Made by a program: the position numbers and the translations under genes. This document shows positions 1 to 64,000 of a stretch of 64,000 nucleotides of DNA, in pieces. The notes under the pieces were generated by a model. It did not search any database, was not told the DNA's origin, and saw only the letters and a list, made by a program, of their open reading frames with translations. Location: the sequence record NC_021531.1; one strand, written 5' to 3'. Every line of letters starts with the position of its first letter. Positions within the stretch are counted from its first letter, which is position 1.

Positions 1-495
1 ATGCAATCAGAACTGTTTATCAAACACATGAACGAAACTGCCTACTTTGAAGCGGAGACTGGTGCAGATGCCGTCTCACCACGTGAGGTCCTTCGACAAG
101 CGCTTTCGCGGTGGCACAATGCGAATACTGGAAAGTATCTGCAGACAGTTATCGTTGTTACTACAACTATCAGCGATGTGGCTGATCATGAAGAGCTAGG
201 CTATACTGCCGTATGGCTTGATACAGACGTTGTTGACGAAGAAGACATCACCACCTTACTTATTGGCGGTTTGGTGCCGGCTGACATCAACGGCACCCCC
301 GTCCCGGCGGCAGGCGGTAAATTAATTGCACGCGGATATCTCTGGAACACCGACCTTTGTTTCGTGCAATGTTTAGATAGTACGCAGGATATCAATACAC
401 GACTGCTCACTGCAGACATTCTGAAAGATGCTATCGTGTCCGAATTCGAAAAGATTCTACCCTACGAAGAATATTTGGCTAAAACAGCAGAATAA
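1..495 (+). CDS. hypothetical protein
   Basis: 164-aa ORF from the ATG at the window edge (true start may differ); no recognisable motif. Confidence 0.6.
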   Translation: MQSELFIKHMNETAYFEAETGADAVSPREVLRQALSRWHNANTGKYLQTVIVVTTTISDVADHEELGYTAVWLDTDVVDEEDITTLLIGGLVPADINGTPVPAAGGKLIARGYLWNTDLCFVQCLDSTQDINTRLLTADILKDAIVSEFEKILPYEEYLAKTAE

Positions 496-528
496 ATACC
501 CCACTATCCTTATACTTGGAGACATCAC

Positions 529-1026
529 ATGACCGCAATTTTAACGCATGTTACGCTTGGCGAACAAGAACATGAACTGCTACCTTTCGCTAAACTGCAA
601 GGTAATTACTCTGACCATGAAATCAGCTACCAGTTAGGCCAGCGGATTACCGACAGTATCCACCAAATGCAGGCGAACGGGTTGATGGACTTACGTGGTA
701 CTAACTTCATTTACGTTCACGAATACCGGCGGTGGGATGGGCGCATGATTGAAGACGACCGTTACAACGACGTCTCCATCACCATGTTCAAATCCCCTGA
801 CAGTTTATTCCTTCGCCGTATCTATTCACCGGACGAGGGATATACGTACTCCTTTGAAGAGAACGGTGGGATGGACGGTTCGGTGTGGGGGATGACCTAC
901 CGCAATGGTCAGCCTATTGTCCAGTCTATTCAGCGCGGCGGTAAAATCGACGATGCGTTACCGCACTATTTAAAACAACCTTTCGAGACTTTACTCGGCT
1001 ACATGCAAACGGGGATGAAACTCTAA
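529..1026 (+). CDS. hypothetical protein
   Basis: 165-aa ORF with GGAG SD upstream; TAATG overlap with next gene. Confidence 0.75.
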   Translation: MTAILTHVTLGEQEHELLPFAKLQGNYSDHEISYQLGQRITDSIHQMQANGLMDLRGTNFIYVHEYRRWDGRMIEDDRYNDVSITMFKSPDSLFLRRIYSPDEGYTYSFEENGGMDGSVWGMTYRNGQPIVQSIQRGGKIDDALPHYLKQPFETLLGYMQTGMKL

Positions 1027-1526
1027 TGGTCGCTATCATCACTAACAACGGCAAGCACAAACTCACAGTAGACTCGTCGGGCGATTTCCGCTCAATGATT
1101 GCACTGGAGAAGAATGCGGTAAACAGCCTTTACCGTGTTCTGCATACCGAACTCGAACGCCAGTGCATGCGTCAACGCGTGGATAATATCCTCGTGCTTG
1201 AAACGATGTCGATGGAACGTTCAGAGACTATCCGGGTTTCTTACAACGTCGGGTTCAACATTCCGATTGAGCTGGCGTCGGATTGTCAGATGGTCGAATA
1301 CTCTACTAACGACCTTGCTGAAATCACAGGACGACTGGAATTCGTTGATAAAGACATGATTCGTTATCGTCGCACCATTCTGATTACCCCTACGCAGATT
1401 AACGCGATGTCTATCGACGGTAATGATTTCGATGAGACGCTGGCCCATGACCTTCAACGTCGCCTGAACGAGTACACGGCGCTGTATCCGCATCGTGGAC
1501 TCTCTGAAGCGACAAAAGCGCTGTAA
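1026..1526 (+). CDS. hypothetical protein
   Basis: 166-aa ORF translationally coupled to previous gene. Confidence 0.75.
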   Translation: MVAIITNNGKHKLTVDSSGDFRSMIALEKNAVNSLYRVLHTELERQCMRQRVDNILVLETMSMERSETIRVSYNVGFNIPIELASDCQMVEYSTNDLAEITGRLEFVDKDMIRYRRTILITPTQINAMSIDGNDFDETLAHDLQRRLNEYTALYPHRGLSEATKAL

Positions 1527-1537
1527 GTTTATGGGGG

Positions 1538-1565
1538 TTTTTTACAAGACCCCCGATTGATATAG
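1538..1565 (+). promoter_or_regulatory. putative phage (middle-type) promoter TTTTTTACA-N12-GATATAG
   Basis: Recurrent bipartite motif with fixed 12-nt spacer; upstream of 1589 gene. Confidence 0.6.
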
Positions 1566-1588
1566 ACCCTCTGCTAAAGGTATTGACA

Positions 1589-2503
1589 ATGACACATCTC
1601 GAAGAGCAATTAAAACGCATTCATCTCTCCCCGGCGCAGGAGAACTTTTTTCGTCAGGTCGCCACCATCGATAACGATAAGTATCTTGATGCTACCGACA
1701 CAACTGCGGCAGTCCGCCATGCTGCGGTGCAGTTAGCCAAAGATGTGCTCGAAGGTAAGCCTCTGTATCAGGTATTTATCAACACCGCGGACGAAGAGAA
1801 ATCTTACCGTATTCGCCCACGCCAGTTAAAGCTTGACCTCGGTGGATATGTTTACACTGACAACTGGGCAGTTAATACTTTTGACTTCGCAGTGTTATTC
1901 GGCGTCGCCATGAAAACGGTTTACGTTAATAACGACCTTGTGTTGAACGTATCCCCAGAAGGGGCAATCCTGTTTAACGAGGCGTTATTGTCCGCACAGT
2001 GCAACTACGTCGAATCGGCGTTCGCGATTGCAACCGCTGACAAAGCCCCACTTAACGAATTACTACCGATGATTTTCGCGTACATCAAAGGTGTGCTGCT
2101 CGTTAAGCAGAAAGTCCGCGTCCCAAAAATAGATGGTGAATTCGACGATGTTCGCCGTCGCCTGTCCAAGTATATTCCCAAACGTTCGACTTGGACGGAC
2201 TACCTGCAGTTTTACAGTGTTAAGCTGCCGTTTGACGGTCCGACCGGTCCCGTGGACTTGCTGGCAAGCTTGACCGATATCACCGTCGATTCGTTGCCGG
2301 GTACACAGCTTTACTACAAATCGCTCGGTGGACAGTGTATCTGTTTGCAGACGCTGCAGGAAGTAGAGCAGCCTGCTATCACTGACGGTATCTTCACTGC
2401 CGCGCATGACGCGGCGTTACTCACCCCTGAACTGCTTTATATCGACACGCCTGAGCGTGAGCAAGAGCTGTACAATCTTTTCCAATTCTACCATAAGGGC
2501 TAA
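1589..2503 (+). CDS. hypothetical protein
   Basis: Long ORF; ATG 1589 preceded by AAGG SD. Confidence 0.8.
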   Translation: MTHLEEQLKRIHLSPAQENFFRQVATIDNDKYLDATDTTAAVRHAAVQLAKDVLEGKPLYQVFINTADEEKSYRIRPRQLKLDLGGYVYTDNWAVNTFDFAVLFGVAMKTVYVNNDLVLNVSPEGAILFNEALLSAQCNYVESAFAIATADKAPLNELLPMIFAYIKGVLLVKQKVRVPKIDGEFDDVRRRLSKYIPKRSTWTDYLQFYSVKLPFDGPTGPVDLLASLTDITVDSLPGTQLYYKSLGGQCICLQTLQEVEQPAITDGIFTAAHDAALLTPELLYIDTPEREQELYNLFQFYHKG

Positions 2504-2506
2504 GAC

Positions 2507-3400
2507 ATGTCTGACCGTTTTCATTCTTACTTTAAAGATTACGAACATTCACCTGAGCAACGTGCGTCTATGTTAGCTGCCGCCGCTCGTCTGATGGTCG
2601 CCGTCGTGTTCGACAAACCTATCATCGTAGTGGGTGAAGATTTTGACGGCGTCGAATCACCTGACCGTGAAGGTGAGCTCGATGTCAGCGCGTTAACACC
2701 ACGTTTCCAGAATCGTACTTTCGTCCGCATGATTGACGTACCGTATCTGATTCCGGAAGAAGTCCGTCAGTGGCAGAAACATCCGAACTACAAAGACGTT
2801 GACCTGCGTGCCGCGGTCGAAGAAAGTCATCTGGCTTTCGGCATGCCGTTCTTTGAGCACTTCGGTGAGTTCTTCAAGAAGAACGACGACGGTAGCTGGG
2901 TAGTTGAACTGGGTAAACTGGTTTGCACTGACAAACCGGGTCTGGTTGCTGCGGCGCGTGAATGGCTGCAAGCTTATCGCGAGTCCGAGCATTACGACGC
3001 GGCGCAGGCTGGTCTGAACCTGCAACGTGACGCTACGACCTACATCGGGTTCATTGAGAACGGTGTGCTGGACGAGCATGAACGTACTCACACTCTGAAG
3101 TCGGCGCATCTGTACTTCATGCGTATGTTCCGTTGGCTGCCTCTGCCGGAAGCGGCCGATGGTTATGCGCTCTGGAAACAGACGCTGGAGGAAGACTTCG
3201 AGCACGTTAACGAAATGTCCAGCGACTGGCCTCAGCTGTGGCCGTGCACTGTAGTTGATAACCCAGACGATCTGCTCGACCGTCAGTTCCCTATCGTGCA
3301 AACCGATAAAGACCTCGGCGCTTTCGGTAATGACGCTTACGGCGGGTACTGCATCTACATGCCGCGTTATGTGCTGGCGCAGTATACGTTCGACTGCTAA
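2507..3400 (+). CDS. hypothetical protein
   Basis: 297-aa ORF, phage-typical codon usage, followed by terminator. Confidence 0.8.
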   Translation: MSDRFHSYFKDYEHSPEQRASMLAAAARLMVAVVFDKPIIVVGEDFDGVESPDREGELDVSALTPRFQNRTFVRMIDVPYLIPEEVRQWQKHPNYKDVDLRAAVEESHLAFGMPFFEHFGEFFKKNDDGSWVVELGKLVCTDKPGLVAAAREWLQAYRESEHYDAAQAGLNLQRDATTYIGFIENGVLDEHERTHTLKSAHLYFMRMFRWLPLPEAADGYALWKQTLEEDFEHVNEMSSDWPQLWPCTVVDNPDDLLDRQFPIVQTDKDLGAFGNDAYGGYCIYMPRYVLAQYTFDC

Positions 3401-3403
3401 GCC

Positions 3404-3438
3404 AAAGACCCCACTTCGGTGGGGTTCTTTATTTTTTT
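3404..3438 (+). terminator. intrinsic terminator
   Basis: ACCCCAC-TTCG-GTGGGGT hairpin plus T tract. Confidence 0.85.
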
Positions 3439-3462
3439 ATGGAATGGCCGTCTAGACTGATA

Positions 3463-3490
3463 TTTTTTACAGTTGACCCGTTTGATATAG
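3463..3490 (+). promoter_or_regulatory. putative phage (middle-type) promoter
   Basis: TTTTTTACA-N12-GATATAG, followed by AAGGAG SD and GTG at 3508. Confidence 0.6.
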
Positions 3491-3507
3491 TGGAAAGGAG
3501 AGATTTC

Positions 3508-3885
3508 GTGAATAAGAACTTTTTTGACTACTTGAGGGCGGGTGAGTTTCCTTGTGAGGTCACCTACGACGGAGGCAAATATAAAACGTTTATCGCGTTC
3601 ATTACCACGACTCCCTACTTCAAGAGTTTCATCGATGAATTTACCGCTGTAGAAGAATGCATCAACTTTGAATTACCGCATACCTTGACCTGTCCGTCCG
3701 CACTGACAGTCGCCGATGTTAAAACCATGATGAAAAATTCAGACCACATGGACTACCTGTTGCGGCATCTGGTTGATAAGTTGCTCCGTGCAGAGGATTC
3801 GTATGAGTCAATCTTCGCGGCGTTGTTTGACTATTACTACATGGTTCGGAACTACACCCAGATACCATTAGACACCGTACACTAA
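3508..3885 (+). CDS. hypothetical protein
   Basis: ORF; start moved to GTG 3508 because of AAGGAG SD and upstream promoter motif. Confidence 0.65.
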   Translation: MNKNFFDYLRAGEFPCEVTYDGGKYKTFIAFITTTPYFKSFIDEFTAVEECINFELPHTLTCPSALTVADVKTMMKNSDHMDYLLRHLVDKLLRAEDSYESIFAALFDYYYMVRNYTQIPLDTVH

Positions 3886-3907
3886 CTTCCGAGTGAGGAG
3901 AGAAACA

Positions 3908-4297
3908 ATGGGTAGAAAGATTAGCCCGGTGGACGTAGTTCGACTCCACCCGGACGACCTTGCCAACATCAAGCCGAAGTCTGAGCTGGATAAGAAATTC
4001 TTAACAGGAATTGAGTGGGGTTTTGCCCTACATCCGGATGAGGTTCGTAATACTGAACAACCCCACCTGAAAGGTCCGGTTGAAATCGACTGGCGTACCG
4101 CAGGGGAAGGTTGCGACGACATCGTGTCAGCGATTAATGCGGTTACTGTCAGCAGTGAGGATTTACCGATTGCCGGCCCTGCCGAGCACCTCATCTCCTT
4201 GCGCCGATTTATCAACGCCCAAGCGGAAACGGTACGTAACGGCGATGCGTGGCAGCTGGGGACTTCATTACATCTGAAGTCTGTATTCGGCGGATGA
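3908..4297 (+). CDS. hypothetical protein
   Basis: ORF; ATG 3908 after GAGGAG SD. Confidence 0.7.
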   Translation: MGRKISPVDVVRLHPDDLANIKPKSELDKKFLTGIEWGFALHPDEVRNTEQPHLKGPVEIDWRTAGEGCDDIVSAINAVTVSSEDLPIAGPAEHLISLRRFINAQAETVRNGDAWQLGTSLHLKSVFGG

Positions 4298-4310
4298 AAA
4301 AAAGAAGAGA

Positions 4311-4350
4311 CTACTCTCCCCAGCGGGAGAGTAGCTACTTTTATTTTTTT
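4311..4350. terminator. bidirectional intrinsic terminator
   Basis: CTACTCTCCC-CAGC-GGGAGAGTAG with A tract before and T tract after, between convergent genes. Confidence 0.85.
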
Positions 4351-5161
4351 ATACTGCGAAGCGACCACCGCTACGGTAGTTATCACGGTTGCCTTGGTTG
4401 TCGTTGTGGACCAACGCACGCTTAGCAACCAGTAACTGGTCATCGTAGGATTGACCGGCATCGCGATACTCTTCAACGAAGTCTTTGAACTTATCGAACG
4501 ACACACCGTTTTCTAAACGGGCTACGTCCAAGTCCAGTGAGAGTTGGTTGTAGATGTATTGCTTAGTTGCCCACGATGCCAATAATGCAATCGCCGGATA
4601 GAACGGTGGTTTAATCTCGTTCAGTTCCGGGGACAGCTTCGTACGCACCTTCAGTCGGGTTCCGTACTGGAACATACCCGGGTCTTTAACGGACACCGTG
4701 TTCGGACCCAGTACAATCACTTCAGACGACGTCAGGCGAGGCATCGCTGAGTGGGAGTTCACCACTTGCTCAGTGCTGGAAACCACGCCCGATGTTGAAC
4801 CAGTCAGGTACGAACCTGCCGGTGGAAGGGTATACGCTTGTCCCGCAACAGGAGTTCCCACTAAGTGCGCTGCGATGATATCATTACCGCCGGTACGCTC
4901 TTCAGGGATGTAATAAATGCGAGTGAATTGGTCGTGAGGGTCTTGCTCGTAGGATAACGCCGAAAGGTCGATTTCTTTCAACTGGCCGAATTGCGAGAGG
5001 TCGGGGATAACAGTATCCTTTAAGACTTTCTCAACAATCTGGTTCTCAATTGACGCCGGTGCGCCAAACATTCGCATTCCGGGTTCAATGAAAGTAGCAT
5101 CCAGAATCGGTTTCGGGATATTCCGCCGTATCATTCTGAGGCATGCGTCGATGGCACTCAT
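4349..5161 (-). CDS. probable virion structural protein (late gene)
   Basis: 270-aa ORF with GGAG SD; TATG late-type motif upstream on minus strand; product inferred from orientation and context only. Confidence 0.55.
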   Translation of the reverse strand: MSAIDACLRMIRRNIPKPILDATFIEPGMRMFGAPASIENQIVEKVLKDTVIPDLSQFGQLKEIDLSALSYEQDPHDQFTRIYYIPEERTGGNDIIAAHLVGTPVAGQAYTLPPAGSYLTGSTSGVVSSTEQVVNSHSAMPRLTSSEVIVLGPNTVSVKDPGMFQYGTRLKVRTKLSPELNEIKPPFYPAIALLASWATKQYIYNQLSLDLDVARLENGVSFDKFKDFVEEYRDAGQSYDDQLLVAKRALVHNDNQGNRDNYRSGGRFAV

Positions 5162-5281
5162 TATAAGCTCCTAGAAATCATTATGCGGGGTTCATAGCAT
5201 CTGTCTAACCCTACCCTACAGGGGTAAGTTTTTTTACAACACGGACCCATTCTTTGGGGGTTCAATCAATCTAATTAGAAA

Positions 5282-5292
5282 CATATATTATC
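5282..5292 (+). promoter_or_regulatory. putative early (vRNAP) promoter
   Basis: CATATATTATC, similar to phiKZ early motif TATATTAC. Confidence 0.5.
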
Positions 5293-5322
5293 TGTGGGAA
5301 GCAGTATACATGTGGAGTTTCT

Positions 5323-5670
5323 ATGTCTGAAATTATCCTGGTCATACCCCCGGTAGACTTATCAGCGTTGGGTCGCGTTTATCAAGTGAATCGTTTGTCA
5401 TTTGTGGAGCTGGCCCGCGCTATCGAGAATTTGATATACCCGGGGCGTCACTTGGACATAAGTGATGCGTACAATACTTTCGCCGAGGCTTTCTTTGCTA
5501 CCGACCTGTGGTTCACTATCTCAACTCTGGGTCAAGAAAAACCTCTGTACTTTAAAGAAATTAACGGAGCATTAGTCGCATGTACAACTTTAAATTCTAC
5601 CCAGCTGACGTTCATGGTTGGTTTTGGGATGCGATCCAAAAGACAGGCTATGCAGACGCGTTACGCATGA
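5323..5670 (+). CDS. hypothetical protein
   Basis: 115-aa ORF, GGAG SD, first of a coupled operon. Confidence 0.7.
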   Translation: MSEIILVIPPVDLSALGRVYQVNRLSFVELARAIENLIYPGRHLDISDAYNTFAEAFFATDLWFTISTLGQEKPLYFKEINGALVACTTLNSTQLTFMVGFGMRSKRQAMQTRYA

Positions 5671-6188
5671 GAACGCGCGAGCAGGAGCAGATGACTGTCG
5701 ATATGCTCAACTGCGCGTTGTTCTTTACGTTTAAATCCGTCGAAGCAATTCCTGGATTTACGCCGGAAGAGTTGTTGGCTAAATACATTAATCCTGAGCA
5801 GCTATTCGAATTCCTGAATAAGAACGGTGAAGCCCGTCCGGTTCGCCACGCTGTGGTTCGTACTATCCGTCAGAACGTGTTTGACCCACACTCACCTCTG
5901 ATACATGTCCCTGACGTTATCGTCAAACGGCCTCCGGATATCGAGTTAGCGTACATGGCGTACAATGACGCGTTCCGCTCGTTCCGTGACAAAGTCGAAT
6001 TAATGATTCGTCGTGTACTGGGCGATAAATTCAACCGCTATGCTATAGTTGAGCTTACTGCGCTCGCAGACGCCAATGAAATCGTACGTGCGTTGAATTT
6101 GAAAATACACGGCGACATCCGTCACAAATATTACATGGAACAATTCCCAGATGGCCGATTTGACAGCGGAAAGGGTGGTGGGCATTGA
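5580..6188 (+). CDS. hypothetical protein
   Basis: ORF; start 5580 (GGAG upstream) or 5667 (ATGA overlap). Confidence 0.7.
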   Translation: MYNFKFYPADVHGWFWDAIQKTGYADALRMRTREQEQMTVDMLNCALFFTFKSVEAIPGFTPEELLAKYINPEQLFEFLNKNGEARPVRHAVVRTIRQNVFDPHSPLIHVPDVIVKRPPDIELAYMAYNDAFRSFRDKVELMIRRVLGDKFNRYAIVELTALADANEIVRALNLKIHGDIRHKYYMEQFPDGRFDSGKGGGH

Positions 6189-6543
6189 TGTAATTCTAAC
6201 CACCGCATGGACAACCCTTATTTTAGACGATGACGAACGCGACTACCATTTGTTTACGCGTTACCAACGTCACGTGCTTTTGAAAGACATACTTCACGGC
6301 TTATTCCCAAATTACTTACAAAACTACAACGAGTGGGGTGCCATTGACATGGGCTTTACCCACCGTTTAGTTTGCTCGTACATCCGTGAAGCGAAAATGG
6401 ACTTATCCCGACTCATTGGTCTTGAATTAATGCGGGCCATGCGCGGGTGTATGGGCATTGAGAAAGGGTATCGTTTTTACTATCGTATCGACGGAAAGCT
6501 ACTCCGGTATTATCCGCGTCGGTCTAGGAGGTATGATGGTTAA
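6151..6543 (+). CDS. hypothetical protein
   Basis: 130-aa ORF overlapping neighbours. Confidence 0.65.
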   Translation: MADLTAERVVGIDVILTTAWTTLILDDDERDYHLFTRYQRHVLLKDILHGLFPNYLQNYNEWGAIDMGFTHRLVCSYIREAKMDLSRLIGLELMRAMRGCMGIEKGYRFYYRIDGKLLRYYPRRSRRYDG

Positions 6544-6931
6544 ACTATCCCATCGTGTAATTTATTTCGACTTGTCTCCCGTCTATCAAGCGTTGCGTAA
6601 GCCGCTCGAGAAAGCGGGTGGGGACAGTGTAGATTTTTACTTGTCCATCGGTGAGTATGACCACCTCGTTCGACAAATTGTTTTGTTGGACCTACTCACC
6701 CGCACTGAGCACATTACCTTCTGTTCAGCGCAGTTAGCATTGAAACGGTATGTGCGGGATATGGATTTCTTAATCTGCTTCCCGCAAGCCGTCAATCTTT
6801 TAGAGAGCGAATTGGGTAATTCACGTGCGGTATTCCATAGCGTGGAAGACGCCATCCCCGTACCCATTAATCCATACACGATGATGGAGCCAGTCAAAGG
6901 CACCATCTGGGCATTTATCACAGGAGCCTAA
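6536..6931 (+). CDS. hypothetical protein
   Basis: AGGAGG SD at 6526-6531; ATG at 6533 or 6536. Confidence 0.7.
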   Translation: MVKLSHRVIYFDLSPVYQALRKPLEKAGGDSVDFYLSIGEYDHLVRQIVLLDLLTRTEHITFCSAQLALKRYVRDMDFLICFPQAVNLLESELGNSRAVFHSVEDAIPVPINPYTMMEPVKGTIWAFITGA

Positions 6932-6932
6932 A

Positions 6933-7436
6933 ATGCAAGACACTCGCGACGAGTATTATCTGATTCCGGACTATCAAAATCTGGTAGGGCAGTTGACGGA
7001 ATTCGACCCGGGCTCGTTACTCTCGGCTGTTTGTGAAGACGTCAACAAGATGCTCAACTATGTGTTGATGCTTCGTGAAGATAACGAAGAAATCCCGACC
7101 ATGATGGAAAGCACCATGCAGTACATCCATCGTGAAATGGCGGAACGTAAAGTTATCCTGACGCAAGAACAAGCGCTGGAGTACGGACGCTTAGTGGGTC
7201 AGTTGGTTCGTGCGTACATCAGCGCCATCACCAGCACCTTCTTCTGGTTTACTCGTCATGCTCAATGGGTTGGTGCGCGCTATACTGGCGACGGCTCTGG
7301 TGGCGTGGAGTTCATTCTGCGTTATGGCGTTGTTAAGCTGCCGGAGTACGAAGACCCTGCGGTCGTGCGTGCCCTGGGTCCTGAAGTCTCCACCAAGCTT
7401 GATTTGCTGGCGGGTCGTTTAGGGGCGAGCTTATGA
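6933..7436 (+). CDS. hypothetical protein
   Basis: 167-aa ORF, AGGAG SD. Confidence 0.8.
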   Translation: MQDTRDEYYLIPDYQNLVGQLTEFDPGSLLSAVCEDVNKMLNYVLMLREDNEEIPTMMESTMQYIHREMAERKVILTQEQALEYGRLVGQLVRAYISAITSTFFWFTRHAQWVGARYTGDGSGGVEFILRYGVVKLPEYEDPAVVRALGPEVSTKLDLLAGRLGASL

Positions 7437-7981
7437 GTAGACGTGTGCTGTATCCTGTGATGGATGCAATACACGCTTACGGTGTTGAGAGCTTCGCGGC
7501 TCTCATTCGCGAAAACCTCGTGGAAGGACTCGACGGAGTCAACATTGAGGTTTTCGACGACGCCAATTTTTATCGCGTGTTTGCATATGCGTATATCGCG
7601 GGGGCGATGAGCGGCAGTTCTCAGGTGTTCCTTGATGCGTTTGGTGTGGATAACCTTGAACCGTTGGACTTACATCCGAACGTTCCCGGAATCAAAACCG
7701 GACAATTTACGCTTGATGGCGACGATACCGTAAACTTCAGTCTCGACGACGATCCGAACGATTTGATTAACAGCGAAGTTGCCACGTTTATCTTACCGTT
7801 TACAGTAGACTCGTCTGAGGCGGATACGGTGGAAGTGACCAGTCGTTATGTCGATATGCTCAATAAAGAACTGTTTACGCAGACCGGTCTGGTGAGTGTG
7901 ATACGTTCGATGTTCCCGGGCCAATACATTGACTACCGAGGCGACGACCTCCTCTCCATGGTCGTTGTATGTGACGTATGA
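7433..7981 (+). CDS. hypothetical protein (acidic)
   Basis: 182-aa ORF, ATGA overlap. Confidence 0.75.
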   Translation: MSRRVLYPVMDAIHAYGVESFAALIRENLVEGLDGVNIEVFDDANFYRVFAYAYIAGAMSGSSQVFLDAFGVDNLEPLDLHPNVPGIKTGQFTLDGDDTVNFSLDDDPNDLINSEVATFILPFTVDSSEADTVEVTSRYVDMLNKELFTQTGLVSVIRSMFPGQYIDYRGDDLLSMVVVCDV

Positions 7982-8415
7982 AATTAATCCTGACCCTTGA
8001 AGACATCATTCCTCGTGAGAATGTCACGAAGACGGTTGACTTCATGCTAAAGGAAGGTATGCGTGAGCCACCGGCTCACGCGCTTATCTTTATTTTAGCG
8101 CAAACGTTTGTTAGCAACCTTACCGTCGACGCACAAGTCGGTGAGGGGGAGTTTGCCATGTTTACAGCACCACCTATTACATGTGGCAGGCTTGCGGTCA
8201 TAATCAAAAGAATGTTTCCGATGGACTCTGTTATCCCGATAAAGATGTGGGGAATGGGATGGGGCGATTTCCAGCCGAGCTATTTTAATTATGATAGACT
8301 CGTTACCATTCTCGGGGCGATGGACATGCTCTATCGCAAAGACGTCGTCATCGGTCAAGTTATCAAAGGACCAGCTGATACCCTTATCACTGTGGAACGC
8401 CCTTTTTCATTATGA
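7978..8415 (+). CDS. hypothetical protein
   Basis: 145-aa ORF, ATGA overlap. Confidence 0.7.
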   Translation: MKLILTLEDIIPRENVTKTVDFMLKEGMREPPAHALIFILAQTFVSNLTVDAQVGEGEFAMFTAPPITCGRLAVIIKRMFPMDSVIPIKMWGMGWGDFQPSYFNYDRLVTILGAMDMLYRKDVVIGQVIKGPADTLITVERPFSL

Positions 8416-8421
8416 CCTAAC

Positions 8422-8448
8422 TTTTTACAATTCATCCAACCTGTATAG
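8422..8448 (+). promoter_or_regulatory. putative phage (middle-type) promoter
   Basis: TTTTTACA-N12-TGTATAG. Confidence 0.6.
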
Positions 8449-8472
8449 GCACAGGTTAACTCGAGGTTGAAG

Positions 8473-9084
8473 ATGAGTCAGTACAACATTACAAATGCCG
8501 GGCCGGTTTTGCAGGACCACGGCATTATTGATTACCTGCAGGGGTCTGAGCCGTTCATGCGATTGATGAATGAATGGCAACGAGCGTTACAGGTCTGCGC
8601 TATCAGCCTCACCAAGGAGAACCTGGAGGCAATCGTAAGTGGGGAAGGTGAACCCTACGAAGAGATAGTCGCGCGCTTTTCATGGTCGATTATTGACCAG
8701 TACAATTTCGTCGTTCCGTTTAATCTGCGTGCAGAGTTGCGTGAGTTCATGAAAGCGGTATCGAAAGAATACCGCGTCTGGGAGTTCGACAAGGCGCTGT
8801 CGTCCGATTATCGTGAGGATGAGTACACTGAAGGTATGTGCATCATTCACGGCCTGTACAAAGAAGGGGCGAGTGACACTGCGGACTCTCAGGTGTTGGC
8901 GCAATATTTCGCAGACCGAGTAGCGCGGGGGCTGGCGAAAGCAATTGAAGCGAGTTATAAAACGCCACTGACATTTTTTATGAACCGCCACCCGAAAGAT
9001 TTTAAACGTGGGCTGATGCGCGTAACTTTTAACGACCAGAACCCGTTCGTTAAGTTCCAATTAGCCCTCACAATGGAGGATTAA
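8473..9084 (+). CDS. hypothetical protein
   Basis: ORF; ATG 8473 after GAGG SD. Confidence 0.75.
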   Translation: MSQYNITNAGPVLQDHGIIDYLQGSEPFMRLMNEWQRALQVCAISLTKENLEAIVSGEGEPYEEIVARFSWSIIDQYNFVVPFNLRAELREFMKAVSKEYRVWEFDKALSSDYREDEYTEGMCIIHGLYKEGASDTADSQVLAQYFADRVARGLAKAIEASYKTPLTFFMNRHPKDFKRGLMRVTFNDQNPFVKFQLALTMED

Positions 9085-9489
9085 ATGTTCGACATTAATA
9101 CTGTCCCGCATGGGGTTGTCGTAAACATCACCTACGATACGCCCTTGCGCGGGTCTGAGCAGTACGTCGAAGTGCTTGGTACCTGTGGCTACAAAATGGC
9201 CATGGATATCGAAGACGTAAACGCCATTCACCAAAACATCTACTCCTCGCTTGAAGCGCAACCGGCTAACAACCTGCAGGAGTACAACTTCCTCATCTTC
9301 CGTGATAAGGAAGGAATCAAACGCGCGGCTGCCGATGCGTGGATTCGTAATGTGGTTGTGGTGAAGAAGATTAAAGCACAATGCACGATTGCAATTGACA
9401 ATGTCGATGAGATTGAACACATTCGCCGGGCGCTTGCGTCACGTGGTCTGAATGATGTTGAAATCACCGTCATTGAGCAAACAGGTTAA
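9085..9489 (+). CDS. conserved phiKZ-like hypothetical protein (upstream of DNA polymerase, gp49-like)
   Basis: 134-aa ORF, GGAGG SD; assignment from recalled synteny. Confidence 0.6.
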   Translation: MFDINTVPHGVVVNITYDTPLRGSEQYVEVLGTCGYKMAMDIEDVNAIHQNIYSSLEAQPANNLQEYNFLIFRDKEGIKRAAADAWIRNVVVVKKIKAQCTIAIDNVDEIEHIRRALASRGLNDVEITVIEQTG

Positions 9490-9544
9490 GGGGCTCCGGC
9501 CCCTTTATTTTTTGGCACAGACTACAAACAGCAACCGGATAACC

Positions 9545-9841
9545 ATGAATCGTATAGAAGGCGTAGTAAGCGCTTATAATACCGACCCAGAAAACCCCAC
9601 TATCACTGTAACCTCTACCAAGACGGGCCGTGACTACACGGTACGTATTTGGTACGACCGCAAATTCTGGCGCGGCCTTCGCATGGGTGACACCGTAATG
9701 TTACAACTGAACAAGCAAGACGAGTACGGCCTAAAACAACTGCTGAAAGTTGGTGAAGGTGAGGGACTCGACTTTGGCGACAAATTCCCTAAGCCGTTTA
9801 ATCCTGCAGAGGACGGTGTGGGTAAGTGGCTCGTTCAGTGA
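9545..9841 (+). CDS. small hypothetical protein, possible OB fold
   Basis: beta-rich pattern ending LRMGDTVML. Confidence 0.55.
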   Translation: MNRIEGVVSAYNTDPENPTITVTSTKTGRDYTVRIWYDRKFWRGLRMGDTVMLQLNKQDEYGLKQLLKVGEGEGLDFGDKFPKPFNPAEDGVGKWLVQ

Positions 9842-9883
9842 TTTAATATGCAGAGGTACTGATTACTTTGAGATCGGACTCAC

Positions 9884-9922
9884 CCAGATTCCCACGTGGA
9901 GTCTGGGACTTTTTCTTTTTTT
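9884..9922 (+). terminator. intrinsic terminator
   Basis: CCCAGATTCC-CACGT-GGAGTCTGGG plus T tract. Confidence 0.75.
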
Positions 9923-9970
9923 ACGCATCCCGTCGTTAATGTGTCCAATAACAATAACCGCGGTGCCATC

Positions 9971-10441
9971 ATGAAATTTAAAGACATCATTGATTTTCTC
10001 ACACTCGACACGTTTTCAGGCACAGTAGTCGACATCGGTACAACCACTTATCCGATAAAGAATGAGGGTGATGCGGAGGTTGTCTCGTTAGATATCACCA
10101 TCGAATCTGAAGGCGACCCTGAGCGTAAATTCGTTTATCACATGGGGCCCATTGAATTCATGGGCGTCATTAAAGACCACAAACTCGCCGTCGGGGACTT
10201 TATCTCGGTAAGGAAATACCCATTGCAGAAACATTACGGTGTGCGTAAACATCGTAATCTGCAGTACCCCGCGCCGTTAGAACGGGCCGCCGCAAGATAC
10301 ATGCTCACAGCCGGTGTGAAAGTATTATCCCTGCAAGCCCGCGAGCGTAGGGAGTACCATGGCTCTGACGACTTGACCGCTCAGCATTTAGACAACCACG
10401 CGCTTCGTGCAATCTTAATTCGCCAGCGCTTGGAGAAGTAG
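9971..10441 (+). CDS. hypothetical protein, possible OB fold
   Basis: FSGTVVDIG...LAVGDFISVRK pattern. Confidence 0.55.
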   Translation: MKFKDIIDFLTLDTFSGTVVDIGTTTYPIKNEGDAEVVSLDITIESEGDPERKFVYHMGPIEFMGVIKDHKLAVGDFISVRKYPLQKHYGVRKHRNLQYPAPLERAAARYMLTAGVKVLSLQARERREYHGSDDLTAQHLDNHALRAILIRQRLEK

Positions 10442-10460
10442 ATTTAAAGGGTCCCGGCCC

Positions 10461-10488
10461 TTTTTTACGATTCAGTCCATTAGTTTAG
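10461..10488 (+). promoter_or_regulatory. putative middle-type promoter of DNA polymerase gene, overlapping terminator T tract
   Basis: TTTTTTACG-N12-AGTTTAG directly after GGG..CCC hairpin. Confidence 0.5.
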
Positions 10489-10516
10489 AGGCTGTAAAAA
10501 GAATTAGAGGGTCGGC

Positions 10517-12718
10517 ATGACTATTGAATACGATTCACCTTTCCGTTTGAACAAGGAAGAGTACGAACGCGACATCGACGTTATTGATGCGTACTTCGAG
10601 CAGATTTTCCATTACGTTGATAACCAAACTGGTCATGAGTACGATATCGAAACCATCCGCATGAACATCAAGGAGATGTTTAAAGAGGGTGGCGAGTTGG
10701 AACACACGTTCCCGAAAGTGCGTATGTTTGTGCGTAACCAGAAAACCGGTGACCGTGAAGAGAAGTTCGTTACTATCGATAAACTTTTCCAGAAGGTGAT
10801 TGAGAAGGAACTGATTAGCGCCCCATCACTGACTTTCTATCTGCCAGAAACTGTTAAGCGCTCTAAGCTGTCTGAGTTCATGGAAAAGAACGTGGCTAAG
10901 CGTGCAGTTATCAAAGGCGAAATGTTTGCTGCGAAAGCTGCGGGTAACTCGGTACTGCACATCAACAAAAAGAACGAGCAGAACGCCGTTAAAACTCTGA
11001 ACAACGGTTCGTCTGGTGCATTCAGCTCACCGTACACCATTCTGTACAACCAGTCTTCACACTCGGTACTGACGTCTACCTGCCGTACTGCAACATCGTT
11101 TGCAAACGCAGCCAACGAACGTCTGTTGGGTGGACGTCGTCACTACGACACACCGAACCGAGTTATCGACCACTTCCTGTCTATCGGTACGCTCACTGAC
11201 TTCCGTGAGTTCGGACAGATTGTGGAAGAATTCAATCTGCACATTCCAACCGTTGATGAAACGATGGAAGTTATCCACTACTCGTCCAACGATTACTGGA
11301 TTAACCCGGAAGCAGATAAGAAAATCCGTCAGTACGTTGAGAACACTCCTGGACTCGAACGTGCGGCATTGGTCTACATGGGCGACATGTTCCATCTGGC
11401 CAAATTCAACGACGGCATGATGCGTGATTTCTTCAAAGCACTTATCAGTAAAGAAGTGTTTGATGAAGAAGTGACCGATTGGGATAAGGCGCTGAAAACG
11501 ATTGACGGCGATATGAAAATCGTTATCTCGCAGTTCCGTACCGATATCGTGCCGGTCGGTAAAGCATTTGGTGACGTTCGCAAGAAAGATGAAGAGACCG
11601 ATAAGTGGCTGCCATGGGATCAACAGGACGATTTCAAACAATTGATTCGTACTGGTCTGTTCCTGCAGAAAACTATTGGTCGTTATTCGAAGTTCATCAA
11701 AGTGCTGCTGACCAATAAAAACCTGCCTGTTAACATTGCACGTATGCCGGACGTGGTACGTAAAGTGGGTGTGGTATCTGATACCGACTCCACAATGATG
11801 ACGGCGCAGTGGTGGGCAACGTGGTTTACTGGTTCGTACTTCGGTGAAGAAGCGACCCGTGTTTCGGACATGATTATCTATTTGGCAACGCAGCACATGC
11901 GTCACCTTATGGCGAGTATGTCTAAGAATATGGGGGTACACACCGATCGTATCTTCTTGTATGCGGCAAAGAACGAGTTTAAGTTTGACTCCTTTGCACT
12001 GACCACCAAAGCTAAGCACTACTTCTCACTCATTACTGCACAGGAAGGTCAGCTGTTGACCGACCCAGAGCTGGAAGTGAAGGGCGTATCCTTACGTACC
12101 TCGAACATCCCGCCAATCGTTATGGATGAGTTTAAGAAAACCATCAAAGGTTTCTGTAAGACGGTAGCGGCGGGCGAGCAGATTGAGATTCTGCCTGTAC
12201 TGCGTCGTGTAGCAGAAATTGAACACGAGGTTGCCTCTACCGTACGTAACGGTCGGGCAGATTACCTCAAAACCACCAACATCAAAGACCGCAGTGCATA
12301 TGCGGACGATGATGAAAAGAACTACCACTATCACCGTATGTATAACGCCATCTTCGGGCCGAAGTATGGTTATCTCGATGAACCTCCTTACGAGGCAGTA
12401 CGTCTGCCGGTAAACCTCGAGAACAAAACCCAAATTGCTGACTGGTTAGCTTCGATTGAAGACCCTATCATTAAAGCGGGTGCGGAGAAGTGGTTTGAAG
12501 AGAACCCAAAACGTAAATATACCTCACTGATGCTGCCGGACTATCTGGTGAGCAACCACGGGATACCGCCTGACCTTATCAAGGCAGCGAACTCTCGTCG
12601 TACAGCCTTTGCTACGGTTGAACCGTATTATCATGTGCTGGAGTGTTTAGGTGTGTTTATGATTGACGAAGATCGTACTCGTCTGTTGAGTGACTACTAC
12701 GGGGAGGCGATTGAATAA
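10517..12718 (+). CDS. family B DNA polymerase, catalytic part (phiKZ gp50-like)
   Basis: Motif B-like KTLNNGSSG, motif C-like VSDTDS, KAKHY and EVKGVSL; lacks exonuclease and motif A, which are in 40524-42326. Confidence 0.9.
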   Translation: MTIEYDSPFRLNKEEYERDIDVIDAYFEQIFHYVDNQTGHEYDIETIRMNIKEMFKEGGELEHTFPKVRMFVRNQKTGDREEKFVTIDKLFQKVIEKELISAPSLTFYLPETVKRSKLSEFMEKNVAKRAVIKGEMFAAKAAGNSVLHINKKNEQNAVKTLNNGSSGAFSSPYTILYNQSSHSVLTSTCRTATSFANAANERLLGGRRHYDTPNRVIDHFLSIGTLTDFREFGQIVEEFNLHIPTVDETMEVIHYSSNDYWINPEADKKIRQYVENTPGLERAALVYMGDMFHLAKFNDGMMRDFFKALISKEVFDEEVTDWDKALKTIDGDMKIVISQFRTDIVPVGKAFGDVRKKDEETDKWLPWDQQDDFKQLIRTGLFLQKTIGRYSKFIKVLLTNKNLPVNIARMPDVVRKVGVVSDTDSTMMTAQWWATWFTGSYFGEEATRVSDMIIYLATQHMRHLMASMSKNMGVHTDRIFLYAAKNEFKFDSFALTTKAKHYFSLITAQEGQLLTDPELEVKGVSLRTSNIPPIVMDEFKKTIKGFCKTVAAGEQIEILPVLRRVAEIEHEVASTVRNGRADYLKTTNIKDRSAYADDDEKNYHYHRMYNAIFGPKYGYLDEPPYEAVRLPVNLENKTQIADWLASIEDPIIKAGAEKWFEENPKRKYTSLMLPDYLVSNHGIPPDLIKAANSRRTAFATVEPYYHVLECLGVFMIDEDRTRLLSDYYGEAIE

Positions 12719-12726
12719 GGAACAAT

Positions 12727-13080
12727 ATGGAAAAGTATTTCTTCTGCAAAGATATTGACGCGGCTGCTCCTGAGTTTGCGTCTACCGCGTACCCGACCGC
12801 AGCAGCTGCGGTCTTAAACTATCTGCTCTACTGTCACCCGACGGTTAAGCACATGTGTAAGCTGTCACGTCGGGCTGATGATAAGCCATATCAGTTGACA
12901 ACCTCTCGCCCTAATGAGAAGTTGTCGATGATGGTGTGTGAAACTGATGTCAAGGTAAGCGATGGTCAAGGTCGTGCTATTTACGGCGATGACCAGACGA
13001 TTACCAAGCCGTTAGTTGACCTGACGATTCGTGAAATCGCTGAAGCCTATCGTCTGCCGCTTATCATCGAAAGACACTAA
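12727..13080 (+). CDS. hypothetical protein
   Basis: 117-aa ORF, AAGGA SD. Confidence 0.7.
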   Translation: MEKYFFCKDIDAAAPEFASTAYPTAAAAVLNYLLYCHPTVKHMCKLSRRADDKPYQLTTSRPNEKLSMMVCETDVKVSDGQGRAIYGDDQTITKPLVDLTIREIAEAYRLPLIIERH

Positions 13081-13086
13081 AAGGTG

Positions 13087-13119
13087 CCCTATCTCGGTTT
13101 TCCGGGATAGGGATTTTTT
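13087..13119 (+). terminator. intrinsic terminator
   Basis: CCCTATCTCGG-TTTT-CCGGGATAGGG plus T tract. Confidence 0.8.
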
Positions 13120-13361
13120 GGACGAACCCGCGTCATTCCTAGAAAGTGGTTTTTTGGAGTGTTCATTTTAACTCTTATTATATGCAACTTCCCTTCACGG
13201 GGGAGGGGCCTACGGGGGAGGGGGTAATATGTATATATATGGAGATAATTTAGTAATAGTAAATTGATCTATTAATTTAATAAATAATTAGGTTATTAAC
13301 TTAGTAGATCAGATCCGTAGTAAGTAACTAAGATCGATCTAAACTTAAAAAAGAAAAGTAA
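13120..13361. other. non-coding G-quadruplex plus AT-rich GATC-rich region; candidate replication origin
   Basis: G5-A-G4-CCTAC-G5-A-G5 at 13199-13224, very AT-rich tract, five GATC in 13266-13339. Confidence 0.45.
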
Positions 13362-13389
13362 ACCTACCTACCCTAATGGGTAGGTAGGT
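13362..13389 (-). terminator. intrinsic terminator of minus-strand gene
   Basis: ACCTACCTACCC-TAAT-GGGTAGGTAGGT with A tract on plus side. Confidence 0.85.
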
Positions 13390-13391
13390 AG

Positions 13392-14453
13392 TTATGATCC
13401 GATCACTGCATTCAGCTTACTGAATACGTTCTGATCCAAAGTGAGTTTTACTGAGGAAGGTAAACGTTCAGTGAACCGTAACTGGAAGAAGTTCCTTAAC
13501 TCTCTAACCAGTGTTGGGTAGTAACGGGCCATAGCTGGGTTATCGTAGTTTACCACATACGCCATAAAGTTCAGGTTCACCAGTTGGTAGAACCAGCGCT
13601 GTTGGTTTGTACGGGAATACGATTCATCTGCCAGTAACCCTAACGCACTCGGTTTCCCATTGAAATACATGAGGAGGTGGTTCATTACCACACCGGGGAG
13701 CGGACTACCGGATAACAGTCGCTCACGGATAACCTTTGCATTACGGTCTACGAGTGGTGCGAGCATTGGGATAGGATAGTCTCTGAAGTCATCATCCTTT
13801 TCGATAGCTACACCGTTGGCCAAGAACCGATGACGGTTGAATACCGCTAAGTCCATGTACGTAGGGAGCATACGGTAAACGACATACCGCCAGAGGAAGG
13901 TCTGCAGATTTATCCCACCGTGGTTTTTGTTACGCTGGTAATATTTGTAGGCTTGGAAGTATTGCCAAACCAGAGCAACCAGATTAATTTCAATATAGCT
14001 AATACCGCGTCCACCGTTCTTCGTACCCATCTGCCAGTTCAGATTGGTGTAGTCGTGGAACAGGTAGCGGGCAGGCTGTAGTTCTCGCCACGGGGTATTC
14101 GGGTCGATGTGTTCAATAGAGATAGCGATTAACTCCGCTTGTCCCTGAATGAACTCACCTACATGGATTTCTCCAGGGTGACTGGGAGAGACTAAACGCA
14201 TGGCTGCGCCGATGTTGATGAACTTACGTCGGCACGCCCAGTATATGTCGTCGTACGTGGCGTCGGGTTGAAAGCCGATAGCCGAGAGGATACGCACCAG
14301 TAGGTGTTCGGATTTCACTCGGTTCTGCAGGCCCTCTACACGGTTACGAATACGTCTCTGATTATTTTTTACAACAGATGCAATAGTTATGGACGTAGGG
14401 TCAACGTTATGTGACTTTATGATGCTCTGCTGGATATCCGCGTTACTGAACAT
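13392..14453 (-). CDS. conserved phiKZ-like virion/head protein divergent from chimallin
   Basis: 353-aa ORF, AGGAG SD, AGTATG late-type motif upstream; product from synteny. Confidence 0.6.
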   Translation of the reverse strand: MFSNADIQQSIIKSHNVDPTSITIASVVKNNQRRIRNRVEGLQNRVKSEHLLVRILSAIGFQPDATYDDIYWACRRKFINIGAAMRLVSPSHPGEIHVGEFIQGQAELIAISIEHIDPNTPWRELQPARYLFHDYTNLNWQMGTKNGGRGISYIEINLVALVWQYFQAYKYYQRNKNHGGINLQTFLWRYVVYRMLPTYMDLAVFNRHRFLANGVAIEKDDDFRDYPIPMLAPLVDRNAKVIRERLLSGSPLPGVVMNHLLMYFNGKPSALGLLADESYSRTNQQRWFYQLVNLNFMAYVVNYDNPAMARYYPTLVRELRNFFQLRFTERLPSSVKLTLDQNVFSKLNAVIGS

Positions 14454-14500
14454 GTGGAAGTCTCCTAAGGGTGGTCATACTATCCCACCGCGTTACTCTA

Positions 14501-14529
14501 AAAAATTACAGATAGATTTTATTGTATTG
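14501..14529 (+). promoter_or_regulatory. putative middle-type promoter upstream of chimallin
   Basis: AAAAATTACA-N12-TGTATTG; resembles phiKZ middle motif AAanntTAC. Confidence 0.5.
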
Positions 14530-14656
14530 AACCAGAGCGCTTAAAACCGTTCTACGTGTTTGAGTAATGTTATTGAAAGATTATTCAAACATATTTTATT
14601 CCCGTGAGTTAACTCAAAGTAATCATTTCAATCTCTATAAACAGGAAATAAATACC

Positions 14657-16438
14657 ATGGTAGAATTCTACGACGAAAACAAAAACTCCAACACTTCTAA
14701 AGACTCTAACGCTGCTACTGGCAACGTTCAGGGCTTTTCTGTTGGTACCGCTGCCGAAATGAACATGGCCTTTGAGTGGAGCTCCGTCAACTCTCAGGCT
14801 GGTAAGTTCGTCGAGCTGATTAAAGAAGCGGCGAAAGAGAACAAGTATCTGGCCAACTTCCAGGTCGGTACTGTTGATGCGGTAACCGGTGAATTCGGTT
14901 CTGCGGCTTACGTCGCTGGTGAACTGCGTGGCATCCCGCTGTTCGGTATCGTGTTCTTCGAGAAGGGCCTGTCCCTGCGTCTGGTGGTAAACAACAATCA
15001 GGAAGATTACTACTCTATCGCTTCCCTGATTAACAAAGACGTTATCGCCACTGTTGCGAAAACGCTGAAAACCACCCACAGCCTGTCTCAGGACCCGCGC
15101 TTCATTTCCATCAACACCATCCCGGATCTGGATATCGCCCTGACCCGTGAGCGTGCTCTGTCCATCATGGGCCAGATGATGACCAGCATCTTCGGTCGTG
15201 CTTCTGGCTATCTGGGCAAACTGGTCGTCACCAAAAACGACAAGTTCATCGCACAGGTTGGCAGTATCGGTGAAGGCGCAGTGCTGGACGTAAACGGTCA
15301 CGCACAGCGTGCTGACTTCGGTATCAAACTGTCTCACGTGCCGATGCAGCAGAACACTGCACCGACTCTGATGTCCGGTACCAACGCTCAGCAGTATCCG
15401 AACTGCGCCGCAGCTGGTTACGCTAACCTGCGTTACACCGGTATCGTGAAGAACGCTGACGGTTCCATGAAAGACCGCCGTCAGATTTCTCCTGAGCTGG
15501 TTGTGAGCCTGATGGACTCCTCTACCCTGACTGCGAACGCACCGTTCGAACGTCAGCTTCTGATGCTGGGTGTTGCGGCTAAAACTGCAGCGCTGGGCGG
15601 CTGGATGGAATTCATCAAGAACTCTCTGGACGGTAAGACTCGTAAAATCTCTGCGCTGGCGCAGAACTGCAACTGGGGTGCAGACGTGTCTAACACCGAC
15701 TGGAAAGCGATGGACAAATCTGCAGAAGCGGCTGAACGCTTCCTGCGTGAGTTCTGCTACGAAACCGCTGGTCTGGTAGTTGAGCACCGTGCTGGTAACG
15801 GTATCGGTGGTCTGATTGGTCTGCTGTCCGAAGTGGCACAGAACAAACCTCAGGCGCTGGAAACCCTGCTGGCTCTGCTGGACAACATGTTCCCGGCTGT
15901 AGACAATCTGAAGTTCTCCGATGGTCTGCGTCAGGCATTCGGCGGTAACGTTACACTGAACGCGTCTCACATCGTGTCTGGTGTTGTTCCGACCGTAGCC
16001 GGTGTTTACCGTGGTTCTAACGGCCTGCGTTCATACTCCGATATGGACCTGCTGCGCACCACTACCCACCTGGGTGACGACCGTGCCGAAGTGCTGAAAT
16101 ACTTCCGTGCTCAGTCCTACAAACACCGTAACATGTCTCCGAAACAGCAGCGTATCTATCTGGCGCAGCTGGCTAACAGCATGTTCTCTGGCAACGATCC
16201 GATTCCGACCGGTGAAGCTGTTCAGATTTCCATCAACCCCACTTTCGCTAAGTTCCTGTACGAAGCGATTGATGCACACGGCCTGTTGCAGCTGACTGGC
16301 GTTAACGCTGTGTCTGTTGCGGATTCCGTACCGTTCTACAACAACACTGGCGAACTGTTCGTAATGTCTGGTGTTGGTGGCGTGTCTACCAACAGCGCGT
16401 TCGACTTCGCTCAGCAGTCTGGCTATTTCAGCATGTAA
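14657..16438 (+). CDS. chmA: chimallin, phage nuclear shell protein (phiKZ gp54-like)
   Basis: ~593 aa from ATG 14657 (AGGA SD); lies between DNA polymerase and RNAP beta' gene; motifs DVNGHAQRADF, AAGYANLRY, SDMDLL and TGEAVQISINP resemble known chimallins; strongly biased high-expression codons. Confidence 0.9.
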   Translation: MVEFYDENKNSNTSKDSNAATGNVQGFSVGTAAEMNMAFEWSSVNSQAGKFVELIKEAAKENKYLANFQVGTVDAVTGEFGSAAYVAGELRGIPLFGIVFFEKGLSLRLVVNNNQEDYYSIASLINKDVIATVAKTLKTTHSLSQDPRFISINTIPDLDIALTRERALSIMGQMMTSIFGRASGYLGKLVVTKNDKFIAQVGSIGEGAVLDVNGHAQRADFGIKLSHVPMQQNTAPTLMSGTNAQQYPNCAAAGYANLRYTGIVKNADGSMKDRRQISPELVVSLMDSSTLTANAPFERQLLMLGVAAKTAALGGWMEFIKNSLDGKTRKISALAQNCNWGADVSNTDWKAMDKSAEAAERFLREFCYETAGLVVEHRAGNGIGGLIGLLSEVAQNKPQALETLLALLDNMFPAVDNLKFSDGLRQAFGGNVTLNASHIVSGVVPTVAGVYRGSNGLRSYSDMDLLRTTTHLGDDRAEVLKYFRAQSYKHRNMSPKQQRIYLAQLANSMFSGNDPIPTGEAVQISINPTFAKFLYEAIDAHGLLQLTGVNAVSVADSVPFYNNTGELFVMSGVGGVSTNSAFDFAQQSGYFSM

Positions 16439-16459
16439 TATCCGGCTGTAACTAAAGAC

Positions 16460-16487
16460 GGGAGAGGATAAAACCTCTCCCCCTTTT
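16460..16487 (+). terminator. intrinsic terminator
   Basis: GGGAGAGG-ATAAAA-CCTCTCCC plus T run. Confidence 0.75.
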
Positions 16488-16516
16488 CAACTGCTATTTT
16501 TTTCGTTGGAGTAAGA

Positions 16517-18139
16517 ATGAGTGAGCAAACCACTGAATACTACGGTATTTCAGGCGAGATAGAAAATCTCGACAATTACTACTTTCAGCTCATGCTGGAA
16601 GCGCGTGCAAAGGGTGTTAAACCGCCCGTGGTTATCAACGACATTGCACGTGAGTTCGACAGTAGCGTCGTTACTGAGCACATCGATGCGTTACTGCAGA
16701 ACCGTATTGTCAATGAGAAGTTGAACAACACGCCGATTTGCAGCATTCATTGTGAGCACCCAACCGCGCACCGTTACAACCTTGGCAATAAATGTCCGAG
16801 CTGCGGTTTCGTGGTCACGGAGAACCGACTCGAGTCGGAAGTGTGGCTACAAGCGCCAACCGAAATGCAAGCGTTTATCAATCCGCGTTTCTGGTTATTA
16901 TTCAACGCGAACTTTGGCGGCCTAACGCAGCTGAAGAAGTTCGACCGCACTAACTATACGTTAGAGCGTGGTGCAGATTTGATAATGTGGTTAATTGACC
17001 CTAATTACAAACTGCCCGACCAAGTCCCATCCCGTATGCAGACGACTATCGCAGTTCTGGAAGAGAACTGTTATGTACGTGGGATGGAAAACTTCTACGA
17101 ACACCACGGCCGTGTATTTGAAATCTTAGTCCGTAAGGAGAACTGGGATAAAATCATGAACGTGGGCAGAAATACGAACGGTGAGCCAGAACGTGACCGT
17201 GAGCGTTGGATTAAGTTCTTTGCTGAACAGGCAAACGCAATCTTCTCCCGACACTTGCCAATCATCACGTCGAAGTTTATCGTGGCGGAAGAGACGCAGC
17301 GTGGCTTAAGCGTTGACCCGGTATTTGTAGGGGCGATTGATGCGGTGAAAACCATTGCGTCTATCTATACTCGACAGACCGCGTTAGACGTGCGCTTCTT
17401 GCTGGGTCGTGCTATCAAAGCTAACCGTCAGTTGGCGTATTTCTACAACGACCTGCGAAAAGAAACCTTGTCGCAGAAAACCGGTATCTACCGTTCGAAA
17501 GTCAGTTCGACCTTCATTCCGTTCGGTGGCCGTGCAACAATTTCACCTATCTCCGAGCCACACAGCACCTGGGACTTGCATGCACCTTGGCGTTGGATGG
17601 TAAACTTGATGTCAATCGACATTGAGAATAAACTGATGGGTCGTGGCTATACAGCGCGTGAGTGCGAAACGCGAATCGCATTTGCTTGTATGCAATACGA
17701 CCGTGAGATTGATGAGATTCTGGACGAGCTCATTGCGGAATCGCCGGGTGGCAAAGGTATCATGGTTGTGATGCTGCGTAACCCGACGCTGGTACAGCTT
17801 TCTGTCGAAACCTTCTGGATTACCAAAGTCATCAAAGATGTGAATCAGTGTTCGATTCGTATCTCTGTACGCGCCATCAAGATGATGAACGCCGACTTCG
17901 ATGGTGACCAGTTGATGGTGTGGCGTCCAGTCGATAAGCGCGAAATGGATTTGGCAATGGGTTATCGTCCGGACAACGGTTTTATGTCTGCAACGAACGT
18001 AGACGAAGTAGCCCATGGGATGGTCTTGCACAATGAGGTCATCAGTATGCAAAACAACTTCCTCGCGGATGAGGAAGAAGATGAGCACATGGGTACACCG
18101 CTCGACGCCGTATTATTAGAAGCTCTGGCTAACAATTGA
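16517..18139 (+). CDS. non-virion RNA polymerase beta' N-terminal (catalytic) subunit (phiKZ gp55-like)
   Basis: NADFDGDQ catalytic motif, RNPTL motif, N-terminal Cys/His zinc site. Confidence 0.92.
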   Translation: MSEQTTEYYGISGEIENLDNYYFQLMLEARAKGVKPPVVINDIAREFDSSVVTEHIDALLQNRIVNEKLNNTPICSIHCEHPTAHRYNLGNKCPSCGFVVTENRLESEVWLQAPTEMQAFINPRFWLLFNANFGGLTQLKKFDRTNYTLERGADLIMWLIDPNYKLPDQVPSRMQTTIAVLEENCYVRGMENFYEHHGRVFEILVRKENWDKIMNVGRNTNGEPERDRERWIKFFAEQANAIFSRHLPIITSKFIVAEETQRGLSVDPVFVGAIDAVKTIASIYTRQTALDVRFLLGRAIKANRQLAYFYNDLRKETLSQKTGIYRSKVSSTFIPFGGRATISPISEPHSTWDLHAPWRWMVNLMSIDIENKLMGRGYTARECETRIAFACMQYDREIDEILDELIAESPGGKGIMVVMLRNPTLVQLSVETFWITKVIKDVNQCSIRISVRAIKMMNADFDGDQLMVWRPVDKREMDLAMGYRPDNGFMSATNVDEVAHGMVLHNEVISMQNNFLADEEEDEHMGTPLDAVLLEALANN

Positions 18140-18149
18140 GGAGTATTGC

Positions 18150-18734
18150 ATGAGTATGTGGGACCAACCCGGGACTGCGTTTACGAAGATCACCGGTGAC
18201 GCCGCTAACTTCCTCAACAGCACGTTCGATATCAATTCGTTCGCGTCTGACTTTGTTGATAAAGTGAAGCAGCAAGTCCAAAAAGTAGCCAGCATTGATT
18301 TGTTCCGTCTGACTTCTGCCGCAGCGCGTAAGATGCGTTTCGCCAGTGGTGCAGATATCGTGCGTCAGTTAGAACAACTCGGCGAATTCCAAATGGCCCC
18401 TCCTGTAATGCAGCCGTTCTTGGTTGCGATGCCGGAGTACCGTACGTTGTATAACAACAACATGGCGGCTGGCTTTGAGAATGGGTTCGCCAAACACGAC
18501 CAGTTCCGTGGGAATGCATATATGCACACCGACGCCAACTATCGTGAAGCGACCGATGGCATGGTAACTGAATACCATCCGACTCACTTGTTTAACTGGG
18601 TGCTGCCGGAAGAGCGTGAAGGTAAATTGTCACGCATCAATAAAGTTGACCTGCAAATCTGCTGGAGTCGTGCGCGTGATTTGGATTGGGAAGATTCTGA
18701 CCCCTACTCCGAATACAACGCGTCCTGCTACTAA
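18150..18734 (+). CDS. conserved hypothetical protein
   Basis: 194-aa ORF, GAGGAG SD, in chimallivirus core block. Confidence 0.8.
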   Translation: MSMWDQPGTAFTKITGDAANFLNSTFDINSFASDFVDKVKQQVQKVASIDLFRLTSAAARKMRFASGADIVRQLEQLGEFQMAPPVMQPFLVAMPEYRTLYNNNMAAGFENGFAKHDQFRGNAYMHTDANYREATDGMVTEYHPTHLFNWVLPEEREGKLSRINKVDLQICWSRARDLDWEDSDPYSEYNASCY

Positions 18735-18740
18735 TCACAA

Positions 18741-18767
18741 GAGGGGCTTTGGGCCCCTCTTTTTTTC
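18741..18767 (+). terminator. intrinsic terminator
   Basis: GAGGGGC-TTTGG-GCCCCTC plus T tract. Confidence 0.8.
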
Positions 18768-18779
18768 TGAGGTTTCGTT

Positions 18780-19154
18780 ATGACTAATATTGTAGTGGGC
18801 ACGCTCTCTACTCGTGGCTGGGCCACCACCGCAGAAGAAAAAATCCGCGAGGTGATGAACAATTACACCGAAGCAGGTTTCAGTCAGTCAATTATTTATC
18901 AGGGGAATATCAAATCTCTTGAACATGCCCGCTTCCGTACCGAACAAGACCCTGAAGCGCTCCGCTCAGAAGTCAAGAAAGACCTTCTTTCATTGTACGG
19001 TAATATCTTCCCGGATGGAGTACAAGTCAATACATTCATACAGGAAGACCCTGAAAGCGATGTCCGCTTAAAGCTGATTATCGAAGTTCAGGTGACCGAA
19101 GGTACTGAACAGTATTCGATTGAAAAATACGTGGAAGTGGAGAATAAAGAATGA
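18780..19154 (+). CDS. conserved hypothetical protein, possibly gp25-like fold
   Basis: 124-aa ORF, GAGG SD; fold guess from pattern only. Confidence 0.6.
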   Translation: MTNIVVGTLSTRGWATTAEEKIREVMNNYTEAGFSQSIIYQGNIKSLEHARFRTEQDPEALRSEVKKDLLSLYGNIFPDGVQVNTFIQEDPESDVRLKLIIEVQVTEGTEQYSIEKYVEVENKE

Positions 19155-19774
19155 CCGAACAACAAAAGCCGGTTCGTGAATTAACCGAAATCGAAAAATT
19201 TCAACTGGAGCAGGTGAAAGAGTTGGAAAGCACCTTTGTGAATTTGACTGGCGCGACCCGCTATTCCGACTCGACGTTCCGCCGTCTGGGTCTGCCTATC
19301 CTGACCGGCCTGTTAGACGATACCTTCAACCCGCTGCTGTGGGCTGAGTTCATTGGCTCTAACTACGTGCCACTGGAAATCCTGACTGACGATCTGAGGG
19401 ATGTACTTTTTACATTACCCCCACTCCTTATGCCGGGACCAGCCATCATTGCACGTGACAACCAACAGTCACTTTCGGATGCGTCCACTGAGATTGCCTT
19501 ACAAGGTGAAATCATTGCAGAGAACGGTGGTATTCTGATTAATCAGCTGATTAACAGCACTGCCGGCGCAATTGACCGTGCCATGTACGGTATGAATTTC
19601 GAACGTGCTCGCCAGACTATCGCCACACTGAACGAAGTCTTCGAGCATTACGGTATTGACGGTCGTATTGAGTATCCGGAAGGGTTGTCTGAACCTGACC
19701 CGGCTTCTCGACCTAAAGCCGAGCAACCGAAGGAAAGAGAACGTTATGCCATTGACGATGGAGACGCACTATAG
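19151..19774 (+). CDS. conserved hypothetical protein
   Basis: 207-aa ORF, ATGA overlap. Confidence 0.75.
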   Translation: MTEQQKPVRELTEIEKFQLEQVKELESTFVNLTGATRYSDSTFRRLGLPILTGLLDDTFNPLLWAEFIGSNYVPLEILTDDLRDVLFTLPPLLMPGPAIIARDNQQSLSDASTEIALQGEIIAENGGILINQLINSTAGAIDRAMYGMNFERARQTIATLNEVFEHYGIDGRIEYPEGLSEPDPASRPKAEQPKERERYAIDDGDAL

Positions 19775-20885
19775 TGCGGTAACTAAACTCGTCGGCTGTA
19801 AAAGAGTGGTATTTTTCGGTGATGTGCACCTGCTCCATGGGCGGGTGCCTACCTCTCACATAGCCAACTCGCTCGTGAAGTTGATTACCGAGTTAAAAAA
19901 TACAGCAGATGCCATTTATATAGTAGGGGATTTATTTGACGACTCGAAGCACCTTCGCTCCGATGATACGCACGACGCGTTGGACTTTATTGCATGGCTG
20001 TTGAAGTGGTGCAAAGAGACCGGAACAGCGCTGCGTATCTTGGAGGGAACCCACTCGCATGACCACGGCCAATCAAAGTTTGTGCCGCGTATCAATAAGG
20101 CGATTGGGGCTGATGTGATGTATTTGTCGGGGATTGGGATTCACCATGACCCTGTGCTGGACATGACCGTAGGTTGGGTTCAGGATGACTACAACACAAA
20201 GGCGACAGAGACAGAGCAGGAAATGGCGGAACTGATGAAAACGCGCGGTATCGACAAAGTGGATTTCTTTGTCATGCACGGTTGCTTTCATTTCCAGCTA
20301 CCTGTTTTTAGTGAGAAGTCGTTTAATGAGAGTTTCTGGGTTAAGCGTGCGAAGCGTGCCATCTTTATCGGCCATGACCACCGCCCGAAACTCAATGGCA
20401 TTATCCGCGTCACTGGAAGTCCAGAGCGCCTCGCCATGGGTGAGGAGGAAGAAAAAGGTATTACCATCGCGGACTTTACGGATGAGCATACCCGACTGTA
20501 CTTTCGCGTGAACACCGATGCGTGCATGCAGTTAACCGTGCGCGCAATGGATGACTACGATGCGCATTATCAGGCGTGTCTGGCTGCGTTAAAACGCATT
20601 GACGAATCCCCCGTACCAGAGGTGGGGCGTCTTAAGATTGAATATGCATTCGATAGTCCGATTGCCGAGCATATTGCGCGGTGGAAAAAAGAATACATAT
20701 TTAATATCAAGGGAGACAAACTTCGCGACCCGAAAGTTGAAAAGCTTTTAGTCGAGGCGTTTAGTCACACATCTGAAGTCGAGACCATCGACCCAGATAA
20801 CGTGCAATCTATTATTCTGGCAGAAATGGCCGAGCTAGAATACGACCCGAATATTGTTTCGGAGATTATTGAATCAGTACGATGA
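19746..20885 (+). CDS. SbcD/Mre11-like metallophosphoesterase nuclease
   Basis: GDVH, GDLFD, GTHSHD, HG and GHDH motifs; start likely 19746 or 19758. Confidence 0.85.
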   Translation: MPLTMETHYSAVTKLVGCKRVVFFGDVHLLHGRVPTSHIANSLVKLITELKNTADAIYIVGDLFDDSKHLRSDDTHDALDFIAWLLKWCKETGTALRILEGTHSHDHGQSKFVPRINKAIGADVMYLSGIGIHHDPVLDMTVGWVQDDYNTKATETEQEMAELMKTRGIDKVDFFVMHGCFHFQLPVFSEKSFNESFWVKRAKRAIFIGHDHRPKLNGIIRVTGSPERLAMGEEEEKGITIADFTDEHTRLYFRVNTDACMQLTVRAMDDYDAHYQACLAALKRIDESPVPEVGRLKIEYAFDSPIAEHIARWKKEYIFNIKGDKLRDPKVEKLLVEAFSHTSEVETIDPDNVQSIILAEMAELEYDPNIVSEIIESVR

Positions 20886-20894
20886 GGAGAGCTA

Positions 20895-21716
20895 ATGGCT
20901 CTGTCGACCGTTGATCGGGTTTTTGGGTTAGAATACCCCATGTCCATTGCAACGTCCCTTGCGTTTGAGGGCTTACTCCATACGGGTGAGCATGCAGCTG
21001 ATAAAGGTGAACCCCCGGTTCACAAATTCCGCGCTATCTTTGTGAATGTGCGTACCTTATTTCGCAACGTCTATAATGCGTTCGAAGATAAAAAAGCAGA
21101 ACTTGATGCAGATATTGCTCTTGCAGCAATCGAAGAAGATGTGAAAACCATTCGGGAGACGGTAGCCGCCGTCTCCCCTTCGACCATATGTGTCTTCTAC
21201 CTCTGCCAGTACAAATCAATCAACAAAGAATTCCCTCAGGCCAAGTTTAAAAATCCCACCACCCCGAACCAAACCCATTACAACTCCGTTGAGTTGGATG
21301 TGTATAAGCGCGTGGTGAAAGATGAGTTGTTTGATGTCAAGCTCTTCGATGTGGAGATTTCGAACAACGTGGACACGGTGTGCTTAACGCATTTACCTGT
21401 GGACCTGCTGTGGCAGAAGAATTTCCCTAAACTGATGTTACTGGAATCCCATACCGGGAAAGTGAAAGGCCAACTCGAGTGGTACACTAAGCTGAACGGT
21501 AAGCCAGAAAACGTTCCTTTTAATAAAGCAACCCTACAGCTGTATGGCGATGGGGTTATGTTCTCACCGGAGGATTTGAAGTCTCGTCGTGTATTGGAGA
21601 AGGTGGCTGTGAAGTTTAACTGGAACCAAGCGACGACTATGAGCCGCATTAAATCCACATTGCGCATCGCCAACGAACCGTTCTTAATCGAGTATATCGA
21701 CCGGTTAAGTAAATAA
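20895..21716 (+). CDS. conserved hypothetical protein, possible degenerate 5'-3' nuclease (PIN/FEN-like) fold
   Basis: 273-aa ORF, GAGGAG SD; IFVNVRTLFRN and CLTHLPVDLL patterns. Confidence 0.55.
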   Translation: MALSTVDRVFGLEYPMSIATSLAFEGLLHTGEHAADKGEPPVHKFRAIFVNVRTLFRNVYNAFEDKKAELDADIALAAIEEDVKTIRETVAAVSPSTICVFYLCQYKSINKEFPQAKFKNPTTPNQTHYNSVELDVYKRVVKDELFDVKLFDVEISNNVDTVCLTHLPVDLLWQKNFPKLMLLESHTGKVKGQLEWYTKLNGKPENVPFNKATLQLYGDGVMFSPEDLKSRRVLEKVAVKFNWNQATTMSRIKSTLRIANEPFLIEYIDRLSK

Positions 21717-21784
21717 CTCTTAATTTTTACGTCACCTACAATTGATGTGTAGCGTGACACCAACAACTAAAAGGACCTGTCATC

Positions 21785-22480
21785 ATGGCGTTCAACCATA
21801 AGTTTCTTAAAGACAAATCTATTCTGCCGAAAACCAAACCTGACGCACGTGGCCAGCAAAAATCCATGTCCATTGAGCCGAACATGTTCAATGGTGAGTG
21901 TGAGGGGCTGACCTTCAAATACTTCTTCGGGAAGGGCGAAGGTCTGTACCCGGCAATGAAACTGGGCACCCTGCGCGCAATCTGCGACGCGCTGGAAGAT
22001 GCCCTGCGTAACAAAGAGCAGAGCAAGCTCGAGTTCGAAATCACCAACAGTCAGAACAAACCGGCGACCATTATTACCGTGGGTCGTGGCGAAGATCTGA
22101 TTCCGTTCCTCGGTCTGTCCGGTGATGTTAACGGCCAGAAAAAGGCACAGAAGTTCATGTGGTATGCTGACAAAGGCGTGCGCTTGCTGCGTAACGGTCA
22201 GCCGGTTCCGGATCTGGAAGTGCATGAGCGTATGACCCGTACGTTCGTAAAAGAGTTCGACCTGTTTGTTCGTGCACTGGAAGACGTGTTCAATCCGCGT
22301 GAATGGAACAACAACGGTGGCGGCGGTCAAGCTAGCCGTGGTTCTTATCAGGGTGGTGGTCAGCGTCAAGGTGGTGGCTCTTATCAGGGAGGCGGCTCTT
22401 ATCAAGGCGGTGGTCAGTCTGGCGGTCAAGGCGGCGGTTCTATGGCTGCGGCGACTAACGAATACGACGAAATGTTCTAA
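21785..22480 (+). CDS. chmC: ChmC-like nucleic-acid-binding protein with G/Q/S/Y-rich C-terminal tail (phiKZ gp67-like)
   Basis: Directly upstream of the sigma-like subunit and PicA; 231 aa with disordered tail. Confidence 0.7.
   Translation: MAFNHKFLKDKSILPKTKPDARGQQKSMSIEPNMFNGECEGLTFKYFFGKGEGLYPAMKLGTLRAICDALEDALRNKEQSKLEFEITNSQNKPATIITVGRGEDLIPFLGLSGDVNGQKKAQKFMWYADKGVRLLRNGQPVPDLEVHERMTRTFVKEFDLFVRALEDVFNPREWNNNGGGGQASRGSYQGGGQRQGGGSYQGGGSYQGGGQSGGQGGGSMAAATNEYDEMF
22345..22437 (+). repeat. in-frame degenerate repeat encoding GSYQGGG units
   Basis: GGYTCTTATCARGGN repeated three times. Confidence 0.7.
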
Positions 22481-22493
22481 TCGGTGCTGGCAC

Positions 22494-22514
22494 AGGGGTG
22501 GGTTTTCCCACCCC
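22494..22514 (+). terminator. hairpin, probable terminator or mRNA stabiliser
   Basis: GGGGTGGG-TTTT-CCCACCCC; no clear U tract. Confidence 0.5.
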
Positions 22515-22533
22515 TACACTGAAAGTGGTTTGA

Positions 22534-22559
22534 AATATATGTTATCGTCGTGAATAACC
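22534..22559 (+). promoter_or_regulatory. putative early promoter
   Basis: AATATATGTTATC-GTC-GTGAATAAC. Confidence 0.55.
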
Positions 22560-22573
22560 CGAGGAGCAATCTG

Positions 22574-24214
22574 ATGAACATTGAGAAAATTCGCGAAAGC
22601 GTGGTGATTAGTCGTAACGGCGAAACCATTACTTTTAATAACGTGCCGCACATCAACCGTAAAAAGAACACGGTCAAGATTCGCATGGAAGATGATGGGG
22701 ATTTCCTGTCACGTGACCAACTGCTGTTCCTCGAACTGAATCGTCTCTGGGGTACGTTCTCCGAGAAAGAACTCGACGAAGTTTGGGAGATTTACAAGAA
22801 TGTGCAACTGCTGGTTACTGAACCGGACGATGTACGTTTTGAAGTGTTGCCGGACATGCTGCGTCGTTTGGTTGAGCTGCATTACGTCGACCGTTACATT
22901 GCACTTTACCCGCAAGACAAAGTGTGGATTCCGAAGAAGCTCGAAAACAACTTCGACAACATTTCTCCGAACTACACGGAAGCCATGACGTATCTGGTCT
23001 CTGACTATTATAACCTCATGACTTTCACTCTGGCATTGAAACCACTGATTCCGGTCTTCGCGGCATTCGGTGCGTATCCACCTGTGAAGATGAACTCACA
23101 GTCTGCTCGTCGTAAAATCGTGACCTTGACGAACGATTGCTTCGAAATTCTGCTGACGTCCAAACTGGGCAGTCATCCAGCGATTCAAAAGCTGCGCGAC
23201 TCTTTACCACACACCATCGTGAAAATTCAGAAGGAAGCCGGTTCCCAGAACTCGAATGCTCCGTCACTGACACTGATTGCGGTCGTGGAAGGTTATGGCA
23301 TCGACGCGCTGGAAGAGTACATCACAGCATTTACTGTTGTGAACATTCTGGCACTGCAACCGGTAGGTGCGGATTTCAAAGAAGGTGTGATGGATGAAAA
23401 CTCCATCGTAAGCCGCATCTTCTATGGCATTCGTCCGGAAGTGTTGAATGGGTTTGCTGATAAAATGTCAGCACACCACGTCACCGAGAAACCGCATGCG
23501 TCCACCATGAAACTCAATGGCGAGCGCGGCAAGACCTCCGTGATTGATACCGTGAATGCACGCTCTACAGCACCGATTAAAGAATCGGAACGTACGGCGT
23601 TTTACTTTACGGAGTATCGTCGAGCGTTGAAACGTATCGAAGCAGACATCGCACCAGCCCGATGCAAACAGCACATCGATGGGATTATCGAACATCATCC
23701 ACGTCCGTTCTCTGAACTGCACGAGTGGTTGGTGTCGGTGGTGTTACATCGTCATGCGCACCGCGGTACGTATAAAGATGTCGACCAGAAAGCCTTCATG
23801 CATGGCATGGGCATTGCGCAGGCAATCTGGGCAAGCTATGGAATGTTTTCGGCCGCAGCACTGCTAAGCTGTTCTGCGTTACCGGGTCGTGACGGTTTGG
23901 AATATCCGTTCCTGCCAATCGAATCCGATATCAAAGAAAAGTCGGAAATATATTATCCTCAGGCATACCGTGCGCATAAAGGTACGGAAACCATCAGTCC
24001 TTTACGTGAGTCAGTGATGATTCTGATTCGCGATTACATTAACCCGTACAGCTTCCATCTGAAAACCTCACCTGAGGTCGCAGAGATTCTGGGCGTGCAA
24101 CCGGAAGTGAAAGGTTACATCCCGGGTAAGAATCTCCAAATGGAGTTGTCCGAAATGCTACTGATTCAGGCACGACAGAAACATCGTGAACTGCATCCGT
24201 TGGCCGCCGAATAA
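22574..24214 (+). CDS. non-virion RNA polymerase sigma-like subunit (phiKZ gp68-like)
   Basis: ~546 aa, GAGGAG SD; conserved position between ChmC and PicA. Confidence 0.7.
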   Translation: MNIEKIRESVVISRNGETITFNNVPHINRKKNTVKIRMEDDGDFLSRDQLLFLELNRLWGTFSEKELDEVWEIYKNVQLLVTEPDDVRFEVLPDMLRRLVELHYVDRYIALYPQDKVWIPKKLENNFDNISPNYTEAMTYLVSDYYNLMTFTLALKPLIPVFAAFGAYPPVKMNSQSARRKIVTLTNDCFEILLTSKLGSHPAIQKLRDSLPHTIVKIQKEAGSQNSNAPSLTLIAVVEGYGIDALEEYITAFTVVNILALQPVGADFKEGVMDENSIVSRIFYGIRPEVLNGFADKMSAHHVTEKPHASTMKLNGERGKTSVIDTVNARSTAPIKESERTAFYFTEYRRALKRIEADIAPARCKQHIDGIIEHHPRPFSELHEWLVSVVLHRHAHRGTYKDVDQKAFMHGMGIAQAIWASYGMFSAAALLSCSALPGRDGLEYPFLPIESDIKEKSEIYYPQAYRAHKGTETISPLRESVMILIRDYINPYSFHLKTSPEVAEILGVQPEVKGYIPGKNLQMELSEMLLIQARQKHRELHPLAAE

Positions 24215-24252
24215 TTACACGCAACTATAAAGAACATATCGAGGAGTAATCA

Positions 24253-25971
24253 ATGAAACTGCTGCAACTGCAAATGTACCCGGTCTACGAAATCCCTGAG
24301 CAGATTCGTCGCCGAATTGCATTTAACGCAGGTACCGAAGACCTGACCCATCTGAGCGATGTGATTGTTCAGAATGGTGCGGGCGCGACCAGCGCGTTTG
24401 ATTATGGCGAAGCAATGGGTAAGATTGTAGGCTTTGACCCGACCCCGGGCAGCTTCGAGAAACCGATTGTTGATATTTCCGAACAGAACAATACTGTCAC
24501 CCCTTTCCGCTTCGAGCAGCGTAGCCGCATTTATAACTTCGTGGCGGTAGTGGTGGTAAACCCAATCAACGAAACTCGCTCGCAGGAGATTCGTTACATC
24601 CTGACCGGTTACACGTCAGAAGCCGACCCGACGTTGGCGAGCCTGTTGCCTGACGATATGGTGTTGTACATCAACGACATCTATGGCGTGCGTCTGAGCT
24701 ATAAGTACGACGCCGTCGGTAACCGCTATGTTGACCCGAACTCGTTCCAGATGGTAGACAACTATGTACTGTCGAACACACTGGTAACGCAACAGGGTAC
24801 CGAACTGACGCTGGACCCGATTGCGCTGACTAAGGCAGCCAAAACGGTTTCCAATCTGGACGTGAATCCGCTGGCAGGTGAGGAGCTTTCCTTTAGCGTC
24901 AACTCCGATAGCGTACTTGGCCCGTCACTGCAATCTGAAGCGCAACTGCTTACAGCGCAGCTGACTCGTCCGGAGTCGTTCATCGGTGCGATGTCCACGG
25001 GCTTCCTTAACTCATTACTGAATGAGCAGGAGTCTAACTCCCTGACGGGCATCAATGCGTTCTTTGATAACGGCACCATGTCACTGGAAGGTGAGATGCG
25101 TCGTCTGGGCGTAGTGAAGTCGTATAAGAACCACAACTTCGCTAACGCCATGCGTACTGCATTGTCACGTAACAACTTCGTGACCGATGCTTATCGCCAG
25201 TCTCAGGATGCTAAGTTCCGTCTGGGTGACCTGCGTGCTGTGCTGTTCAACCCGGCTGACCTCAACCGTATGCTGCAAGAATCGCTGAGCACCGCTCTGC
25301 GTAACATGCACATGGGTATTGATAAAACCGATAGCTGGACTAGCACCAACGGCTTTGCTACCGAAGCGTCATTGGTAGCGTATGACGTTGGCATGCGCAT
25401 GGGTCAGGTGATGGCTAAGAACCTGATTAATACCGTACGTGTCGTCTTTGACAACCGTATGGCGAACTTCGACACGCAGCCACAGCTGTCGGTGGTGCCG
25501 GGTTCGGCGGAGTCAATTAGTGAAGGGGGTATCCCAGCGCTGATGGCTCGCAACTTCATGCGTGAAATGATGCAGACCTTCATTGCGGCAACTCGTCACA
25601 ATGCGGTTCGTGTCAAAATGGTGGTGATTGCCCGTCTGGGTCAGGTAATCCGTATTGAGATTACGCCGGACGGTGAACCAACCACCGAGTTCTACACCTT
25701 CGCGTCGTTCATGTCTTCCCGTATGCATATCGGCCTGACCTACGACAATACTTACAACAACACCGTTGCGAAAAATACCAGCACGTTGTTCAATACAATC
25801 CAACACGGCTTTGATGAGTATACTCGTCGCGATTCCTCGAACGCGGTGATGGTCTCATTGTCGAATGTTGCTCCGTCTAACGGGTTTACGATTCCGGATT
25901 CACCGGTCTCCCAGCCCGCGTCTGGCGGGTTCTCGTTCGGCAGCGATGACGTTACTGGATTCAAACTCTAA
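24253..25971 (+). CDS. picA: PicA/Imp1 phage nuclear protein-import factor (phiKZ gp69-like)
   Basis: 572 aa, GAGGAG SD; conserved position after the sigma-like subunit. Confidence 0.7.
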   Translation: MKLLQLQMYPVYEIPEQIRRRIAFNAGTEDLTHLSDVIVQNGAGATSAFDYGEAMGKIVGFDPTPGSFEKPIVDISEQNNTVTPFRFEQRSRIYNFVAVVVVNPINETRSQEIRYILTGYTSEADPTLASLLPDDMVLYINDIYGVRLSYKYDAVGNRYVDPNSFQMVDNYVLSNTLVTQQGTELTLDPIALTKAAKTVSNLDVNPLAGEELSFSVNSDSVLGPSLQSEAQLLTAQLTRPESFIGAMSTGFLNSLLNEQESNSLTGINAFFDNGTMSLEGEMRRLGVVKSYKNHNFANAMRTALSRNNFVTDAYRQSQDAKFRLGDLRAVLFNPADLNRMLQESLSTALRNMHMGIDKTDSWTSTNGFATEASLVAYDVGMRMGQVMAKNLINTVRVVFDNRMANFDTQPQLSVVPGSAESISEGGIPALMARNFMREMMQTFIAATRHNAVRVKMVVIARLGQVIRIEITPDGEPTTEFYTFASFMSSRMHIGLTYDNTYNNTVAKNTSTLFNTIQHGFDEYTRRDSSNAVMVSLSNVAPSNGFTIPDSPVSQPASGGFSFGSDDVTGFKL

Positions 25972-25983
25972 AAGGAAACCACG

Positions 25984-27399
25984 ATGAGTACCAAGCTGAA
26001 CATTATTGACTTCTACCGCGCCCAGTTGGATTCACTGGGCTTTGGGGATAAAGATGCGTTCCTCTTCCACAAAGAAGATGGTGAGCTGACTGACCCGGTG
26101 AAGTTCAAGTACGCAGGTGAGGAGCGCCAGATGGTGCTCCCTACTTACCAGATGATTAAAGCTGGTTTGCGTGATGAGTTGGGTAACGATTGCCATGCGT
26201 ATCACCCACTGTGTGAATCGGTCATGACGGGTGAGTCCGGCACCATCCGCTTCCTTAAGCAGGCGATTAAGAATCAGCTGTACGTGAAAGGCATGAGCTT
26301 TATCACGTTCCTGATTAAGGCGCTGGCCGATGGGAAGTCTTCACGTTCCGCAACCTTTAAGAAGTTTGTGGCGGAGATGACCAAAGGCATCAAAGATCCG
26401 AAAATCGATGATAAGTTACTGCGTAGCTGGATGAACGTGGCGACGTATATCAAAGATAAGATGGATAAGAAGCAGCGCATTATGCTGAGCATCCAGCCTG
26501 ACCAGAAAATCGACGGTGCGAAATATCTGCGGGCGGCGAACTACAAGCATGCGTTCAGTGAAGAGCAGGATGACGGTACAGCAACGTACTTCGGTGTCCG
26601 TCTGGAACGTAAGCAGGACAAAGTGATTATTCACAACCTGCTCACCACCGTGTTCGGTTGGTATCCGGAAGAGATGGGGTCAAACGACCAACGTGCCTAT
26701 TACGGTTCGTTGATTCGTGGCTGGGCGGAATTCGTGTTGAAGTTTAATCAACATGCAAAAGGTCTGAAAGATATCGTTCCAGACTACGAGCTGTTGAATG
26801 ACACGTGGCTGCCTGAGCTGGACAACATGCGTGAGTACGACGGGAAAATTCAAACCCTGCCGTACAATACCGGTAGTCGTGATGCCAATGTCGAAACCAC
26901 GCAGAAAGATTTCCGTGTGGGTGGACAACGTAGTTACGAAGAGCCGGTTGCGCAGACTGCGACGGAAATCCGCAAAACGGAGAACGGGTTAATTGACCCT
27001 CTGTCTCTGTTGTCTCCGAAAACGGCACCGAACTCCGGTAACGTGTTTGTGAACGGTACCCGTCAGGTTGACCTGTCACAATACGCACCGATTGAACAGA
27101 AGCTGATTCGCGAAGGCCGTACTCAGGCACAGCCGTCGAAAATCTCTTCTATTCCGTTGTCACAAGCACTGGGTGGTGGTCATACGCCGCGTGCGGGAAG
27201 CGCTGCTGATTTCTTCGGCGGTAACACTGGTAACGTGTTCACCAACACAACCAGTAACAGCAACCCGTTCACCAGTACCACTTCCAGCAATCCGTTTGCA
27301 GCTGCGTCGAATAACAATCCGTTCACCGGGGGTGGTAACAATAACCCATTCGGTGGTGGCGGTAGTAACGACAACAGTTTGTTTAGCGGTATGCTGTAA
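25984..27399 (+). CDS. conserved chimallivirus protein (phiKZ gp70-like) with NPF-repeat tail
   Basis: 471 aa, AAGGA SD; synteny; low-complexity C-terminus. Confidence 0.7.
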   Translation: MSTKLNIIDFYRAQLDSLGFGDKDAFLFHKEDGELTDPVKFKYAGEERQMVLPTYQMIKAGLRDELGNDCHAYHPLCESVMTGESGTIRFLKQAIKNQLYVKGMSFITFLIKALADGKSSRSATFKKFVAEMTKGIKDPKIDDKLLRSWMNVATYIKDKMDKKQRIMLSIQPDQKIDGAKYLRAANYKHAFSEEQDDGTATYFGVRLERKQDKVIIHNLLTTVFGWYPEEMGSNDQRAYYGSLIRGWAEFVLKFNQHAKGLKDIVPDYELLNDTWLPELDNMREYDGKIQTLPYNTGSRDANVETTQKDFRVGGQRSYEEPVAQTATEIRKTENGLIDPLSLLSPKTAPNSGNVFVNGTRQVDLSQYAPIEQKLIREGRTQAQPSKISSIPLSQALGGGHTPRAGSAADFFGGNTGNVFTNTTSNSNPFTSTTSSNPFAAASNNNPFTGGGNNNPFGGGGSNDNSLFSGML

Positions 27400-27400
27400 G

Positions 27401-27437
27401 CAAAAAATAAATAAGGGGTTAGCACCCCTTATTTTTT
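27401..27437. terminator. bidirectional intrinsic terminator
   Basis: AAATAAGGGGT-TAGC-ACCCCTTATTT flanked by A and T tracts between convergent genes. Confidence 0.85.
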
Positions 27438-27760
27438 TAAACGACCGCGGAGTCCAAGATGCTGGCTACCACACCGATGTCCGGAATCATCAATGTCTGG
27501 ATATCAGGGGTAAACTCCATCGGGCTTCGCAGATTGTTTAAAAGCATGATTGGGAAGACCAGTTCGCTTGGGATACCGGCCAGTCTGCAATACGCATACA
27601 GGCTGTGCATCTCCGGATACGAGTAGCGTGGGTCTACCGCTACTGCTTTCTTTGTGTCCGGATGGTTCCGCAAGTAGTCGAGATGGTCAATGATGAGTTG
27701 GCGCTCTATTGTGCTAAGGGCAGGAATGGCCGACTCGTAAGTTACAAAGCTATCAAGCAC
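27437..27760 (-). CDS. small protein with LysM-like (T4 gp53 / tail-X type) pattern
   Basis: GTG start with AAGGAGG SD; IMLLNNLRSPMEF..IQTLMIPD pattern. Confidence 0.55.
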   Translation of the reverse strand: MLDSFVTYESAIPALSTIERQLIIDHLDYLRNHPDTKKAVAVDPRYSYPEMHSLYAYCRLAGIPSELVFPIMLLNNLRSPMEFTPDIQTLMIPDIGVVASILDSAVV

Positions 27761-27782
27761 AACTTCCTCCTTTAAAATAAAT

Positions 27783-27809
27783 TAACATATATGTTATCTT
27801 GGTGTAAAC
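27783..27809 (+). promoter_or_regulatory. palindromic early promoter / divergent control site
   Basis: TAACATATATGTTA palindrome within CATATATGTTATC-TTG-GTGTAAAC. Confidence 0.55.
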
Positions 27810-27827
27810 CTGTGAGGAGTATTAAGA

Positions 27828-30041
27828 ATGCAATCCTATACCGAGTTAAAGAGCACCCACGCTGACCGTGAAGCTTTGATAGATGAAGTTTCCGGTGCAC
27901 GTGCGGCTATGGTTGGCGGTCATATGAAATCGGCAGTGCCGGTGGATAACCCACACCATACGCTCCATTTCACTGGCGCGGACACCGAGTATGAAAAGTA
28001 TCTGTTTAACCATGTGGTTGAAGACCAAGGTGAGGTCTATCAGTACAACTACAATGGCCGTTTTCTGAGAGCCATCTTTACACGTACCGCGTGTCGTAGT
28101 GACTCCACGCCTCTGCAGCGTGCAATCTTCTTCCGTCGTTCCGCATTAGGCGATGGTGGGCGTCCGGTTATTGATTTGCTGGAGACCACTGGCTATACGG
28201 ACCATGACCACGTATTTACTTCTCTGCAAAAGGAGACGCCGAAACTCCAGCGCCTTCTGCGCGGGGAAACAAACATTCTGGATGTGGGCGACAACCTCAC
28301 TGAACTCAACTGCCAGAAAGATGGGGAATTCGTAGACGGCGTGAATCTGGTCACCGTACCGATTTCCCATCCGGAGAATATTGAGGATGCGTACCTCATC
28401 TCCAAAACCGCAGCAAAGATGATGCATGGCTACGGGTATCGTCGAATTACCATGGTGATGCGTGATGGTGATGTCCTGCTAGACATCATGGGCTATCGCG
28501 CAGCGGATGGTCGCTGGGTACCAAAATATTTCCCGAATGTCGGTGAAGCCATCCCGAACAGTGGTTTGGTTATCGCCAAACGTTTGTACGACCCACTGTA
28601 CGCCGCCATCGACATGTCATCCGGTGAACTGCAACACCCGTCGCCGTTCTTTGACCGTTGTGAATATGTTGATGCGGACCCGGAGTACATGGCAAACCCA
28701 TCTGAGGAGAATGGGTCTCGCGTTATCGATATCAAAGTGTGGCGTAACGATGCACAGGTGAAAAACGGGGTCAATAACATCCGTTGTACTGAAGAGAACA
28801 AACGTCTGTTGGATGAATACGCGCTGGGTCTGAAAGACTACTATGCGAGCATTCTGCGTTTCTACTTCTCAGTAAAAGAAGATGTTATCTGGTCACCGAA
28901 AGCTTCCCTGCTGATTCGTACTGCGCTGGCTTCCGATTGCCACGAAGTGTTCCAAGAGTTCCAGCGAGATATCCGTGATGAACTCACCAAGTCCGTACGT
29001 CGTCATGAAAACAAACCTGACTACGTTGACTCGAACATGAAGAAGCTGCAGGAAGCGCCGGAACGTAACCTGAAAGAAGCGATAACGAATTACACGATTG
29101 AGATTGTGGTGCGTTATCCAATTCCGGTTACGGTTTCATCGAAGATTACTGACCGTTCTGGTACCAAAGGTATTGTCGGCGCAGTGATTGATGATGAAGA
29201 TATGCCGCTTGATGAATTCGGTATGCGTATTCACTGTCTGCGTAGTGCGAACGCCATCATGCGTCGTTCTACTTACTCGGCCCCGTATCACATCTTCTGG
29301 TCGGCTGCTTCTGAGCAGTTGAAAATCCGCATGAAACCAATGCTGGAAGAAAACCGGATAGATGATGCGTGGAAAGAGTTGATGGATTATCTGGATTGCT
29401 ATAACGAGAAGTGGCGTCGTGCAATCGACCTGACCCATCAGACGACCGAACAACGTATCAAGCTGTTCGAGCAGATTTACGAAACCAGTATTCGTATTCA
29501 CCTGCCGCATGAACTGCCGAAGTCGCCTATCGAGCTGTGTGATGGTTTGGGGCGGTTCGAACCGAAACGTACTCGACTGCTGATGACCGACTATAACGGA
29601 AATAAGCAGTGGACGAAAAACACGTTCTATACCGGATACGTGGAAACCTTACGTCTGGATAAAACTGGTCGTGAGTTCTCGTCCATGTCGTCTATGTTTA
29701 CGAACTATCTCGGTGCGATTGACGCCAGCGGTGCCGGCGCCGGTAACTATCCGATGAAGTATAAGGCAATCAAGTTCGGCGGTGAGTCAGAACGCCGACT
29801 GCTCGAAGGTTACCGTAAAGGGACTTTCGATGAGATTCATAACCGTGCGAACTCGCCGGATGTGCATCGTGCTGTGGTACGTGGGTTGTATGAATCCCAC
29901 ACACCGACTTCACCGGGTTATCTGATTGACCGAAAAGAGTTCCCGATGGGCTTCTCGCAGATTGATAAACTGGTGGATAACATTCACCGCTGCGAAGGTT
30001 TCCGATTAGTACGGCCACGTCGCGAGGATGTAACTGAATGA
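27828..30041 (+). CDS. non-virion RNA polymerase beta C-terminal subunit (phiKZ gp71-73-like)
   Basis: SKITDRSGTKG (GDK..R.G.KG), NIEDAYLIS and KFGGESE motifs; uninterrupted. Confidence 0.9.
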   Translation: MQSYTELKSTHADREALIDEVSGARAAMVGGHMKSAVPVDNPHHTLHFTGADTEYEKYLFNHVVEDQGEVYQYNYNGRFLRAIFTRTACRSDSTPLQRAIFFRRSALGDGGRPVIDLLETTGYTDHDHVFTSLQKETPKLQRLLRGETNILDVGDNLTELNCQKDGEFVDGVNLVTVPISHPENIEDAYLISKTAAKMMHGYGYRRITMVMRDGDVLLDIMGYRAADGRWVPKYFPNVGEAIPNSGLVIAKRLYDPLYAAIDMSSGELQHPSPFFDRCEYVDADPEYMANPSEENGSRVIDIKVWRNDAQVKNGVNNIRCTEENKRLLDEYALGLKDYYASILRFYFSVKEDVIWSPKASLLIRTALASDCHEVFQEFQRDIRDELTKSVRRHENKPDYVDSNMKKLQEAPERNLKEAITNYTIEIVVRYPIPVTVSSKITDRSGTKGIVGAVIDDEDMPLDEFGMRIHCLRSANAIMRRSTYSAPYHIFWSAASEQLKIRMKPMLEENRIDDAWKELMDYLDCYNEKWRRAIDLTHQTTEQRIKLFEQIYETSIRIHLPHELPKSPIELCDGLGRFEPKRTRLLMTDYNGNKQWTKNTFYTGYVETLRLDKTGREFSSMSSMFTNYLGAIDASGAGAGNYPMKYKAIKFGGESERRLLEGYRKGTFDEIHNRANSPDVHRAVVRGLYESHTPTSPGYLIDRKEFPMGFSQIDKLVDNIHRCEGFRLVRPRREDVTE

Positions 30042-32149
30042 AAAAGGGCTTAGCTGTACACGTGCGTGACTTGCGTAATCTCACCAAATCGCAGGTCTGG
30101 AAATTGAGTGGCCGTTATGACGTGACGTTTGATGACAACGTGACCCTGCCGATGGCGGGGCGTCACATCAAACTGAGCTGGCCATACTGGGCATTCTCTC
30201 GTCTGTACGATTTTGTCCCCACGCCAAGCTATCTCGCGTATCATCGCGATGAGGTATCCACCGATAAGAAACATCTGGATATGCTGGGCGATATGTTTAA
30301 GCTGGCGAAGCATTACGGGATTCCGATTGCGGATATCCGGTATGTCTTGTCAGAACACGGCTACACGGATGCTTATAACGGTTCCGTGGAAAACCTGATT
30401 CCGTATGTGTCAACGGTGGACGTGGATACCTTCCGCGAAATCTGGCGACACCCGCGTATGGACGTTGTGCGTGAACTGGCTCGTAAGTATCCGGAAGGGT
30501 ACGATGAGGAAGGGAACGACATGGTGGAACTGGCGTATCAGGAAATCGAGATGATTTTCGAAGACCCAGCCATGCGCCGAAATGCGGCAGTGATGTCGGT
30601 ACGCGACAAAACAGTTAAGTCTGATACGATTCTACAGGCGTTTGTCCGTGGGAAACTGTCGGAGATTGACTCGCGCGTATTCAGTAATCAGGTTTGGTCA
30701 GGGTTCTTCACCGGTCTGGATGATGTCGGCCGTGTGAAAGAGTCCTGTTCAACATCCCGTTCGCACCTGTATAACACAGATAACATCGCGGATGCTGAAT
30801 ATACCAGCCGTAAATTCCAGTTGGTCGCCAACGTGCTGATGAACTTCACCACTGGCGATTGCGGAACGACCCATGCGCACCGTAAGACCTTTACGGATAC
30901 CCGTGGCTCCGAAGCTGCGTGGAATGCAATGGTCGGGATGTACTTTAAACTGGAAGGTCATCAAGACCGACCGTGGCAACGCTTTAATAAAGGTGAGTTC
31001 AAGCAGTATGTGAACAAACCGCTCATCTTCCGTTCAGCCATGACCTGTAAACTGTTACACCGCCAGTCCATCTGTTCGGTGTGTATGGGCGATATGGTCG
31101 ATAACATGTCTGAAGGGACTGCGCCGGGTCATCTGGCCTCGACTTCCATTTCGGAAAAGGGGTCACAGGGGATTCTGTCCACGAAGCACTTGGACTTCCT
31201 GCGCAAAGTTCTCCAACTGGTGTTCACCACCACGATGGAACGTTACATCACACTGTTTAAACACAGCACGGTGAAAGCGGTTCGTCTGCAGAATAAACCT
31301 CTGGTTGGTAAATGGGACGATTACGAGCTGACCATTCAGGATAAGATTCACTCCGAGCTTATCCAGATTGCGTACCACGGCTCGTTGTCGGACTTAGATG
31401 AAACTGCGTTGCCCGACATCAATGCGTTGACCTTTGTGCGCGTAGATAAAGAAGGGAATATCCTCGATGAAGAATCCATCAACGTGCGTATGGGCGTCTG
31501 TGGGAACTTCTCACCAGACTTCCTGAAACACTATCTGCGCAACAAAGATAAACTGCGCATTGTGGGTAAATCTGTCCACATCCCTCTCGCCGGTTGGAAC
31601 GTGAACCGTCCTCTGTTAGTTTATACAAATCGGTCAGAAAGTATGGCAGAGTTTGTATCCGCAATGGAGGCGAAAATCCGTTCTGCGTCTGTCGATGGTG
31701 AAGACCGTTTAGTGAAGTCGAAGAAGATGGAAGGCAATCAGCGTTCTGCATTCTTCAAGAACAAAAACGGTGTGGTTAAGTCCATTTCACTGGTGGACCA
31801 ACGGGGTGCAACAGAGCAGCAATGTACCGATGCGATGTTCGACATGTATCAGTTCATTGACCGTAAGCTCAAGGGTATTCCGATGTCCCATATCGGCATT
31901 ATGCTGGCCGTCTCTCGTGTGGAATCACCGACCAACTCCTTCCCAGCAGTTGGCTTTGATAACGAAGACTTTAACCAGCAATCCGGTAAACGGTTCTGTG
32001 ACCACAACACCATCATAGGTCGTCGTTCTGCTGTCCCAATGTTTTTCTATGAGGGCCAGCAAGATTACCTTGACAACATCGGCTTTTGGACCGACCGTGT
32101 GCGTCCTGCGTCTCTGTATGACGGGGCGATGCCGGCGGTTAAGAAATAA
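30038..32149 (+). CDS. non-virion RNA polymerase beta' C-terminal subunit (phiKZ gp74-like)
   Basis: GDCGT, C..ICSVCMG zinc site, GHLASTSISEKGSQGILSTKH trigger-loop-like motif. Confidence 0.9.
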   Translation: MKKGLAVHVRDLRNLTKSQVWKLSGRYDVTFDDNVTLPMAGRHIKLSWPYWAFSRLYDFVPTPSYLAYHRDEVSTDKKHLDMLGDMFKLAKHYGIPIADIRYVLSEHGYTDAYNGSVENLIPYVSTVDVDTFREIWRHPRMDVVRELARKYPEGYDEEGNDMVELAYQEIEMIFEDPAMRRNAAVMSVRDKTVKSDTILQAFVRGKLSEIDSRVFSNQVWSGFFTGLDDVGRVKESCSTSRSHLYNTDNIADAEYTSRKFQLVANVLMNFTTGDCGTTHAHRKTFTDTRGSEAAWNAMVGMYFKLEGHQDRPWQRFNKGEFKQYVNKPLIFRSAMTCKLLHRQSICSVCMGDMVDNMSEGTAPGHLASTSISEKGSQGILSTKHLDFLRKVLQLVFTTTMERYITLFKHSTVKAVRLQNKPLVGKWDDYELTIQDKIHSELIQIAYHGSLSDLDETALPDINALTFVRVDKEGNILDEESINVRMGVCGNFSPDFLKHYLRNKDKLRIVGKSVHIPLAGWNVNRPLLVYTNRSESMAEFVSAMEAKIRSASVDGEDRLVKSKKMEGNQRSAFFKNKNGVVKSISLVDQRGATEQQCTDAMFDMYQFIDRKLKGIPMSHIGIMLAVSRVESPTNSFPAVGFDNEDFNQQSGKRFCDHNTIIGRRSAVPMFFYEGQQDYLDNIGFWTDRVRPASLYDGAMPAVKK

Positions 32150-32153
32150 ACTG

Positions 32154-32178
32154 AGGGGCTCCGGCCCCTCTCTTTTTT
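32154..32178 (+). terminator. intrinsic terminator
   Basis: GAGGGGC-TCCG-GCCCCTC plus T tract. Confidence 0.8.
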
Positions 32179-32190
32179 GTGAGGGGCAAG

Positions 32191-33891
32191 ATGTTCGTCA
32201 TTAACGTTATGCATACCAGCATGGGCTTTCGAATAGAAGTGCCCGTGAGGGTTATCGAATTAGCCATTTTAAAGTTCGCTGAAGATAACTTGCATGCGCC
32301 CAAGATGGGGCGCGACCATGGGAGAATTACCGTCGAAAAGGGGGACGCCTATTACGTACACGTTCCTTCGATGAACTGGTTCTACTTCCACAAGGACTAC
32401 TTCCATCGCATTAAGCAGATTGTTCTGAACACTGCGATTGAGTACAACAAGCAAGTGGAGGTGAAGGAACACACCTACCAACGCGGTGAGCCGTACAAGT
32501 GCGAATTCGATAACTATGGATTTCAGATGGAAGTGACCGACCCTGAGTCGCGTTTCTACTATCAGAATGAAGTGGTAGAAAAAGCACTTGACCCGCTGTA
32601 CCTGCAGATTATCTTTGCCATCCAGACAGGGAGAGGTAAGACAAAATCAGCACAAAAGGTCATGGTGAAACGCGGTGTTCGCACCGTATTAATCCATCGC
32701 CCCACTTACGTAGCCAAGTGGAAGTTCGACTGTATCGACGATGAAACCGGTCTGCGTGTGGATGAGAAGCACGTGTACGTTGCGCAGGGAACGCAAGGTA
32801 TTTATGACCTGATTGAAGACGGTCGAACCGGCAAGCTCGACAAAATGGGTATAAAGGTGGTTATCCTCCCGACGGTGTCACTGTTTAACTTCATGAAGGA
32901 AGCGATTGCAACCATGGCGTCAAGCCCGGTGAACTTCGAGTCTTTCTACGACGATATCGGTGCCGGTCAGGTGGTGTACGACGAAGTGCACGAACACTTC
33001 CTGTTGGTGTACCTCAGTGGGATTTTGTTGAACCCGCCGTACTCACTGGAGATGTCTGCTACCTTGAAGCCGGGCGCTGCGAAGAAGTTTATCGCTGACC
33101 GTTATCTGGAACGTTTCCCGATGCGCTTCCGCGTCAGTGTTCCTTATATCCCAGTGGTGGATATCCGTGGCCTGTACTACAGCATTGATGACCCAAGCTT
33201 TATCAGGCGTGTGGGTCGCATGTCGCCGTATAACCACAAGTTGTTCGAGCAGCAACTTATTAAACACAAGCTTGAAGATTCGTACTTCTCGATGGTGTTT
33301 GATATCATGAAGCGGTCCTTCCTCGATAAGTATGAGCCGGGTCAAAAAGCGTTGGTATTCTTCTCCTTAGTAGAAATGTGCGTCGCGTTCACAAAGTATG
33401 TGAAGCACCGACTGCGTAACGGAGATGGGCCAAGCGGACTGACCGTGGCGAAGTACAATGCGGGGGACAGCTACGACGAGTTCATTGCTGCAGATATCGG
33501 GGTCTCGACTCCGGGGAAAGCAGGTACCGCAATTGACATACCCGGTTTGGTGGTGGCTATTGTTACCATTGCAATCGATGACCGTCAGTTGAATGAGCAG
33601 ATTGCTGGTCGTCCACGTGAAGTGACTAAGTGGGACTTAACACCAAAAGTGTTTTTCCTGCATTGCAGTGAAATGCCAAAGCACTTGCAGTATTTGGCGT
33701 CACGGCAAGAGTCGCTGAAGGAAGTAGTGAAGTCGTTCCTGACTTCATTCTCCCCTTACGTTATAAGGAAAACGCATGCTAGCTCCTCCTTCTCCGGCAG
33801 TGCCCCTACCGCCGTATCAAGGTTTAAGTCTATCAAGCCTTCTCGAAAAGGTTTTACGGGCTTACCCGGCCGTCGAGGACGCCGTCGTTAA
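32191..33891 (+). CDS. superfamily 2 (UvsW-like) DNA/RNA helicase (phiKZ gp75-like)
   Basis: QTGRGKT Walker A, DEVH, SAT, GTAIDIP and QIAGR motifs. Confidence 0.9.
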   Translation: MFVINVMHTSMGFRIEVPVRVIELAILKFAEDNLHAPKMGRDHGRITVEKGDAYYVHVPSMNWFYFHKDYFHRIKQIVLNTAIEYNKQVEVKEHTYQRGEPYKCEFDNYGFQMEVTDPESRFYYQNEVVEKALDPLYLQIIFAIQTGRGKTKSAQKVMVKRGVRTVLIHRPTYVAKWKFDCIDDETGLRVDEKHVYVAQGTQGIYDLIEDGRTGKLDKMGIKVVILPTVSLFNFMKEAIATMASSPVNFESFYDDIGAGQVVYDEVHEHFLLVYLSGILLNPPYSLEMSATLKPGAAKKFIADRYLERFPMRFRVSVPYIPVVDIRGLYYSIDDPSFIRRVGRMSPYNHKLFEQQLIKHKLEDSYFSMVFDIMKRSFLDKYEPGQKALVFFSLVEMCVAFTKYVKHRLRNGDGPSGLTVAKYNAGDSYDEFIAADIGVSTPGKAGTAIDIPGLVVAIVTIAIDDRQLNEQIAGRPREVTKWDLTPKVFFLHCSEMPKHLQYLASRQESLKEVVKSFLTSFSPYVIRKTHASSSFSGSAPTAVSRFKSIKPSRKGFTGLPGRRGRRR

Positions 33892-34153
33892 GTTATGTGA
33901 AGACTCGGTGACTCGCCGAGCTTTCCATTACTACATGGTGACCGAGCATTACGCTGGAATGTTTATCACCCAACGCGGAAAGACGTACTACGTAACTCGT
34001 GTTAGCAGCATCCGCAATACCGCCTCGTATGAGCAGTATAGTTGGGTACTCTGGCACGATGACCAATCCGGTACGTCGGTAGACGAGAACCCGAAAGTGG
34101 CCTATCGCTTGTATTCACACAAGTGGATGGACTGGGTTACCGTTAAACATTAA
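33776..34153 (+). CDS. hypothetical protein
   Basis: AAGGA SD before ATG 33776, overlapping helicase end; alternative start 33935. Confidence 0.45.
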   Translation: MLAPPSPAVPLPPYQGLSLSSLLEKVLRAYPAVEDAVVKLCEDSVTRRAFHYYMVTEHYAGMFITQRGKTYYVTRVSSIRNTASYEQYSWVLWHDDQSGTSVDENPKVAYRLYSHKWMDWVTVKH

Positions 34154-34219
34154 TAACAAGGGGGACATTCATTATGTCCCCCACTACCCTTATTTTTTTG
34201 ATAAAAGGAAATAACGAAC

Positions 34220-34840
34220 ATGTCTCGTCGTAAAAAGAAACCGTCCTATAATCCGCGCTCTGGCGGTCGTAAAGAGATCTTCGGTGCGGTACAAAACATC
34301 CTGCGCTGCGAAGACAAGTGGAAAGACCACGCCGAGCGTGTAGGTCTCATGATTGAGCAAGAGCGCGAAGCTGTTGCTAAACTGGAAGACGAACAGAAAA
34401 AAGCGATCGCTGAACCGGCACTGGAACGTATGTACGCCGCTTTTGTTGGCTGGTTGGACCATTACAACAAAGTGTACGCTGACGCCAGTGTGCGCGCTGA
34501 CCAAATCGGTACAACCGCGCTGGAAATGGTGAACACCAAAGACGTTAAGTGGAAAGACATTGAGCTGATGCTTATTGAACCGACCGCTTCACTGGCGGAA
34601 CTGGATGCAGAAATGACCAACATGCTGCTGACCGCTACCTCTTCTATTCTTCCTGCGATTGCTGAATACCAGCTGAAAACTGGCGACGGTAAAGACAATG
34701 CCGACATCGCCGCGGTGCTGGAAGCTATTCAGGCCAACGCAGCACCTCTTCCGGAGCCGGCCTTCGAAGCTGTTGACGAAGACACCACCCGTGAAGATCG
34801 CGCCGAAGACGCGTTCGAGCGCGCATCCGCCCAGTCTTAA
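34220..34840 (+). CDS. hypothetical protein, basic N-terminus
   Basis: 206-aa ORF, AAGGA SD, high-expression codon usage. Confidence 0.8.
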   Translation: MSRRKKKPSYNPRSGGRKEIFGAVQNILRCEDKWKDHAERVGLMIEQEREAVAKLEDEQKKAIAEPALERMYAAFVGWLDHYNKVYADASVRADQIGTTALEMVNTKDVKWKDIELMLIEPTASLAELDAEMTNMLLTATSSILPAIAEYQLKTGDGKDNADIAAVLEAIQANAAPLPEPAFEAVDEDTTREDRAEDAFERASAQS

Positions 34841-34860
34841 TCTGTAGGGGTATCTGACCA

Positions 34861-37023
34861 ATGAGTCAAGAAACTGAAAACCAAGGTCGCCCATTTATGG
34901 GTGGCCCTGCTCACCATGTGGACGAAGCACTGCCGTCCGCTGAAGACCATGGCTTCAAAAAGATTGATGAAGAGGATTACGATCCGGAAGCCGCCCGTAA
35001 ACTGTGGTTAGAAACACGTGAGCGTGAGCGCAAAGCCGCACTGGAGGCAGGGAATGGTGGTGAAAGTGGCAATAGTGGGGGGCATGCCTCTCCGACTGCG
35101 CGCGTTATCAATCCAAGCGCTCCTGCTGGCGGGCGTGCAGATAGCGAGCGAGCAGGAAGTGGAACAGGACAGGAAGTCGAGACAGCCGTTCACCGACACG
35201 TCGATCCTACCCCTGTGCAAATCCCTGTTCAGCAGCCCGTGGAACGGCAAGTTTCCACAGCACCCGCCGCACGAGCTGCATCCGAAGCAGTTCCACACGT
35301 TGACGCTGCCCCGGCACAGCCGCAGCATGCGCCGACCCAAACGCAGGAAGTGACGCATGGCATCAAGCAAGAAACCACGCAAGCGCAAGGCGCGGAAAGC
35401 GTTTTACAACGACCAGCGTCTGGCGGACAGGAACGAGGACATGTCCAACAACCTGTCTCGCCAGTCAGCCCAGCTCAACAGCCAGCTGCAGATGCTGCGC
35501 CGGCCGCAGCAGCGGATGACTCAGCTACGGACAAGACGCGTCGCATAGCGTCCCTGCTGGAATCTCCGGTACCGCGTGGTGAACGTAGCGAGTTGATGAA
35601 ACTCGATGACGATGACCCGGTTGGTATGTTGTCGGGTATGGCACTGGTCGGTGGTCTGCGTAATCTGGCGCAGTCATCCAAAAGCTTCAATGCGTTCTTC
35701 CGTACGCTGGAGCGTAATCAGGAAGGTCATCCGGTCTTCCGTTCGCCGCAAGAAGAGGATATCTACAACCGCATCCTGCAGATTATGCAGATCGCGTCCC
35801 CTTCTATGCAGAACGGTAATCAGGCTCAGTCCGAAGCTGCGCTGCGTGAAGACATCCAATGGCGTCAGGAACTCGATACCGGTTCAGATGAGAAGTTCGT
35901 CATCAAGAACCATCCGAAACAAGCGCACGGTTTGATGAAGTCTATCTACCGTCGTCAGAACTCGGGTGCGCCGGTTACGGTATTCCTACCTGCGTCGGGT
36001 TTCTTTATCACGTCGAAAGCGCCGCATGAAAACGATTTCTGCGACTACGACGTGGCGCAGACCATGGATACCAATCAGGTAGGTCTGTCGACCTTCGGTA
36101 TTCTGCTGTCCGCATCGTCTGGCCTGTATCTGAAGCACATGGTTAACTTCGCCCTGAAATTCGTCGTGGATACCACGCTCGATATCGGCGACGGTGACAT
36201 GCATCAGACGCTGTATGCGAAAATCGATGAACGTGACTACTGGCTGGTTGTCATGGCATGCACCATTGCGAAATACCCAGGCGGTATTCCGTGGCTGATG
36301 TCATGTACTGAACCGCAGTGTACGTTTGAAGAAGAGCAGAAGCTGAACATCGCCCGCTGCATTCGTTACGCGAACGGGATTCTGTCGCCGACTCAGCTGG
36401 CCATCATTAACCGCCAGCGTGAAGGTGAACCGTTAACCTTCGACCAGCAGAACGAGTATCGTCGTCAGCACGTGGTTGACCCATCCTCCAAATGGGAAGA
36501 CAACGACCTGACCTTCCGCTTTGCTCACGCGTCAATTGCTCGTTATATTGACACGTCTGAAGAGTGGGTGGCGGACATTAACCAGTCCACGACCGATGCG
36601 TTGGGTAACTATGCGACAGAGCAAGAGCGTAACAGCTACATGCGTACTGCCGCAGAGACCCGTCGTCTGACTCGTTACCTGCACTTCATCGAATCCATCA
36701 CTGCGAAAGCAGAAGGTGATGATGAGCCGTACGTTGAACGCGACCCGATTAAAATCCGTGAAGCGCTGGTTGCATTGTCTTCTGACCGTGCATTCGTTTC
36801 ACGCTTTGAAGCGGCTATCGAGAAGTTCAACGAGCGCAGTCGTCTGGCCATCTTTGGCTACATGTCCCATCGCTGTCCGCAGTGTGGTGCACAGACGGGT
36901 GAGAAAGATGGCGCGTTCCGTGGTATCGTTGAGATTTCACCGGACAGACTTTTTTTCGTGCTCTCTCGAGTGGTGTACGAGATTCAGAAACTCTTAACCG
37001 ATCAATACGAAAATATTGGTTAG
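34861..37023 (+). CDS. tail/baseplate-hub assembly chaperone-like protein (phiKZ gp77-like; T4 gp26-type zinc motifs) with disordered N-terminus
   Basis: CTEPQC and CPQCG pairs, C-terminal RLFF, ~230-aa P/A/Q-rich N-terminus; function is inference. Confidence 0.6.
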   Translation: MSQETENQGRPFMGGPAHHVDEALPSAEDHGFKKIDEEDYDPEAARKLWLETRERERKAALEAGNGGESGNSGGHASPTARVINPSAPAGGRADSERAGSGTGQEVETAVHRHVDPTPVQIPVQQPVERQVSTAPAARAASEAVPHVDAAPAQPQHAPTQTQEVTHGIKQETTQAQGAESVLQRPASGGQERGHVQQPVSPVSPAQQPAADAAPAAAADDSATDKTRRIASLLESPVPRGERSELMKLDDDDPVGMLSGMALVGGLRNLAQSSKSFNAFFRTLERNQEGHPVFRSPQEEDIYNRILQIMQIASPSMQNGNQAQSEAALREDIQWRQELDTGSDEKFVIKNHPKQAHGLMKSIYRRQNSGAPVTVFLPASGFFITSKAPHENDFCDYDVAQTMDTNQVGLSTFGILLSASSGLYLKHMVNFALKFVVDTTLDIGDGDMHQTLYAKIDERDYWLVVMACTIAKYPGGIPWLMSCTEPQCTFEEEQKLNIARCIRYANGILSPTQLAIINRQREGEPLTFDQQNEYRRQHVVDPSSKWEDNDLTFRFAHASIARYIDTSEEWVADINQSTTDALGNYATEQERNSYMRTAAETRRLTRYLHFIESITAKAEGDDEPYVERDPIKIREALVALSSDRAFVSRFEAAIEKFNERSRLAIFGYMSHRCPQCGAQTGEKDGAFRGIVEISPDRLFFVLSRVVYEIQKLLTDQYENIG
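36951..36957 (+). promoter_or_regulatory. -1 ribosomal frameshift slippery site U UUU UUC
   Basis: In frame within CTT TTT TTC; the -1 frame is open 36933-37412. Confidence 0.7.
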
Positions 37024-37412
37024 ACAACGTCGGCTTAAGCCATGAAACCCTGATTAACACGCTTAAGCTTGACACCACCTCTCTGTTTAAGCGTCGCGAT
37101 CATCGGGCCGTGACCTACCAAGAAGCGTTTGACGAGCTGATGGCCTCGTACGACGCCTCCTTGGAATTAGACACGGGGCGGTTTCACGTGGGGATGTCCA
37201 GTCAGGAAGACCCACTTGCTAACTCGCTGTACCAGATATGGGTGGAGACGTTCATTCGTGAGGATGTTTTCAAGTATACCGGGATGAACCTTGACCAGTT
37301 CTTAGACCAGCCGCGTTGGAAGATTGAGATGCAGTTAAAAGCTATCAAGCGTCGCCATCAGGACGAGAACGCACTGGCCACCGAAATACAGAACAGCCTA
37401 CCGAAAGACTAA
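36957..37412 (+). CDS. -1 frameshift extension (GT-type C-terminal domain); otherwise 100-aa ORF from GTG 37110
   Basis: No stop in this frame from 36933 to 37409, no ATG before 37110, weak SD at 37110. Confidence 0.65.
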   Translation, partial: RALSSGVRDSETLNRSIRKYWLDNVGLSHETLINTLKLDTTSLFKRRDHRAVTYQEAFDELMASYDASLELDTGRFHVGMSSQEDPLANSLYQIWVETFIREDVFKYTGMNLDQFLDQPRWKIEMQLKAIKRRHQDENALATEIQNSLPKD

Positions 37413-37414
37413 AC

Positions 37415-37445
37415 GGGTGCCCTTCGGGGCACCTTTCTTTTTTTG
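37415..37445 (+). terminator. intrinsic terminator
   Basis: GGTGCCC-TTCG-GGGCACC plus T tract. Confidence 0.85.
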
Positions 37446-37483
37446 TCGCAATCGTATGTATCCACCATTAGGACCTTACAGTC

Positions 37484-38347
37484 ATGAACGAACTATACAA
37501 CTTCTACGCCAACTGCTTAATCGAGGTGCGCCATCCTGAGCGCGCTGCGCCGTTGTGCGAGTTGGTGATGATGGCCATCGACAACGATTACGAACCTGCA
37601 CTGGAGCAGATTTATAATCTGGAAATGGATGACGTTGCTACGCACATCGACACGCTGGAAGGTTGGATTATCAGCTGCGTAGTAGGGTTAGGTCATCGAC
37701 TGGGTATCGCTTTTGATGCCGACACCTGCTACCGCAATCCGCGTATTCCGCTGTTGGTATTAAAAGCCGTACTGGAAGACCTCGAGAACTTCGAGGACTA
37801 TGAACATTTGCAAGCGATTGCTGAATCGGGCGAGCCGGAAGTGATTGTGTTGGAAAACATGATTCGCTACGTGCGCGGGGATGATTTCTTTGAGATTGGT
37901 TCCGCGATTACGCTGGTAGAGCCACGCATCATGAACGTCATCGGCAACTTCCTGAACGCACGGGCAATCACTGACCAGGCGACGGCAATTGACGATGCTG
38001 AACTGCAACGTTTGGCTAAGTACATTCTGCTGTACCCTGAGAACCCATCCGTCTGGGCTTTCCAGAACGCTGCGCGTACCACTGAGCCGAATGTGTTGGC
38101 AACCACGCTTGTGTTTGAGAACACCGGTGTGCCAGAAGAACGCCTGCTGGAGATTTACGCGGTCGGGATGTCCATTTACAACAACGACACCTTTGACGGG
38201 GCGTATGCCGCACTGGAACAGCGTCTGGCAATTATCAATAACGATGCATTACCTGCCATGCCTATTCTTAAATCGGCGGTAGAGTCACTGCGCGCGATTT
38301 ACGAGGTCACGAATGGACAAGCTTCATTACCTGATAGCGGCGTGTAA
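37484..38347 (+). CDS. probable virion head protein (SPN3US gp41-like by synteny)
   Basis: 287-aa ORF; CGTATG late-type motif upstream. Confidence 0.6.
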   Translation: MNELYNFYANCLIEVRHPERAAPLCELVMMAIDNDYEPALEQIYNLEMDDVATHIDTLEGWIISCVVGLGHRLGIAFDADTCYRNPRIPLLVLKAVLEDLENFEDYEHLQAIAESGEPEVIVLENMIRYVRGDDFFEIGSAITLVEPRIMNVIGNFLNARAITDQATAIDDAELQRLAKYILLYPENPSVWAFQNAARTTEPNVLATTLVFENTGVPEERLLEIYAVGMSIYNNDTFDGAYAALEQRLAIINNDALPAMPILKSAVESLRAIYEVTNGQASLPDSGV

Positions 38348-39608
38348 CAGTCACGCGTGGAAGCGACTGACGTGGCGCATGTCTATCTTTAACGTGTGCC
38401 GGTTTCCGGAGAACGTGGAGCCGAAAGCATACGACCTGAATTTCATTGACGGCATTCCGCACTTCTGGAACGTGGATGAAGATTCGTTGGGGAACTGGGA
38501 AGCGATTGCCGGAACGAAAAAGGATGAAGAACTGTTCTGGCCGGAAGAAGAAATCGCGATTAAGGCGGGGGATTATCCGGGACTGAATAAAGACCTGATA
38601 ACCTCAGCGGGTCGCTATGTCGCCAACTGGATTGTGGTGTACTTCTCAGTGGGCACTCGCTTACCTTATCTGGAAGACGGCACTTCGTTCTTGGTTTATG
38701 AGAACGAACTGTATAGCCGTTGTCTGGAATACGGCACGGATAAGCCGGACGACACGGAAGCGTTGCGCCCGAGCCATGTAGCCGCGTTTATACAGGGCCT
38801 GAGCGAGCTTTCTCCAATGTGTAAGGCGATTGCACCGACAGGCACGTTGCGTTCGTTAGAGACGCATCCAGACCTGTATAAGGTACGTGATGCTTTGCTG
38901 GAGAAGCACAAGGATGAGCTGGATGACCCGGCTGTCGTGGTGAAGATTCAGAAGATTCTGGATGACATGGATACCGAATGGTTGCAGGGCGACCAGTCAA
39001 TCGAGTTCTATAAGTCCAAGAAATCCCGCATGCGTCGTCGTAAGCTGCTTATCATGCACGGGATTGAAGCCGCCTTTAAAGAAGGCGGTGATTATACGCT
39101 GATTCCGACATCGCTGATTGAGGGCGGTGACCTGACCAAACTCGTTGAGAAGTTCAACGGGGTGCGTGAGGGTTCCTTCTCCCGTGGTGCCGAAACAGCA
39201 AAAGGTGGTGAACAGGTTCGAATCATCCAGATGATTTTCCAGAACCACCGTATCACCTCTGACGATTGCGGTACGAAGCTTACACATCTCGTCTTTATTA
39301 ATGAGGCGAATGTCACTCGCTATATCGGCATGAACATGGTTGAGACAGGGAAGCTTGTCCCGTTAACCAAGTCGATGCTGAACGGTATGGTGGGCAAAGC
39401 TATCCGCATTCGACGTCCTATCTTATGCCAACGAGGTCACGTTGACACTTGTGCCGGCTGCTCCAGCGTTGCAAAGTCGAAAGAAGAACGAGCGATTGCC
39501 GCGGATATTTCCGGGGCGATGTCGAACGTTATGTTGAACGCAATGGGTGCAATGCATGGCCGAGATACCGTGGTGGCCGAATTCAAACCCCGATTCCACA
39601 TTACCTAA
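38313..39608 (+). CDS. virion RNA polymerase beta' C-terminal subunit (phiKZ gp80-like)
   Basis: SDDCGT, PILCQRGHVDTCAGC zinc site, trigger-loop-like NAMGAMH. Confidence 0.88.
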   Translation: MDKLHYLIAACNSHAWKRLTWRMSIFNVCRFPENVEPKAYDLNFIDGIPHFWNVDEDSLGNWEAIAGTKKDEELFWPEEEIAIKAGDYPGLNKDLITSAGRYVANWIVVYFSVGTRLPYLEDGTSFLVYENELYSRCLEYGTDKPDDTEALRPSHVAAFIQGLSELSPMCKAIAPTGTLRSLETHPDLYKVRDALLEKHKDELDDPAVVVKIQKILDDMDTEWLQGDQSIEFYKSKKSRMRRRKLLIMHGIEAAFKEGGDYTLIPTSLIEGGDLTKLVEKFNGVREGSFSRGAETAKGGEQVRIIQMIFQNHRITSDDCGTKLTHLVFINEANVTRYIGMNMVETGKLVPLTKSMLNGMVGKAIRIRRPILCQRGHVDTCAGCSSVAKSKEERAIAADISGAMSNVMLNAMGAMHGRDTVVAEFKPRFHIT

Positions 39609-39618
39609 GGAACTAGTC

Positions 39619-40200
39619 ATGGGAAACCAAGATAAGAACAAACGGCAGTCTACCGCTGAACAGTCCACCGTTGTAGAAACCACCGGTGTGTCACAGGACG
39701 CTGCCCGCCCGGAACTGACCTCTGCCGCGGCTGCTGACCCGCAGACCATCGCGCCTGCTGGTACTATCAACGCCGAAGAGCAGAACGACCTGAAACTGCT
39801 GGGTCAGTTGCTGGAAGAGTACAGCGCAAACTCCGGTATGCATGTTGACCTCAACAGCTCGAAGTCCAAAACGGCGTTCACCAAACTGCACCACGCTTTC
39901 CGCCTGCTGTTCAAACAGCGCGGCACCGCATTCAAACAAGCCTTCGCCCTGTTCGTGAAGTCTGTGGTTGAAGCGAAAACCAAAGCGTACCATCCGAAAG
40001 TGGTTAACTACCATCTGGATAACCTGAACGCTGACGAGCAGACCGCGTTTATCGTGTTCATCAACCTCGTCACCCGCTTTGCCCGTTTCGACAACAAGGC
40101 GAAGTTCGCGAAGAACACCAACGTGTCTCGCCTGACCGAACTGGTTTCCGATCCGGAACTGAAAGGTCTGCTGGACGAAGTGTTCCTCGTCAAGCACTAA
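39619..40200 (+). CDS. hypothetical protein
   Basis: AAGGA SD before ATG 39619; high-expression codons. Confidence 0.75.
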   Translation: MGNQDKNKRQSTAEQSTVVETTGVSQDAARPELTSAAAADPQTIAPAGTINAEEQNDLKLLGQLLEEYSANSGMHVDLNSSKSKTAFTKLHHAFRLLFKQRGTAFKQAFALFVKSVVEAKTKAYHPKVVNYHLDNLNADEQTAFIVFINLVTRFARFDNKAKFAKNTNVSRLTELVSDPELKGLLDEVFLVKH

Positions 40201-40256
40201 AAAATAAAAGGCACCCTACCTTCCCTCGCGGGAAGGTAGGACCTTTATCTTTTTTT
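40201..40256. terminator. intrinsic terminator (bidirectional-type)
   Basis: CCTACCTTCCC-TCGC-GGGAAGGTAGG with A and T tracts. Confidence 0.85.
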
Positions 40257-40335
40257 GGATAGATATCATCAGGGTGACAGAACAATCCCGTCTCTGTTTG
40301 AGGTTAACACCTTACAATGGTTGAAAGGAGTGAGA

Positions 40336-40464
40336 ATGAAAAGTCCTACACCCAAGACGATACCTGTCCGCCAGCCTTCGTTGGCCGACACAATTAAACT
40401 GATGGCTAGTCTGACAGGACGACCATCACGTGTTCCCGTTTCTGCAAAATCAAAGGAGTTTTAA
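40336..40464 (+). CDS. small hypothetical protein (42 aa)
   Basis: AAGGAG SD; early-type motif at 40259-40283; hairpin downstream at 40470-40495. Confidence 0.45.
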   Translation: MKSPTPKTIPVRQPSLADTIKLMASLTGRPSRVPVSAKSKEF

Positions 40465-40523
40465 TTTAATAGGGTGGTGTTAGCGCACCACCCTACTACT
40501 CCATATAATACTTATTTTTTTGT

Positions 40524-42326
40524 TTACGCGGCTTCTTCGTCGATAGTGGTAACCACTTCTTCGTTAGCTGCGTTCATGCGTTTCAAGAATGCTTCTAACA
40601 CCACATCTTTATCTGGCATCAGGAACAACTCGTTCGCAATTTCCATGGCGTTGACACGGCCGGCGGTCAGGTTAACACCTGCACGACGACGAACTTCTTC
40701 ACTTACCCCTTCGATAGAAATCAATTCGATGATAGTGGTCTCACGAGACTGGTTTGCCATGTTCGTACAAGACGGGTATGCCTGTGTTAAGTCCGCATCC
40801 GCCGTTTGACCACGGAAGGCAGTCAACAGCGATGGTACTTCTTTAACCACATGCAGACCGTTCTCAGCGTTCATGTGTGCCGGCAGGGTAACAATCCAGC
40901 CATCTGTCCCGATAACCTCTTCATCAAAGTCATTCTTAATCGCATTACCCACTGAACCGATAACCAGACCCTGCTCCCAGAGGAAGTAGGTGAACTCGTT
41001 ACAGATACGTTTAGGTAATGACGGGAAGATATCGTACATCGATACACCCGAAAGAATCGTAAGTGCTGAAGACAGGTCGTTCGTCTGTTCATCCAACAAC
41101 ACAATGAGCAAGTTATCCATTATGTTGTATGCGCAGTATTCGAGCGGGAAGTCTCTCTGCGCTTGTATGTGCCAGTCGACGTTGTCTTTATACTCGAGTC
41201 CCGGGATATCTAACTTACCCACCCCCACTTCGGTTTCCAGAATGGCGGAAAGTCGATAGGTCGGGCGGTTACCTTCGTGCGTACGGATTTTCTTAAACAG
41301 ACACATGGCATCTACAGCGTAGAAAGATGCCTGGCAGTACAACACGTGCCACTGGTCAGCAGGTGACTTGGTCAGTGTCTTCGATTCGGTTTTCTTCGAA
41401 GCCTGGTCGCGCTTATACCACACGTTGCGGTATTTGTGCGGCACATCCGGATGGCAGAAGACGTCTTCGTACGGAATACCTTCGGCGTCCAGCTCCTTCA
41501 TCATGATTGTTAAGTCGTAGTCGATGTTCCACGCTACCAGTAAGTCAGGCAACAGTCGGTGAACTTCATGGAACATGGCCACGATACATTGCGCAGGCGT
41601 TGCACAACGGTGAACGAACAGCTCGTACCCGTTTTCCTTAATCAGGTCGCGGTATTCGATTTGCCCTTTCGGGAGTTTCTTGCCCTTTTTATTTTTTGTG
41701 AACGGAACCCGACTTAACAGTTCAATCGTTTTCTTTTCAATGGCCTCATGACCGCCCTTAATACGGTCAAAGTATTCTGCATGCGCAAAGAAGTGAATCT
41801 CTTTGTCACAAACAAATGAGACCATCTCCATACGTTTCGAACCGTCGTCTTCTTTGGTTTCGACGTCGAATACGCAGGAGCGGTTAAGTGATTGTGCATT
41901 CGGATACTTCTCTTTGTACTTCTGTTTAATCCAACTGGTGACCGGTAAGTCTGCCCAATACACAAACGGGCTGCGACATGCCATTTTCAGCGACAGTTTT
42001 GGATTCGGGAAATTGTGCCCCAGCGCCATTTGAATGGTCTGTGACATCTTAACATCCGTCGTGTGGTACTCAACGCACTTCTCACGCAGTTCGAACTCTT
42101 TCTTTTCCTGATGGTTACGGAAAGAAGGTCCTTCGCGGGTAACAAAAATCGGTCGTTTTACGTTCTCACGCATTACCAGTCGCGGGATTTGACGCCCATC
42201 TTTAGTATGGACGACCTCCTTTATGACGACCAAGTCGTTTTGCTTTTCGGCATCGGTCGAGTAGGCGACGGACTTACATTCTTTGCCAACGACATCTTCG
42301 GGGTTAAAGTGTAAGTTGCTTACCAT
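40524..42326 (-). CDS. family B DNA polymerase, 3'-5' exonuclease plus motif A part (phiKZ gp82-like)
   Basis: ExoI FDVET, ExoII WNIDYD, ExoIII YNIMD, motif A DADLTQAYPS. Confidence 0.9.
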   Translation of the reverse strand: MVSNLHFNPEDVVGKECKSVAYSTDAEKQNDLVVIKEVVHTKDGRQIPRLVMRENVKRPIFVTREGPSFRNHQEKKEFELREKCVEYHTTDVKMSQTIQMALGHNFPNPKLSLKMACRSPFVYWADLPVTSWIKQKYKEKYPNAQSLNRSCVFDVETKEDDGSKRMEMVSFVCDKEIHFFAHAEYFDRIKGGHEAIEKKTIELLSRVPFTKNKKGKKLPKGQIEYRDLIKENGYELFVHRCATPAQCIVAMFHEVHRLLPDLLVAWNIDYDLTIMMKELDAEGIPYEDVFCHPDVPHKYRNVWYKRDQASKKTESKTLTKSPADQWHVLYCQASFYAVDAMCLFKKIRTHEGNRPTYRLSAILETEVGVGKLDIPGLEYKDNVDWHIQAQRDFPLEYCAYNIMDNLLIVLLDEQTNDLSSALTILSGVSMYDIFPSLPKRICNEFTYFLWEQGLVIGSVGNAIKNDFDEEVIGTDGWIVTLPAHMNAENGLHVVKEVPSLLTAFRGQTADADLTQAYPSCTNMANQSRETTIIELISIEGVSEEVRRRAGVNLTAGRVNAMEIANELFLMPDKDVVLEAFLKRMNAANEEVVTTIDEEAA

Positions 42327-42371
42327 AGCGGCCCTTCTTATTCGGTTGCTCGATTCTGGATTCTTAGGTAT

Positions 42372-42399
42372 CTATACTAGAGCATTCAATTGTAAAAAA
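42372..42399 (-). promoter_or_regulatory. putative middle-type promoter of exonuclease/polymerase gene
   Basis: Minus strand TTTTTTACA-N12-AGTATAG. Confidence 0.6.
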
Positions 42400-42413
42400 T
42401 TCTGAGGACTCCC

Positions 42414-43754
42414 ATGGGACACTGGTTAAACCTTGCTGCACGTCTCGCGAACGGACAGCATGTAGCTACGGAATCTATCCGATTCCAAAACCGCGACAAA
42501 TTTGAGAAGGTCACTGCTGCCGTAGCCGAAATGCGTAAGACCGATTATAGCCGTACGGCGTATGAAACGTCGACCATTCCTGCGGTGATTAAGGAATGCT
42601 TCGGTATCACCGTGCGACTGTGCGATGCGTCGGAGCTGGGTCTGGCTGACCAACGTCTGGCTGCCGTGCACCCGCCTGAACTCGACAAGAACCACCCGTT
42701 GGTTCCTGAGTTCCAACGCATTACCTACAAAGGTAACAACGATTTAGGGATTTACAGCAAGTTCGCGAAAGACGGTGTTATCATCGGCGAAGTGAACGAC
42801 CTCGAAGCAACCGTGGGTGGCGATTACAGCAAAGTTATTTGTCAGCTGTACGTCACCCCTGCGCTTTTTGCTGACGAATCTTTCACAGATGAAGAGCTCG
42901 GGGCCATCATTCTGCACGAAGTGGGTCACATCTACACCTACTTCAAACTCATTGGTCGTACGCTGCTGACGAACATGATTGCGGACGCTGCTGCCAACCG
43001 TCTGATGAAAATCGAAGACCCGAAAGAGAAAATGAAGGTTGTGGCTGACGTTGAGAAACTCCTCAACACCAAAATTGCCCAGCCGGAAACTCTGCTGGAA
43101 GAGTACCGCAAAGAGCCTCTGTATCTGCACTTGGTGACCGAGCTGTCACAAACGCGTGTCAATGCGGTGGCGTCTAACGGTTACGTCAACCGTAACTGGG
43201 AACGTCTGGCCGATGACTTTGCCGCCCGTTGTGGTGCCGCTCAGCATCTGGCAACCGGTCTGTACAAACTCGAAACGTCGCCAATGTATCTGGCACGCAA
43301 CAATTCGTTTGTAGACTATGGTACCCACATCGTTGTACAGGCTGCCATCCTGAGCTTTTATATTTACAATGCTGTGTACATGCCGTTCATCACCGCGGGC
43401 TGCTTTATCTTCGGGCTGATTATCACCGACCCGCAGGATTACATCTACGATCAGCCGCATGAGCGTTTCGCCACCATGCGCCGTACGATGATTGAAGAAC
43501 TGCGTATTTACGAAGGTGTAAACAGTAAAGAAGCCAACGAGTACCGCAAGCGTGTATTGCGCGAAATCGCTGTGGTTGATGACCTGTTGTCTCAGGTAAA
43601 CGATAAGTCGAACATCTTCAAACTGTTCCACGATTACCTGACCCCGTCAGGCCGTCGTGAGAAGAAGGCCATCGACTTCCAGCAGGACATTGAGAAATTC
43701 TTGACGTCCGATTTGGCCGTGGCTTCCGCTCGACTGAGCGCCGGGGCGAAATAA
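42414..43754 (+). CDS. virion head protein with M48-like zinc metallopeptidase motifs (SPN3US gp45-like)
   Basis: ATE/S maturation site, ILHEVGH, ERLADDFAARCG..LATGLYKL, hydrophobic segment. Confidence 0.7.
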   Translation: MGHWLNLAARLANGQHVATESIRFQNRDKFEKVTAAVAEMRKTDYSRTAYETSTIPAVIKECFGITVRLCDASELGLADQRLAAVHPPELDKNHPLVPEFQRITYKGNNDLGIYSKFAKDGVIIGEVNDLEATVGGDYSKVICQLYVTPALFADESFTDEELGAIILHEVGHIYTYFKLIGRTLLTNMIADAAANRLMKIEDPKEKMKVVADVEKLLNTKIAQPETLLEEYRKEPLYLHLVTELSQTRVNAVASNGYVNRNWERLADDFAARCGAAQHLATGLYKLETSPMYLARNNSFVDYGTHIVVQAAILSFYIYNAVYMPFITAGCFIFGLIITDPQDYIYDQPHERFATMRRTMIEELRIYEGVNSKEANEYRKRVLREIAVVDDLLSQVNDKSNIFKLFHDYLTPSGRREKKAIDFQQDIEKFLTSDLAVASARLSAGAK

Positions 43755-43772
43755 CTTTAACGAGGAACTATC

Positions 43773-44213
43773 ATGACACACAAAGTTACCATGGGTGCGT
43801 TGATTTATGATTTCAAACGCAAGAATGAAGGTAAAGGCGTTCAGGCTACACAGGCGCTGACCACACTTGTTGCAATCACGCTGGCCTATAATGCCCCGCT
43901 GCCGAATAACGGCCCGACCGGTGGTCAGGAAGCCGCTCGTACAACCCTGCGCCCGTACATCACTGATATCGCTTCGCGTATCAACGAAATCATGCACATT
44001 GATTTCACCTCCATTGACTCGCTGTCGATTGCGCTGTACTGCAACCGCTACGAGCAAGCGTGGAACCCGCGTGGCGCTATCGACGCGTTCTCTATCCAGC
44101 AGATTGTCCACGAAGGCATCGGGTCGGACATCTGGGAAACCGTGAAACTGTGGCTGGACCGCTTTATGGACGCCATCAGCTTCTATCAGTTGGAACAACG
44201 CGAAGAGGGCTAA
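43773..44213 (+). CDS. probable virion head protein (gp46-like)
   Basis: 146-aa ORF, GAGGA SD; synteny. Confidence 0.65.
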   Translation: MTHKVTMGALIYDFKRKNEGKGVQATQALTTLVAITLAYNAPLPNNGPTGGQEAARTTLRPYITDIASRINEIMHIDFTSIDSLSIALYCNRYEQAWNPRGAIDAFSIQQIVHEGIGSDIWETVKLWLDRFMDAISFYQLEQREEG

Positions 44214-44216
44214 GCC

Positions 44217-45917
44217 ATGACCGGAACTACTGGTTTAGTTTCTAACCCTCGCTACCGTTTAGGCGAACTGGGCGAACTGGCTCGCCAGCAAGCGCAGATT
44301 GATGTCAACTCCACGCAGGAAGTCGTTGACTTTCTGAAGAAGACTGACCTCGTTGCTAACCACAATCTGAAAGTGCTGGAAGCACTGGAAGACGTGATTG
44401 CAGAGATTCGCAATTACGGGATGAACACAGACACGTTCATCGCAGTCGAATCTATCCGCCCGGGGACTATCCCTCAGGCGGTACGCAATGTGCTGACCAG
44501 CAACTACTCTCGCACCCATCGTGAAGAAACGGTGGTTGCACTGGAGTCGTACGCACAGGTTGGTAAATACGGCATCCTGCTTCTGCTCGTGGGCGCGGTT
44601 ATCAAAATTCTGTCGTGGATTGTCGGTAACGCTTCTGCGGCTGCCGGTGGTGCAGGTTCAGAAGGTGATGACTATAAGTCCGATGCTGACGGTCGTGTTG
44701 AAGGGGCAGAGCTGGGTGATAACTCGATTCTTGAGTCCCTGAAGTCCAGTTCGGTACGTGATGCTTACGTTACCGTGTTCCCGCAGGCGAAGGATGACAA
44801 GTCGAAGAAAGCGCTGAACGATGTGGCGGCGATTCTTGATGCTCGTGTGCAAGAAGCACAGGGCGAGAATTACTTCAACGACTTGTCTGCAGCGGCCATG
44901 GGCGGTAAGTCATTCTTCGGACCTATCCTCAAGAAAGCGGCCGATGGTGATATCAGTCAACGTGAAGCAACGCTCGAACTGATTACCCAAATCGTGGCAA
45001 CCGGTGCACCGTCTGCTATCTTCAATGACCGTGCCGCACAAAGTGCGTGGGCTGTTCTGCCGAAAGGGGCTAAAGAGTGCGGGGTGCGTTATGCAACTGG
45101 CTCTCTGTTCAAGCGTTATGCGAATAACCTGAACAACTTGAACGGTGATGCGGATAAGCTCACGAAGACTATTGAGAAGGTGGTGTCTAACCTGCTGTCT
45201 AATGCAGCTTCCGACGAACGTGAGGCCGCAAACCTCGCGCTGGACTTCGTACAAGAAGTCTCCACTATCTCAGCGGTGGTCTTCTCCATGCTGGAACGCG
45301 ATGGCAGTGGTAACCCAACGATGTCGACTGAATTGTCGTCTGTTGGCTTCCGTATCAAACCGGACTTCGCTAAGAAGTTGATTGGTTATACCGAAGCGAC
45401 GGGTACCACCGGGTCGTATGAGTTCCGTTACGTGACGTCCTCAGCGTTCATGTGCACAGAACTGTTGACTGACCTTGTGAAGGATTCCGGTATCTCCGAT
45501 ACTGACCATCCGGCACTGTTGCGCTCACTGGTCATGCTCGGCCCAAGCGAGCTGGAATCGAACCCACGTACCGATATTGAGAAATACTCGGCACTGCAGA
45601 AACGTTTCCAGTCGCTGTACGATCAAATCGACACGCTCGGTAAGAAGTTTACCAAAGCGAGTAAGAACCCGCCGCTGTTTACTAAGTTTGAAGAAAACAT
45701 CTTTGACATGATTTCTAAGAACAAGCAGACCGCGGCCATCGGTAAAGACACGGGTCTGTACGAAGTGGGTGCAGCCAGTGACGAACCGGGTTCGAGCTTC
45801 TTCAAGGGTACCAAGGCAGTCTTGGCAGTGTGCCGTGACTTTGCCAAGGTAGGCGGGGCGTTAACGAAGGTTGTTGACCGCCACAACAAATGCCCGTGGA
45901 CGAAGATGAAAAAATAA
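44217..45917 (+). CDS. virion head / ejection protein (gp47-like)
   Basis: 566 aa, ALE/S maturation site followed by hydrophobic helix. Confidence 0.7.
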   Translation: MTGTTGLVSNPRYRLGELGELARQQAQIDVNSTQEVVDFLKKTDLVANHNLKVLEALEDVIAEIRNYGMNTDTFIAVESIRPGTIPQAVRNVLTSNYSRTHREETVVALESYAQVGKYGILLLLVGAVIKILSWIVGNASAAAGGAGSEGDDYKSDADGRVEGAELGDNSILESLKSSSVRDAYVTVFPQAKDDKSKKALNDVAAILDARVQEAQGENYFNDLSAAAMGGKSFFGPILKKAADGDISQREATLELITQIVATGAPSAIFNDRAAQSAWAVLPKGAKECGVRYATGSLFKRYANNLNNLNGDADKLTKTIEKVVSNLLSNAASDEREAANLALDFVQEVSTISAVVFSMLERDGSGNPTMSTELSSVGFRIKPDFAKKLIGYTEATGTTGSYEFRYVTSSAFMCTELLTDLVKDSGISDTDHPALLRSLVMLGPSELESNPRTDIEKYSALQKRFQSLYDQIDTLGKKFTKASKNPPLFTKFEENIFDMISKNKQTAAIGKDTGLYEVGAASDEPGSSFFKGTKAVLAVCRDFAKVGGALTKVVDRHNKCPWTKMKK

Positions 45918-45958
45918 AGTAAGGCCCTACCCCATCGGGGTAGGGTACCTTTTATTTT
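45918..45958. terminator. bidirectional intrinsic terminator
   Basis: CCCTACCCC-ATC-GGGGTAGGG between convergent genes. Confidence 0.8.
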
Positions 45959-48876
45959 GTTTGGTCGTGACGGTTGTAGCTCAGCACCACATCGTCCTTC
46001 AGACCGATACTGCCATCCGGTTCGATTTCCAGTTTCTTACCAAGCGTCGCACGTGCAGCAGGACTGAGTACCGTAAAGATACGCATGTCTTTGTCCACAC
46101 CCATCCCTTCCATCTCCGCAGAGATAATCGAACCTTGCAGCGCGGTTTTCAATGCTTCGGTGATGTCGGAGGTGGATACCGTTTGGTTCGATGCCAGCCA
46201 GTCGGTAATCACCAGACGGGTTTGCTCGCGGATTGCCTTAATCAGGTCAGAGTTCTGACGGTTAGACGCGGTCAGGTAGTAGTTAATGCTGAAGCGATTC
46301 TCGGCTTTAATCGGTGCCACAGTACCGTCGCCCAGACGAGCGTCGATATAACCCATGGTCGTTTGCGGCACGAAGTACCCGGTGGTACGTTCAAGCAGCT
46401 CGCTTTGAATCTTCGGCAATACTTCCGTCACGGTCTCAACGACAAAGTCTGTTACCTTATCGCGGTACGCCCGCACCTCTTTCGTGGTGGAGAACAGGTA
46501 ACGTGCGTCAAACACACCCATCTCACAGCGGAAGCGAACTTTACGCGGCTCAGCAATGATGGAGTTCCCTTGCGGGTCTTTCACCAGTTCGCCGGCTTTG
46601 TATTTCACTTTCTGTTTACCAGTCAGCTCGTCAATAACCGGGTCACCTTTACGGTGTAGGTATTGGAAGACAATCGGCGGGTCTTGTGTTTCGTCGATGG
46701 TGTATTTCGGCACACCACGCTCGTTACGGTCATAGACATCGTACTCCCATGTCGCCAGCACGTCTTGCGTGTAACGCAGGTAGTTAATCGAGTCAGTGAC
46801 TGGACGAGACTTACACCAGTACGCAGACAGGGATTTACCCAGTACCAGCTCCAGCGATTCATGGGTAATACCAATCGCGTCACGAGAAGGCGGGGTAATG
46901 TAAGTGTCCAGCGTTGCGCGTTCGTAATCCCGCGGGAAGTAGTTCGAGCAACCGTAGAACACGCTCATATCCACCGTCAGTGCCATCGGTAGCATTAACG
47001 TGTTTTCACCGACGTTGAAATTAGTCATAATCATTTCGTGATTACGGTCAACGTCAAGGTTGGTTTTCAGTTCAAACTCGAACACACGCTCATCATCTAA
47101 GTAACCGACCAGTTTACCGTTGACATACGCACGGTCTGTCCCGTACCCACGCGGGGTAAAGGAAATCTGTGCCCAGCACTGGTCATCCGCTAACGCTTTG
47201 TACGCTTCTGAGGAACGAGTCACCACACGCAGTTTGTACCCTTCTTCCGTACGCACCACCTCGTAGTTCTCGGTTACCACCTGCAGTTCCGTTGTCGGGT
47301 TGGTCGACATAAAGCGCTTCGACTCAATCGCTGGTTTTGCCAGATGGTAAACACGGACACTTAACGCGTCGTTGTTTCGGTCAACCACGTAATGGAACGG
47401 CGTGTAGTAGTAACTCGCTGCGTTAGCTGCGGCCACCAAATCACGGCTGGTCATAAAACGCTGACCTTCCGTCATCGCAGGGTCAACATACAACCCGGTA
47501 CCGTCTGACTTATAAATAGTCTCCGGCAGGATGGTTGCGCGGTTACCATTGAATCGCACTGTCGAAAGGGCTTCCAGCTCTTCCCACGTAAAGTACAGTG
47601 GGGCTGCTAACGTACCAATCGGCGAACTGACTTCTTTCAGTGTGGACTCCGGCATCGGCGATGACAAGTGATACGTCCGCGAGGTAACGTAGTCAATTGG
47701 CTTGGTCAGGCTGAGACCGTACATCGTGTCGACAGTTGAACGCAGTTGTGCTTCACTGATAGGGGCCTTACGCGCACCAATCGAGTTATCGATAACGCGA
47801 GCACGGAACTCTTCCAGCGTCAACGGGTTACGCCCACCGACAGTCGTCGCCTGTGAAATCACACGACGCACTGAGAGCGATTTAAACGGGTTGGAGTAGT
47901 TCTCGTCCGTCTCTTCGTTCAAGTCCGCCATGTACATCTGGAAGTCGTCAGCAGGATAGTTGCTGAGGTCAATCGACAACGGCCCCAATGTGGTATACAC
48001 GTCAATGCGCACATCGCCGGTCACTTGCCCACTATTGATGTACACTTCTGGAATCTTCACCGAGAGGACATTCGACCCCAGTTCCATGACCGCGGTAGGA
48101 ACAGATGGGTCATAGACTTCTTTCGAGAAAGTCTGTGCCAGCTCTTTCCATTTATTCCCGGTTGCGGTGTTACGCATCCACGCACGAGCATAGAAGAACT
48201 TGTTGTTGAACGGGAAGGTACGCTTCCAGCCGGTGTCCGGCAAAATCACATCGGTCGCAGTCGAGATAGCATACTGCATCATCGGGATTTTGATACGCAG
48301 CAAGTTGACACCGCTGTCGGCCGTCGTGACCATCCAGTCCAAGGCGTTGGTGTCAACCTCTTTTACTGGGTTGGCCGGTTCTGTGACCCACAGCACTTCG
48401 AAAGAGTCAAACGGCAGCACCTGAATCTCGATAGCGTACTGTAATGTGAACGTGTAGCCCGCCACTTTAACGTACGAGTCACGAGGAATAATGATACGAC
48501 GAATCCCTTGTGTCTCCAGCGGCATCGCACGGGTACGTAAGGAGTCAACGTCCACGTAAAGTAGCATGTGCGTGGTAGAAGGCTGGGCAAAGATGTCCAC
48601 AGCATCGCGGTCGGACATGTGGCGGTACAAGTCTTCCCACGACGTTGCCATCGATGCGTACATCTTCGGCAGTAACTGACGCATACCTTCAATCGTCGAG
48701 TGGCTCAGCATCACACCCATCTCGGCAATGAATGCAACCGGGTCAGTTGGGTCGGCCAACGTCATTCCCGGTTTAGCAACGGCCTGACGCAGGGTGTTCA
48801 GCGACAACGTTTGCATTAAAGCGGGGTTGTGTGCCACGGTGAGCACTTTACCAGAGAGGTCCTGAATTGTTTCCAT
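45952..48876 (-). CDS. baseplate wedge protein (baseplate-J / T4 gp6-like)
   Basis: ~974 aa from ATG 48876 (TAATG coupling); GGRNPLTLEEFRAR matches J-type GG.D.E....R.R. Confidence 0.7.
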   Translation of the reverse strand: METIQDLSGKVLTVAHNPALMQTLSLNTLRQAVAKPGMTLADPTDPVAFIAEMGVMLSHSTIEGMRQLLPKMYASMATSWEDLYRHMSDRDAVDIFAQPSTTHMLLYVDVDSLRTRAMPLETQGIRRIIIPRDSYVKVAGYTFTLQYAIEIQVLPFDSFEVLWVTEPANPVKEVDTNALDWMVTTADSGVNLLRIKIPMMQYAISTATDVILPDTGWKRTFPFNNKFFYARAWMRNTATGNKWKELAQTFSKEVYDPSVPTAVMELGSNVLSVKIPEVYINSGQVTGDVRIDVYTTLGPLSIDLSNYPADDFQMYMADLNEETDENYSNPFKSLSVRRVISQATTVGGRNPLTLEEFRARVIDNSIGARKAPISEAQLRSTVDTMYGLSLTKPIDYVTSRTYHLSSPMPESTLKEVSSPIGTLAAPLYFTWEELEALSTVRFNGNRATILPETIYKSDGTGLYVDPAMTEGQRFMTSRDLVAAANAASYYYTPFHYVVDRNNDALSVRVYHLAKPAIESKRFMSTNPTTELQVVTENYEVVRTEEGYKLRVVTRSSEAYKALADDQCWAQISFTPRGYGTDRAYVNGKLVGYLDDERVFEFELKTNLDVDRNHEMIMTNFNVGENTLMLPMALTVDMSVFYGCSNYFPRDYERATLDTYITPPSRDAIGITHESLELVLGKSLSAYWCKSRPVTDSINYLRYTQDVLATWEYDVYDRNERGVPKYTIDETQDPPIVFQYLHRKGDPVIDELTGKQKVKYKAGELVKDPQGNSIIAEPRKVRFRCEMGVFDARYLFSTTKEVRAYRDKVTDFVVETVTEVLPKIQSELLERTTGYFVPQTTMGYIDARLGDGTVAPIKAENRFSINYYLTASNRQNSDLIKAIREQTRLVITDWLASNQTVSTSDITEALKTALQGSIISAEMEGMGVDKDMRIFTVLSPAARATLGKKLEIEPDGSIGLKDDVVLSYNRHDQTK

Positions 48877-50096
48877 TATAAAAGTCCTGCTTGTTTCAGC
48901 ACGTACTCGTAATCGGTCTGATAGACCCACCACGACAGTTGCCGACGGATGGTATCGATGTGCGGATAGCCGTAGTAGTTGAACAGCGGCAGTTCATGAA
49001 CTTCGAGTTTGCGAAGGAAGCTCGCCCCGATAGGCATAAACTCATCGTAGTTCGGGTCCGGAATCATATCCGGGTTAAAGATGGCGACCGTACGGTTGAA
49101 CATGTCCATGTAAAGCGGGTCATCGTAACGTGCCCCAATCATCTGCCATTGAATGGTGATGGTCACATCGTCGTTAAGCTGTGGCTTGGTGTTGTCGACA
49201 CTGGCCATGGCCCCGGCGTTGTTATTGGTCGGCCACATGATGCAGCCACACGTAAAGCGCTGGATGTTACCGAGAGAATCGTAGTTGATGGTGTAGATAC
49301 GAGACTGGTAATCGATACGGCGCTGAATGGAGTTAATGATACGTGGCTTAAACTTGCCTTTACGTACCCCCGCCATATACTCGAGCCATACCGTCATCAT
49401 TTTCATAATCGGGTTACCGACCATGTTGTTGAAAGTAGTCGAGCCACTGTAGGCGTAGTTCACTTCCCACGTCGAATCGACAATACCCCACTGCTCACGT
49501 TCAATACCTTCGTTCGATAACCAGCTGTCAACCGAGTTGTCTGGCGGGCCTGAGAAACTCACCAGCGAGGAGCTGAGTAATGGTATGAAGGCCTGCAAGT
49601 TGTCAAACGGCACTTCCGGGCGAAACGGTTTACCCAAAGCGGGTTCATCGCTGGCAGCAAAGCCAAATGGGAACAAGGGGTCAAGGGCCGCAAGGATAGA
49701 GTAATCCAGCGACGCGGTGTCCTGCGCACACATATTCGCAAACCGTCGGGATTGCGAGATATTGTTGTAATCGAGGTTTAAATCGGGCCTTACGATAAAC
49801 GACACCCCGCCGTATTCGCGGTTCACGGGAACTGGGTTGTTCGCCATCCTATGGTTGAACCCCATTAAGGGGTTAGTGAGCCTTTGAGCCGCTAAGCCCA
49901 TACCCTTTGACAACCCGATACGGTTTTTCCACGTGGTCAATTCATCGTTGAGATTGTACGGAGTTACCGGGTTAGTGGTAGACGTACGACTGTCTAAGTA
50001 ACTCGCGAGAGATGGGATTTCCGCCCCTTCACCGGTGGCGTCGGATGTTTCTTTTCTTAACGCTTCAATCTCTGCCTGTTGTTTATAATCGGCCAT
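48876..50096 (-). CDS. tail-tube-like baseplate protein
   Basis: 406-aa ORF; tube-fold-like pattern; synteny with baseplate gene. Confidence 0.55.
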   Translation of the reverse strand: MADYKQQAEIEALRKETSDATGEGAEIPSLASYLDSRTSTTNPVTPYNLNDELTTWKNRIGLSKGMGLAAQRLTNPLMGFNHRMANNPVPVNREYGGVSFIVRPDLNLDYNNISQSRRFANMCAQDTASLDYSILAALDPLFPFGFAASDEPALGKPFRPEVPFDNLQAFIPLLSSSLVSFSGPPDNSVDSWLSNEGIEREQWGIVDSTWEVNYAYSGSTTFNNMVGNPIMKMMTVWLEYMAGVRKGKFKPRIINSIQRRIDYQSRIYTINYDSLGNIQRFTCGCIMWPTNNNAGAMASVDNTKPQLNDDVTITIQWQMIGARYDDPLYMDMFNRTVAIFNPDMIPDPNYDEFMPIGASFLRKLEVHELPLFNYYGYPHIDTIRRQLSWWVYQTDYEYVLKQAGLL

Positions 50097-50117
50097 TTTT
50101 CAACTCCGGAGTTAAAA
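50097..50117. promoter_or_regulatory. palindromic shared ribosome-binding site of divergent genes
   Basis: AACTCCGGAGTT gives GGAG on both strands; the two ATGs are 21 bp apart. Confidence 0.6.
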
Positions 50118-51266
50118 ATGAAAAAAGATGTTGAGACAACTCTTGTCTCTTTCTTAACTAAGTTCCCTGATTTTATCAGGCAGCGCCATGATAGCCTCGA
50201 AGAGTTCAATGCGCAGCTGTATAACGAATATCTGACCATGGTCGAACAGTCGTTGTCCTCGCTGGACTATCTGCCGGGCATTCTGGACTCTATCCAAACC
50301 TTGCTGGCAGCCAACCAATTGACGGCGATATCGCTGTTGGTCGGTGTACCTGATGTGGACATCGTGGGGACGCTGGATAAGATTTCTACTAAGCGCTCAC
50401 CGCTTGACGCGGCCGCACGTACCGGTTCACGCTTAGGTGCAGCGTTCGCTGCTGGTGAATCGACCCGTCTGGGACTGCCGTCATACGATAAACTCATCCC
50501 TGCGGTTGAGTCTACTCGTCCGGGACGTCGCGTTGCTCGTGAATCTACCGAGAACGTAGAAGACATCCTGCTGAACGGCGACAAGACCGCCAACGCGGGT
50601 TACGGCAAAGACACGCTGAAACAGATTAACGACATGGACAAATTGTCCACCGGTAAGATGTTCTCCTGTGTGTTCGAGCGCGACGGTAACAAAGCTGAGC
50701 TGATGCTCCGCCTGCGTCTGGCTGTTAAGTCTGCGCCGACGGCTGCTATGCGTACCTTCATCGCTTTCAGCGACCAAACCAAAACCTTCTCTGAGCGCTG
50801 GATTAAAGCCGGTGTGGGTCAGCTGGGTTATGCGAAGGATATCTTCTTCTCTAACGACCTGATTGACGAGTACCGTAAAAATCGCTACCGCGACAAGACC
50901 GGCTACTACAAGCAGCTCATGGAACGCCGCAACGGTAACTGGCTGTCTGGCCTGCTGAGCTTCTCCCCGTCTATCAACAACGCTTCGGCTGTGATGATTG
51001 TGTCTCGTGACACTCTCGATGGCCTGCAGGCTGAACTGGGCGGTGACTTCGACGATTACAACGTTCGTAAGCGCGTCTTTGAAGATACGCTGACCGTGTA
51101 CTTCGTGGTAGTCGATACCCAGTGGAACCGCGTGGTGATTTACACCCGTGGCATGGACGGCGCAATGGAGTTGGATAAGTCTGACTTCGCGAAATCCAGC
51201 AAGGGCGGTTCAAACGTGAACCAGATTATCGAAGCATATCGTTCTGGCGCACAGCCGGTACTGTAA
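50118..51266 (+). CDS. virion head protein (gp50-like)
   Basis: ATG 50118; AGE/S and ARE/S maturation-type sites. Confidence 0.7.
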   Translation: MKKDVETTLVSFLTKFPDFIRQRHDSLEEFNAQLYNEYLTMVEQSLSSLDYLPGILDSIQTLLAANQLTAISLLVGVPDVDIVGTLDKISTKRSPLDAAARTGSRLGAAFAAGESTRLGLPSYDKLIPAVESTRPGRRVARESTENVEDILLNGDKTANAGYGKDTLKQINDMDKLSTGKMFSCVFERDGNKAELMLRLRLAVKSAPTAAMRTFIAFSDQTKTFSERWIKAGVGQLGYAKDIFFSNDLIDEYRKNRYRDKTGYYKQLMERRNGNWLSGLLSFSPSINNASAVMIVSRDTLDGLQAELGGDFDDYNVRKRVFEDTLTVYFVVVDTQWNRVVIYTRGMDGAMELDKSDFAKSSKGGSNVNQIIEAYRSGAQPVL

Positions 51267-51276
51267 GGGCGGTGAA

Positions 51277-52197
51277 ATGAACATTTCGAATGTATTAAGC
51301 ACCATGCTGCCGAGCTTTGAAAGCTCCCAGCTGAAAGACAGCGTCCGTGACAACACGGCGGCTATCACCAACGAACTGCTGCCGCAGTACCAAACACTGC
51401 GTGAAGTCGTCGGTGTTGATTTCAAATCCGCAGATGTGAAGAAGATGTCGAAAGATATCACCGGCTATCTGCGCGATACTAAACTCGAACTGAAGGGTGT
51501 GCATAACGCCACGATGGTCGACTACATTATCGAAGTCATGAAAAACATCGGCACGCTGCAGGGCTTCCTGATTGAGCGTATCGATGCGGACATCGGTAAA
51601 AAGGTGATGACGGCCCAGCTGTCATTTAACAAACAAACCCTGCTGCACCTGATTGACCTGATTGAGTTCTATGGTCAGTACACTGCGACGTTGATTAACT
51701 GGCTGACGCACGAAGAGCTGCAAGCCGTTGACACCAACATCAAAACGCAGGGTGTGGCACCGACTGACCTGAAATACCTGCAGATGCGTATGGCGACCTT
51801 TGGTGTGGCCACCCGTATTCTGGGTACGCCGGTCAACAAACTCAAAGCGGACTACGGTGAGATCCCGGATGCGATGTTCACGGAAGAAACCTTCTATGAA
51901 CTGACCCGCGCTTTCGGTCAGGAAAAGACTGACCCGATGGGGATGTCCTCCGTTCCGTTCCCGCTGTCTGTTATCTTCCGCATTCGCCTGAACATGGCTG
52001 AGCGTCAGATGGACCACCTCGATGAGCTGACCACTGCTGCAAAAGCCACCGAGCTGCGTCTGATGCTTTACCGTCGCCAGCTGGCCGAAGGTACGGGTGA
52101 TGCGTACACCGAAGACCTCATCGAAGCACAAGAGAAACGTCTGAACGATCTCAAGTACAAACGTGAGCGTCTGGAGAAGAAGTATGGATTACAATAA
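51277..52197 (+). CDS. virion head protein (gp51-like)
   Basis: 306 aa, high-expression codons; synteny. Confidence 0.65.
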   Translation: MNISNVLSTMLPSFESSQLKDSVRDNTAAITNELLPQYQTLREVVGVDFKSADVKKMSKDITGYLRDTKLELKGVHNATMVDYIIEVMKNIGTLQGFLIERIDADIGKKVMTAQLSFNKQTLLHLIDLIEFYGQYTATLINWLTHEELQAVDTNIKTQGVAPTDLKYLQMRMATFGVATRILGTPVNKLKADYGEIPDAMFTEETFYELTRAFGQEKTDPMGMSSVPFPLSVIFRIRLNMAERQMDHLDELTTAAKATELRLMLYRRQLAEGTGDAYTEDLIEAQEKRLNDLKYKRERLEKKYGLQ

Positions 52198-52741
52198 CCC
52201 AGATTACAGTGCTGCCGTACGAGTCATTGACGATTATATGGAGAAGCTGCAAAAGAACCCGATTATGGTCCATGACGACACCGTTATCCATGGGGTTCTC
52301 GCGGCTGCTGCTGTCATTCTCCCGCGGTTTAAACTGATGTGTGTTGAATCCGTTCAACGCGTATTATATGACGACTTCAAACAGTTGGGATATACGTTCA
52401 ATGCGTTTTATAATGAAACGATTGCGTTTGTCTTAGACGGGAAGCGTCGCCAATCGGGAACAGGCAGCTACGCGTCGATAATTCAGGCGTACCTGAACGA
52501 CATTACCAGCACCGTGCATGCCGACGATTTCGGTAGCCTGGGTGCGGCGATTTTGAACTCGACGTTTGGACGCTCAGGAACGGTACGTTCAATGGGTCCG
52601 GTGAATTACTCCATCAAGCCGGACATGCGCGCATTATCTTATGCAGACCACGAATTACTGGCACAATGGATTACGCGTGTAAACGGTCTTTCCGACATGG
52701 TTACATCGTTATCTGTTTTCTTGAAGATCGCACGTCCCTAA
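52184..52741 (+). CDS. virion head protein (gp52-like)
   Basis: GGAG SD before ATG 52184; synteny. Confidence 0.6.
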   Translation: MDYNNPDYSAAVRVIDDYMEKLQKNPIMVHDDTVIHGVLAAAAVILPRFKLMCVESVQRVLYDDFKQLGYTFNAFYNETIAFVLDGKRRQSGTGSYASIIQAYLNDITSTVHADDFGSLGAAILNSTFGRSGTVRSMGPVNYSIKPDMRALSYADHELLAQWITRVNGLSDMVTSLSVFLKIARP

Positions 52742-52801
52742 GGGGGCCCCTTTCTAGGGGCGTGTAGTTTACATGGTTAACCAAAAACAGGAACCACAAA
52801 T

Positions 52802-54097
52802 ATGAACTTTATGCAAAAACGGGCAGCTCGTGAGTCTATCGAAGACGGCGCTACCGACGCAGGTATCAGCAACATCTCTACCGGCGAAGACAACCTGGAC
52901 GTCCAACTGACCGAAGTTGCTCCGCTGGATCAACAGATGGATCAGCTGGCGGGCGATGCTGAAGTCCTGGCTGCCGACACCGAGCGTACCGAAGCTGCGA
53001 TCGACAACGCTGATGAAGCGCTGGCCGCTGGCGAAGAACTGCCAGAAGAAGAACTGGCACCGGCAATCGTTGCTGGTGAGAGCATCCGTCGCCGCTGGCG
53101 TCTGGAGACCCCGCAGGTTGCTCGTGAAAGCTTCCGCCGTGGTCGTGGCCTGACTCGTTCTGCCTGCGAAGGCTGGAAAGAGAACCTGAAAAAACTGTGG
53201 CAGGCGTTCATCGAAATGGTGCGCACTGTTATCCGTAAAGCGAAAGAGCTGAAGCTGAAATATTTCAACGTCGGCAAATCTGCGGTCAAGCGTGCGAAAG
53301 CGTACGAAGAGCGCATGAAAAAGCTGGGCACCAAGAAAGAGAAAGACGAAATCTCTGGTAGCTTCGTAGACAAACTGTCTATCGAAGGCAAATTCGATCC
53401 GGAAGCGTCTGCCTCTATCGCGAAAGAAGCGACCCAGGGTAAAGCCAAAGGCGCGATCAGCAAACTGGCTGCTCAGGCTGACAAAGCTGCTGCATTCGTT
53501 GTTTCTGCTTCTGAAGGCGGCGAAACTTCCTTCTCCGATCCAGCTGGCGGTAAAGTTGAGCTGTTCGGTACTGCCGGTTCTAAACTGCGCGTGCTGCCTC
53601 AGTTCGATGACGCTACTGGCGTCGATGCGATGCAGACCATCATGGCTCTGCCGGGTAACGCCTATATCCAGTGCGCTACCAAAAAGCTCAGCACCAAAGA
53701 CGGTGAATCTACTCTGACCGTTGTTGCGTTCACCACTACTGGTGATGCGAACGATGAGAAGAACGTCCCGACTCCGGACGCGGGCAAACTGCGTGCCGCT
53801 ATCTCCAGCCTGAAAGCTGTCGGCGAAGGCTTCGAAAAAGTCCTGAAAGACTTCGATGCGTATGACCGTGAGCTGGACAAACTGGAAAAAGCTGCTGATA
53901 AAGCATCCAAAGCGTTCGATAAAGCGACCGACGAAGGTGACCGCACTCTGCTGTCTAACTCTCGTACCATCGCTGATCAGGCGGTTCGTAACTATCAGGC
54001 TCTGAACCGTGGCGTACAGCACGTTGGTCGTACTGTTATCGCTGGTCTGTCCGGTTACATCGGTGCCGGCATCGGCGCGTACGGCAACAGCAAGTAA
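52802..54097 (+). CDS. abundant inner-head/ejection protein, phiKZ gp93 family (SPN3US gp53-like)
   Basis: Acidic propeptide; multiple AxE/S sites (ARES, AGES, ARES); paralog of next gene. Confidence 0.82.
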   Translation: MNFMQKRAARESIEDGATDAGISNISTGEDNLDVQLTEVAPLDQQMDQLAGDAEVLAADTERTEAAIDNADEALAAGEELPEEELAPAIVAGESIRRRWRLETPQVARESFRRGRGLTRSACEGWKENLKKLWQAFIEMVRTVIRKAKELKLKYFNVGKSAVKRAKAYEERMKKLGTKKEKDEISGSFVDKLSIEGKFDPEASASIAKEATQGKAKGAISKLAAQADKAAAFVVSASEGGETSFSDPAGGKVELFGTAGSKLRVLPQFDDATGVDAMQTIMALPGNAYIQCATKKLSTKDGESTLTVVAFTTTGDANDEKNVPTPDAGKLRAAISSLKAVGEGFEKVLKDFDAYDRELDKLEKAADKASKAFDKATDEGDRTLLSNSRTIADQAVRNYQALNRGVQHVGRTVIAGLSGYIGAGIGAYGNSK

Positions 54098-54168
54098 TTG
54101 CTGAGCTGGTAAGATAACCGTCCAACTTCTTTAACGAGGGGCCAGGTGGCCCCTTAGAGGAATCGATA

Positions 54169-55443
54169 ATGAACTTTATGCAACAACGTGCTGCGCGCGA
54201 ATCTATCGCCGACGACATCATCCTGGTTGACGCAGTAGACCTGCCGCAGGATTCTGTTGAAGGTATTCTGTCTGACGTACAGTCTGACACCAAGCAGATC
54301 GACAGCCTCGACGCTGACGGTCAGCTGATGGCTGAAGATGGCGACGAAACCGAAGCAACTCTGGGCGTGCTGGACGAAGCTCAGGCGGCTGCTGACGGCG
54401 AAACGCCGGAAGACGGTTCTGACCCGATGGAAGTTGAAGACGACATGAGCGAAGATGCTGCGGAAGCGGTTGAAGTGGCTCAGGAGTCTATCCGTCGTCG
54501 CTGGTTCCCGCACAAAGCTTCTGTAGCGCAGGAAAGCTTCGGTGCTCGTCACCGTCGTACTGCGGTTCGTGAAAGCCTGTGGGATACCATCAAACAGTTC
54601 CTGCGTAACGCAGTTGAGTGGATCAAAGCACAGTTCCGCAAACTGAAAGACCGCTGGCTGAAATTCAGCAACAAAGGTAAATCCATCCAGAAAAAATCTA
54701 AAGCTTTCGACGCGGCTATCCGTAAACTGGGTACCAAGAAAAAAGACGAGATCTCTGGTGGCTTTATCAAACAGCTGTCTGTCGGTAAATCCTTCAAAGG
54801 TAACGACACTGCGTTCCTGAACGAGCAGCTTTCTGGCGTGATCGGCTTCCAGTCCTTCCAGGCTGGTGTGCTGGACGGCATCTCCGGTATCGTTGAGAAA
54901 GCGGCTGCAGGTACTGTAACGGCTGAGCAGGTTCGTTCTGCTATGGCAGAGCAGAGCAAAGACGCTGAGAAAGAAGTCGGCGGCAACGGTGAAGAAAGCA
55001 TCATCGGCGGCAAGTTCATCAAAGTTGAAGCATCTGAGTCTGATGCAGAGATGGCTACCATCTCCCTGATCGACGACGAAGCTGAAGCTGAATCCGAAGT
55101 TCCGACTCCGGCTATTCCGCAGATGAACAACGTCAACACCTTCTTCAACAAGCTGGGCATCGAGATCGAGAAACGCGTTAAAGCGTATCACTCTAACGAA
55201 CAGAAAGCTGAAAAATACCGTAGCGGTATTGAAAAGGTTCTGCGTAAAGTTGACAACATCAAAGTCGGCGAAGACAAAGAGCTGGAAGAAGCTGTACGTC
55301 AGCTGCGCGTAGCGGTTAACGGCGCGAACTCCTTCGTGTCCTTCACTGAGCGTGTTGCTGCACACGTGCTGGTCTCTCTGACCGCGGGTGTGAACGGCTA
55401 CCTGGCTGCAGGTATCGCTGCGTACGACAAATCCAAAAGCTAA
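54169..55443 (+). CDS. abundant inner-head/ejection protein, phiKZ gp93 family (SPN3US gp54-like)
   Basis: MNFMQ.RAARES start shared with previous gene; AQES sites; KGKSIQK / LGTKKKDEISG similarity. Confidence 0.82.
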   Translation: MNFMQQRAARESIADDIILVDAVDLPQDSVEGILSDVQSDTKQIDSLDADGQLMAEDGDETEATLGVLDEAQAAADGETPEDGSDPMEVEDDMSEDAAEAVEVAQESIRRRWFPHKASVAQESFGARHRRTAVRESLWDTIKQFLRNAVEWIKAQFRKLKDRWLKFSNKGKSIQKKSKAFDAAIRKLGTKKKDEISGGFIKQLSVGKSFKGNDTAFLNEQLSGVIGFQSFQAGVLDGISGIVEKAAAGTVTAEQVRSAMAEQSKDAEKEVGGNGEESIIGGKFIKVEASESDAEMATISLIDDEAEAESEVPTPAIPQMNNVNTFFNKLGIEIEKRVKAYHSNEQKAEKYRSGIEKVLRKVDNIKVGEDKELEEAVRQLRVAVNGANSFVSFTERVAAHVLVSLTAGVNGYLAAGIAAYDKSKS

Positions 55444-55468
55444 TCATTGATTAGTCGATGGTGAGTAA

Positions 55469-55499
55469 TGGGGCCTTCGGGCCCCATTTCTTTTTTTTA
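55469..55499 (+). terminator. intrinsic terminator
   Basis: ATGGGCC-TTCG-GGCCCCAT plus T tract. Confidence 0.8.
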
Positions 55500-55509
55500 A
55501 TTTTTTACG

Positions 55510-55533
55510 GATATATGTAATCGTAGTGATAAC
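55510..55533 (+). promoter_or_regulatory. putative early promoter
   Basis: GATATATGTAATC-GTA-GTGATAAC. Confidence 0.55.
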
Positions 55534-55547
55534 CACGAGGAGAAATC

Positions 55548-56021
55548 ATGAAAGAATTACACATTTTGAATCTGTCCGGCGTCAAAGAAGCCGAGCACGA
55601 TAAAGATTATCTGTTCCTTACCTTCCACGGCGAGAGCGGGAACTACTTGGTTCACAAGGTAGTGGCTGAAGGTATTGTGACGTGGATGCTCGCGAACGAA
55701 GACCAAGGCGGTTACTATCCGCTCGTGTTTGGCGACTTTAAACTCAACGCAGGCCGCCCGTACAAACACCACCACAAAACGCACAAAGAACGTCTGCGTA
55801 ACAAACGTTATTACTTCCGCGAATGGTTTGCTTGTGAAGCGGAAGTAAATCGCACGAAAACGGAACATCCGGGTATTGCGATTTCCATACCGGGTGGTAA
55901 TGTCCGTGTTCGCCGTAATAGTACCCCTGGCTGGGATAAAGGCCCACACGACTGGCATTTAGAGTGGCGCATCTTCATGCCCGTTGCTAACTTCACCATT
56001 AAACCAACTACTGACTTCTAA
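55548..56021 (+). CDS. hypothetical protein (paralog family member 1)
   Basis: GAGGAG SD; similar to next ORF. Confidence 0.8.
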   Translation: MKELHILNLSGVKEAEHDKDYLFLTFHGESGNYLVHKVVAEGIVTWMLANEDQGGYYPLVFGDFKLNAGRPYKHHHKTHKERLRNKRYYFREWFACEAEVNRTKTEHPGIAISIPGGNVRVRRNSTPGWDKGPHDWHLEWRIFMPVANFTIKPTTDF

Positions 56022-56046
56022 TTCTATTTATACTGAGGAATCAATC

Positions 56047-56574
56047 ATGACCGTTCGTCAATCTAAAGGCCGTAAAGAAAAACTGTCCCTGCACGTTCTG
56101 GATATCGCCAACGTGTATACCGATGCCAATGGCCAAATCGTACTGGAGTTCGAAGGGAAAAACGCCCGTGAAGTGCGCCTTATCAAAGAAACCGCTTACG
56201 GCATTCTGGCGTGGCTGTCTGGCTGGACTGAAGACAACCAGCAGGTTAATCTGGAATTCAACGATGTGATTCTGGATGCCTCTCGTCCGAAAAGCAAACG
56301 CACCGAAAAGCACTATGACCGTCTGCGCGAAGTAATGGCGCTGATTAACACCGCTACCCGTATCAATATCGACAGCGGTAGCTTTGCCTGCTACTTCACC
56401 GTGGGTGATGTTGACCCCGAACTGGAGCCGCATGTGGTCCACCGTCTGTTGGTCGACGATGCTGACATTCGCGTTGACTTCACGGAAGAAGTGGCCAACA
56501 TCTACGTTTATAAGCCGGTGCGTCAGGCGTTCCTGTCGCAGTACACTCGTACTCCTGTAGAGGAAACAGAATAA
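56047..56574 (+). CDS. hypothetical protein (paralog family member 2)
   Basis: GAGGA SD before ATG 56047. Confidence 0.8.
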   Translation: MTVRQSKGRKEKLSLHVLDIANVYTDANGQIVLEFEGKNAREVRLIKETAYGILAWLSGWTEDNQQVNLEFNDVILDASRPKSKRTEKHYDRLREVMALINTATRINIDSGSFACYFTVGDVDPELEPHVVHRLLVDDADIRVDFTEEVANIYVYKPVRQAFLSQYTRTPVEETE

Positions 56575-57131
56575 TGTTGACCGAACAACAAAAAGACAGT
56601 CTGCGTAAAGCAGGTAATCGTCTGCACAATCTGATGGACTACCATGTCGAACATCGTCCTGCGATGCAGTTGCAGCAATATTTCTTCTTAAAAGACTCCC
56701 GGCCATTTATCTACGTTCACTCGCGTGTCCATTTGGCGATTTTAACGTGGTACGCGATGTTGCGTAAAGGCGACGAGAGCGGGTTCCGCGATGGGCCGTT
56801 GCAACTTGATACGCACGACATGGTTCTATTCGAGGAGCTCACCGGCAACCATAAAACCTTCTTTGAAGGCATGCTTGCTGGTACCATTTTACTGGAATTA
56901 GAAAAGGGCGACATGGAGACCGCCTTTATTCTTGGCCGCACACAGGAAAATCCTGGGTTCGATTTGGCAGAAGACGATACGGACCCGTTCTACTTGCCAT
57001 TGCAATTCGAAGGACGTTATGTGGGGGTTGAGGCTATCGGTTTGGGGAATAATGAGGTGGTATACGTCCCATTCATCACCGCGCCTACTGGTGAAACCCA
57101 GATAAATGTGCGCGAAGCCCACAAGCTGTAA
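56574..57131 (+). CDS. hypothetical protein (possible distant paralog 3)
   Basis: TAATG coupling; GAGGA SD. Confidence 0.75.
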   Translation: MLTEQQKDSLRKAGNRLHNLMDYHVEHRPAMQLQQYFFLKDSRPFIYVHSRVHLAILTWYAMLRKGDESGFRDGPLQLDTHDMVLFEELTGNHKTFFEGMLAGTILLELEKGDMETAFILGRTQENPGFDLAEDDTDPFYLPLQFEGRYVGVEAIGLGNNEVVYVPFITAPTGETQINVREAHKL

Positions 57132-57136
57132 TAATA

Positions 57137-57166
57137 ACCACCCTTCGGGGTGGTTGTTTTTTTTCG
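57137..57166 (+). terminator. intrinsic terminator
   Basis: AACCACCC-TTCG-GGGTGGTT plus T tract. Confidence 0.85.
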
Positions 57167-57206
57167 TTTCAAATGGTATGAGGCGCTTATCCAGAGGACA
57201 CTCCCC

Positions 57207-58694
57207 ATGCTCCAGTATTTTGAAATACCGTCATTGGACGCTACCATGCGTAAGTCCATGGCTGATGGTATCATATCTCGCGTCCTCTTAGAGTCCGGCA
57301 TCGACCCTAAGAAAGTCATCTACACAGATGACCTCGACAACGCGCAACAACCCGGTGCCACTGTCGGCGACCAGACAGAGATTCTGTACGCATCGCCCGA
57401 TTTGATTGAAGTGGAAATTGTCGAAGAACGAGACGAGATGGAACGTATCGCACGGGGTGTGGGTCTGCATCGTGAGCGCTACTTCTTTGAGAACAAACAT
57501 GACCACGTGAGAGCGTGGGCTACTCGTGTCTTTTATAATGTCACGGTGAACATCAAACGTCGTTCTAAGTCACGTACAGACTTGCATCGTTGGTGTAACC
57601 GTCTGAACTCCCTGATTGACATGGGGCGTTATTCGACCAAGATGGAATCCGAATCGTACTTCCTGATTCCGATGGAAGCACTGCGTTTACTGAACGCCTG
57701 TTACGTCGCGGCCGAAACCCGTGTACCACGTCACGCCAGCTTTAAGGATTACCTCAAAGCGTATTTCAGTGACGAGATTACCGTTACTACCGACGTTGCT
57801 GGCCAGAAGAACCGTTTAGCGGTTCGTCACTCCCCAACCCGTGTGGAAGTGGTGTACGACGTTAACGGGCCGCAGACCGGTAAGGATGAAAACGATTGGA
57901 GCGCAACGTTCAGCTTCAACTACCGTTATCAGCGCCCTGAAGAGGTACTGATTGAACATCCGTACATCTTAAACCAGACCCCGATTGCCAAAGAGTATTT
58001 CCCGCAGCCTGAACCACCCTTCTTATCTAACGAAGAGATGGTTGACCGTGGGATTGTACAGTCTCTGCAAGATGCGCTGGCCTATGAAGGTACTCGCCCC
58101 CCATTACTGCAACTGCCGTATTTGTTGTCGGATGAAGAGCAGTATCTGAAGCTCCATCGTGTCCGCCGTGCCTACGAGATTCCTATCTTTGGCACCGACG
58201 TCGCCTTCGGACCTGAGAACATGTCAAACCCTGACGTGCTCAGTATCGACCAAGTGCCGTACACGTGGGTTGAGCCGATTAAGGAGTACATCCAATATTG
58301 TCGTGACCGCGACCCAACAGGCCAGTGCTGCATCTTCCAGTTCCAGCTGTACAAAAACACGTTCTATATCGAACCGTCGAAATACCGTTGGGATGGTGAG
58401 TGGTTGATTCTCGAAGATGAGATTGATGTCACTGCGCAGTATTACGCTATGGAAGTTCTGCGTACCGACTGGGGTAACTTCCCGAAACAGTGTTTGTCTA
58501 TCATCGACAAATTCCCGGGTGTTATCGACTGGATTATTGATTGGCTGATTCCGGGTCGTGTTAACCCGCGCCCTGTTAAACCGACCGTACCGGATGTCAT
58601 TGACCACATCGACAAAGACCGCCCTGATAACGGTTACTGGCTGACCATCTTCAACACGAGCATTATCGACGCTCGCAAAATGGGAGAACGTTAA
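57207..58694 (+). CDS. virion neck/tail-completion-type structural protein
   Basis: ATG 57207 after GAGGA; GGTATG late motif upstream; T4 gp15-like pattern is tentative. Confidence 0.55.
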   Translation: MLQYFEIPSLDATMRKSMADGIISRVLLESGIDPKKVIYTDDLDNAQQPGATVGDQTEILYASPDLIEVEIVEERDEMERIARGVGLHRERYFFENKHDHVRAWATRVFYNVTVNIKRRSKSRTDLHRWCNRLNSLIDMGRYSTKMESESYFLIPMEALRLLNACYVAAETRVPRHASFKDYLKAYFSDEITVTTDVAGQKNRLAVRHSPTRVEVVYDVNGPQTGKDENDWSATFSFNYRYQRPEEVLIEHPYILNQTPIAKEYFPQPEPPFLSNEEMVDRGIVQSLQDALAYEGTRPPLLQLPYLLSDEEQYLKLHRVRRAYEIPIFGTDVAFGPENMSNPDVLSIDQVPYTWVEPIKEYIQYCRDRDPTGQCCIFQFQLYKNTFYIEPSKYRWDGEWLILEDEIDVTAQYYAMEVLRTDWGNFPKQCLSIIDKFPGVIDWIIDWLIPGRVNPRPVKPTVPDVIDHIDKDRPDNGYWLTIFNTSIIDARKMGER

Positions 58695-60028
58695 TGCAGT
58701 TCATTCAAGCAGGTGGACGCCAAAAGTCCGAAGTCGTGACGGTCGAACCGCCCCGTCCCGAGATTACCAAAGCCAAAGACGGCGTGGTCGAAAAGACGAA
58801 CATCACCACCGAGCCTTCACGTACGACGGTAGTGGACTTGGAGCGTATCCCCAAGAGACACTTGTTGCAGTATACGTCAGGCTCGCCTTGGCCGGTGGAT
58901 TACTACCACCGACTGTCTGGGATAAATGACCCGAAGGCGTTCTTTGACCCGTCGGTGGACAACGCCACCCAGCAGTTCGAAGAAATCAAAGGGCAGATTC
59001 TTCGTGTTGGTTCTGCGTTAAGCTGGAATCAGGACTCCAAGAGTAAGGAGTTCACAATTACCGGTGAAGCAACGTTGGCCAACAGTATTATCCCGACCGA
59101 AGGTGATATCTTCATTGCTGACATCGGGGATGCACGTCGCGGCATCTTTGCGGTCAACAGCACCCAACGTAACGCCTACAACAAAATCGCCACGTACCAG
59201 ATTACGTACACAATGCTTTACGAGACCACACCGGAAACGGACAGGGCTTTACAGGCAGCGATTAAACGTACGTTCTTCTACGTGGCTGACCGGGCGTGGG
59301 TATCTGAAGACACGCTGTTAACGCAAGACGAGTATAACACGTTCCTGAGCGTGCGTGCTGAGCTGGAGTATCTGGAGAATATGTACGTTCGCATGTTCTA
59401 CGACCAAGAGATTGGTTCACTCCGCCTGCCAGTTACAGCCCGCAAGAACTACGATGTCTTCCTGACGCAGTTTGTGCGTGATATTGGCCTCAACCGTACC
59501 CCGGATGAGTTAACCATTTATCCACACACGCCATATCGTCATGATGACATGTTCACGGTCTGGAAAGCGCTCATCTGGCATAACGCGTCGATGTTACCGC
59601 AATGTCACAAAGACGGGAAGTGGTTCCAAGTCCAGACTTTCCGAACCTATCAGGTGCCGAACACCGTAGGGTGGTCACGCGTCCAATCCACCGTTTTCTT
59701 TGAGGGTCATTTACGACTGAAGAACATCCCGGACAACGTACCGGACTTCGACGCCGTAGAGGACCGTAGAAGCGATTTTACGGGCACTGTGCTTAAAGAC
59801 CTACCCTTGTTCGTTAAACCGTCGTTAACGCCGTATGTGTTCTCTGAGGCGTTTTACGGGGGGTCTTACGCATCGGTACTAGAATATGCAATCCAACTCT
59901 ATCTGAAGAAAGATAAACTGCGTGCGGATATCCCGTTAAAACTGGCAGAAGAATGTAAGCGACTCCCGCTGACTGCCCAGTTCTATTACGCACCGGTGGT
60001 TTATCTCCTGCTTAAATACGTGAGGTAA
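58694..60028 (+). CDS. virion neck (head-closure, T4 gp14-like) structural protein
   Basis: IPTEGDIFIAD resembles gp14-type P.EGD motif; coupled to previous gene. Confidence 0.55.
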   Translation: MQFIQAGGRQKSEVVTVEPPRPEITKAKDGVVEKTNITTEPSRTTVVDLERIPKRHLLQYTSGSPWPVDYYHRLSGINDPKAFFDPSVDNATQQFEEIKGQILRVGSALSWNQDSKSKEFTITGEATLANSIIPTEGDIFIADIGDARRGIFAVNSTQRNAYNKIATYQITYTMLYETTPETDRALQAAIKRTFFYVADRAWVSEDTLLTQDEYNTFLSVRAELEYLENMYVRMFYDQEIGSLRLPVTARKNYDVFLTQFVRDIGLNRTPDELTIYPHTPYRHDDMFTVWKALIWHNASMLPQCHKDGKWFQVQTFRTYQVPNTVGWSRVQSTVFFEGHLRLKNIPDNVPDFDAVEDRRSDFTGTVLKDLPLFVKPSLTPYVFSEAFYGGSYASVLEYAIQLYLKKDKLRADIPLKLAEECKRLPLTAQFYYAPVVYLLLKYVR

Positions 60029-60579
60029 TGATGAAGAAGTCGCCTGCTTTCTACCTGTTCCATTCGTGGTACGGCTGGCGTGTGCCCGAGTATGCCACGC
60101 TTACCCGCTATGCTCGTGAAGAGCACGGGTTGTTTCTGCCAGAAGATCGCAACAAAGCGAAAGCAATTCTGCTGAACAAAAAGACGGTATTCTTAACCGT
60201 CGCGCAGGCGGCTGAGTACCTCAAGGATGGCGGGTCTTTAGATATCAACGACCCCGATAACGATGCGTTGCCGGTGTATCAGTTAATCATGGAACATCTG
60301 AACAACTGGTACATGTACCTGACACAACCCTCGTTGATTGTGCGTAAGGTGCCTATTGAGGGATTGCGTGAGTTTAATAAACTGGCGGGCGACCTCTTCC
60401 CGGTGGCCAACCGCAAAGGGTATTTCAAAAAGCCGGAAATCACCATGTCCATGCAGCTGGCGTCGTTCTTCGAAGACATTAAGCCGACGGCTCAACAGCA
60501 TCGCTTTAATGACCAGCTGATGTTGATGATTGAAAGCGCTTACCGCAAACGTGGGGGTGGTTATGTTCGCTCGGTTTAA
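60028..60579 (+). CDS. conserved hypothetical protein (phiKZ gp100-like)
   Basis: 183-aa ORF, GAGG SD, TAATG coupling. Confidence 0.65.
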   Translation: MMKKSPAFYLFHSWYGWRVPEYATLTRYAREEHGLFLPEDRNKAKAILLNKKTVFLTVAQAAEYLKDGGSLDINDPDNDALPVYQLIMEHLNNWYMYLTQPSLIVRKVPIEGLREFNKLAGDLFPVANRKGYFKKPEITMSMQLASFFEDIKPTAQQHRFNDQLMLMIESAYRKRGGGYVRSV

Positions 60580-61852
60580 AGCGATTGTAGGCAAACACAT
60601 CGCAAAAGCCGTCGGTAGTCCAAAGCTTACGTACACTGTGGTTTTGAAAGCAAACGGAATTGCGGTCAAAGCCATGAAAGTGCACTCCATTACCCGACGT
60701 TCGGAATTCGTTCGCACGATGGGTACCACCACGTTCATCACAATCCTTGTTCCAATGACGCAGTTGCGTCTGTTGCTGTCAAAGACCTACGGGAACCTGA
60801 CGTGTACGCTCGGCACGTTCTCGCAAGGCAAGCTGTTACGTCGTGAGGTGTTGTACGGTGTGGTTCAAAACGCACAAGACCTTGACATGACCGCGCCGAC
60901 AAAGAACATGGGTCTTGGTGATGAAATCGATTTCTCGGTGGTCACACTGGAGTTGATGAACGAGGCTATCTGGAAACTGCGATTGGTGCAGCAGGGTCTT
61001 AACGTGCAGCGTAACGACCCGTTAACGGTATGTCGATTTCTCTTAGCACGTACGACGAGGGCACAGGATGCACAGAAGGGCGAGACGGAAGGGTTACAGT
61101 ATGCTGAGGAGCCGCAGACGCCATATTCATCGATTGTGGTTCCTGACGGCACCCCATTCCGCGGTATCTTCGATTACCTCCAAAACCGATACGGTGTGTA
61201 TGCCCAAGGGTTGGGCGTGTTCAACTATGAAGATGTGTGGTTTCTCTTTAGACCGTGGAATAAAGCCCGGTTTCAGGAAGACGACTATCGGTTGGTTGTC
61301 TACGCTGTAGCGGCCGATGACATGGCACAGCCTGACCACACGTTCCGTATCGAAGGGAAGACGTATTACGTCGTTGTAGCGGGCGATAATCGCCTCGTCG
61401 ACCAGCGTGACCAGTCAGCCCTTAATGAGGGCACAGGATACCGTGTAGCCTCTGTGCGTGCGTTAGATGGCCGTACTATCGACCAGACCGAGAACGGGCC
61501 CACACAGACCGTCTCAGACGCGTTTGTAAGCACCGCTAACCCGTCACCGCATAACTCTGGGTTAACCAATGCTAACTTCGGCGAGAAACGCTTTGCAGAC
61601 AGCGATAAAGCGATACGTAGCGAGCTTGCTCGAAAAGCAGGTCGTTATCTGACCGTACGCTGGTCACACGCAATGTTTGGGGCAGTACGTCCGGGTATGG
61701 GTGTGCAGTACAACTATGCCAACGACGGTGGTATGTTCACCAAACACGGGACGGTTATTGGGGAAGTCTACCACACGGCATTAGACGGTGGGGGTGCTGC
61801 TGGCGAACAGTACGTTTCGTCATCAGACATCATGCTCTGGATTGCTGACTGA
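60563..61852 (+). CDS. baseplate hub-type protein (phiKZ gp101-like)
   Basis: Start 60563; GIFDYLQNRYGVY pattern; synteny. Confidence 0.6.
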   Translation: MFARFKAIVGKHIAKAVGSPKLTYTVVLKANGIAVKAMKVHSITRRSEFVRTMGTTTFITILVPMTQLRLLLSKTYGNLTCTLGTFSQGKLLRREVLYGVVQNAQDLDMTAPTKNMGLGDEIDFSVVTLELMNEAIWKLRLVQQGLNVQRNDPLTVCRFLLARTTRAQDAQKGETEGLQYAEEPQTPYSSIVVPDGTPFRGIFDYLQNRYGVYAQGLGVFNYEDVWFLFRPWNKARFQEDDYRLVVYAVAADDMAQPDHTFRIEGKTYYVVVAGDNRLVDQRDQSALNEGTGYRVASVRALDGRTIDQTENGPTQTVSDAFVSTANPSPHNSGLTNANFGEKRFADSDKAIRSELARKAGRYLTVRWSHAMFGAVRPGMGVQYNYANDGGMFTKHGTVIGEVYHTALDGGGAAGEQYVSSSDIMLWIAD

Positions 61853-61880
61853 TTTTTTACAACTGAAAGATTAGATATAG
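61853..61880 (+). promoter_or_regulatory. putative middle-type promoter with no ORF before the next terminator
   Basis: TTTTTTACA-N12-GATATAG. Confidence 0.6.
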
Positions 61881-62030
61881 GCAGCCAGGGGATACCTGAG
61901 TTGGGGAGGGGGTTTTTTAACGAGTGATGAGCGTAGCGAATCACGACTTCCTTATTCCTAAGTAATCCTCTCTAAGGATTACGCTCAGTAAGTGTGCTCT
62001 CCCTTCGGGGAGAGTCCTTATTTTTCTTTT
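61881..62030 (+). ncRNA. candidate small structured non-coding RNA / primer RNA
   Basis: Bounded by promoter motif and terminator; internal hairpins; no SD-led ORF. Confidence 0.4.
61997..62030 (+). terminator. intrinsic terminator
   Basis: CTCTCCC-TTCG-GGGAGAG plus T-rich tract. Confidence 0.8.
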
Positions 62031-62084
62031 ACGTCATTTTCTAATCCTATGCTAACAAACACCTCTTTAACAAGGAATTATTCG

Positions 62085-62828
62085 ATGAACGAAATTATCC
62101 GTTACATGCTCTCCGCCGATGTCATTCTGAAGATTGACGAATACGAGAAAGCAACGTTCGGTAAAAAAGCCACCAAGCTCTGGGACCGTATCATCAAAGT
62201 CCTGCCGCACGGTGAGCAGATTGAAATTCTGGGTGTGCAGGCAACCAACCGCGATACCACCATTGCTATCCTCTATAAAGTCGATGGCGTGGAAGGCGGT
62301 AAAAACCTGCCTATCGCTGACGAAGGTTCACTGGGCAACCTGCTGTTCATGCACTGCGTAGCGTTTGCTACCCCGTACCAGATTTTGCATACGCTGTATA
62401 GCTTCGACTATATCTACGCGATTGCAAACATCATCTCGGGCCGTATTAAGCCGGGCGACTCCGACACTTATCCGCAATACGTTAAGCGTATCCGTCCGGA
62501 AGACTTCGACGACGAAGTTTCGCTGGATGTGTTCCGCTTTGAGCTGATTGGTGAAAACCGCACCGACGACTTCGTGACCTACCTGAAAGCGATCGTGCGC
62601 TACCATGCGCAGATGTCGACTGACGATATGTCCAACAACCACAACGAGCTGTATCCGGTTCTGATGTACGGTAACCGTGTAGCCTTCGGTACGTACATTC
62701 CGTTCCCAGCCCGTATCCTCGCACCGTACCACGACAGCACTATCCTGCCCGAGCCGGAAGAGCTGGGTCTGTTGTTCAGTGATGCGGTCAATGTGATTAG
62801 CGAACAGCGTCACCATCTGCAGCATTAA
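62085..62828 (+). CDS. hypothetical protein
   Basis: AAGGA SD before ATG 62085; phage-typical codons. Confidence 0.8.
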   Translation: MNEIIRYMLSADVILKIDEYEKATFGKKATKLWDRIIKVLPHGEQIEILGVQATNRDTTIAILYKVDGVEGGKNLPIADEGSLGNLLFMHCVAFATPYQILHTLYSFDYIYAIANIISGRIKPGDSDTYPQYVKRIRPEDFDDEVSLDVFRFELIGENRTDDFVTYLKAIVRYHAQMSTDDMSNNHNELYPVLMYGNRVAFGTYIPFPARILAPYHDSTILPEPEELGLLFSDAVNVISEQRHHLQH

Positions 62829-62840
62829 AAATAAAGCCGA

Positions 62841-62880
62841 CTACTACCCTTCGGGGTAGTAGCGGTTATTTTCTTTTTTT
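62841..62880 (+). terminator. intrinsic terminator
   Basis: CTACTACCC-TTCG-GGGTAGTAG plus T tract. Confidence 0.85.
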
Positions 62881-62899
62881 CCTAACGAAAAATATTTCA

Positions 62900-62920
62900 G
62901 ATATATATTACTTTTGTGAA
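62900..62920 (+). promoter_or_regulatory. putative early promoter
   Basis: GATATATATTAC contains the phiKZ early motif TATATTAC. Confidence 0.65.
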
Positions 62921-62965
62921 CGAGATACATTATCTCTTAATCTAATACACTGTGGAGCTATTCAA

Positions 62966-63241
62966 ATGTCTATTATTCGTGTTCTGATTCATACCCTCGC
63001 TATTCTGGCTGTCGCTGTATTCTTCATCCTGTCTCCATTCGCAGTAATGGATTTGCTGGGTGGTCAAGAGAATGCAATCGTTGCTGGTTTAGGTGGCGCG
63101 CTTTACATCGTCACCGCTTTAGGTTTCCTCTTCAGCGATGCTTTAGAATTGAACTTCGGTCCATTCCGCTGGTACCGCAATCTCGTTGAAAAGAACCGTT
63201 ACGTGGCTCCAGTGTGGAACTACATCTTCGGCAACGAATAA
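62966..63241 (+). CDS. small membrane protein (two predicted TM helices)
   Basis: GGAG SD; two long hydrophobic stretches. Confidence 0.75.
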   Translation: MSIIRVLIHTLAILAVAVFFILSPFAVMDLLGGQENAIVAGLGGALYIVTALGFLFSDALELNFGPFRWYRNLVEKNRYVAPVWNYIFGNE

Positions 63242-63290
63242 CCCCAACTCTTAACTGACTCACAACAACTCATTTATAAGGAATACTATT

Positions 63291-63464
63291 ATGCGCAACG
63301 ACAACCTCGACGCCCTGCTGAAACTCTCTGGTAAAGAACTGGCTGCTGTAATGGCTCAGGTTAAAGCTGAAAAGGCAGCGGGTCAACGCCTGGCGTCTGT
63401 TAATCCGGTAAAGGCGTACCTGTCTACCGATTCCCATCCTAACCGTATCATCAATAAGGTGTAA
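63291..63464 (+). CDS. small hypothetical protein (57 aa, not in ORF track)
   Basis: AAGGA SD, MRNDNLDALLKLSGK..., high-expression codons, next ATG 2 bp after stop. Confidence 0.7.
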   Translation: MRNDNLDALLKLSGKELAAVMAQVKAEKAAGQRLASVNPVKAYLSTDSHPNRIINKV

Positions 63465-63466
63465 CC

Positions 63467-63916
63467 ATGTACGTACTGAATGACAAAGGCGCAGCACGCG
63501 TCGCTGAACTGAAAATTCTCTCCGGCGTTGAACTGACGCCGGTACATGGCAAACAAACCATCCAACGTGACGGAGGCATCTACCGTAAATTTAAATTGAC
63601 TAACCACGGACGGGTGCACTTCGTCGAACTGGAGCTTGATGAATACAGTCTGACACATCCGGCTGACATTCAACCAATCACGCTCGACGATGAAGAACCT
63701 ATCGTGTTCGAAACCATGCACAACTGTTCACGTGGTGCACGCTACAAAGTCGAGCTGTGTCGTGACGGCGGACGTGGGTTCATCAAAGTGAAAACACTGG
63801 CAGGCATCAACCCGAGCGATTTCAGCTTTGCCATTAACCACATCATCCAAGACCTGTTAACGAGCGCTGCTCAAAACATGCGGATGAAAATTAACTCTTT
63901 CCCTCAAATTTCTTAA
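63467..63916 (+). CDS. hypothetical protein
   Basis: 149-aa ORF in early cluster. Confidence 0.75.
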   Translation: MYVLNDKGAARVAELKILSGVELTPVHGKQTIQRDGGIYRKFKLTNHGRVHFVELELDEYSLTHPADIQPITLDDEEPIVFETMHNCSRGARYKVELCRDGGRGFIKVKTLAGINPSDFSFAINHIIQDLLTSAAQNMRMKINSFPQIS

Positions 63917-63930
63917 TAAGGATTTCCAAC

Positions 63931-64000
63931 ATGAAAGCTTACTTCAATACTCGCGTTCTGGCTGTTTTCATCATCGCAACCCTGCTGGGTACTCTGGGTG
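63931..64000 (+). CDS. partial protein with signal peptide / TM N-terminus
   Basis: AAGGA SD; MKAYFNTRVLAVFIIATLLGTLG, truncated by window end. Confidence 0.6.
   Translation, partial: MKAYFNTRVLAVFIIATLLGTLG

What the first reader, a model, noticed from the sequence alone, without database searches (positions are those of the whole stretch)
36933..37412. Programmed -1 frameshift producing a G/GT-style fusion in a jumbo-phage tail/baseplate chaperone gene
Seen: the 720-aa ORF reads ...GAC AGA CTT TTT TTC GTG (DRLFFV), giving the canonical slippery heptamer U UUU UUC at 36951-36957, 22 codons before its stop. The -1 frame opens only 18 nt upstream (TGA at 36930-36932) and runs without a stop to 37412, through RALSSGVRDSETLNRSIRKYWLDNVGLSH... 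into the annotated 37110 ORF. That ORF has only a weak GTG start and no upstream ATG. The predicted fusion is about 850 aa. The upstream protein has two CxxC-type zinc pairs like T4 gp26-type hub chaperones; the extension (GMNLDQFLDQPRWKIEM) resembles GT-type tails. Known: lambda G/GT, P2 E/E' and Mu use such frameshifts, normally next to the tape-measure gene. Inference: chimalliviruses use the same recoding at a locus with no tape-measure gene nearby. I know of no report of this, but have not searched.
Basis: partly seen in the sequence, partly recalled or inferred. Interest (0 to 1): 0.88.

Follow-up and report, generated by a model that had tools for sequence, protein, structure and literature searches.

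The report
Conserved -1 frameshift in jumbo-phage core gene
A core gene of nucleus-forming jumbo phages (phiKZ gp77 family, function unknown) appears to make a second, about 150-residue-longer protein by a -1 frameshift at a conserved run of T, so databases wrongly list it as two genes; it is not a tail or baseplate chaperone.

Summary
The window is Cronobacter phage CR5. ORF1 (34861-37023, 720 aa) carries an in-frame T_TTT_TTC at 36951-36957. The -1 frame opens at 36933 and runs to 37412, just before a terminator.

In 29 of 31 loci read directly, a T-run encoding a conserved Phe-Phe lies inside a short overlap, followed by a 151-173 aa extension in the -1 frame. These include SPN3US, a phiKZ-type phage, Goslar, RAY, PCH45, a Bacillus phage and two uncultured lineages. 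tblastn shows the same for phiKZ, PhiPA3 and 201phi2-1.

The slippery codon choice is kept in 13 of 16 clades (null 0.10, P about 5e-11). The extension has no conserved start codon, and start-free stretches are conserved only in that frame. The overlap shows a dual-coding substitution pattern.

Best reading: programmed -1 ribosomal frameshifting gives about 80 and 95 kDa isoforms. Transcriptional slippage is not excluded, and no convincing stimulatory RNA structure was found.

The tail/baseplate (G/GT, T4 gp26) reading fails. The neighbours are RNA polymerase, helicase and DNA polymerase genes, and no tail family matches. The gene is Chimalliviridae core gene cg18, function unknown. I found no prior report.

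The parts
34861..37023 (+). ORF1 = CR5_040, 720 aa, 0-frame product (79.7 kDa). Member of Chimalliviridae core gene cg18 (phiKZ gp077 / Goslar gp081 / RAY gp267); PHROG 8054/4585; function unknown.
34861..35610 (+). N-terminal ~250 residues of ORF1: low-complexity, Pro/Ala/Gln/Gly/Ser/Thr/Glu-rich (0.53-0.72 of residues), GC up to 0.62. Variable or absent in relatives.
36304..36321 (+). First Cys pair (C482-x4-C487) of a probable 4-Cys metal site.
   Evidence: Both pairs are present together in 12 and absent together in 2 (RSL2, RP12) of 14 aligned relatives.
36874..36885 (+). Second Cys pair (C672-x2-C675).
36950..36957 (+). T-run (T7) plus C. The in-phase slippery heptamer T_TTT_TTC at 36951-36957 encodes the conserved Phe-Phe (codons 698-699). 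This is a proposed recoding signal of an intact gene, not a lesion.
36933..37023 (+). Overlap of the 0 frame and the -1 frame (91 nt). About 48 nt around the run are nearly invariant among phages whose ORF1 proteins are ~41% identical. The substitution pattern is that of two frames both under purifying selection.
36964..36982 (+). Candidate weak hairpin (5-bp stem, 9-nt loop) starting 6 nt after the heptamer. There is no covariation, it is broken in phage Kwan, and it is not thermodynamically unusual. Status uncertain.
36933..37412 (+). Open -1 frame (159 codons plus stop). From the run onward it encodes a 151-aa, predicted all-helical extension (PHROG 7580/12109). There is no ATG/GTG/TTG before 37110.
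37188..37412 (+). CR5_041 as annotated in GenBank (74 aa). This is only the 3' part of the extension frame.
37415..37444 (+). Intrinsic terminator (8-bp GC-rich stem plus T tract) 3 nt after the extension stop. No terminator-like or promoter-like site lies between ORF1's stop and the end of the extension.

Best explanation
CR5_040 and CR5_041 are one recoded gene. Most ribosomes read ORF1 in the 0 frame and stop at 37021, giving a 720-aa, ~80-kDa protein. At the in-phase T_TTT_TTC (36951-36957) a fraction of ribosomes slip back one base, with the two tRNA-Phe re-pairing on the run. Those ribosomes continue in the -1 frame to 37410, giving an ~850-aa, ~95-kDa isoform. This isoform shares the first 699 residues and ends in a 151-aa helical extension in place of the 21-residue 0-frame tail.

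Shown here: the signal, its conservation, and selection on both frames. Inferred: that the slip is ribosomal, its efficiency, and that both isoforms function. The protein is the Chimalliviridae core gene cg18 (phiKZ gp77 family). It is probably non-virion, sits in a transcription/replication gene block, and its biochemical role is unknown.
For: 1. Architecture. It is present in 29 of 31 loci read directly and spans ORF1 identities down to ~20%. The extension frame is -1, opens 6-190 nt upstream of a T5-T8 run, and runs 151-173 aa from the run to its stop. For phiKZ (PHIKZ077 | PHIKZ076.4), PhiPA3, Phabio, Noxifer, 201phi2-1 and Viktualia, the tblastn pieces abut or map in the -1 relation. In the SPN3US-like records listed in both tables, all but SEGD1 abut on the same nucleotide. 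So do 18 of 18 phiKZ-type isolates listed in both tables.
2. Nucleotide-level selection. The residue before Phe-Phe varies (L, V, G, T, Y), yet its third base is T and the first Phe codon is TTT in 13 of 16 clades. TTT makes up only 34% of Phe codons in these genes. The null is 0.10, P = 4.5e-11, and 0 of 9 other Phe-Phe pairs show this codon choice.
3. No conserved start. The first ATG/GTG/TTG of the extension frame lies 12-84 codons after the run, with no SD-like motif except in pVa-21. The start-free stretches are conserved only in the extension frame. For example, SL2 vs PA1C over 72 codons scores 124 against 23 and 37 in the other frames. tblastn alignments start at the first residue after the run.
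4. Dual coding in the overlap. Variable sites by 0-frame position are 0.24 / 0.67 / 0.57. The single-coding flanks give 0.66 / 0.54 / 0.97 and 0.77 / 0.59 / 0.98.
5. Motif competence. H_HH.U_UU.Y heptamers are among the most efficient -1 shifters in E. coli, and U_UU.Y is the second-best tetramer. U_UU.U_UU.C is used by IS elements (PMC4066793). The clades with only T5-T6 still keep an in-phase U_UU.Y.
6. Transcription unit. ORF1 and the extension end at a single terminator.
Against: - No trans-frame protein has been observed. Everything here is comparative.
- No convincing stimulatory element was found. The hairpin 6 nt downstream is weak (about -6 kcal/mol), shows no covariation and is broken in Kwan. 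Downstream 60-nt segments of 15 clades fold no better than shuffles, with z from -2.6 to +1.1.
- Three clades lack the perfect heptamer (pVa-21, Psa21, PA1C). pVa-21 has an ATG with an SD-like motif in the extension frame.
- A homopolymer run is equally a substrate for RNA-polymerase slippage.
- Two deposited records depart from the pattern: SEGD1 is in one frame and RTH11 has the extension in +1. Each differs by one single-base length difference.
Confidence: 0.6

Rival explanations
1. Transcriptional slippage. The RNA polymerase (phage virion or non-virion multisubunit RNAP) stutters on the T-run. A subpopulation of mRNAs then has a different run length, and standard translation of those mRNAs yields the same long isoform.
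For: The signal is a homopolymer of T, and rU:dA hybrids are the classical slippage substrate (review PMC5009743). Runs of 7 U are avoided in all three frames of E. coli genes, partly for this reason. No ribosomal stimulator was found. Run length reaches T8 in RAY, RSL2 and Goslar.
Against: Several clades have only T5 (pVa-21, PA1C) or T6 (D6, Psa21, Yong MS32), which is short for efficient slippage, yet they keep the in-phase U_UU.Y. What is conserved is the ribosomal X_XXY_YYZ phase and the wobble T of a variable preceding codon, rather than run length as such. However, phase is partly dictated by the Phe-Phe codons.
Confidence: 0.2
2. Two separate genes. The downstream ORF is translated on its own, by coupling or re-initiation near ORF1's stop or from non-canonical start codons. 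The open -1 frame back to the T-run is then incidental.
For: Every depositor annotated two ORFs. Some clades have a start codon near ORF1's stop: RP12 has an ATG on the stop, RSL2 at +9 nt, Asesino a GTG at +12 and Centimanus an ATG at +18. pVa-21 has an ATG with an SD-like motif. HMMER against 1.84 billion representatives found no clean in-frame fusion.
Against: No start codon is conserved. In CR5, SL2/phiKZ, RAY, D6, ChrisDB and L029 the first candidate lies 51-84 codons into a region that is conserved as protein. The extension frame is never closed between the run and ORF1's stop in the 29 concordant loci. The overlap shows dual-coding constraint. The codon choice at the run is unexplained by this model.
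Confidence: 0.12
3. Artefact or decay: a homopolymer sequencing error, or a gene broken once by a frameshift in CR5.
For: Homopolymer runs are error-prone. SEGD1 and RTH11 each differ by one single-base length change as deposited.
Against: The same configuration recurs in dozens of genomes from many laboratories and platforms, and in two independent metagenome assemblies. The 0-frame tail has a conserved stop position, 21 codons after the run in all 13 genomes of the CR5/SPN3US super-clade. In SEGD1 the fused reading puts a short conserved stretch out of frame.
Confidence: 0.02
4. One reading: a G/GT-type tail or T4 gp26-type baseplate assembly chaperone.
For: The formal likeness only: a -1 shift near the 3' end gives a C-terminally extended minor form without a strong stimulator. 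A 'baseplate hub assembly protein' label appears in three GenBank records.
Against: The gene neighbourhood is RNA polymerase, helicase and DNA polymerase, with no tube or tape-measure gene. There are no tail or baseplate family hits in Pfam, PHROGs, NCBIfam or PDB for 14-19 relatives. The protein is 5-7 times larger than a tail chaperone. Goslar gp081 is not mentioned in the Goslar virion-structure text.
Confidence: 0.03

Closest known systems
Tail assembly chaperone frameshift of long-tailed phages (lambda G/GT type; established knowledge)
   Same: A -1 slip close to the 3' end of the upstream ORF yields a minor, C-terminally extended protein that shares its N-terminal part with the major product. 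It is conserved across very divergent phages, and no strong RNA stimulator is evident here either.
   Different: There is no sequence or profile similarity. The gene does not lie between tube and tape-measure genes. ORF1 is 476-720 aa rather than ~100-150 aa. The context is transcription/replication genes. There is no evidence of a role in tail assembly.
IS1/IS3-family transposase ORFA-ORFB -1 frameshift (Sharma et al. 2014, PMC4066793)
   Same: It uses X_XX.Z_ZZ.N heptamers in bacterial translation to fuse two overlapping ORFs. U_UU.U_UU.C is one of the motifs found in these elements, and U_UU.Y tetramers are also used.
   Different: IS signals usually carry a downstream hairpin or pseudoknot and sometimes an upstream SD-like element. 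None is demonstrable here. The proteins are unrelated.
dnaX tau/gamma programmed -1 frameshift (established knowledge; review PMC5009743)
   Same: A replication-context gene gives two isoforms in a fixed ratio from one mRNA by a -1 shift on a homopolymeric heptamer. In some bacteria the same outcome is reached by transcriptional slippage.
   Different: In dnaX the shifted product is the shorter one, and strong flanking stimulators are known. Here the shifted product is the longer one, and no stimulators were found.
Chimalliviridae core gene cg18 (phiKZ gp077, Goslar gp081, RAY gp267; Prichard et al. 2023, PMC10299810 Table S3)
   Same: CR5 ORF1 is a member, by tblastn to PHIKZ077, Goslar gp081 and RAY gp267 and by shared PHROGs.
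   Different: The published core list treats it as a plain 'hypothetical protein'. A search of the paper's supplementary files found no mention of the downstream ORF (RAY gp266). No frameshift is mentioned.

Membership tests
Programmed -1 ribosomal frameshift cassette | In-phase slippery heptamer X_XXY_YYZ (or Z_ZZN tetramer) competent in bacteria | tested here: met
   T_TTT_TTC lies at 36951-36957 in phase. This motif class is ranked among the efficient ones in E. coli.
Programmed -1 ribosomal frameshift cassette | -1 ORF open across the site and extending well beyond the 0-frame stop | tested here: met
   The frame is open 36933-37412 and runs 129 codons beyond the stop. The same holds in 29 of 31 loci.
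Programmed -1 ribosomal frameshift cassette | Slippery site conserved beyond what the encoded residues require | tested here: met
   13 of 16 clades keep it against a null of 0.10, P = 4.5e-11. None of 9 other Phe-Phe pairs does.
Programmed -1 ribosomal frameshift cassette | Trans-frame region under purifying selection and lacking its own initiation signal | tested here: met
Programmed -1 ribosomal frameshift cassette | Stimulatory element (downstream structure 5-9 nt away, or upstream SD-like sequence) | tested here: inconclusive
   A weak 5-bp hairpin lies 6 nt downstream, without covariation. There is no excess folding energy in 15 clades.
Programmed -1 ribosomal frameshift cassette | Trans-frame polypeptide detected; slip shown to be ribosomal rather than transcriptional | not testable with these tools
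   This needs proteomic, ribosome-profiling and transcript-read data.
Phage tail assembly chaperone pair (G/GT type) | Position between the tail tube gene and the tape-measure gene | tested here: not met
   The neighbours are RNAP beta subunits, a helicase, hypothetical proteins and a DNA polymerase. The same block is seen in relatives.
Phage tail assembly chaperone pair (G/GT type) | Profile similarity to tail-chaperone families | tested here: not met
   No such Pfam, PHROG or NCBIfam hit appears for ORF1 or the extension, nor for 14 and 19 relatives.
T4 gp26 baseplate hub assembly protein | Sequence or structure similarity to gp26 | tested here: not met
   No Pfam or PHROG baseplate family appears at E <= 0.1 in 14 relatives. 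tblastn with ORF1 found no T4-like phage among the organism tallies or listed records of the 209 hits. There is no PDB match by sequence or fold, although the model was poor. The label is a depositor's note only.
Chimalliviridae core gene cg18 (phiKZ gp77 family) | Homology to phiKZ gp077 / Goslar gp081 / RAY gp267 and conserved position next to cg19-cg20 | tested here: met
Archaeo-eukaryotic primase small subunit | Significant sequence or profile match | tested here: not met
   The only hit is phmmer at E 0.26 over 50 residues of the extension. It was not reproduced by the 19-sequence profile.

The most novel reading that the evidence does not exclude
The long isoform is made because the phage's own non-canonical multisubunit RNA polymerase realigns on the T-run inside the phage nucleus, or because the slip rate is tuned by phage factors that bind host ribosomes. 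The ratio of the two cg18 isoforms would then be a programmed, stage-dependent switch that predates the split between Gram-negative and Bacillus-infecting jumbo phages.
Probability: 0.15. Interest if true: 0.8.

Novelty: new member of a known kind. Interest (0 to 1): 0.66.

Why it matters
A gene shared by all nucleus-forming jumbo phages, cg18, is annotated as two unrelated 'hypothetical proteins' with arbitrary start sites. This is so in every fully annotated record I looked at except SEGD1, and homologs were found in 209 phage records. The downstream half was not found in the published core-genome supplement.

Recognising one recoded gene has four consequences:
1. It corrects those annotations.
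2. It adds a conserved extension domain to the core proteome.
3. It provides a rare example of a deeply conserved -1 recoding signal in phages outside the tail-chaperone locus.
4. It gives a question that can be tested directly with ribosome-profiling, proteomic and RNA-seq data from phiKZ- or Goslar-infected cells.

It also flags a fixed-ratio pair of isoforms as a likely functional feature of a still uncharacterised core protein.

Tried and rejected
- Function search. Pfam, PHROGs, NCBIfam and PDB sequence searches with single sequences and with 14- and 19-member profiles gave nothing beyond unannotated PHROG families.
- Structure prediction. AlphaFold2 models were poor: ORF1 residues 322-720 gave pLDDT 59, and the extension gave pLDDT 53 and was all-helical. 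Foldseek against PDB gave no match at E <= 0.001. I did not run fold searches on the second model.
- Primase lead. A weak hit of the extension to the eukaryotic primase small subunit (E 0.26) was not reproduced by the profile and was dropped.
- Natural in-frame fusions. HMMER against 1.84 billion representatives found none. P0019 (312 aa) reads across frames but loses the conserved zinc-finger stretch, so it is a frame-scrambled fragment. The SEGD1 single ORF also reads a conserved stretch out of frame.
- Locus searches. The search for related loci with the family alignment failed because no conserved block was found. With a single protein it returned only the known Derbicusvirus genomes. The word-indexed protein searches returned few hits.
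- RNA structure. Neither the consensus fold nor per-clade folding gave a convincing stimulator.
- Literature. Ten full-text searches found no report of this frameshift. The 'gp77' mentions refer to other phages' numbering.
- Joined sequences. I built no sequence joined across the frames. Masses were summed from the two pieces.
Full report
IDENTITY AND OBSERVATION

The window is the first 64 kb of Cronobacter phage CR5 (NC_021531, genus Derbicusvirus), matching at 100% identity.
- ORF1 (CR5_040) runs 34861-37023 and encodes 720 aa.
- Its 0-frame codons CTT TTT TTC place T_TTT_TTC at 36951-36957 in the X_XXY_YYZ phase. The TTC is codon 699, and 21 sense codons follow before the TAG.
- The -1 frame has a TGA at 36930-36932 and is then open to the TAA at 37410-37412.
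- No ATG, GTG or TTG occurs in that frame before 37110. GenBank annotates only 37188-37412 as CR5_041.
- An intrinsic terminator (37415-37444) follows at once, and no terminator-like or promoter-like site lies between the two ORFs.
- ORF1 is 79.7 kDa. Summing the two pieces gives about 94.9 kDa and 850 residues for a trans-frame product.

IS IT MORE THAN CHANCE?

Within this one genome the answer is no. TTTTTTC occurs 15 times in the window against 13.7 expected. Of 54 in-phase heptamers in long ORFs, five are followed by a -1 run of at least 139 codons. I checked one of these as a control. The pair 529-1026 / 1026-1526 is ordinary coupling, with an ATG on the stop codon. The case therefore rests on comparison with relatives.

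DISTRIBUTION

- Close relatives. The four other Derbicusvirus genomes (77-81% nucleotide identity) have the identical T7C and the same 91-nt overlap.
- SPN3US group. I ran tblastn with the part of ORF1 up to the run and, separately, with the -1 frame from the run. In SPN3US, phiEaH2, Asesino, Huxley, Machina, Wellington/Kwan, ChrisDB, Caitlin, STsAS and the other records listed in both tables (ORF1 about 38-42% identical), the first piece ends on the very nucleotide where the second begins.
- Loci read directly. I read 31 loci. In 29 of them the extension frame is -1, it opens 6-190 nt upstream of a T5-T8 run that encodes a conserved Phe-Phe (Leu-Phe in pVa-21, Phe-Leu in AgentSmith), and it continues 123-163 aa past ORF1's stop. 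The 29 include RAY, SL2 (a phiKZ-type phage), Haymo, Centimanus, RSL2, Aeromonas D6, Psa21, DT01, PA1C, RP12, pVa-21, Goslar, PCH45, Vibrio Yong MS32, Bacillus phage AgentSmith and two uncultured lineages from independent metagenome assemblies.
- Extension length. Measured from the run, the extension is 151-173 aa in all 19 loci measured. It is homologous family-wide, with 18 of 19 hitting phrog_12109.
- phiKZ group. For phiKZ itself (PHIKZ077 followed by PHIKZ076.4), PhiPA3 (074/073), Phabio, Noxifer, 201phi2-1 and Viktualia, the two tblastn pieces abut or map in the -1 relation. The 18 phiKZ-type isolates that appear in both tables all share the same junction.
- Exceptions. There are two. 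SEGD1 is deposited as one 795-aa ORF, and RTH11 has its extension in the +1 frame of the annotated upstream frame. Each differs from its relatives by one single-base length difference. In SEGD1 the fused reading puts a short conserved stretch out of frame, so a deposition error is likely.

EVIDENCE THAT THE -1 FRAME IS ENTERED AT THE RUN

(a) Codon choice. The residue before the Phe-Phe varies (Leu, Val, Gly, Thr, Tyr). Even so, its wobble base is T and the first Phe codon is TTT in 13 of 16 clades. In the same genes TTT is only 34% of Phe codons and 30% of codons end in T. The null is 0.10, giving a binomial P of 4.5e-11. None of 9 other Phe-Phe pairs in these genes has this form.

(b) No conserved initiation. 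The first ATG/GTG/TTG of the extension frame lies 12 to 84 codons after the run, at different places in different clades. Only pVa-21 has an SD-like motif.

(c) Conservation of start-free stretches. The start-free stretch after ORF1's stop is conserved as protein only in the extension frame. CR5 vs SPN3US, Kwan and Huxley scores 70-77 against 21-37 in the other frames. SL2 vs PA1C and Psa21, over 72 start-free codons, scores 124-129 against 23-37.

(d) Dual coding in the overlap. In the 13 genomes of the CR5/SPN3US super-clade, about 48 nt around the run are almost invariant although the proteins are ~41% identical. The share of variable sites by 0-frame codon position is 0.24 / 0.67 / 0.57 in the overlap. 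Upstream in ORF1 it is 0.66 / 0.54 / 0.97. In the extension beyond ORF1's stop, read in its own frame, it is 0.77 / 0.59 / 0.98. This is the signature of two frames both under purifying selection. It also means the short 0-frame tail is real, so two products are expected. The 0-frame stop lies 21 codons after the run in all 13 genomes.

(e) A narrow window. The region where a shift could occur is as small as 49-67 nt in Psa21, SL2, pVa-21 and AgentSmith, and it always contains the run.

MECHANISM

In E. coli, H_HH.U_UU.Y heptamers are among the most efficient -1 shifters. U_UU.Y is the second-best tetramer, and U_UU.U_UU.C is used by IS elements (Sharma et al. 2014, PMC4066793). The three clades without a perfect heptamer still keep an in-phase U_UU.Y. 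I therefore favour ribosomal -1 frameshifting, at confidence 0.6.

The weak point is the lack of a stimulator. A 5-bp hairpin 6 nt downstream (36964-36982) is invariant rather than covarying, is broken in Kwan and is weak. Downstream segments from 15 clades fold no better than shuffled controls, with RP12 (z = -2.6) the only exception. The shift may therefore be of low efficiency.

Slippage by an RNA polymerase on the T-run would give the same long isoform and cannot be excluded (0.2). The T5-T6 clades argue against it. Independent initiation (0.12) and artefact (0.02) fit the data poorly.

WHAT THE GENE IS

The neighbours are two RNAP beta-subunit genes, a helicase, small hypothetical genes, another RNAP subunit and a DNA polymerase. 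Relatives keep the gene beside the cg19/cg20 (virion RNAP) genes. Notes in the PA1C record, together with tblastn, identify the gene as the phiKZ gp77 homolog. Table S3 of Prichard et al. 2023 lists it as core gene cg18 (Goslar gp081, phiKZ gp077, RAY gp267, 'hypothetical protein'). A search of that paper's supplementary files found no mention of the downstream ORF, RAY gp266.

No Pfam, NCBIfam, annotated PHROG or PDB match was found for ORF1 or the extension, either singly or as profiles. The AlphaFold2 models were of low confidence, and Foldseek found nothing. Goslar gp081 is not mentioned in the text of the Goslar virion-structure preprint.

The 'baseplate hub assembly / T4 gp26' label comes from depositors' notes in a few records and is not reproduced by any test here. 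The two Cys pairs (C-x4-C at 482/487, CxxC at 672/675) are present together in 12 aligned relatives and absent together in 2. This suggests a single 4-Cys site.

NOVELTY

Ten full-text literature searches, and look-ups inside the most relevant papers, found no report of a frameshift in this gene. The mechanism is of a known kind. The instance is new and conserved family-wide.

SLIP NOTE

I built no sequence joined across the two frames. All translations were made and compared frame by frame.

Noticed in passing
window 529-1526: ORF 529-1026 has an in-phase T_TTA_AAA 16 codons before its stop and a 183-codon -1 continuation. This is an ordinary coupled gene pair: the ATG of the next ORF overlaps the stop, with a G-rich stretch upstream. 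It served as a control.
   Followed up: yes
window 34861-35610: The first ~250 residues of CR5_040 are low-complexity (Pro/Ala/Gln-rich, GC up to 0.62). They have no counterpart in many relatives, whose ORF1 is 476-650 aa.
   Followed up: partly
window 36304-36321 and 36874-36885; A1 alignment: The two Cys pairs are lost together in Ralstonia phages RSL2 and RP12 and kept together elsewhere. This pattern is expected if they form one metal site.
   Followed up: partly
L007 (SEGD1) and L018 (RTH11): These are the only two deposited records that break the -1 pattern. Each differs by one single-base length difference. The SEGD1 single ORF reads a conserved stretch out of frame. They probably reflect deposition or assembly errors.
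   Followed up: partly
L010 (RAY) 3388-3936; annotated starts of the downstream ORF in all loci: Depositors chose very different starts for the downstream ORF. RAY gp266 starts upstream of the run and overlaps gp267 by 136 nt. phiKZ-type records annotate only a short 3' piece and leave ~320 nt unannotated.
   Followed up: partly
L032 (Bacillus phage vB_BspM_AgentSmith) 580-2732: A phage recorded on a Bacillus host carries the same gene with an in-phase T_TTT_TTA and a 171-codon open -1 frame. The arrangement may therefore be older than the Gram-negative chimalliviruses. I did not check whether this phage encodes chimallin.
   Followed up: no
L029 1-504: In an uncultured relative, the large gene upstream of the locus carries a weak LAGLIDADG hit, possibly a homing endonuclease or intein insertion.
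   Followed up: no
window, whole: Runs of at least 7 T are strongly strand-biased: 15 on the + strand and 1 on the - strand. At least one of them (37438-37444) is a terminator tail.
   Followed up: no
P0019 (312-aa database protein): This metagenomic protein call starts inside the ORF1 domain and continues into the extension frame, but it skips the conserved CxxC stretch. It looks like a frame-scrambled fragment rather than a natural fusion.
   Followed up: partly

Follow-up and report, generated by a model that had tools for sequence, protein, structure and literature searches.

The stretch of DNA analyzed here, referred to as the window, comprises bases 1–64,000 of the 223,989-bp genome of Cronobacter phage CR5 (NC_021531; genus Derbicusvirus). 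CR5 is related to SPN3US, and its multisubunit RNA polymerase genes are split. The element under study is located in a 232-nt gap between two + strand genes, CR5_062, which encodes virion structural protein 7 and ends at 61852, and CR5_063, which encodes a hypothetical protein and starts at 62085. A preliminary description had proposed that this gap holds a promoter-to-terminator non-coding unit, and direct reading of the sequence found all the sequence elements that it had listed in their places. ARAGORN found the window free of tRNA and tmRNA genes, the best scores against Rfam 15 families over 4 kb and two small segments were 13–22 bits versus thresholds of 37–115, and a blastn search of 5,426 E. 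coli genomes gave no match to the element.

The unit, which lies entirely on the + strand, starts with the predicted promoter TTTTTTAC-N12-AGATATAG (N12-GATATAG) at 61853–61880, a member of a recurrent motif class with its predicted transcription start near G61880. The 5′ hairpin (P0/H1), CAGCCAGG-GGAUA-CCUG(A)GUUG at 61882–61903, is present in the MFE fold. It leads into the double G-run GGGGAGGGGG at 61903–61912, which starts 23 nt past the predicted transcription start, and then TTTTTT at 61913–61918, the G4AG5 and T6 sequences at 61903–61918 thus being present as noted before. Further downstream is the "GA-zipper" hairpin of the preliminary description, here called hairpin Y, GTGATGAGC-GTA-GCGAATCAC at 61924–61944, which as RNA reads GUGAU-GA-GC-GUA-GC-GA-AUCAC and contains tandem G·A pairs. 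The pyrimidine tract GACUUCCUUAUUCCU at 61945–61959 corresponds to the most conserved motif of the family described below, CGAC-N-YCCUU(U)AUUC. Two further hairpins, H4 (GUAAUCCU/AGGAUUAC) at 61962–61982, with the DNA arms GTAATCCT at 61962–61969 and AGGATTAC at 61975–61982, and the short H5 (GCUCA/UGUGC) at 61983–61997, precede the intrinsic terminator at 61996–62030, which has a GC-rich stem, a UUCG loop and a U-rich tail. The terminator had been described at 61997–62030, and it was called independently by a terminator scan, with a stem of eight pairs (five of them G-C) at 61996–62015, a 4-nt loop and a T-rich tail. It is also the predicted terminator of the upstream CR5_059–062 operon. Downstream of it CR5_063 has a predicted promoter of its own, TTTTAC-N15-CTATG (62024–62051, + strand), which is a weaker but conserved member of the same promoter class (site 62027), and an equivalent motif, ATTTAC-N13-GTATG, is present in SPN3US inside its 43-nt gap.

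The promoter belongs to a recurrent class in the CR5 genome

The pattern TTTTTAC-N10–15-(TATAG, TATG or TATAT) occurs 14 times in the CR5 genome, compared to 1.1 ± 1.05 times in Markov-1 simulations, so that the motif at 61853–61880, which had been described as a perfect middle-type promoter, is not a chance occurrence. An iterated position weight matrix (PWM) extended this set to 22 sites with the consensus TTTTTTACaac-N-TATaG, nearly all of which are located directly 5′ of genes, and the site at 61855 ranked fifth among them. The sites precede both DNA polymerase genes, the genes of a DnaB-like helicase, DprA, an SMC protein and an endonuclease, and many small genes. The TTTTTTAC box is located about 20–27 nt 5′ of the G in TATAG or TATG, and both TTTTTTAC and TTAGATATA are unchanged across five Derbicusvirus genomes. 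The middle motif of phiKZ has been described as a TAC(T) box centered near −22, after a homopolymer run. The CR5 class is similar to this phiKZ-type promoter in the position of the TAC box, in the homopolymer run, and in its siting before replication genes. Hence, the label "middle-type" appears reasonable, as far as it can be drawn from the downstream genes and from the analogy to phiKZ, and the promoter is putatively used by the non-virion RNA polymerase. A second, separate box, TCAGATATATATTAC-N4-GTGA, was found in CR5 at 62904, 88188, 154701, and 223930, and it recurs in SPN3US, Wellington, Machina, and Asesino. It fits the published rule that the early promoters of these phages consist of AT-rich boxes that can be detected bioinformatically.

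The element is conserved, and several of its helices covary

The gap between the two genes aligns end to end in the five Derbicusvirus genomes CR5, Phobos, EarlPhillipIV, Derbicus, and pEa_SNUABM_38. The identity in the gap is 83%, with a mean column identity of 89%, versus 77% for a stretch made up mostly of the flanking genes. In a sliding comparison the identity formed a local peak of 0.8–0.92 at 61910–62050, and the approximately 100 nt from promoter to terminator are the best-conserved part. Conservation of the unit was thus looked for in relatives and found, at a level above that of the neighboring genes. The pyrimidine tract GACUUCCUUAUUCCU is identical in all five genomes save for one U/C change. 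The stem of the terminator is unchanged as well, while its loop is either UUCG or UCCG.

The RNA from 61880 to 62030 is predicted to fold with a free energy of −53.3 kcal/mol (z = −2.3). A model of six helices, which were the 5′ hairpin, a helix between the G-runs and the pyrimidine tract, hairpin Y, H4, H5, and the terminator, comprises 40 pairs, and across three distinct sequences 96.7% of the positions are paired. In seven of the pairs both sides are altered and pairing is retained, compared to 0–1 in slid-partner controls, in a set limited for the 61.9-kb copy to these three distinct sequences, from which the model itself was derived. In the 5′ hairpin, the pairs 8–20 and 3–25 (alignment A2) change on both sides from C-G to U-A and from C-G to A-U, respectively. 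Hairpin Y and the hairpin at 61962–61982, both of which had been recognized before, each contain compensatory changes, with two pairs of hairpin Y changed on both sides among the Derbicusvirus orthologs, and two pairs of H4 changed in this way while every cell of that helix is paired. The H5 pair 108–116 (alignment A2) is C-G, A-U, and U-A in the three lineages. The CTGAG/CTCAG closing stem, which had been suggested as possible, fared differently; it was 87% paired with one double change, which was no different from shuffled sequences, and it clashes with two hairpins that have better support.

A paralog is present at 154.6 kb

A search of the CR5 genome with an nhmmer profile built from three orthologs of the 61.9-kb element detected a paralog at 154,545–154,680 (L013:4545–4680), between the baseplate assembly gene on the − strand and CR5_165 (E = 5.9e-4; nothing else in the genome had E < 2). 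The paralog has the same promoter as the 61.9-kb copy, carries GGGGAGAGGGGG 23 nt past the predicted start, and also contains CTTTTAA, GAGCGTAGCGA and CGACATCCTTATTC. It is kept in Derbicus and Phobos, with a core of about 50 nt that is invariant in the three aligned lineages. A pattern scan of IMG/VR gave exactly two copies each in CR5, Phobos, and Derbicus, and no further match. The exact-motif scan of the same database returned only the three Derbicusvirus genomes. The sole metagenome match, L009, is an unrelated chance match that was set aside. A locus search with a single protein returned CR5 only.

In SPN3US, Wellington, Asesino, and Machina the homologs of the genes flanking the 61.9-kb element are only 37–44 nt apart, and there is no terminator between them. 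Because promoter, RNA, and terminator are all missing in these four phages, they most simply arrived together in the Derbicusvirus lineage. As read from these sequences, the duplication that gave rise to the 61.9-kb copy is specific to Derbicusvirus, and the copy came with its own promoter and terminator.

The absence of an ORF led by a Shine–Dalgarno sequence, as stated in the preliminary description, agrees with the finding that there is no conserved ORF in the orthologs; the longest stop-free stretch is at most 51 codons in any frame of three orthologs. A 12-codon ORF runs from ATG 61927 to TAA 61965, and it was considered that the stretch could encode a peptide of 12–13 residues, beginning at this ATG or at GTG 61924, with the G-rich tract serving as a Shine–Dalgarno-like sequence. 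The frame and its stop codon are retained in all three lineages, and GGAGG is located upstream, but the spacing from GGAGG to the start is 14–17 nt, and an alignment of the paralog to the element has gaps at the ATG and over much of the frame. Moreover, the ATG is replaced by ACG in the Derbicus group, and the substitutions within the ORF are all non-synonymous or part of stem compensation, without any synonymous-only changes. Since the start codon is lost and the substitution pattern is non-coding, this reading, which we regard as most improbable, was dropped.

The element belongs to a family in SPN3US-like phages

Homologs of the element were found at the syntenic second position in SPN3US, phiEaH2, Huxley, ChrisDB, and Caitlin, and in eight uncultured contigs. 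The syntenic intergenic regions of Huxley (Machinavirus) and SPFM17 (Seoulvirus) contain a recognizably homologous element, and a locus search with the N-terminus of the baseplate protein gave 15 element-bearing loci, seven of them on uncultured contigs. A looser scan for the hairpin Y pattern gave mostly noise, but when an upstream G-run was required it added two real members among the matches listed, L064, which is a new contig, and L135, the element of which is identical in sequence to that of L042. In one phiKZ-like phage and one Agricanvirus, the corresponding site is a gap of 64–73 nt with no element. The family is previously undescribed, with no Rfam match.

The members share a common plan. 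The 5′ part consists of the TTTTTAC promoter, the 5′ hairpin, the double G-run G4–6-N1–4-G4–6, and an optional hairpin X, and the 3′ part of CGGAGG...CCGAC around hairpin Y with its tandem G·A step, followed by CGAC-N-YCCUU(U)AUUC. The loop of the 5′ hairpin is GAAA, GAGA, GAUA, or GGAUA; this hairpin and hairpin X were not placed in common columns across the family by MAFFT. The homolog of the CR5 hairpin Y in the relatives is the CGGAGG...CCGAC hairpin, and in nine of these relatives five of its eight pairs covary and 91% of cells are paired. The pyrimidine tract is present in all family members, and the double G-run is located 43–50 nt past TTTTTAC in the relatives whose promoter was located by the scan. 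The T-run that follows the G-runs in CR5 is limited to Derbicusvirus, and a hairpin is found instead in SPN3US, Huxley, ChrisDB, Caitlin, and the uncultured members L037–L042. The genes downstream vary between phages, while the genomic position of the element is constant. The element continues into the ribosome-binding site of the next gene in some members, whereas other members have a new promoter after it.

A duplex between the G-tract and the pyrimidine tract (helix P1) is predicted with −7 to −15 kcal/mol in all 16 sequences (16/16), although shuffled tracts score about alike. P1 is 83% paired with one covarying pair, and the pairing of the G-runs with the pyrimidine tract is compatible with the data as a modeled interaction. 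The G-runs occur in every row of alignment A7 and never change from G to A, even opposite U, and they are pure G across at least 17 family members. This constancy points to a constraint beyond pairing and hints at a role that is specific to the G-runs.

G-runs at 13.2 kb and 223.7 kb

The preliminary description had regarded a locus at 13.2 kb as the partner of the element, because the G4AG5 unit matches the one at 13215–13224. The 10-mer is indeed shared. The 224-kb genome contains precisely two copies of it, both in + orientation, at 13215 and 61903, where about 0.4 occurrences are expected, which makes the double occurrence only mildly unusual. The 13.2-kb locus contains G5AG4-CCTAC-G5AG5 at 13199–13224 (+ strand), and it also shares with the element the short adjoining AAUAUGUAUA, which is common to this locus and the uncultured family members. 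The true paralog, on the other hand, is the 154.6-kb copy; the 13.2-kb locus is without hairpin Y and without the pyrimidine motif, and the profile of the 61.9-kb element gave no match there in the genome search. With a profile of the non-Derbicus family the locus came third in CR5, behind both true copies, with a non-significant E = 0.32. The four G-runs are part of a block of 70 nt without any change among three lineages, and the next 130 nt or so (13225–13360) have a GC content of 0.21. Judged by these sequence likenesses, the tie between the locus and the element appears thin, but not empty. A similar arrangement is seen at 223,707, where a site of the promoter class is followed by G6-ATCAA-G6 and then by AT-rich sequence.

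Possible functions of the element

The preliminary description had suggested a small RNA or a primer RNA. The small RNA part of this proposal is supported by the element's own promoter and terminator, the absence of a conserved ORF, the conservation, the compensatory pairs, and the homologous family, while a primer similar to that of mitochondrial CSB II fits less well with a T-run that is lineage-specific and with downstream helices that are under selection. It had also been considered that the unit could simply be the 5′ UTR of the gene at 62085. This is not simply so, because the element has its own promoter and terminator, CR5_063 has a separate promoter, and the conservation, covariation, and family also argue against it. 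With different genes downstream of it in different phages, the element is not bound to any particular gene. Overall, we lean towards the view that it is a discrete, structured RNA, non-coding and about 145 nt long, a Derbicusvirus duplicate of an older SPN3US-like element, which acts as an RNA and not as the leader of one gene.

Such an RNA would probably be transcribed by the non-virion RNA polymerase from the replication-phase ("middle") promoter, and it would be let go at the intrinsic terminator. The ancestral copy would be a promoter-proximal RNA element of SPN3US-like nucleus-forming phages that adjoins the baseplate assembly gene. The shared core, consisting of the 5′ hairpin, the double G-run, the tandem-G·A hairpin, and a CGAC-N-YCCUUAUUC tract able to fold onto the G-runs, would most likely be shown to a phage or host factor, either a protein or an RNA partner, with the RNA presumably acting in trans. 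Complementary 10-mers in the CR5 genome occurred in about the number expected by chance, and no target or partner was found among them; GAATAAGGAA, which occurs at three gene junctions (12713, 117213, and 203284), is a generic stop-plus-Shine–Dalgarno sequence.

Several likenesses to other RNAs were also considered. By eye, rRNA-like sequences are seen in both Derbicus copies, ACCUCCUUA in copy A and GUAGCGACAUCCUUGU in copy B. Mimicry of the 16S rRNA 3′ end (helix 45 and the anti-Shine–Dalgarno sequence) was rejected after comparison with the 3′ end of E. coli rrsH (p = 0.04–0.54), and rRNA mimicry more generally, including 23S rRNA around position 1929, after alignments to the whole rrnH operon (p = 0.26–0.99). 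A hammerhead or a box C/D k-turn, suggested by GUGAUGA...CGAA, was rejected as well, since the would-be core varies (GUGAUGA, GUAAUGA, or GUGACGA, and GAA versus GAG) and there is no Rfam match. The first transcribed bases recall what we take to be the type I-F CRISPR repeat (TATAGGCAGC), but the 5′ arm of the repeat hairpin is absent, and the match is lost in the Derbicus group.

As regards the ancestral copy, the chief alternative is a role as a cis-acting leader, in which the element would act on its own transcript or on the polymerase by attenuation, antitermination, stabilization, or control of the ribosome-binding site, and the 61.9-kb copy would be an attenuated leader. We consider this rather unlikely for the element as a whole. 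The element is promoter-proximal in all cases, there are two paralogous copies per genome, resembling the paired put RNAs of HK022, and in several members the G-run/pyrimidine helix with U-rich sequence resembles a weak terminator. In SPN3US, phiEaH2, and several uncultured relatives the element also runs straight into the downstream ribosome-binding site, in a leader-like manner, with the pyrimidine tract 15–35 nt 5′ of the start codon and no promoter between. On the other hand, the 61.9-kb element is cut off from CR5_063 by a strong terminator followed by a new promoter, Machinavirus members have a new promoter directly after the element, an early promoter intervenes at 154.6 kb, and the genes downstream are unrelated. 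A reading without any RNA function, in which the conserved signals would be those of the DNA at an operon boundary (the CR5_059–062 terminator together with promoters) or the element would be the 3′ UTR of CR5_062, appears improbable. There is no terminator from the stop codon of CR5_062 to 61996, so late transcripts must traverse the element, which speaks for this reading. However, it is the approximately 100 nt between promoter and terminator that are the best conserved and that contain the compensatory changes, and the homologs elsewhere are not located at operon boundaries.

The discrete RNA was also weighed against a primer or R-loop model, which we treat as a minority possibility and hold to be unlikely. 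Here, transcription through the double G-run would leave an RNA–DNA hybrid or a hybrid G-quadruplex, from which the Rhc RNase H would trim a primer, and the loci at 61.9 and 154.6 kb, perhaps also those at 13.2 and 223.7 kb, would be replication start sites of a phage without primase. Chimalliviruses have been reported to have no recognizable primase and to carry an RNase H (Rhc) within the polymerase complex, and the authors of that study speculated that RNA–DNA hybrids may start replication; these published observations make the model topical. In agreement with it, the double G-run is located about 16–24 nt past the predicted start wherever the promoter of a member could be placed, the G-runs never degrade to A, the position of the element is fixed while the downstream genes change, the promoter class also precedes replication genes, and the four invariant G-runs followed by AT-rich DNA at 13.2 kb have an architecture typical of origins. 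Against it, the helices 3′ of the G-tract are kept by compensatory change, which implies selection on the full-length RNA, a strong terminator would release this RNA, and hybrid formation would face competition from the complementary pyrimidine tract. There is also no AT-rich unwinding region at 61.9 kb, where the GC content is 0.47 over 61881–62030 and 0.40 over 61913–61960, compared to 0.50 for the window. The genome has no excess of double G-runs (16 vs. 23 ± 5). Cumulative GC skew is uninformative about an origin, since it just tracks gene orientation, being featureless at 61.9 kb and turning near 154 kb where the gene direction switches. At 61.9 kb, a CSB-II-like primer is not supported by these data and has a low, but not negligible, probability. 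We consider quite unlikely the broader proposal that primase-less nucleus-forming phages use double-G-run elements behind middle promoters as their missing signals for starting replication. The G-rich transcript of the non-virion polymerase would then remain bound to the template, as a hybrid or hybrid quadruplex, and be cut back to a primer by the polymerase-bound RNase H, and the pyrimidine tract could switch the RNA between a folded, released form and a hybridized primer.

Knowledge of non-coding RNAs in nucleus-forming jumbo phages is extremely scarce. The element contributes a multi-genus RNA family backed by covariation, for which the promoter class is defined, the genomic position is fixed, and a duplicate exists in one lineage. 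Should the RNA be a regulator or a decoy, it would add an RNA layer to the management of a transcription compartment that is kept apart from ribosomes. Should hybrids form at the G-runs, the start of DNA synthesis without primase would become a directly testable question.

Comparison with known systems

The putL and putR sequences of phage HK022 are antiterminator RNAs. As in CR5, there are two paralogous stem–loop RNA elements per phage genome, located shortly downstream of promoters, but there is no sequence or structural match between them and the CR5 element, and the type of polymerase differs. Antitermination would also be pointless at 61.9 kb, because the terminator there is followed by a new promoter.

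At mitochondrial CSB II, a G-quadruplex drives termination of transcription and primer formation downstream of the light-strand promoter. The CR5 element resembles CSB II in having two G-runs, one to a few bases apart, on the non-template strand soon after a promoter, and in Derbicusvirus also in the T-run after the G-runs; the host system of CSB II is likewise without a dedicated primase for this step. It differs in that the T-run is not conserved in the CR5 family, in the pyrimidine tract, covarying hairpins, and canonical terminator that follow in CR5, and in the multisubunit polymerase. The T4 origins oriF and oriG and the ColE1 RNA II are R-loop origins, where the transcript from a promoter serves as the primer. 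The likeness to these systems lies in the replication-phase promoter, the G-rich transcript, and the RNase H in the replication machinery, and for ColE1 RNA II also in a structured transcript, as predicted for CR5. The CR5 locus, in contrast, is without an AT-rich unwinding element, and its predicted RNA of about 145 nt ends at a terminator.

A parallel in kind is offered by the non-coding RNAs of PA5oct and a candidate from phiKZ, which are also short promoter-to-terminator non-coding units in large lytic phages. In phiKZ, one 75-nt non-coding RNA candidate was predicted, for which a northern blot gave no confirmation. These RNAs are not homologous to the CR5 element, for which Rfam gave no match, and the CR5 RNA differs from them in being backed by a multi-genus family and by covariation.

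The G-run locus at 13.2 kb and a possible second locus of this type

Within window 13150–13392, the G-runs that the preliminary description had paired with the candidate structured RNA at 61.9 kb are located in a 70-nt block (TATTATATGCAAC...G5AG4-CCTAC-G5AG5-TAATATGTATATATA), which showed no variation among CR5, Derbicus, and Phobos. In IMG/VR, the exact motif was found only in Derbicusvirus. The loops between the four G-runs measure 1, 5, and 1 nt, which makes the array a textbook quadruplex motif. The first G-run could also base-pair with an upstream CUUCCCU. A 12-codon ORF starts 4 nt downstream of the last G-run. The block is followed by about 130 nt with a GC content of 0.21 and short GATC-rich repeats, after which comes a terminator hairpin that belongs to CR5_022, a gene on the minus strand.

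A second locus of this type may be present outside the window, at CR5 223,707–223,930 (L014:23707–23930). There, a strong site of the putative middle-type promoter class is followed by GGGGGGATCAAGGGGGG and then by about 130 AT-rich nt containing GGATAAATTAGTTATTAGT, which resembles GGAGATAATTTAGTAATAGT of the 13.2-kb locus. This AT-rich stretch leads to a putative early promoter at the CR5 genome end.

Other promoter sites of the same class

The second-best site of the promoter class, at 14367, lies 290 nt ahead of CR5_023 (window 14367–14657) and overlaps the 5′ end of CR5_022 on the minus strand; transcription from it would yield either an extended leader or an antisense RNA. Another site (3465–3495) falls within the annotated 5′ end of CR5_006, which starts at 3439 (window 3439–3530). 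The sequence GGAAAGGAGAGATTTCGTG, directly downstream of this site, suggests a GTG near 3510 as the real start of CR5_006.

Duplicated module and the surroundings of the putative early promoter

Family members of the phiEaH2 type, and several uncultured ones, carry two tandem copies of the GAC-N-UCCUUAUUC module (L044:736–849 and L037:531–654, minus strand). Ahead of the second copy is AAGGAACG(U/C)AGU, a sequence similar to the GCGUAGCGA-to-CGACUUCCUUAUUCC segment of the CR5 61.9-kb copy.

Between CR5_063 and CR5_064, a two-way terminator hairpin, CTACTACCC-TTCG-GGGTAGTAG (window 62841–62863), was called on both strands. The CR5_064 stretch (window 62954–63254) is present in Derbicus and is an alignment gap in Phobos; this region is a small gene presence/absence difference inside the genus. 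Upstream of CR5_064 is a putative early-promoter box, TTTCAGATATATATTAC-N4-GTGA (window 62880–62925), with further CR5 sites at 88188, 154701, and 223930. In SPN3US-like relatives, a conserved CGCTTAGAACGCGTTACAGAGCGT-form block (L016:2395–2430, L017:2400–2440, L018:2405–2445, and L019:2398–2430) is located about 40–60 nt upstream of this early promoter, within the approximately 240-nt gap downstream of the CR5_063 homologue. The box itself, near 2450–2490 in L016–L019, is near-identical in SPN3US, Wellington, Machina, Asesino, and Photobacterium phage PDCC-1.
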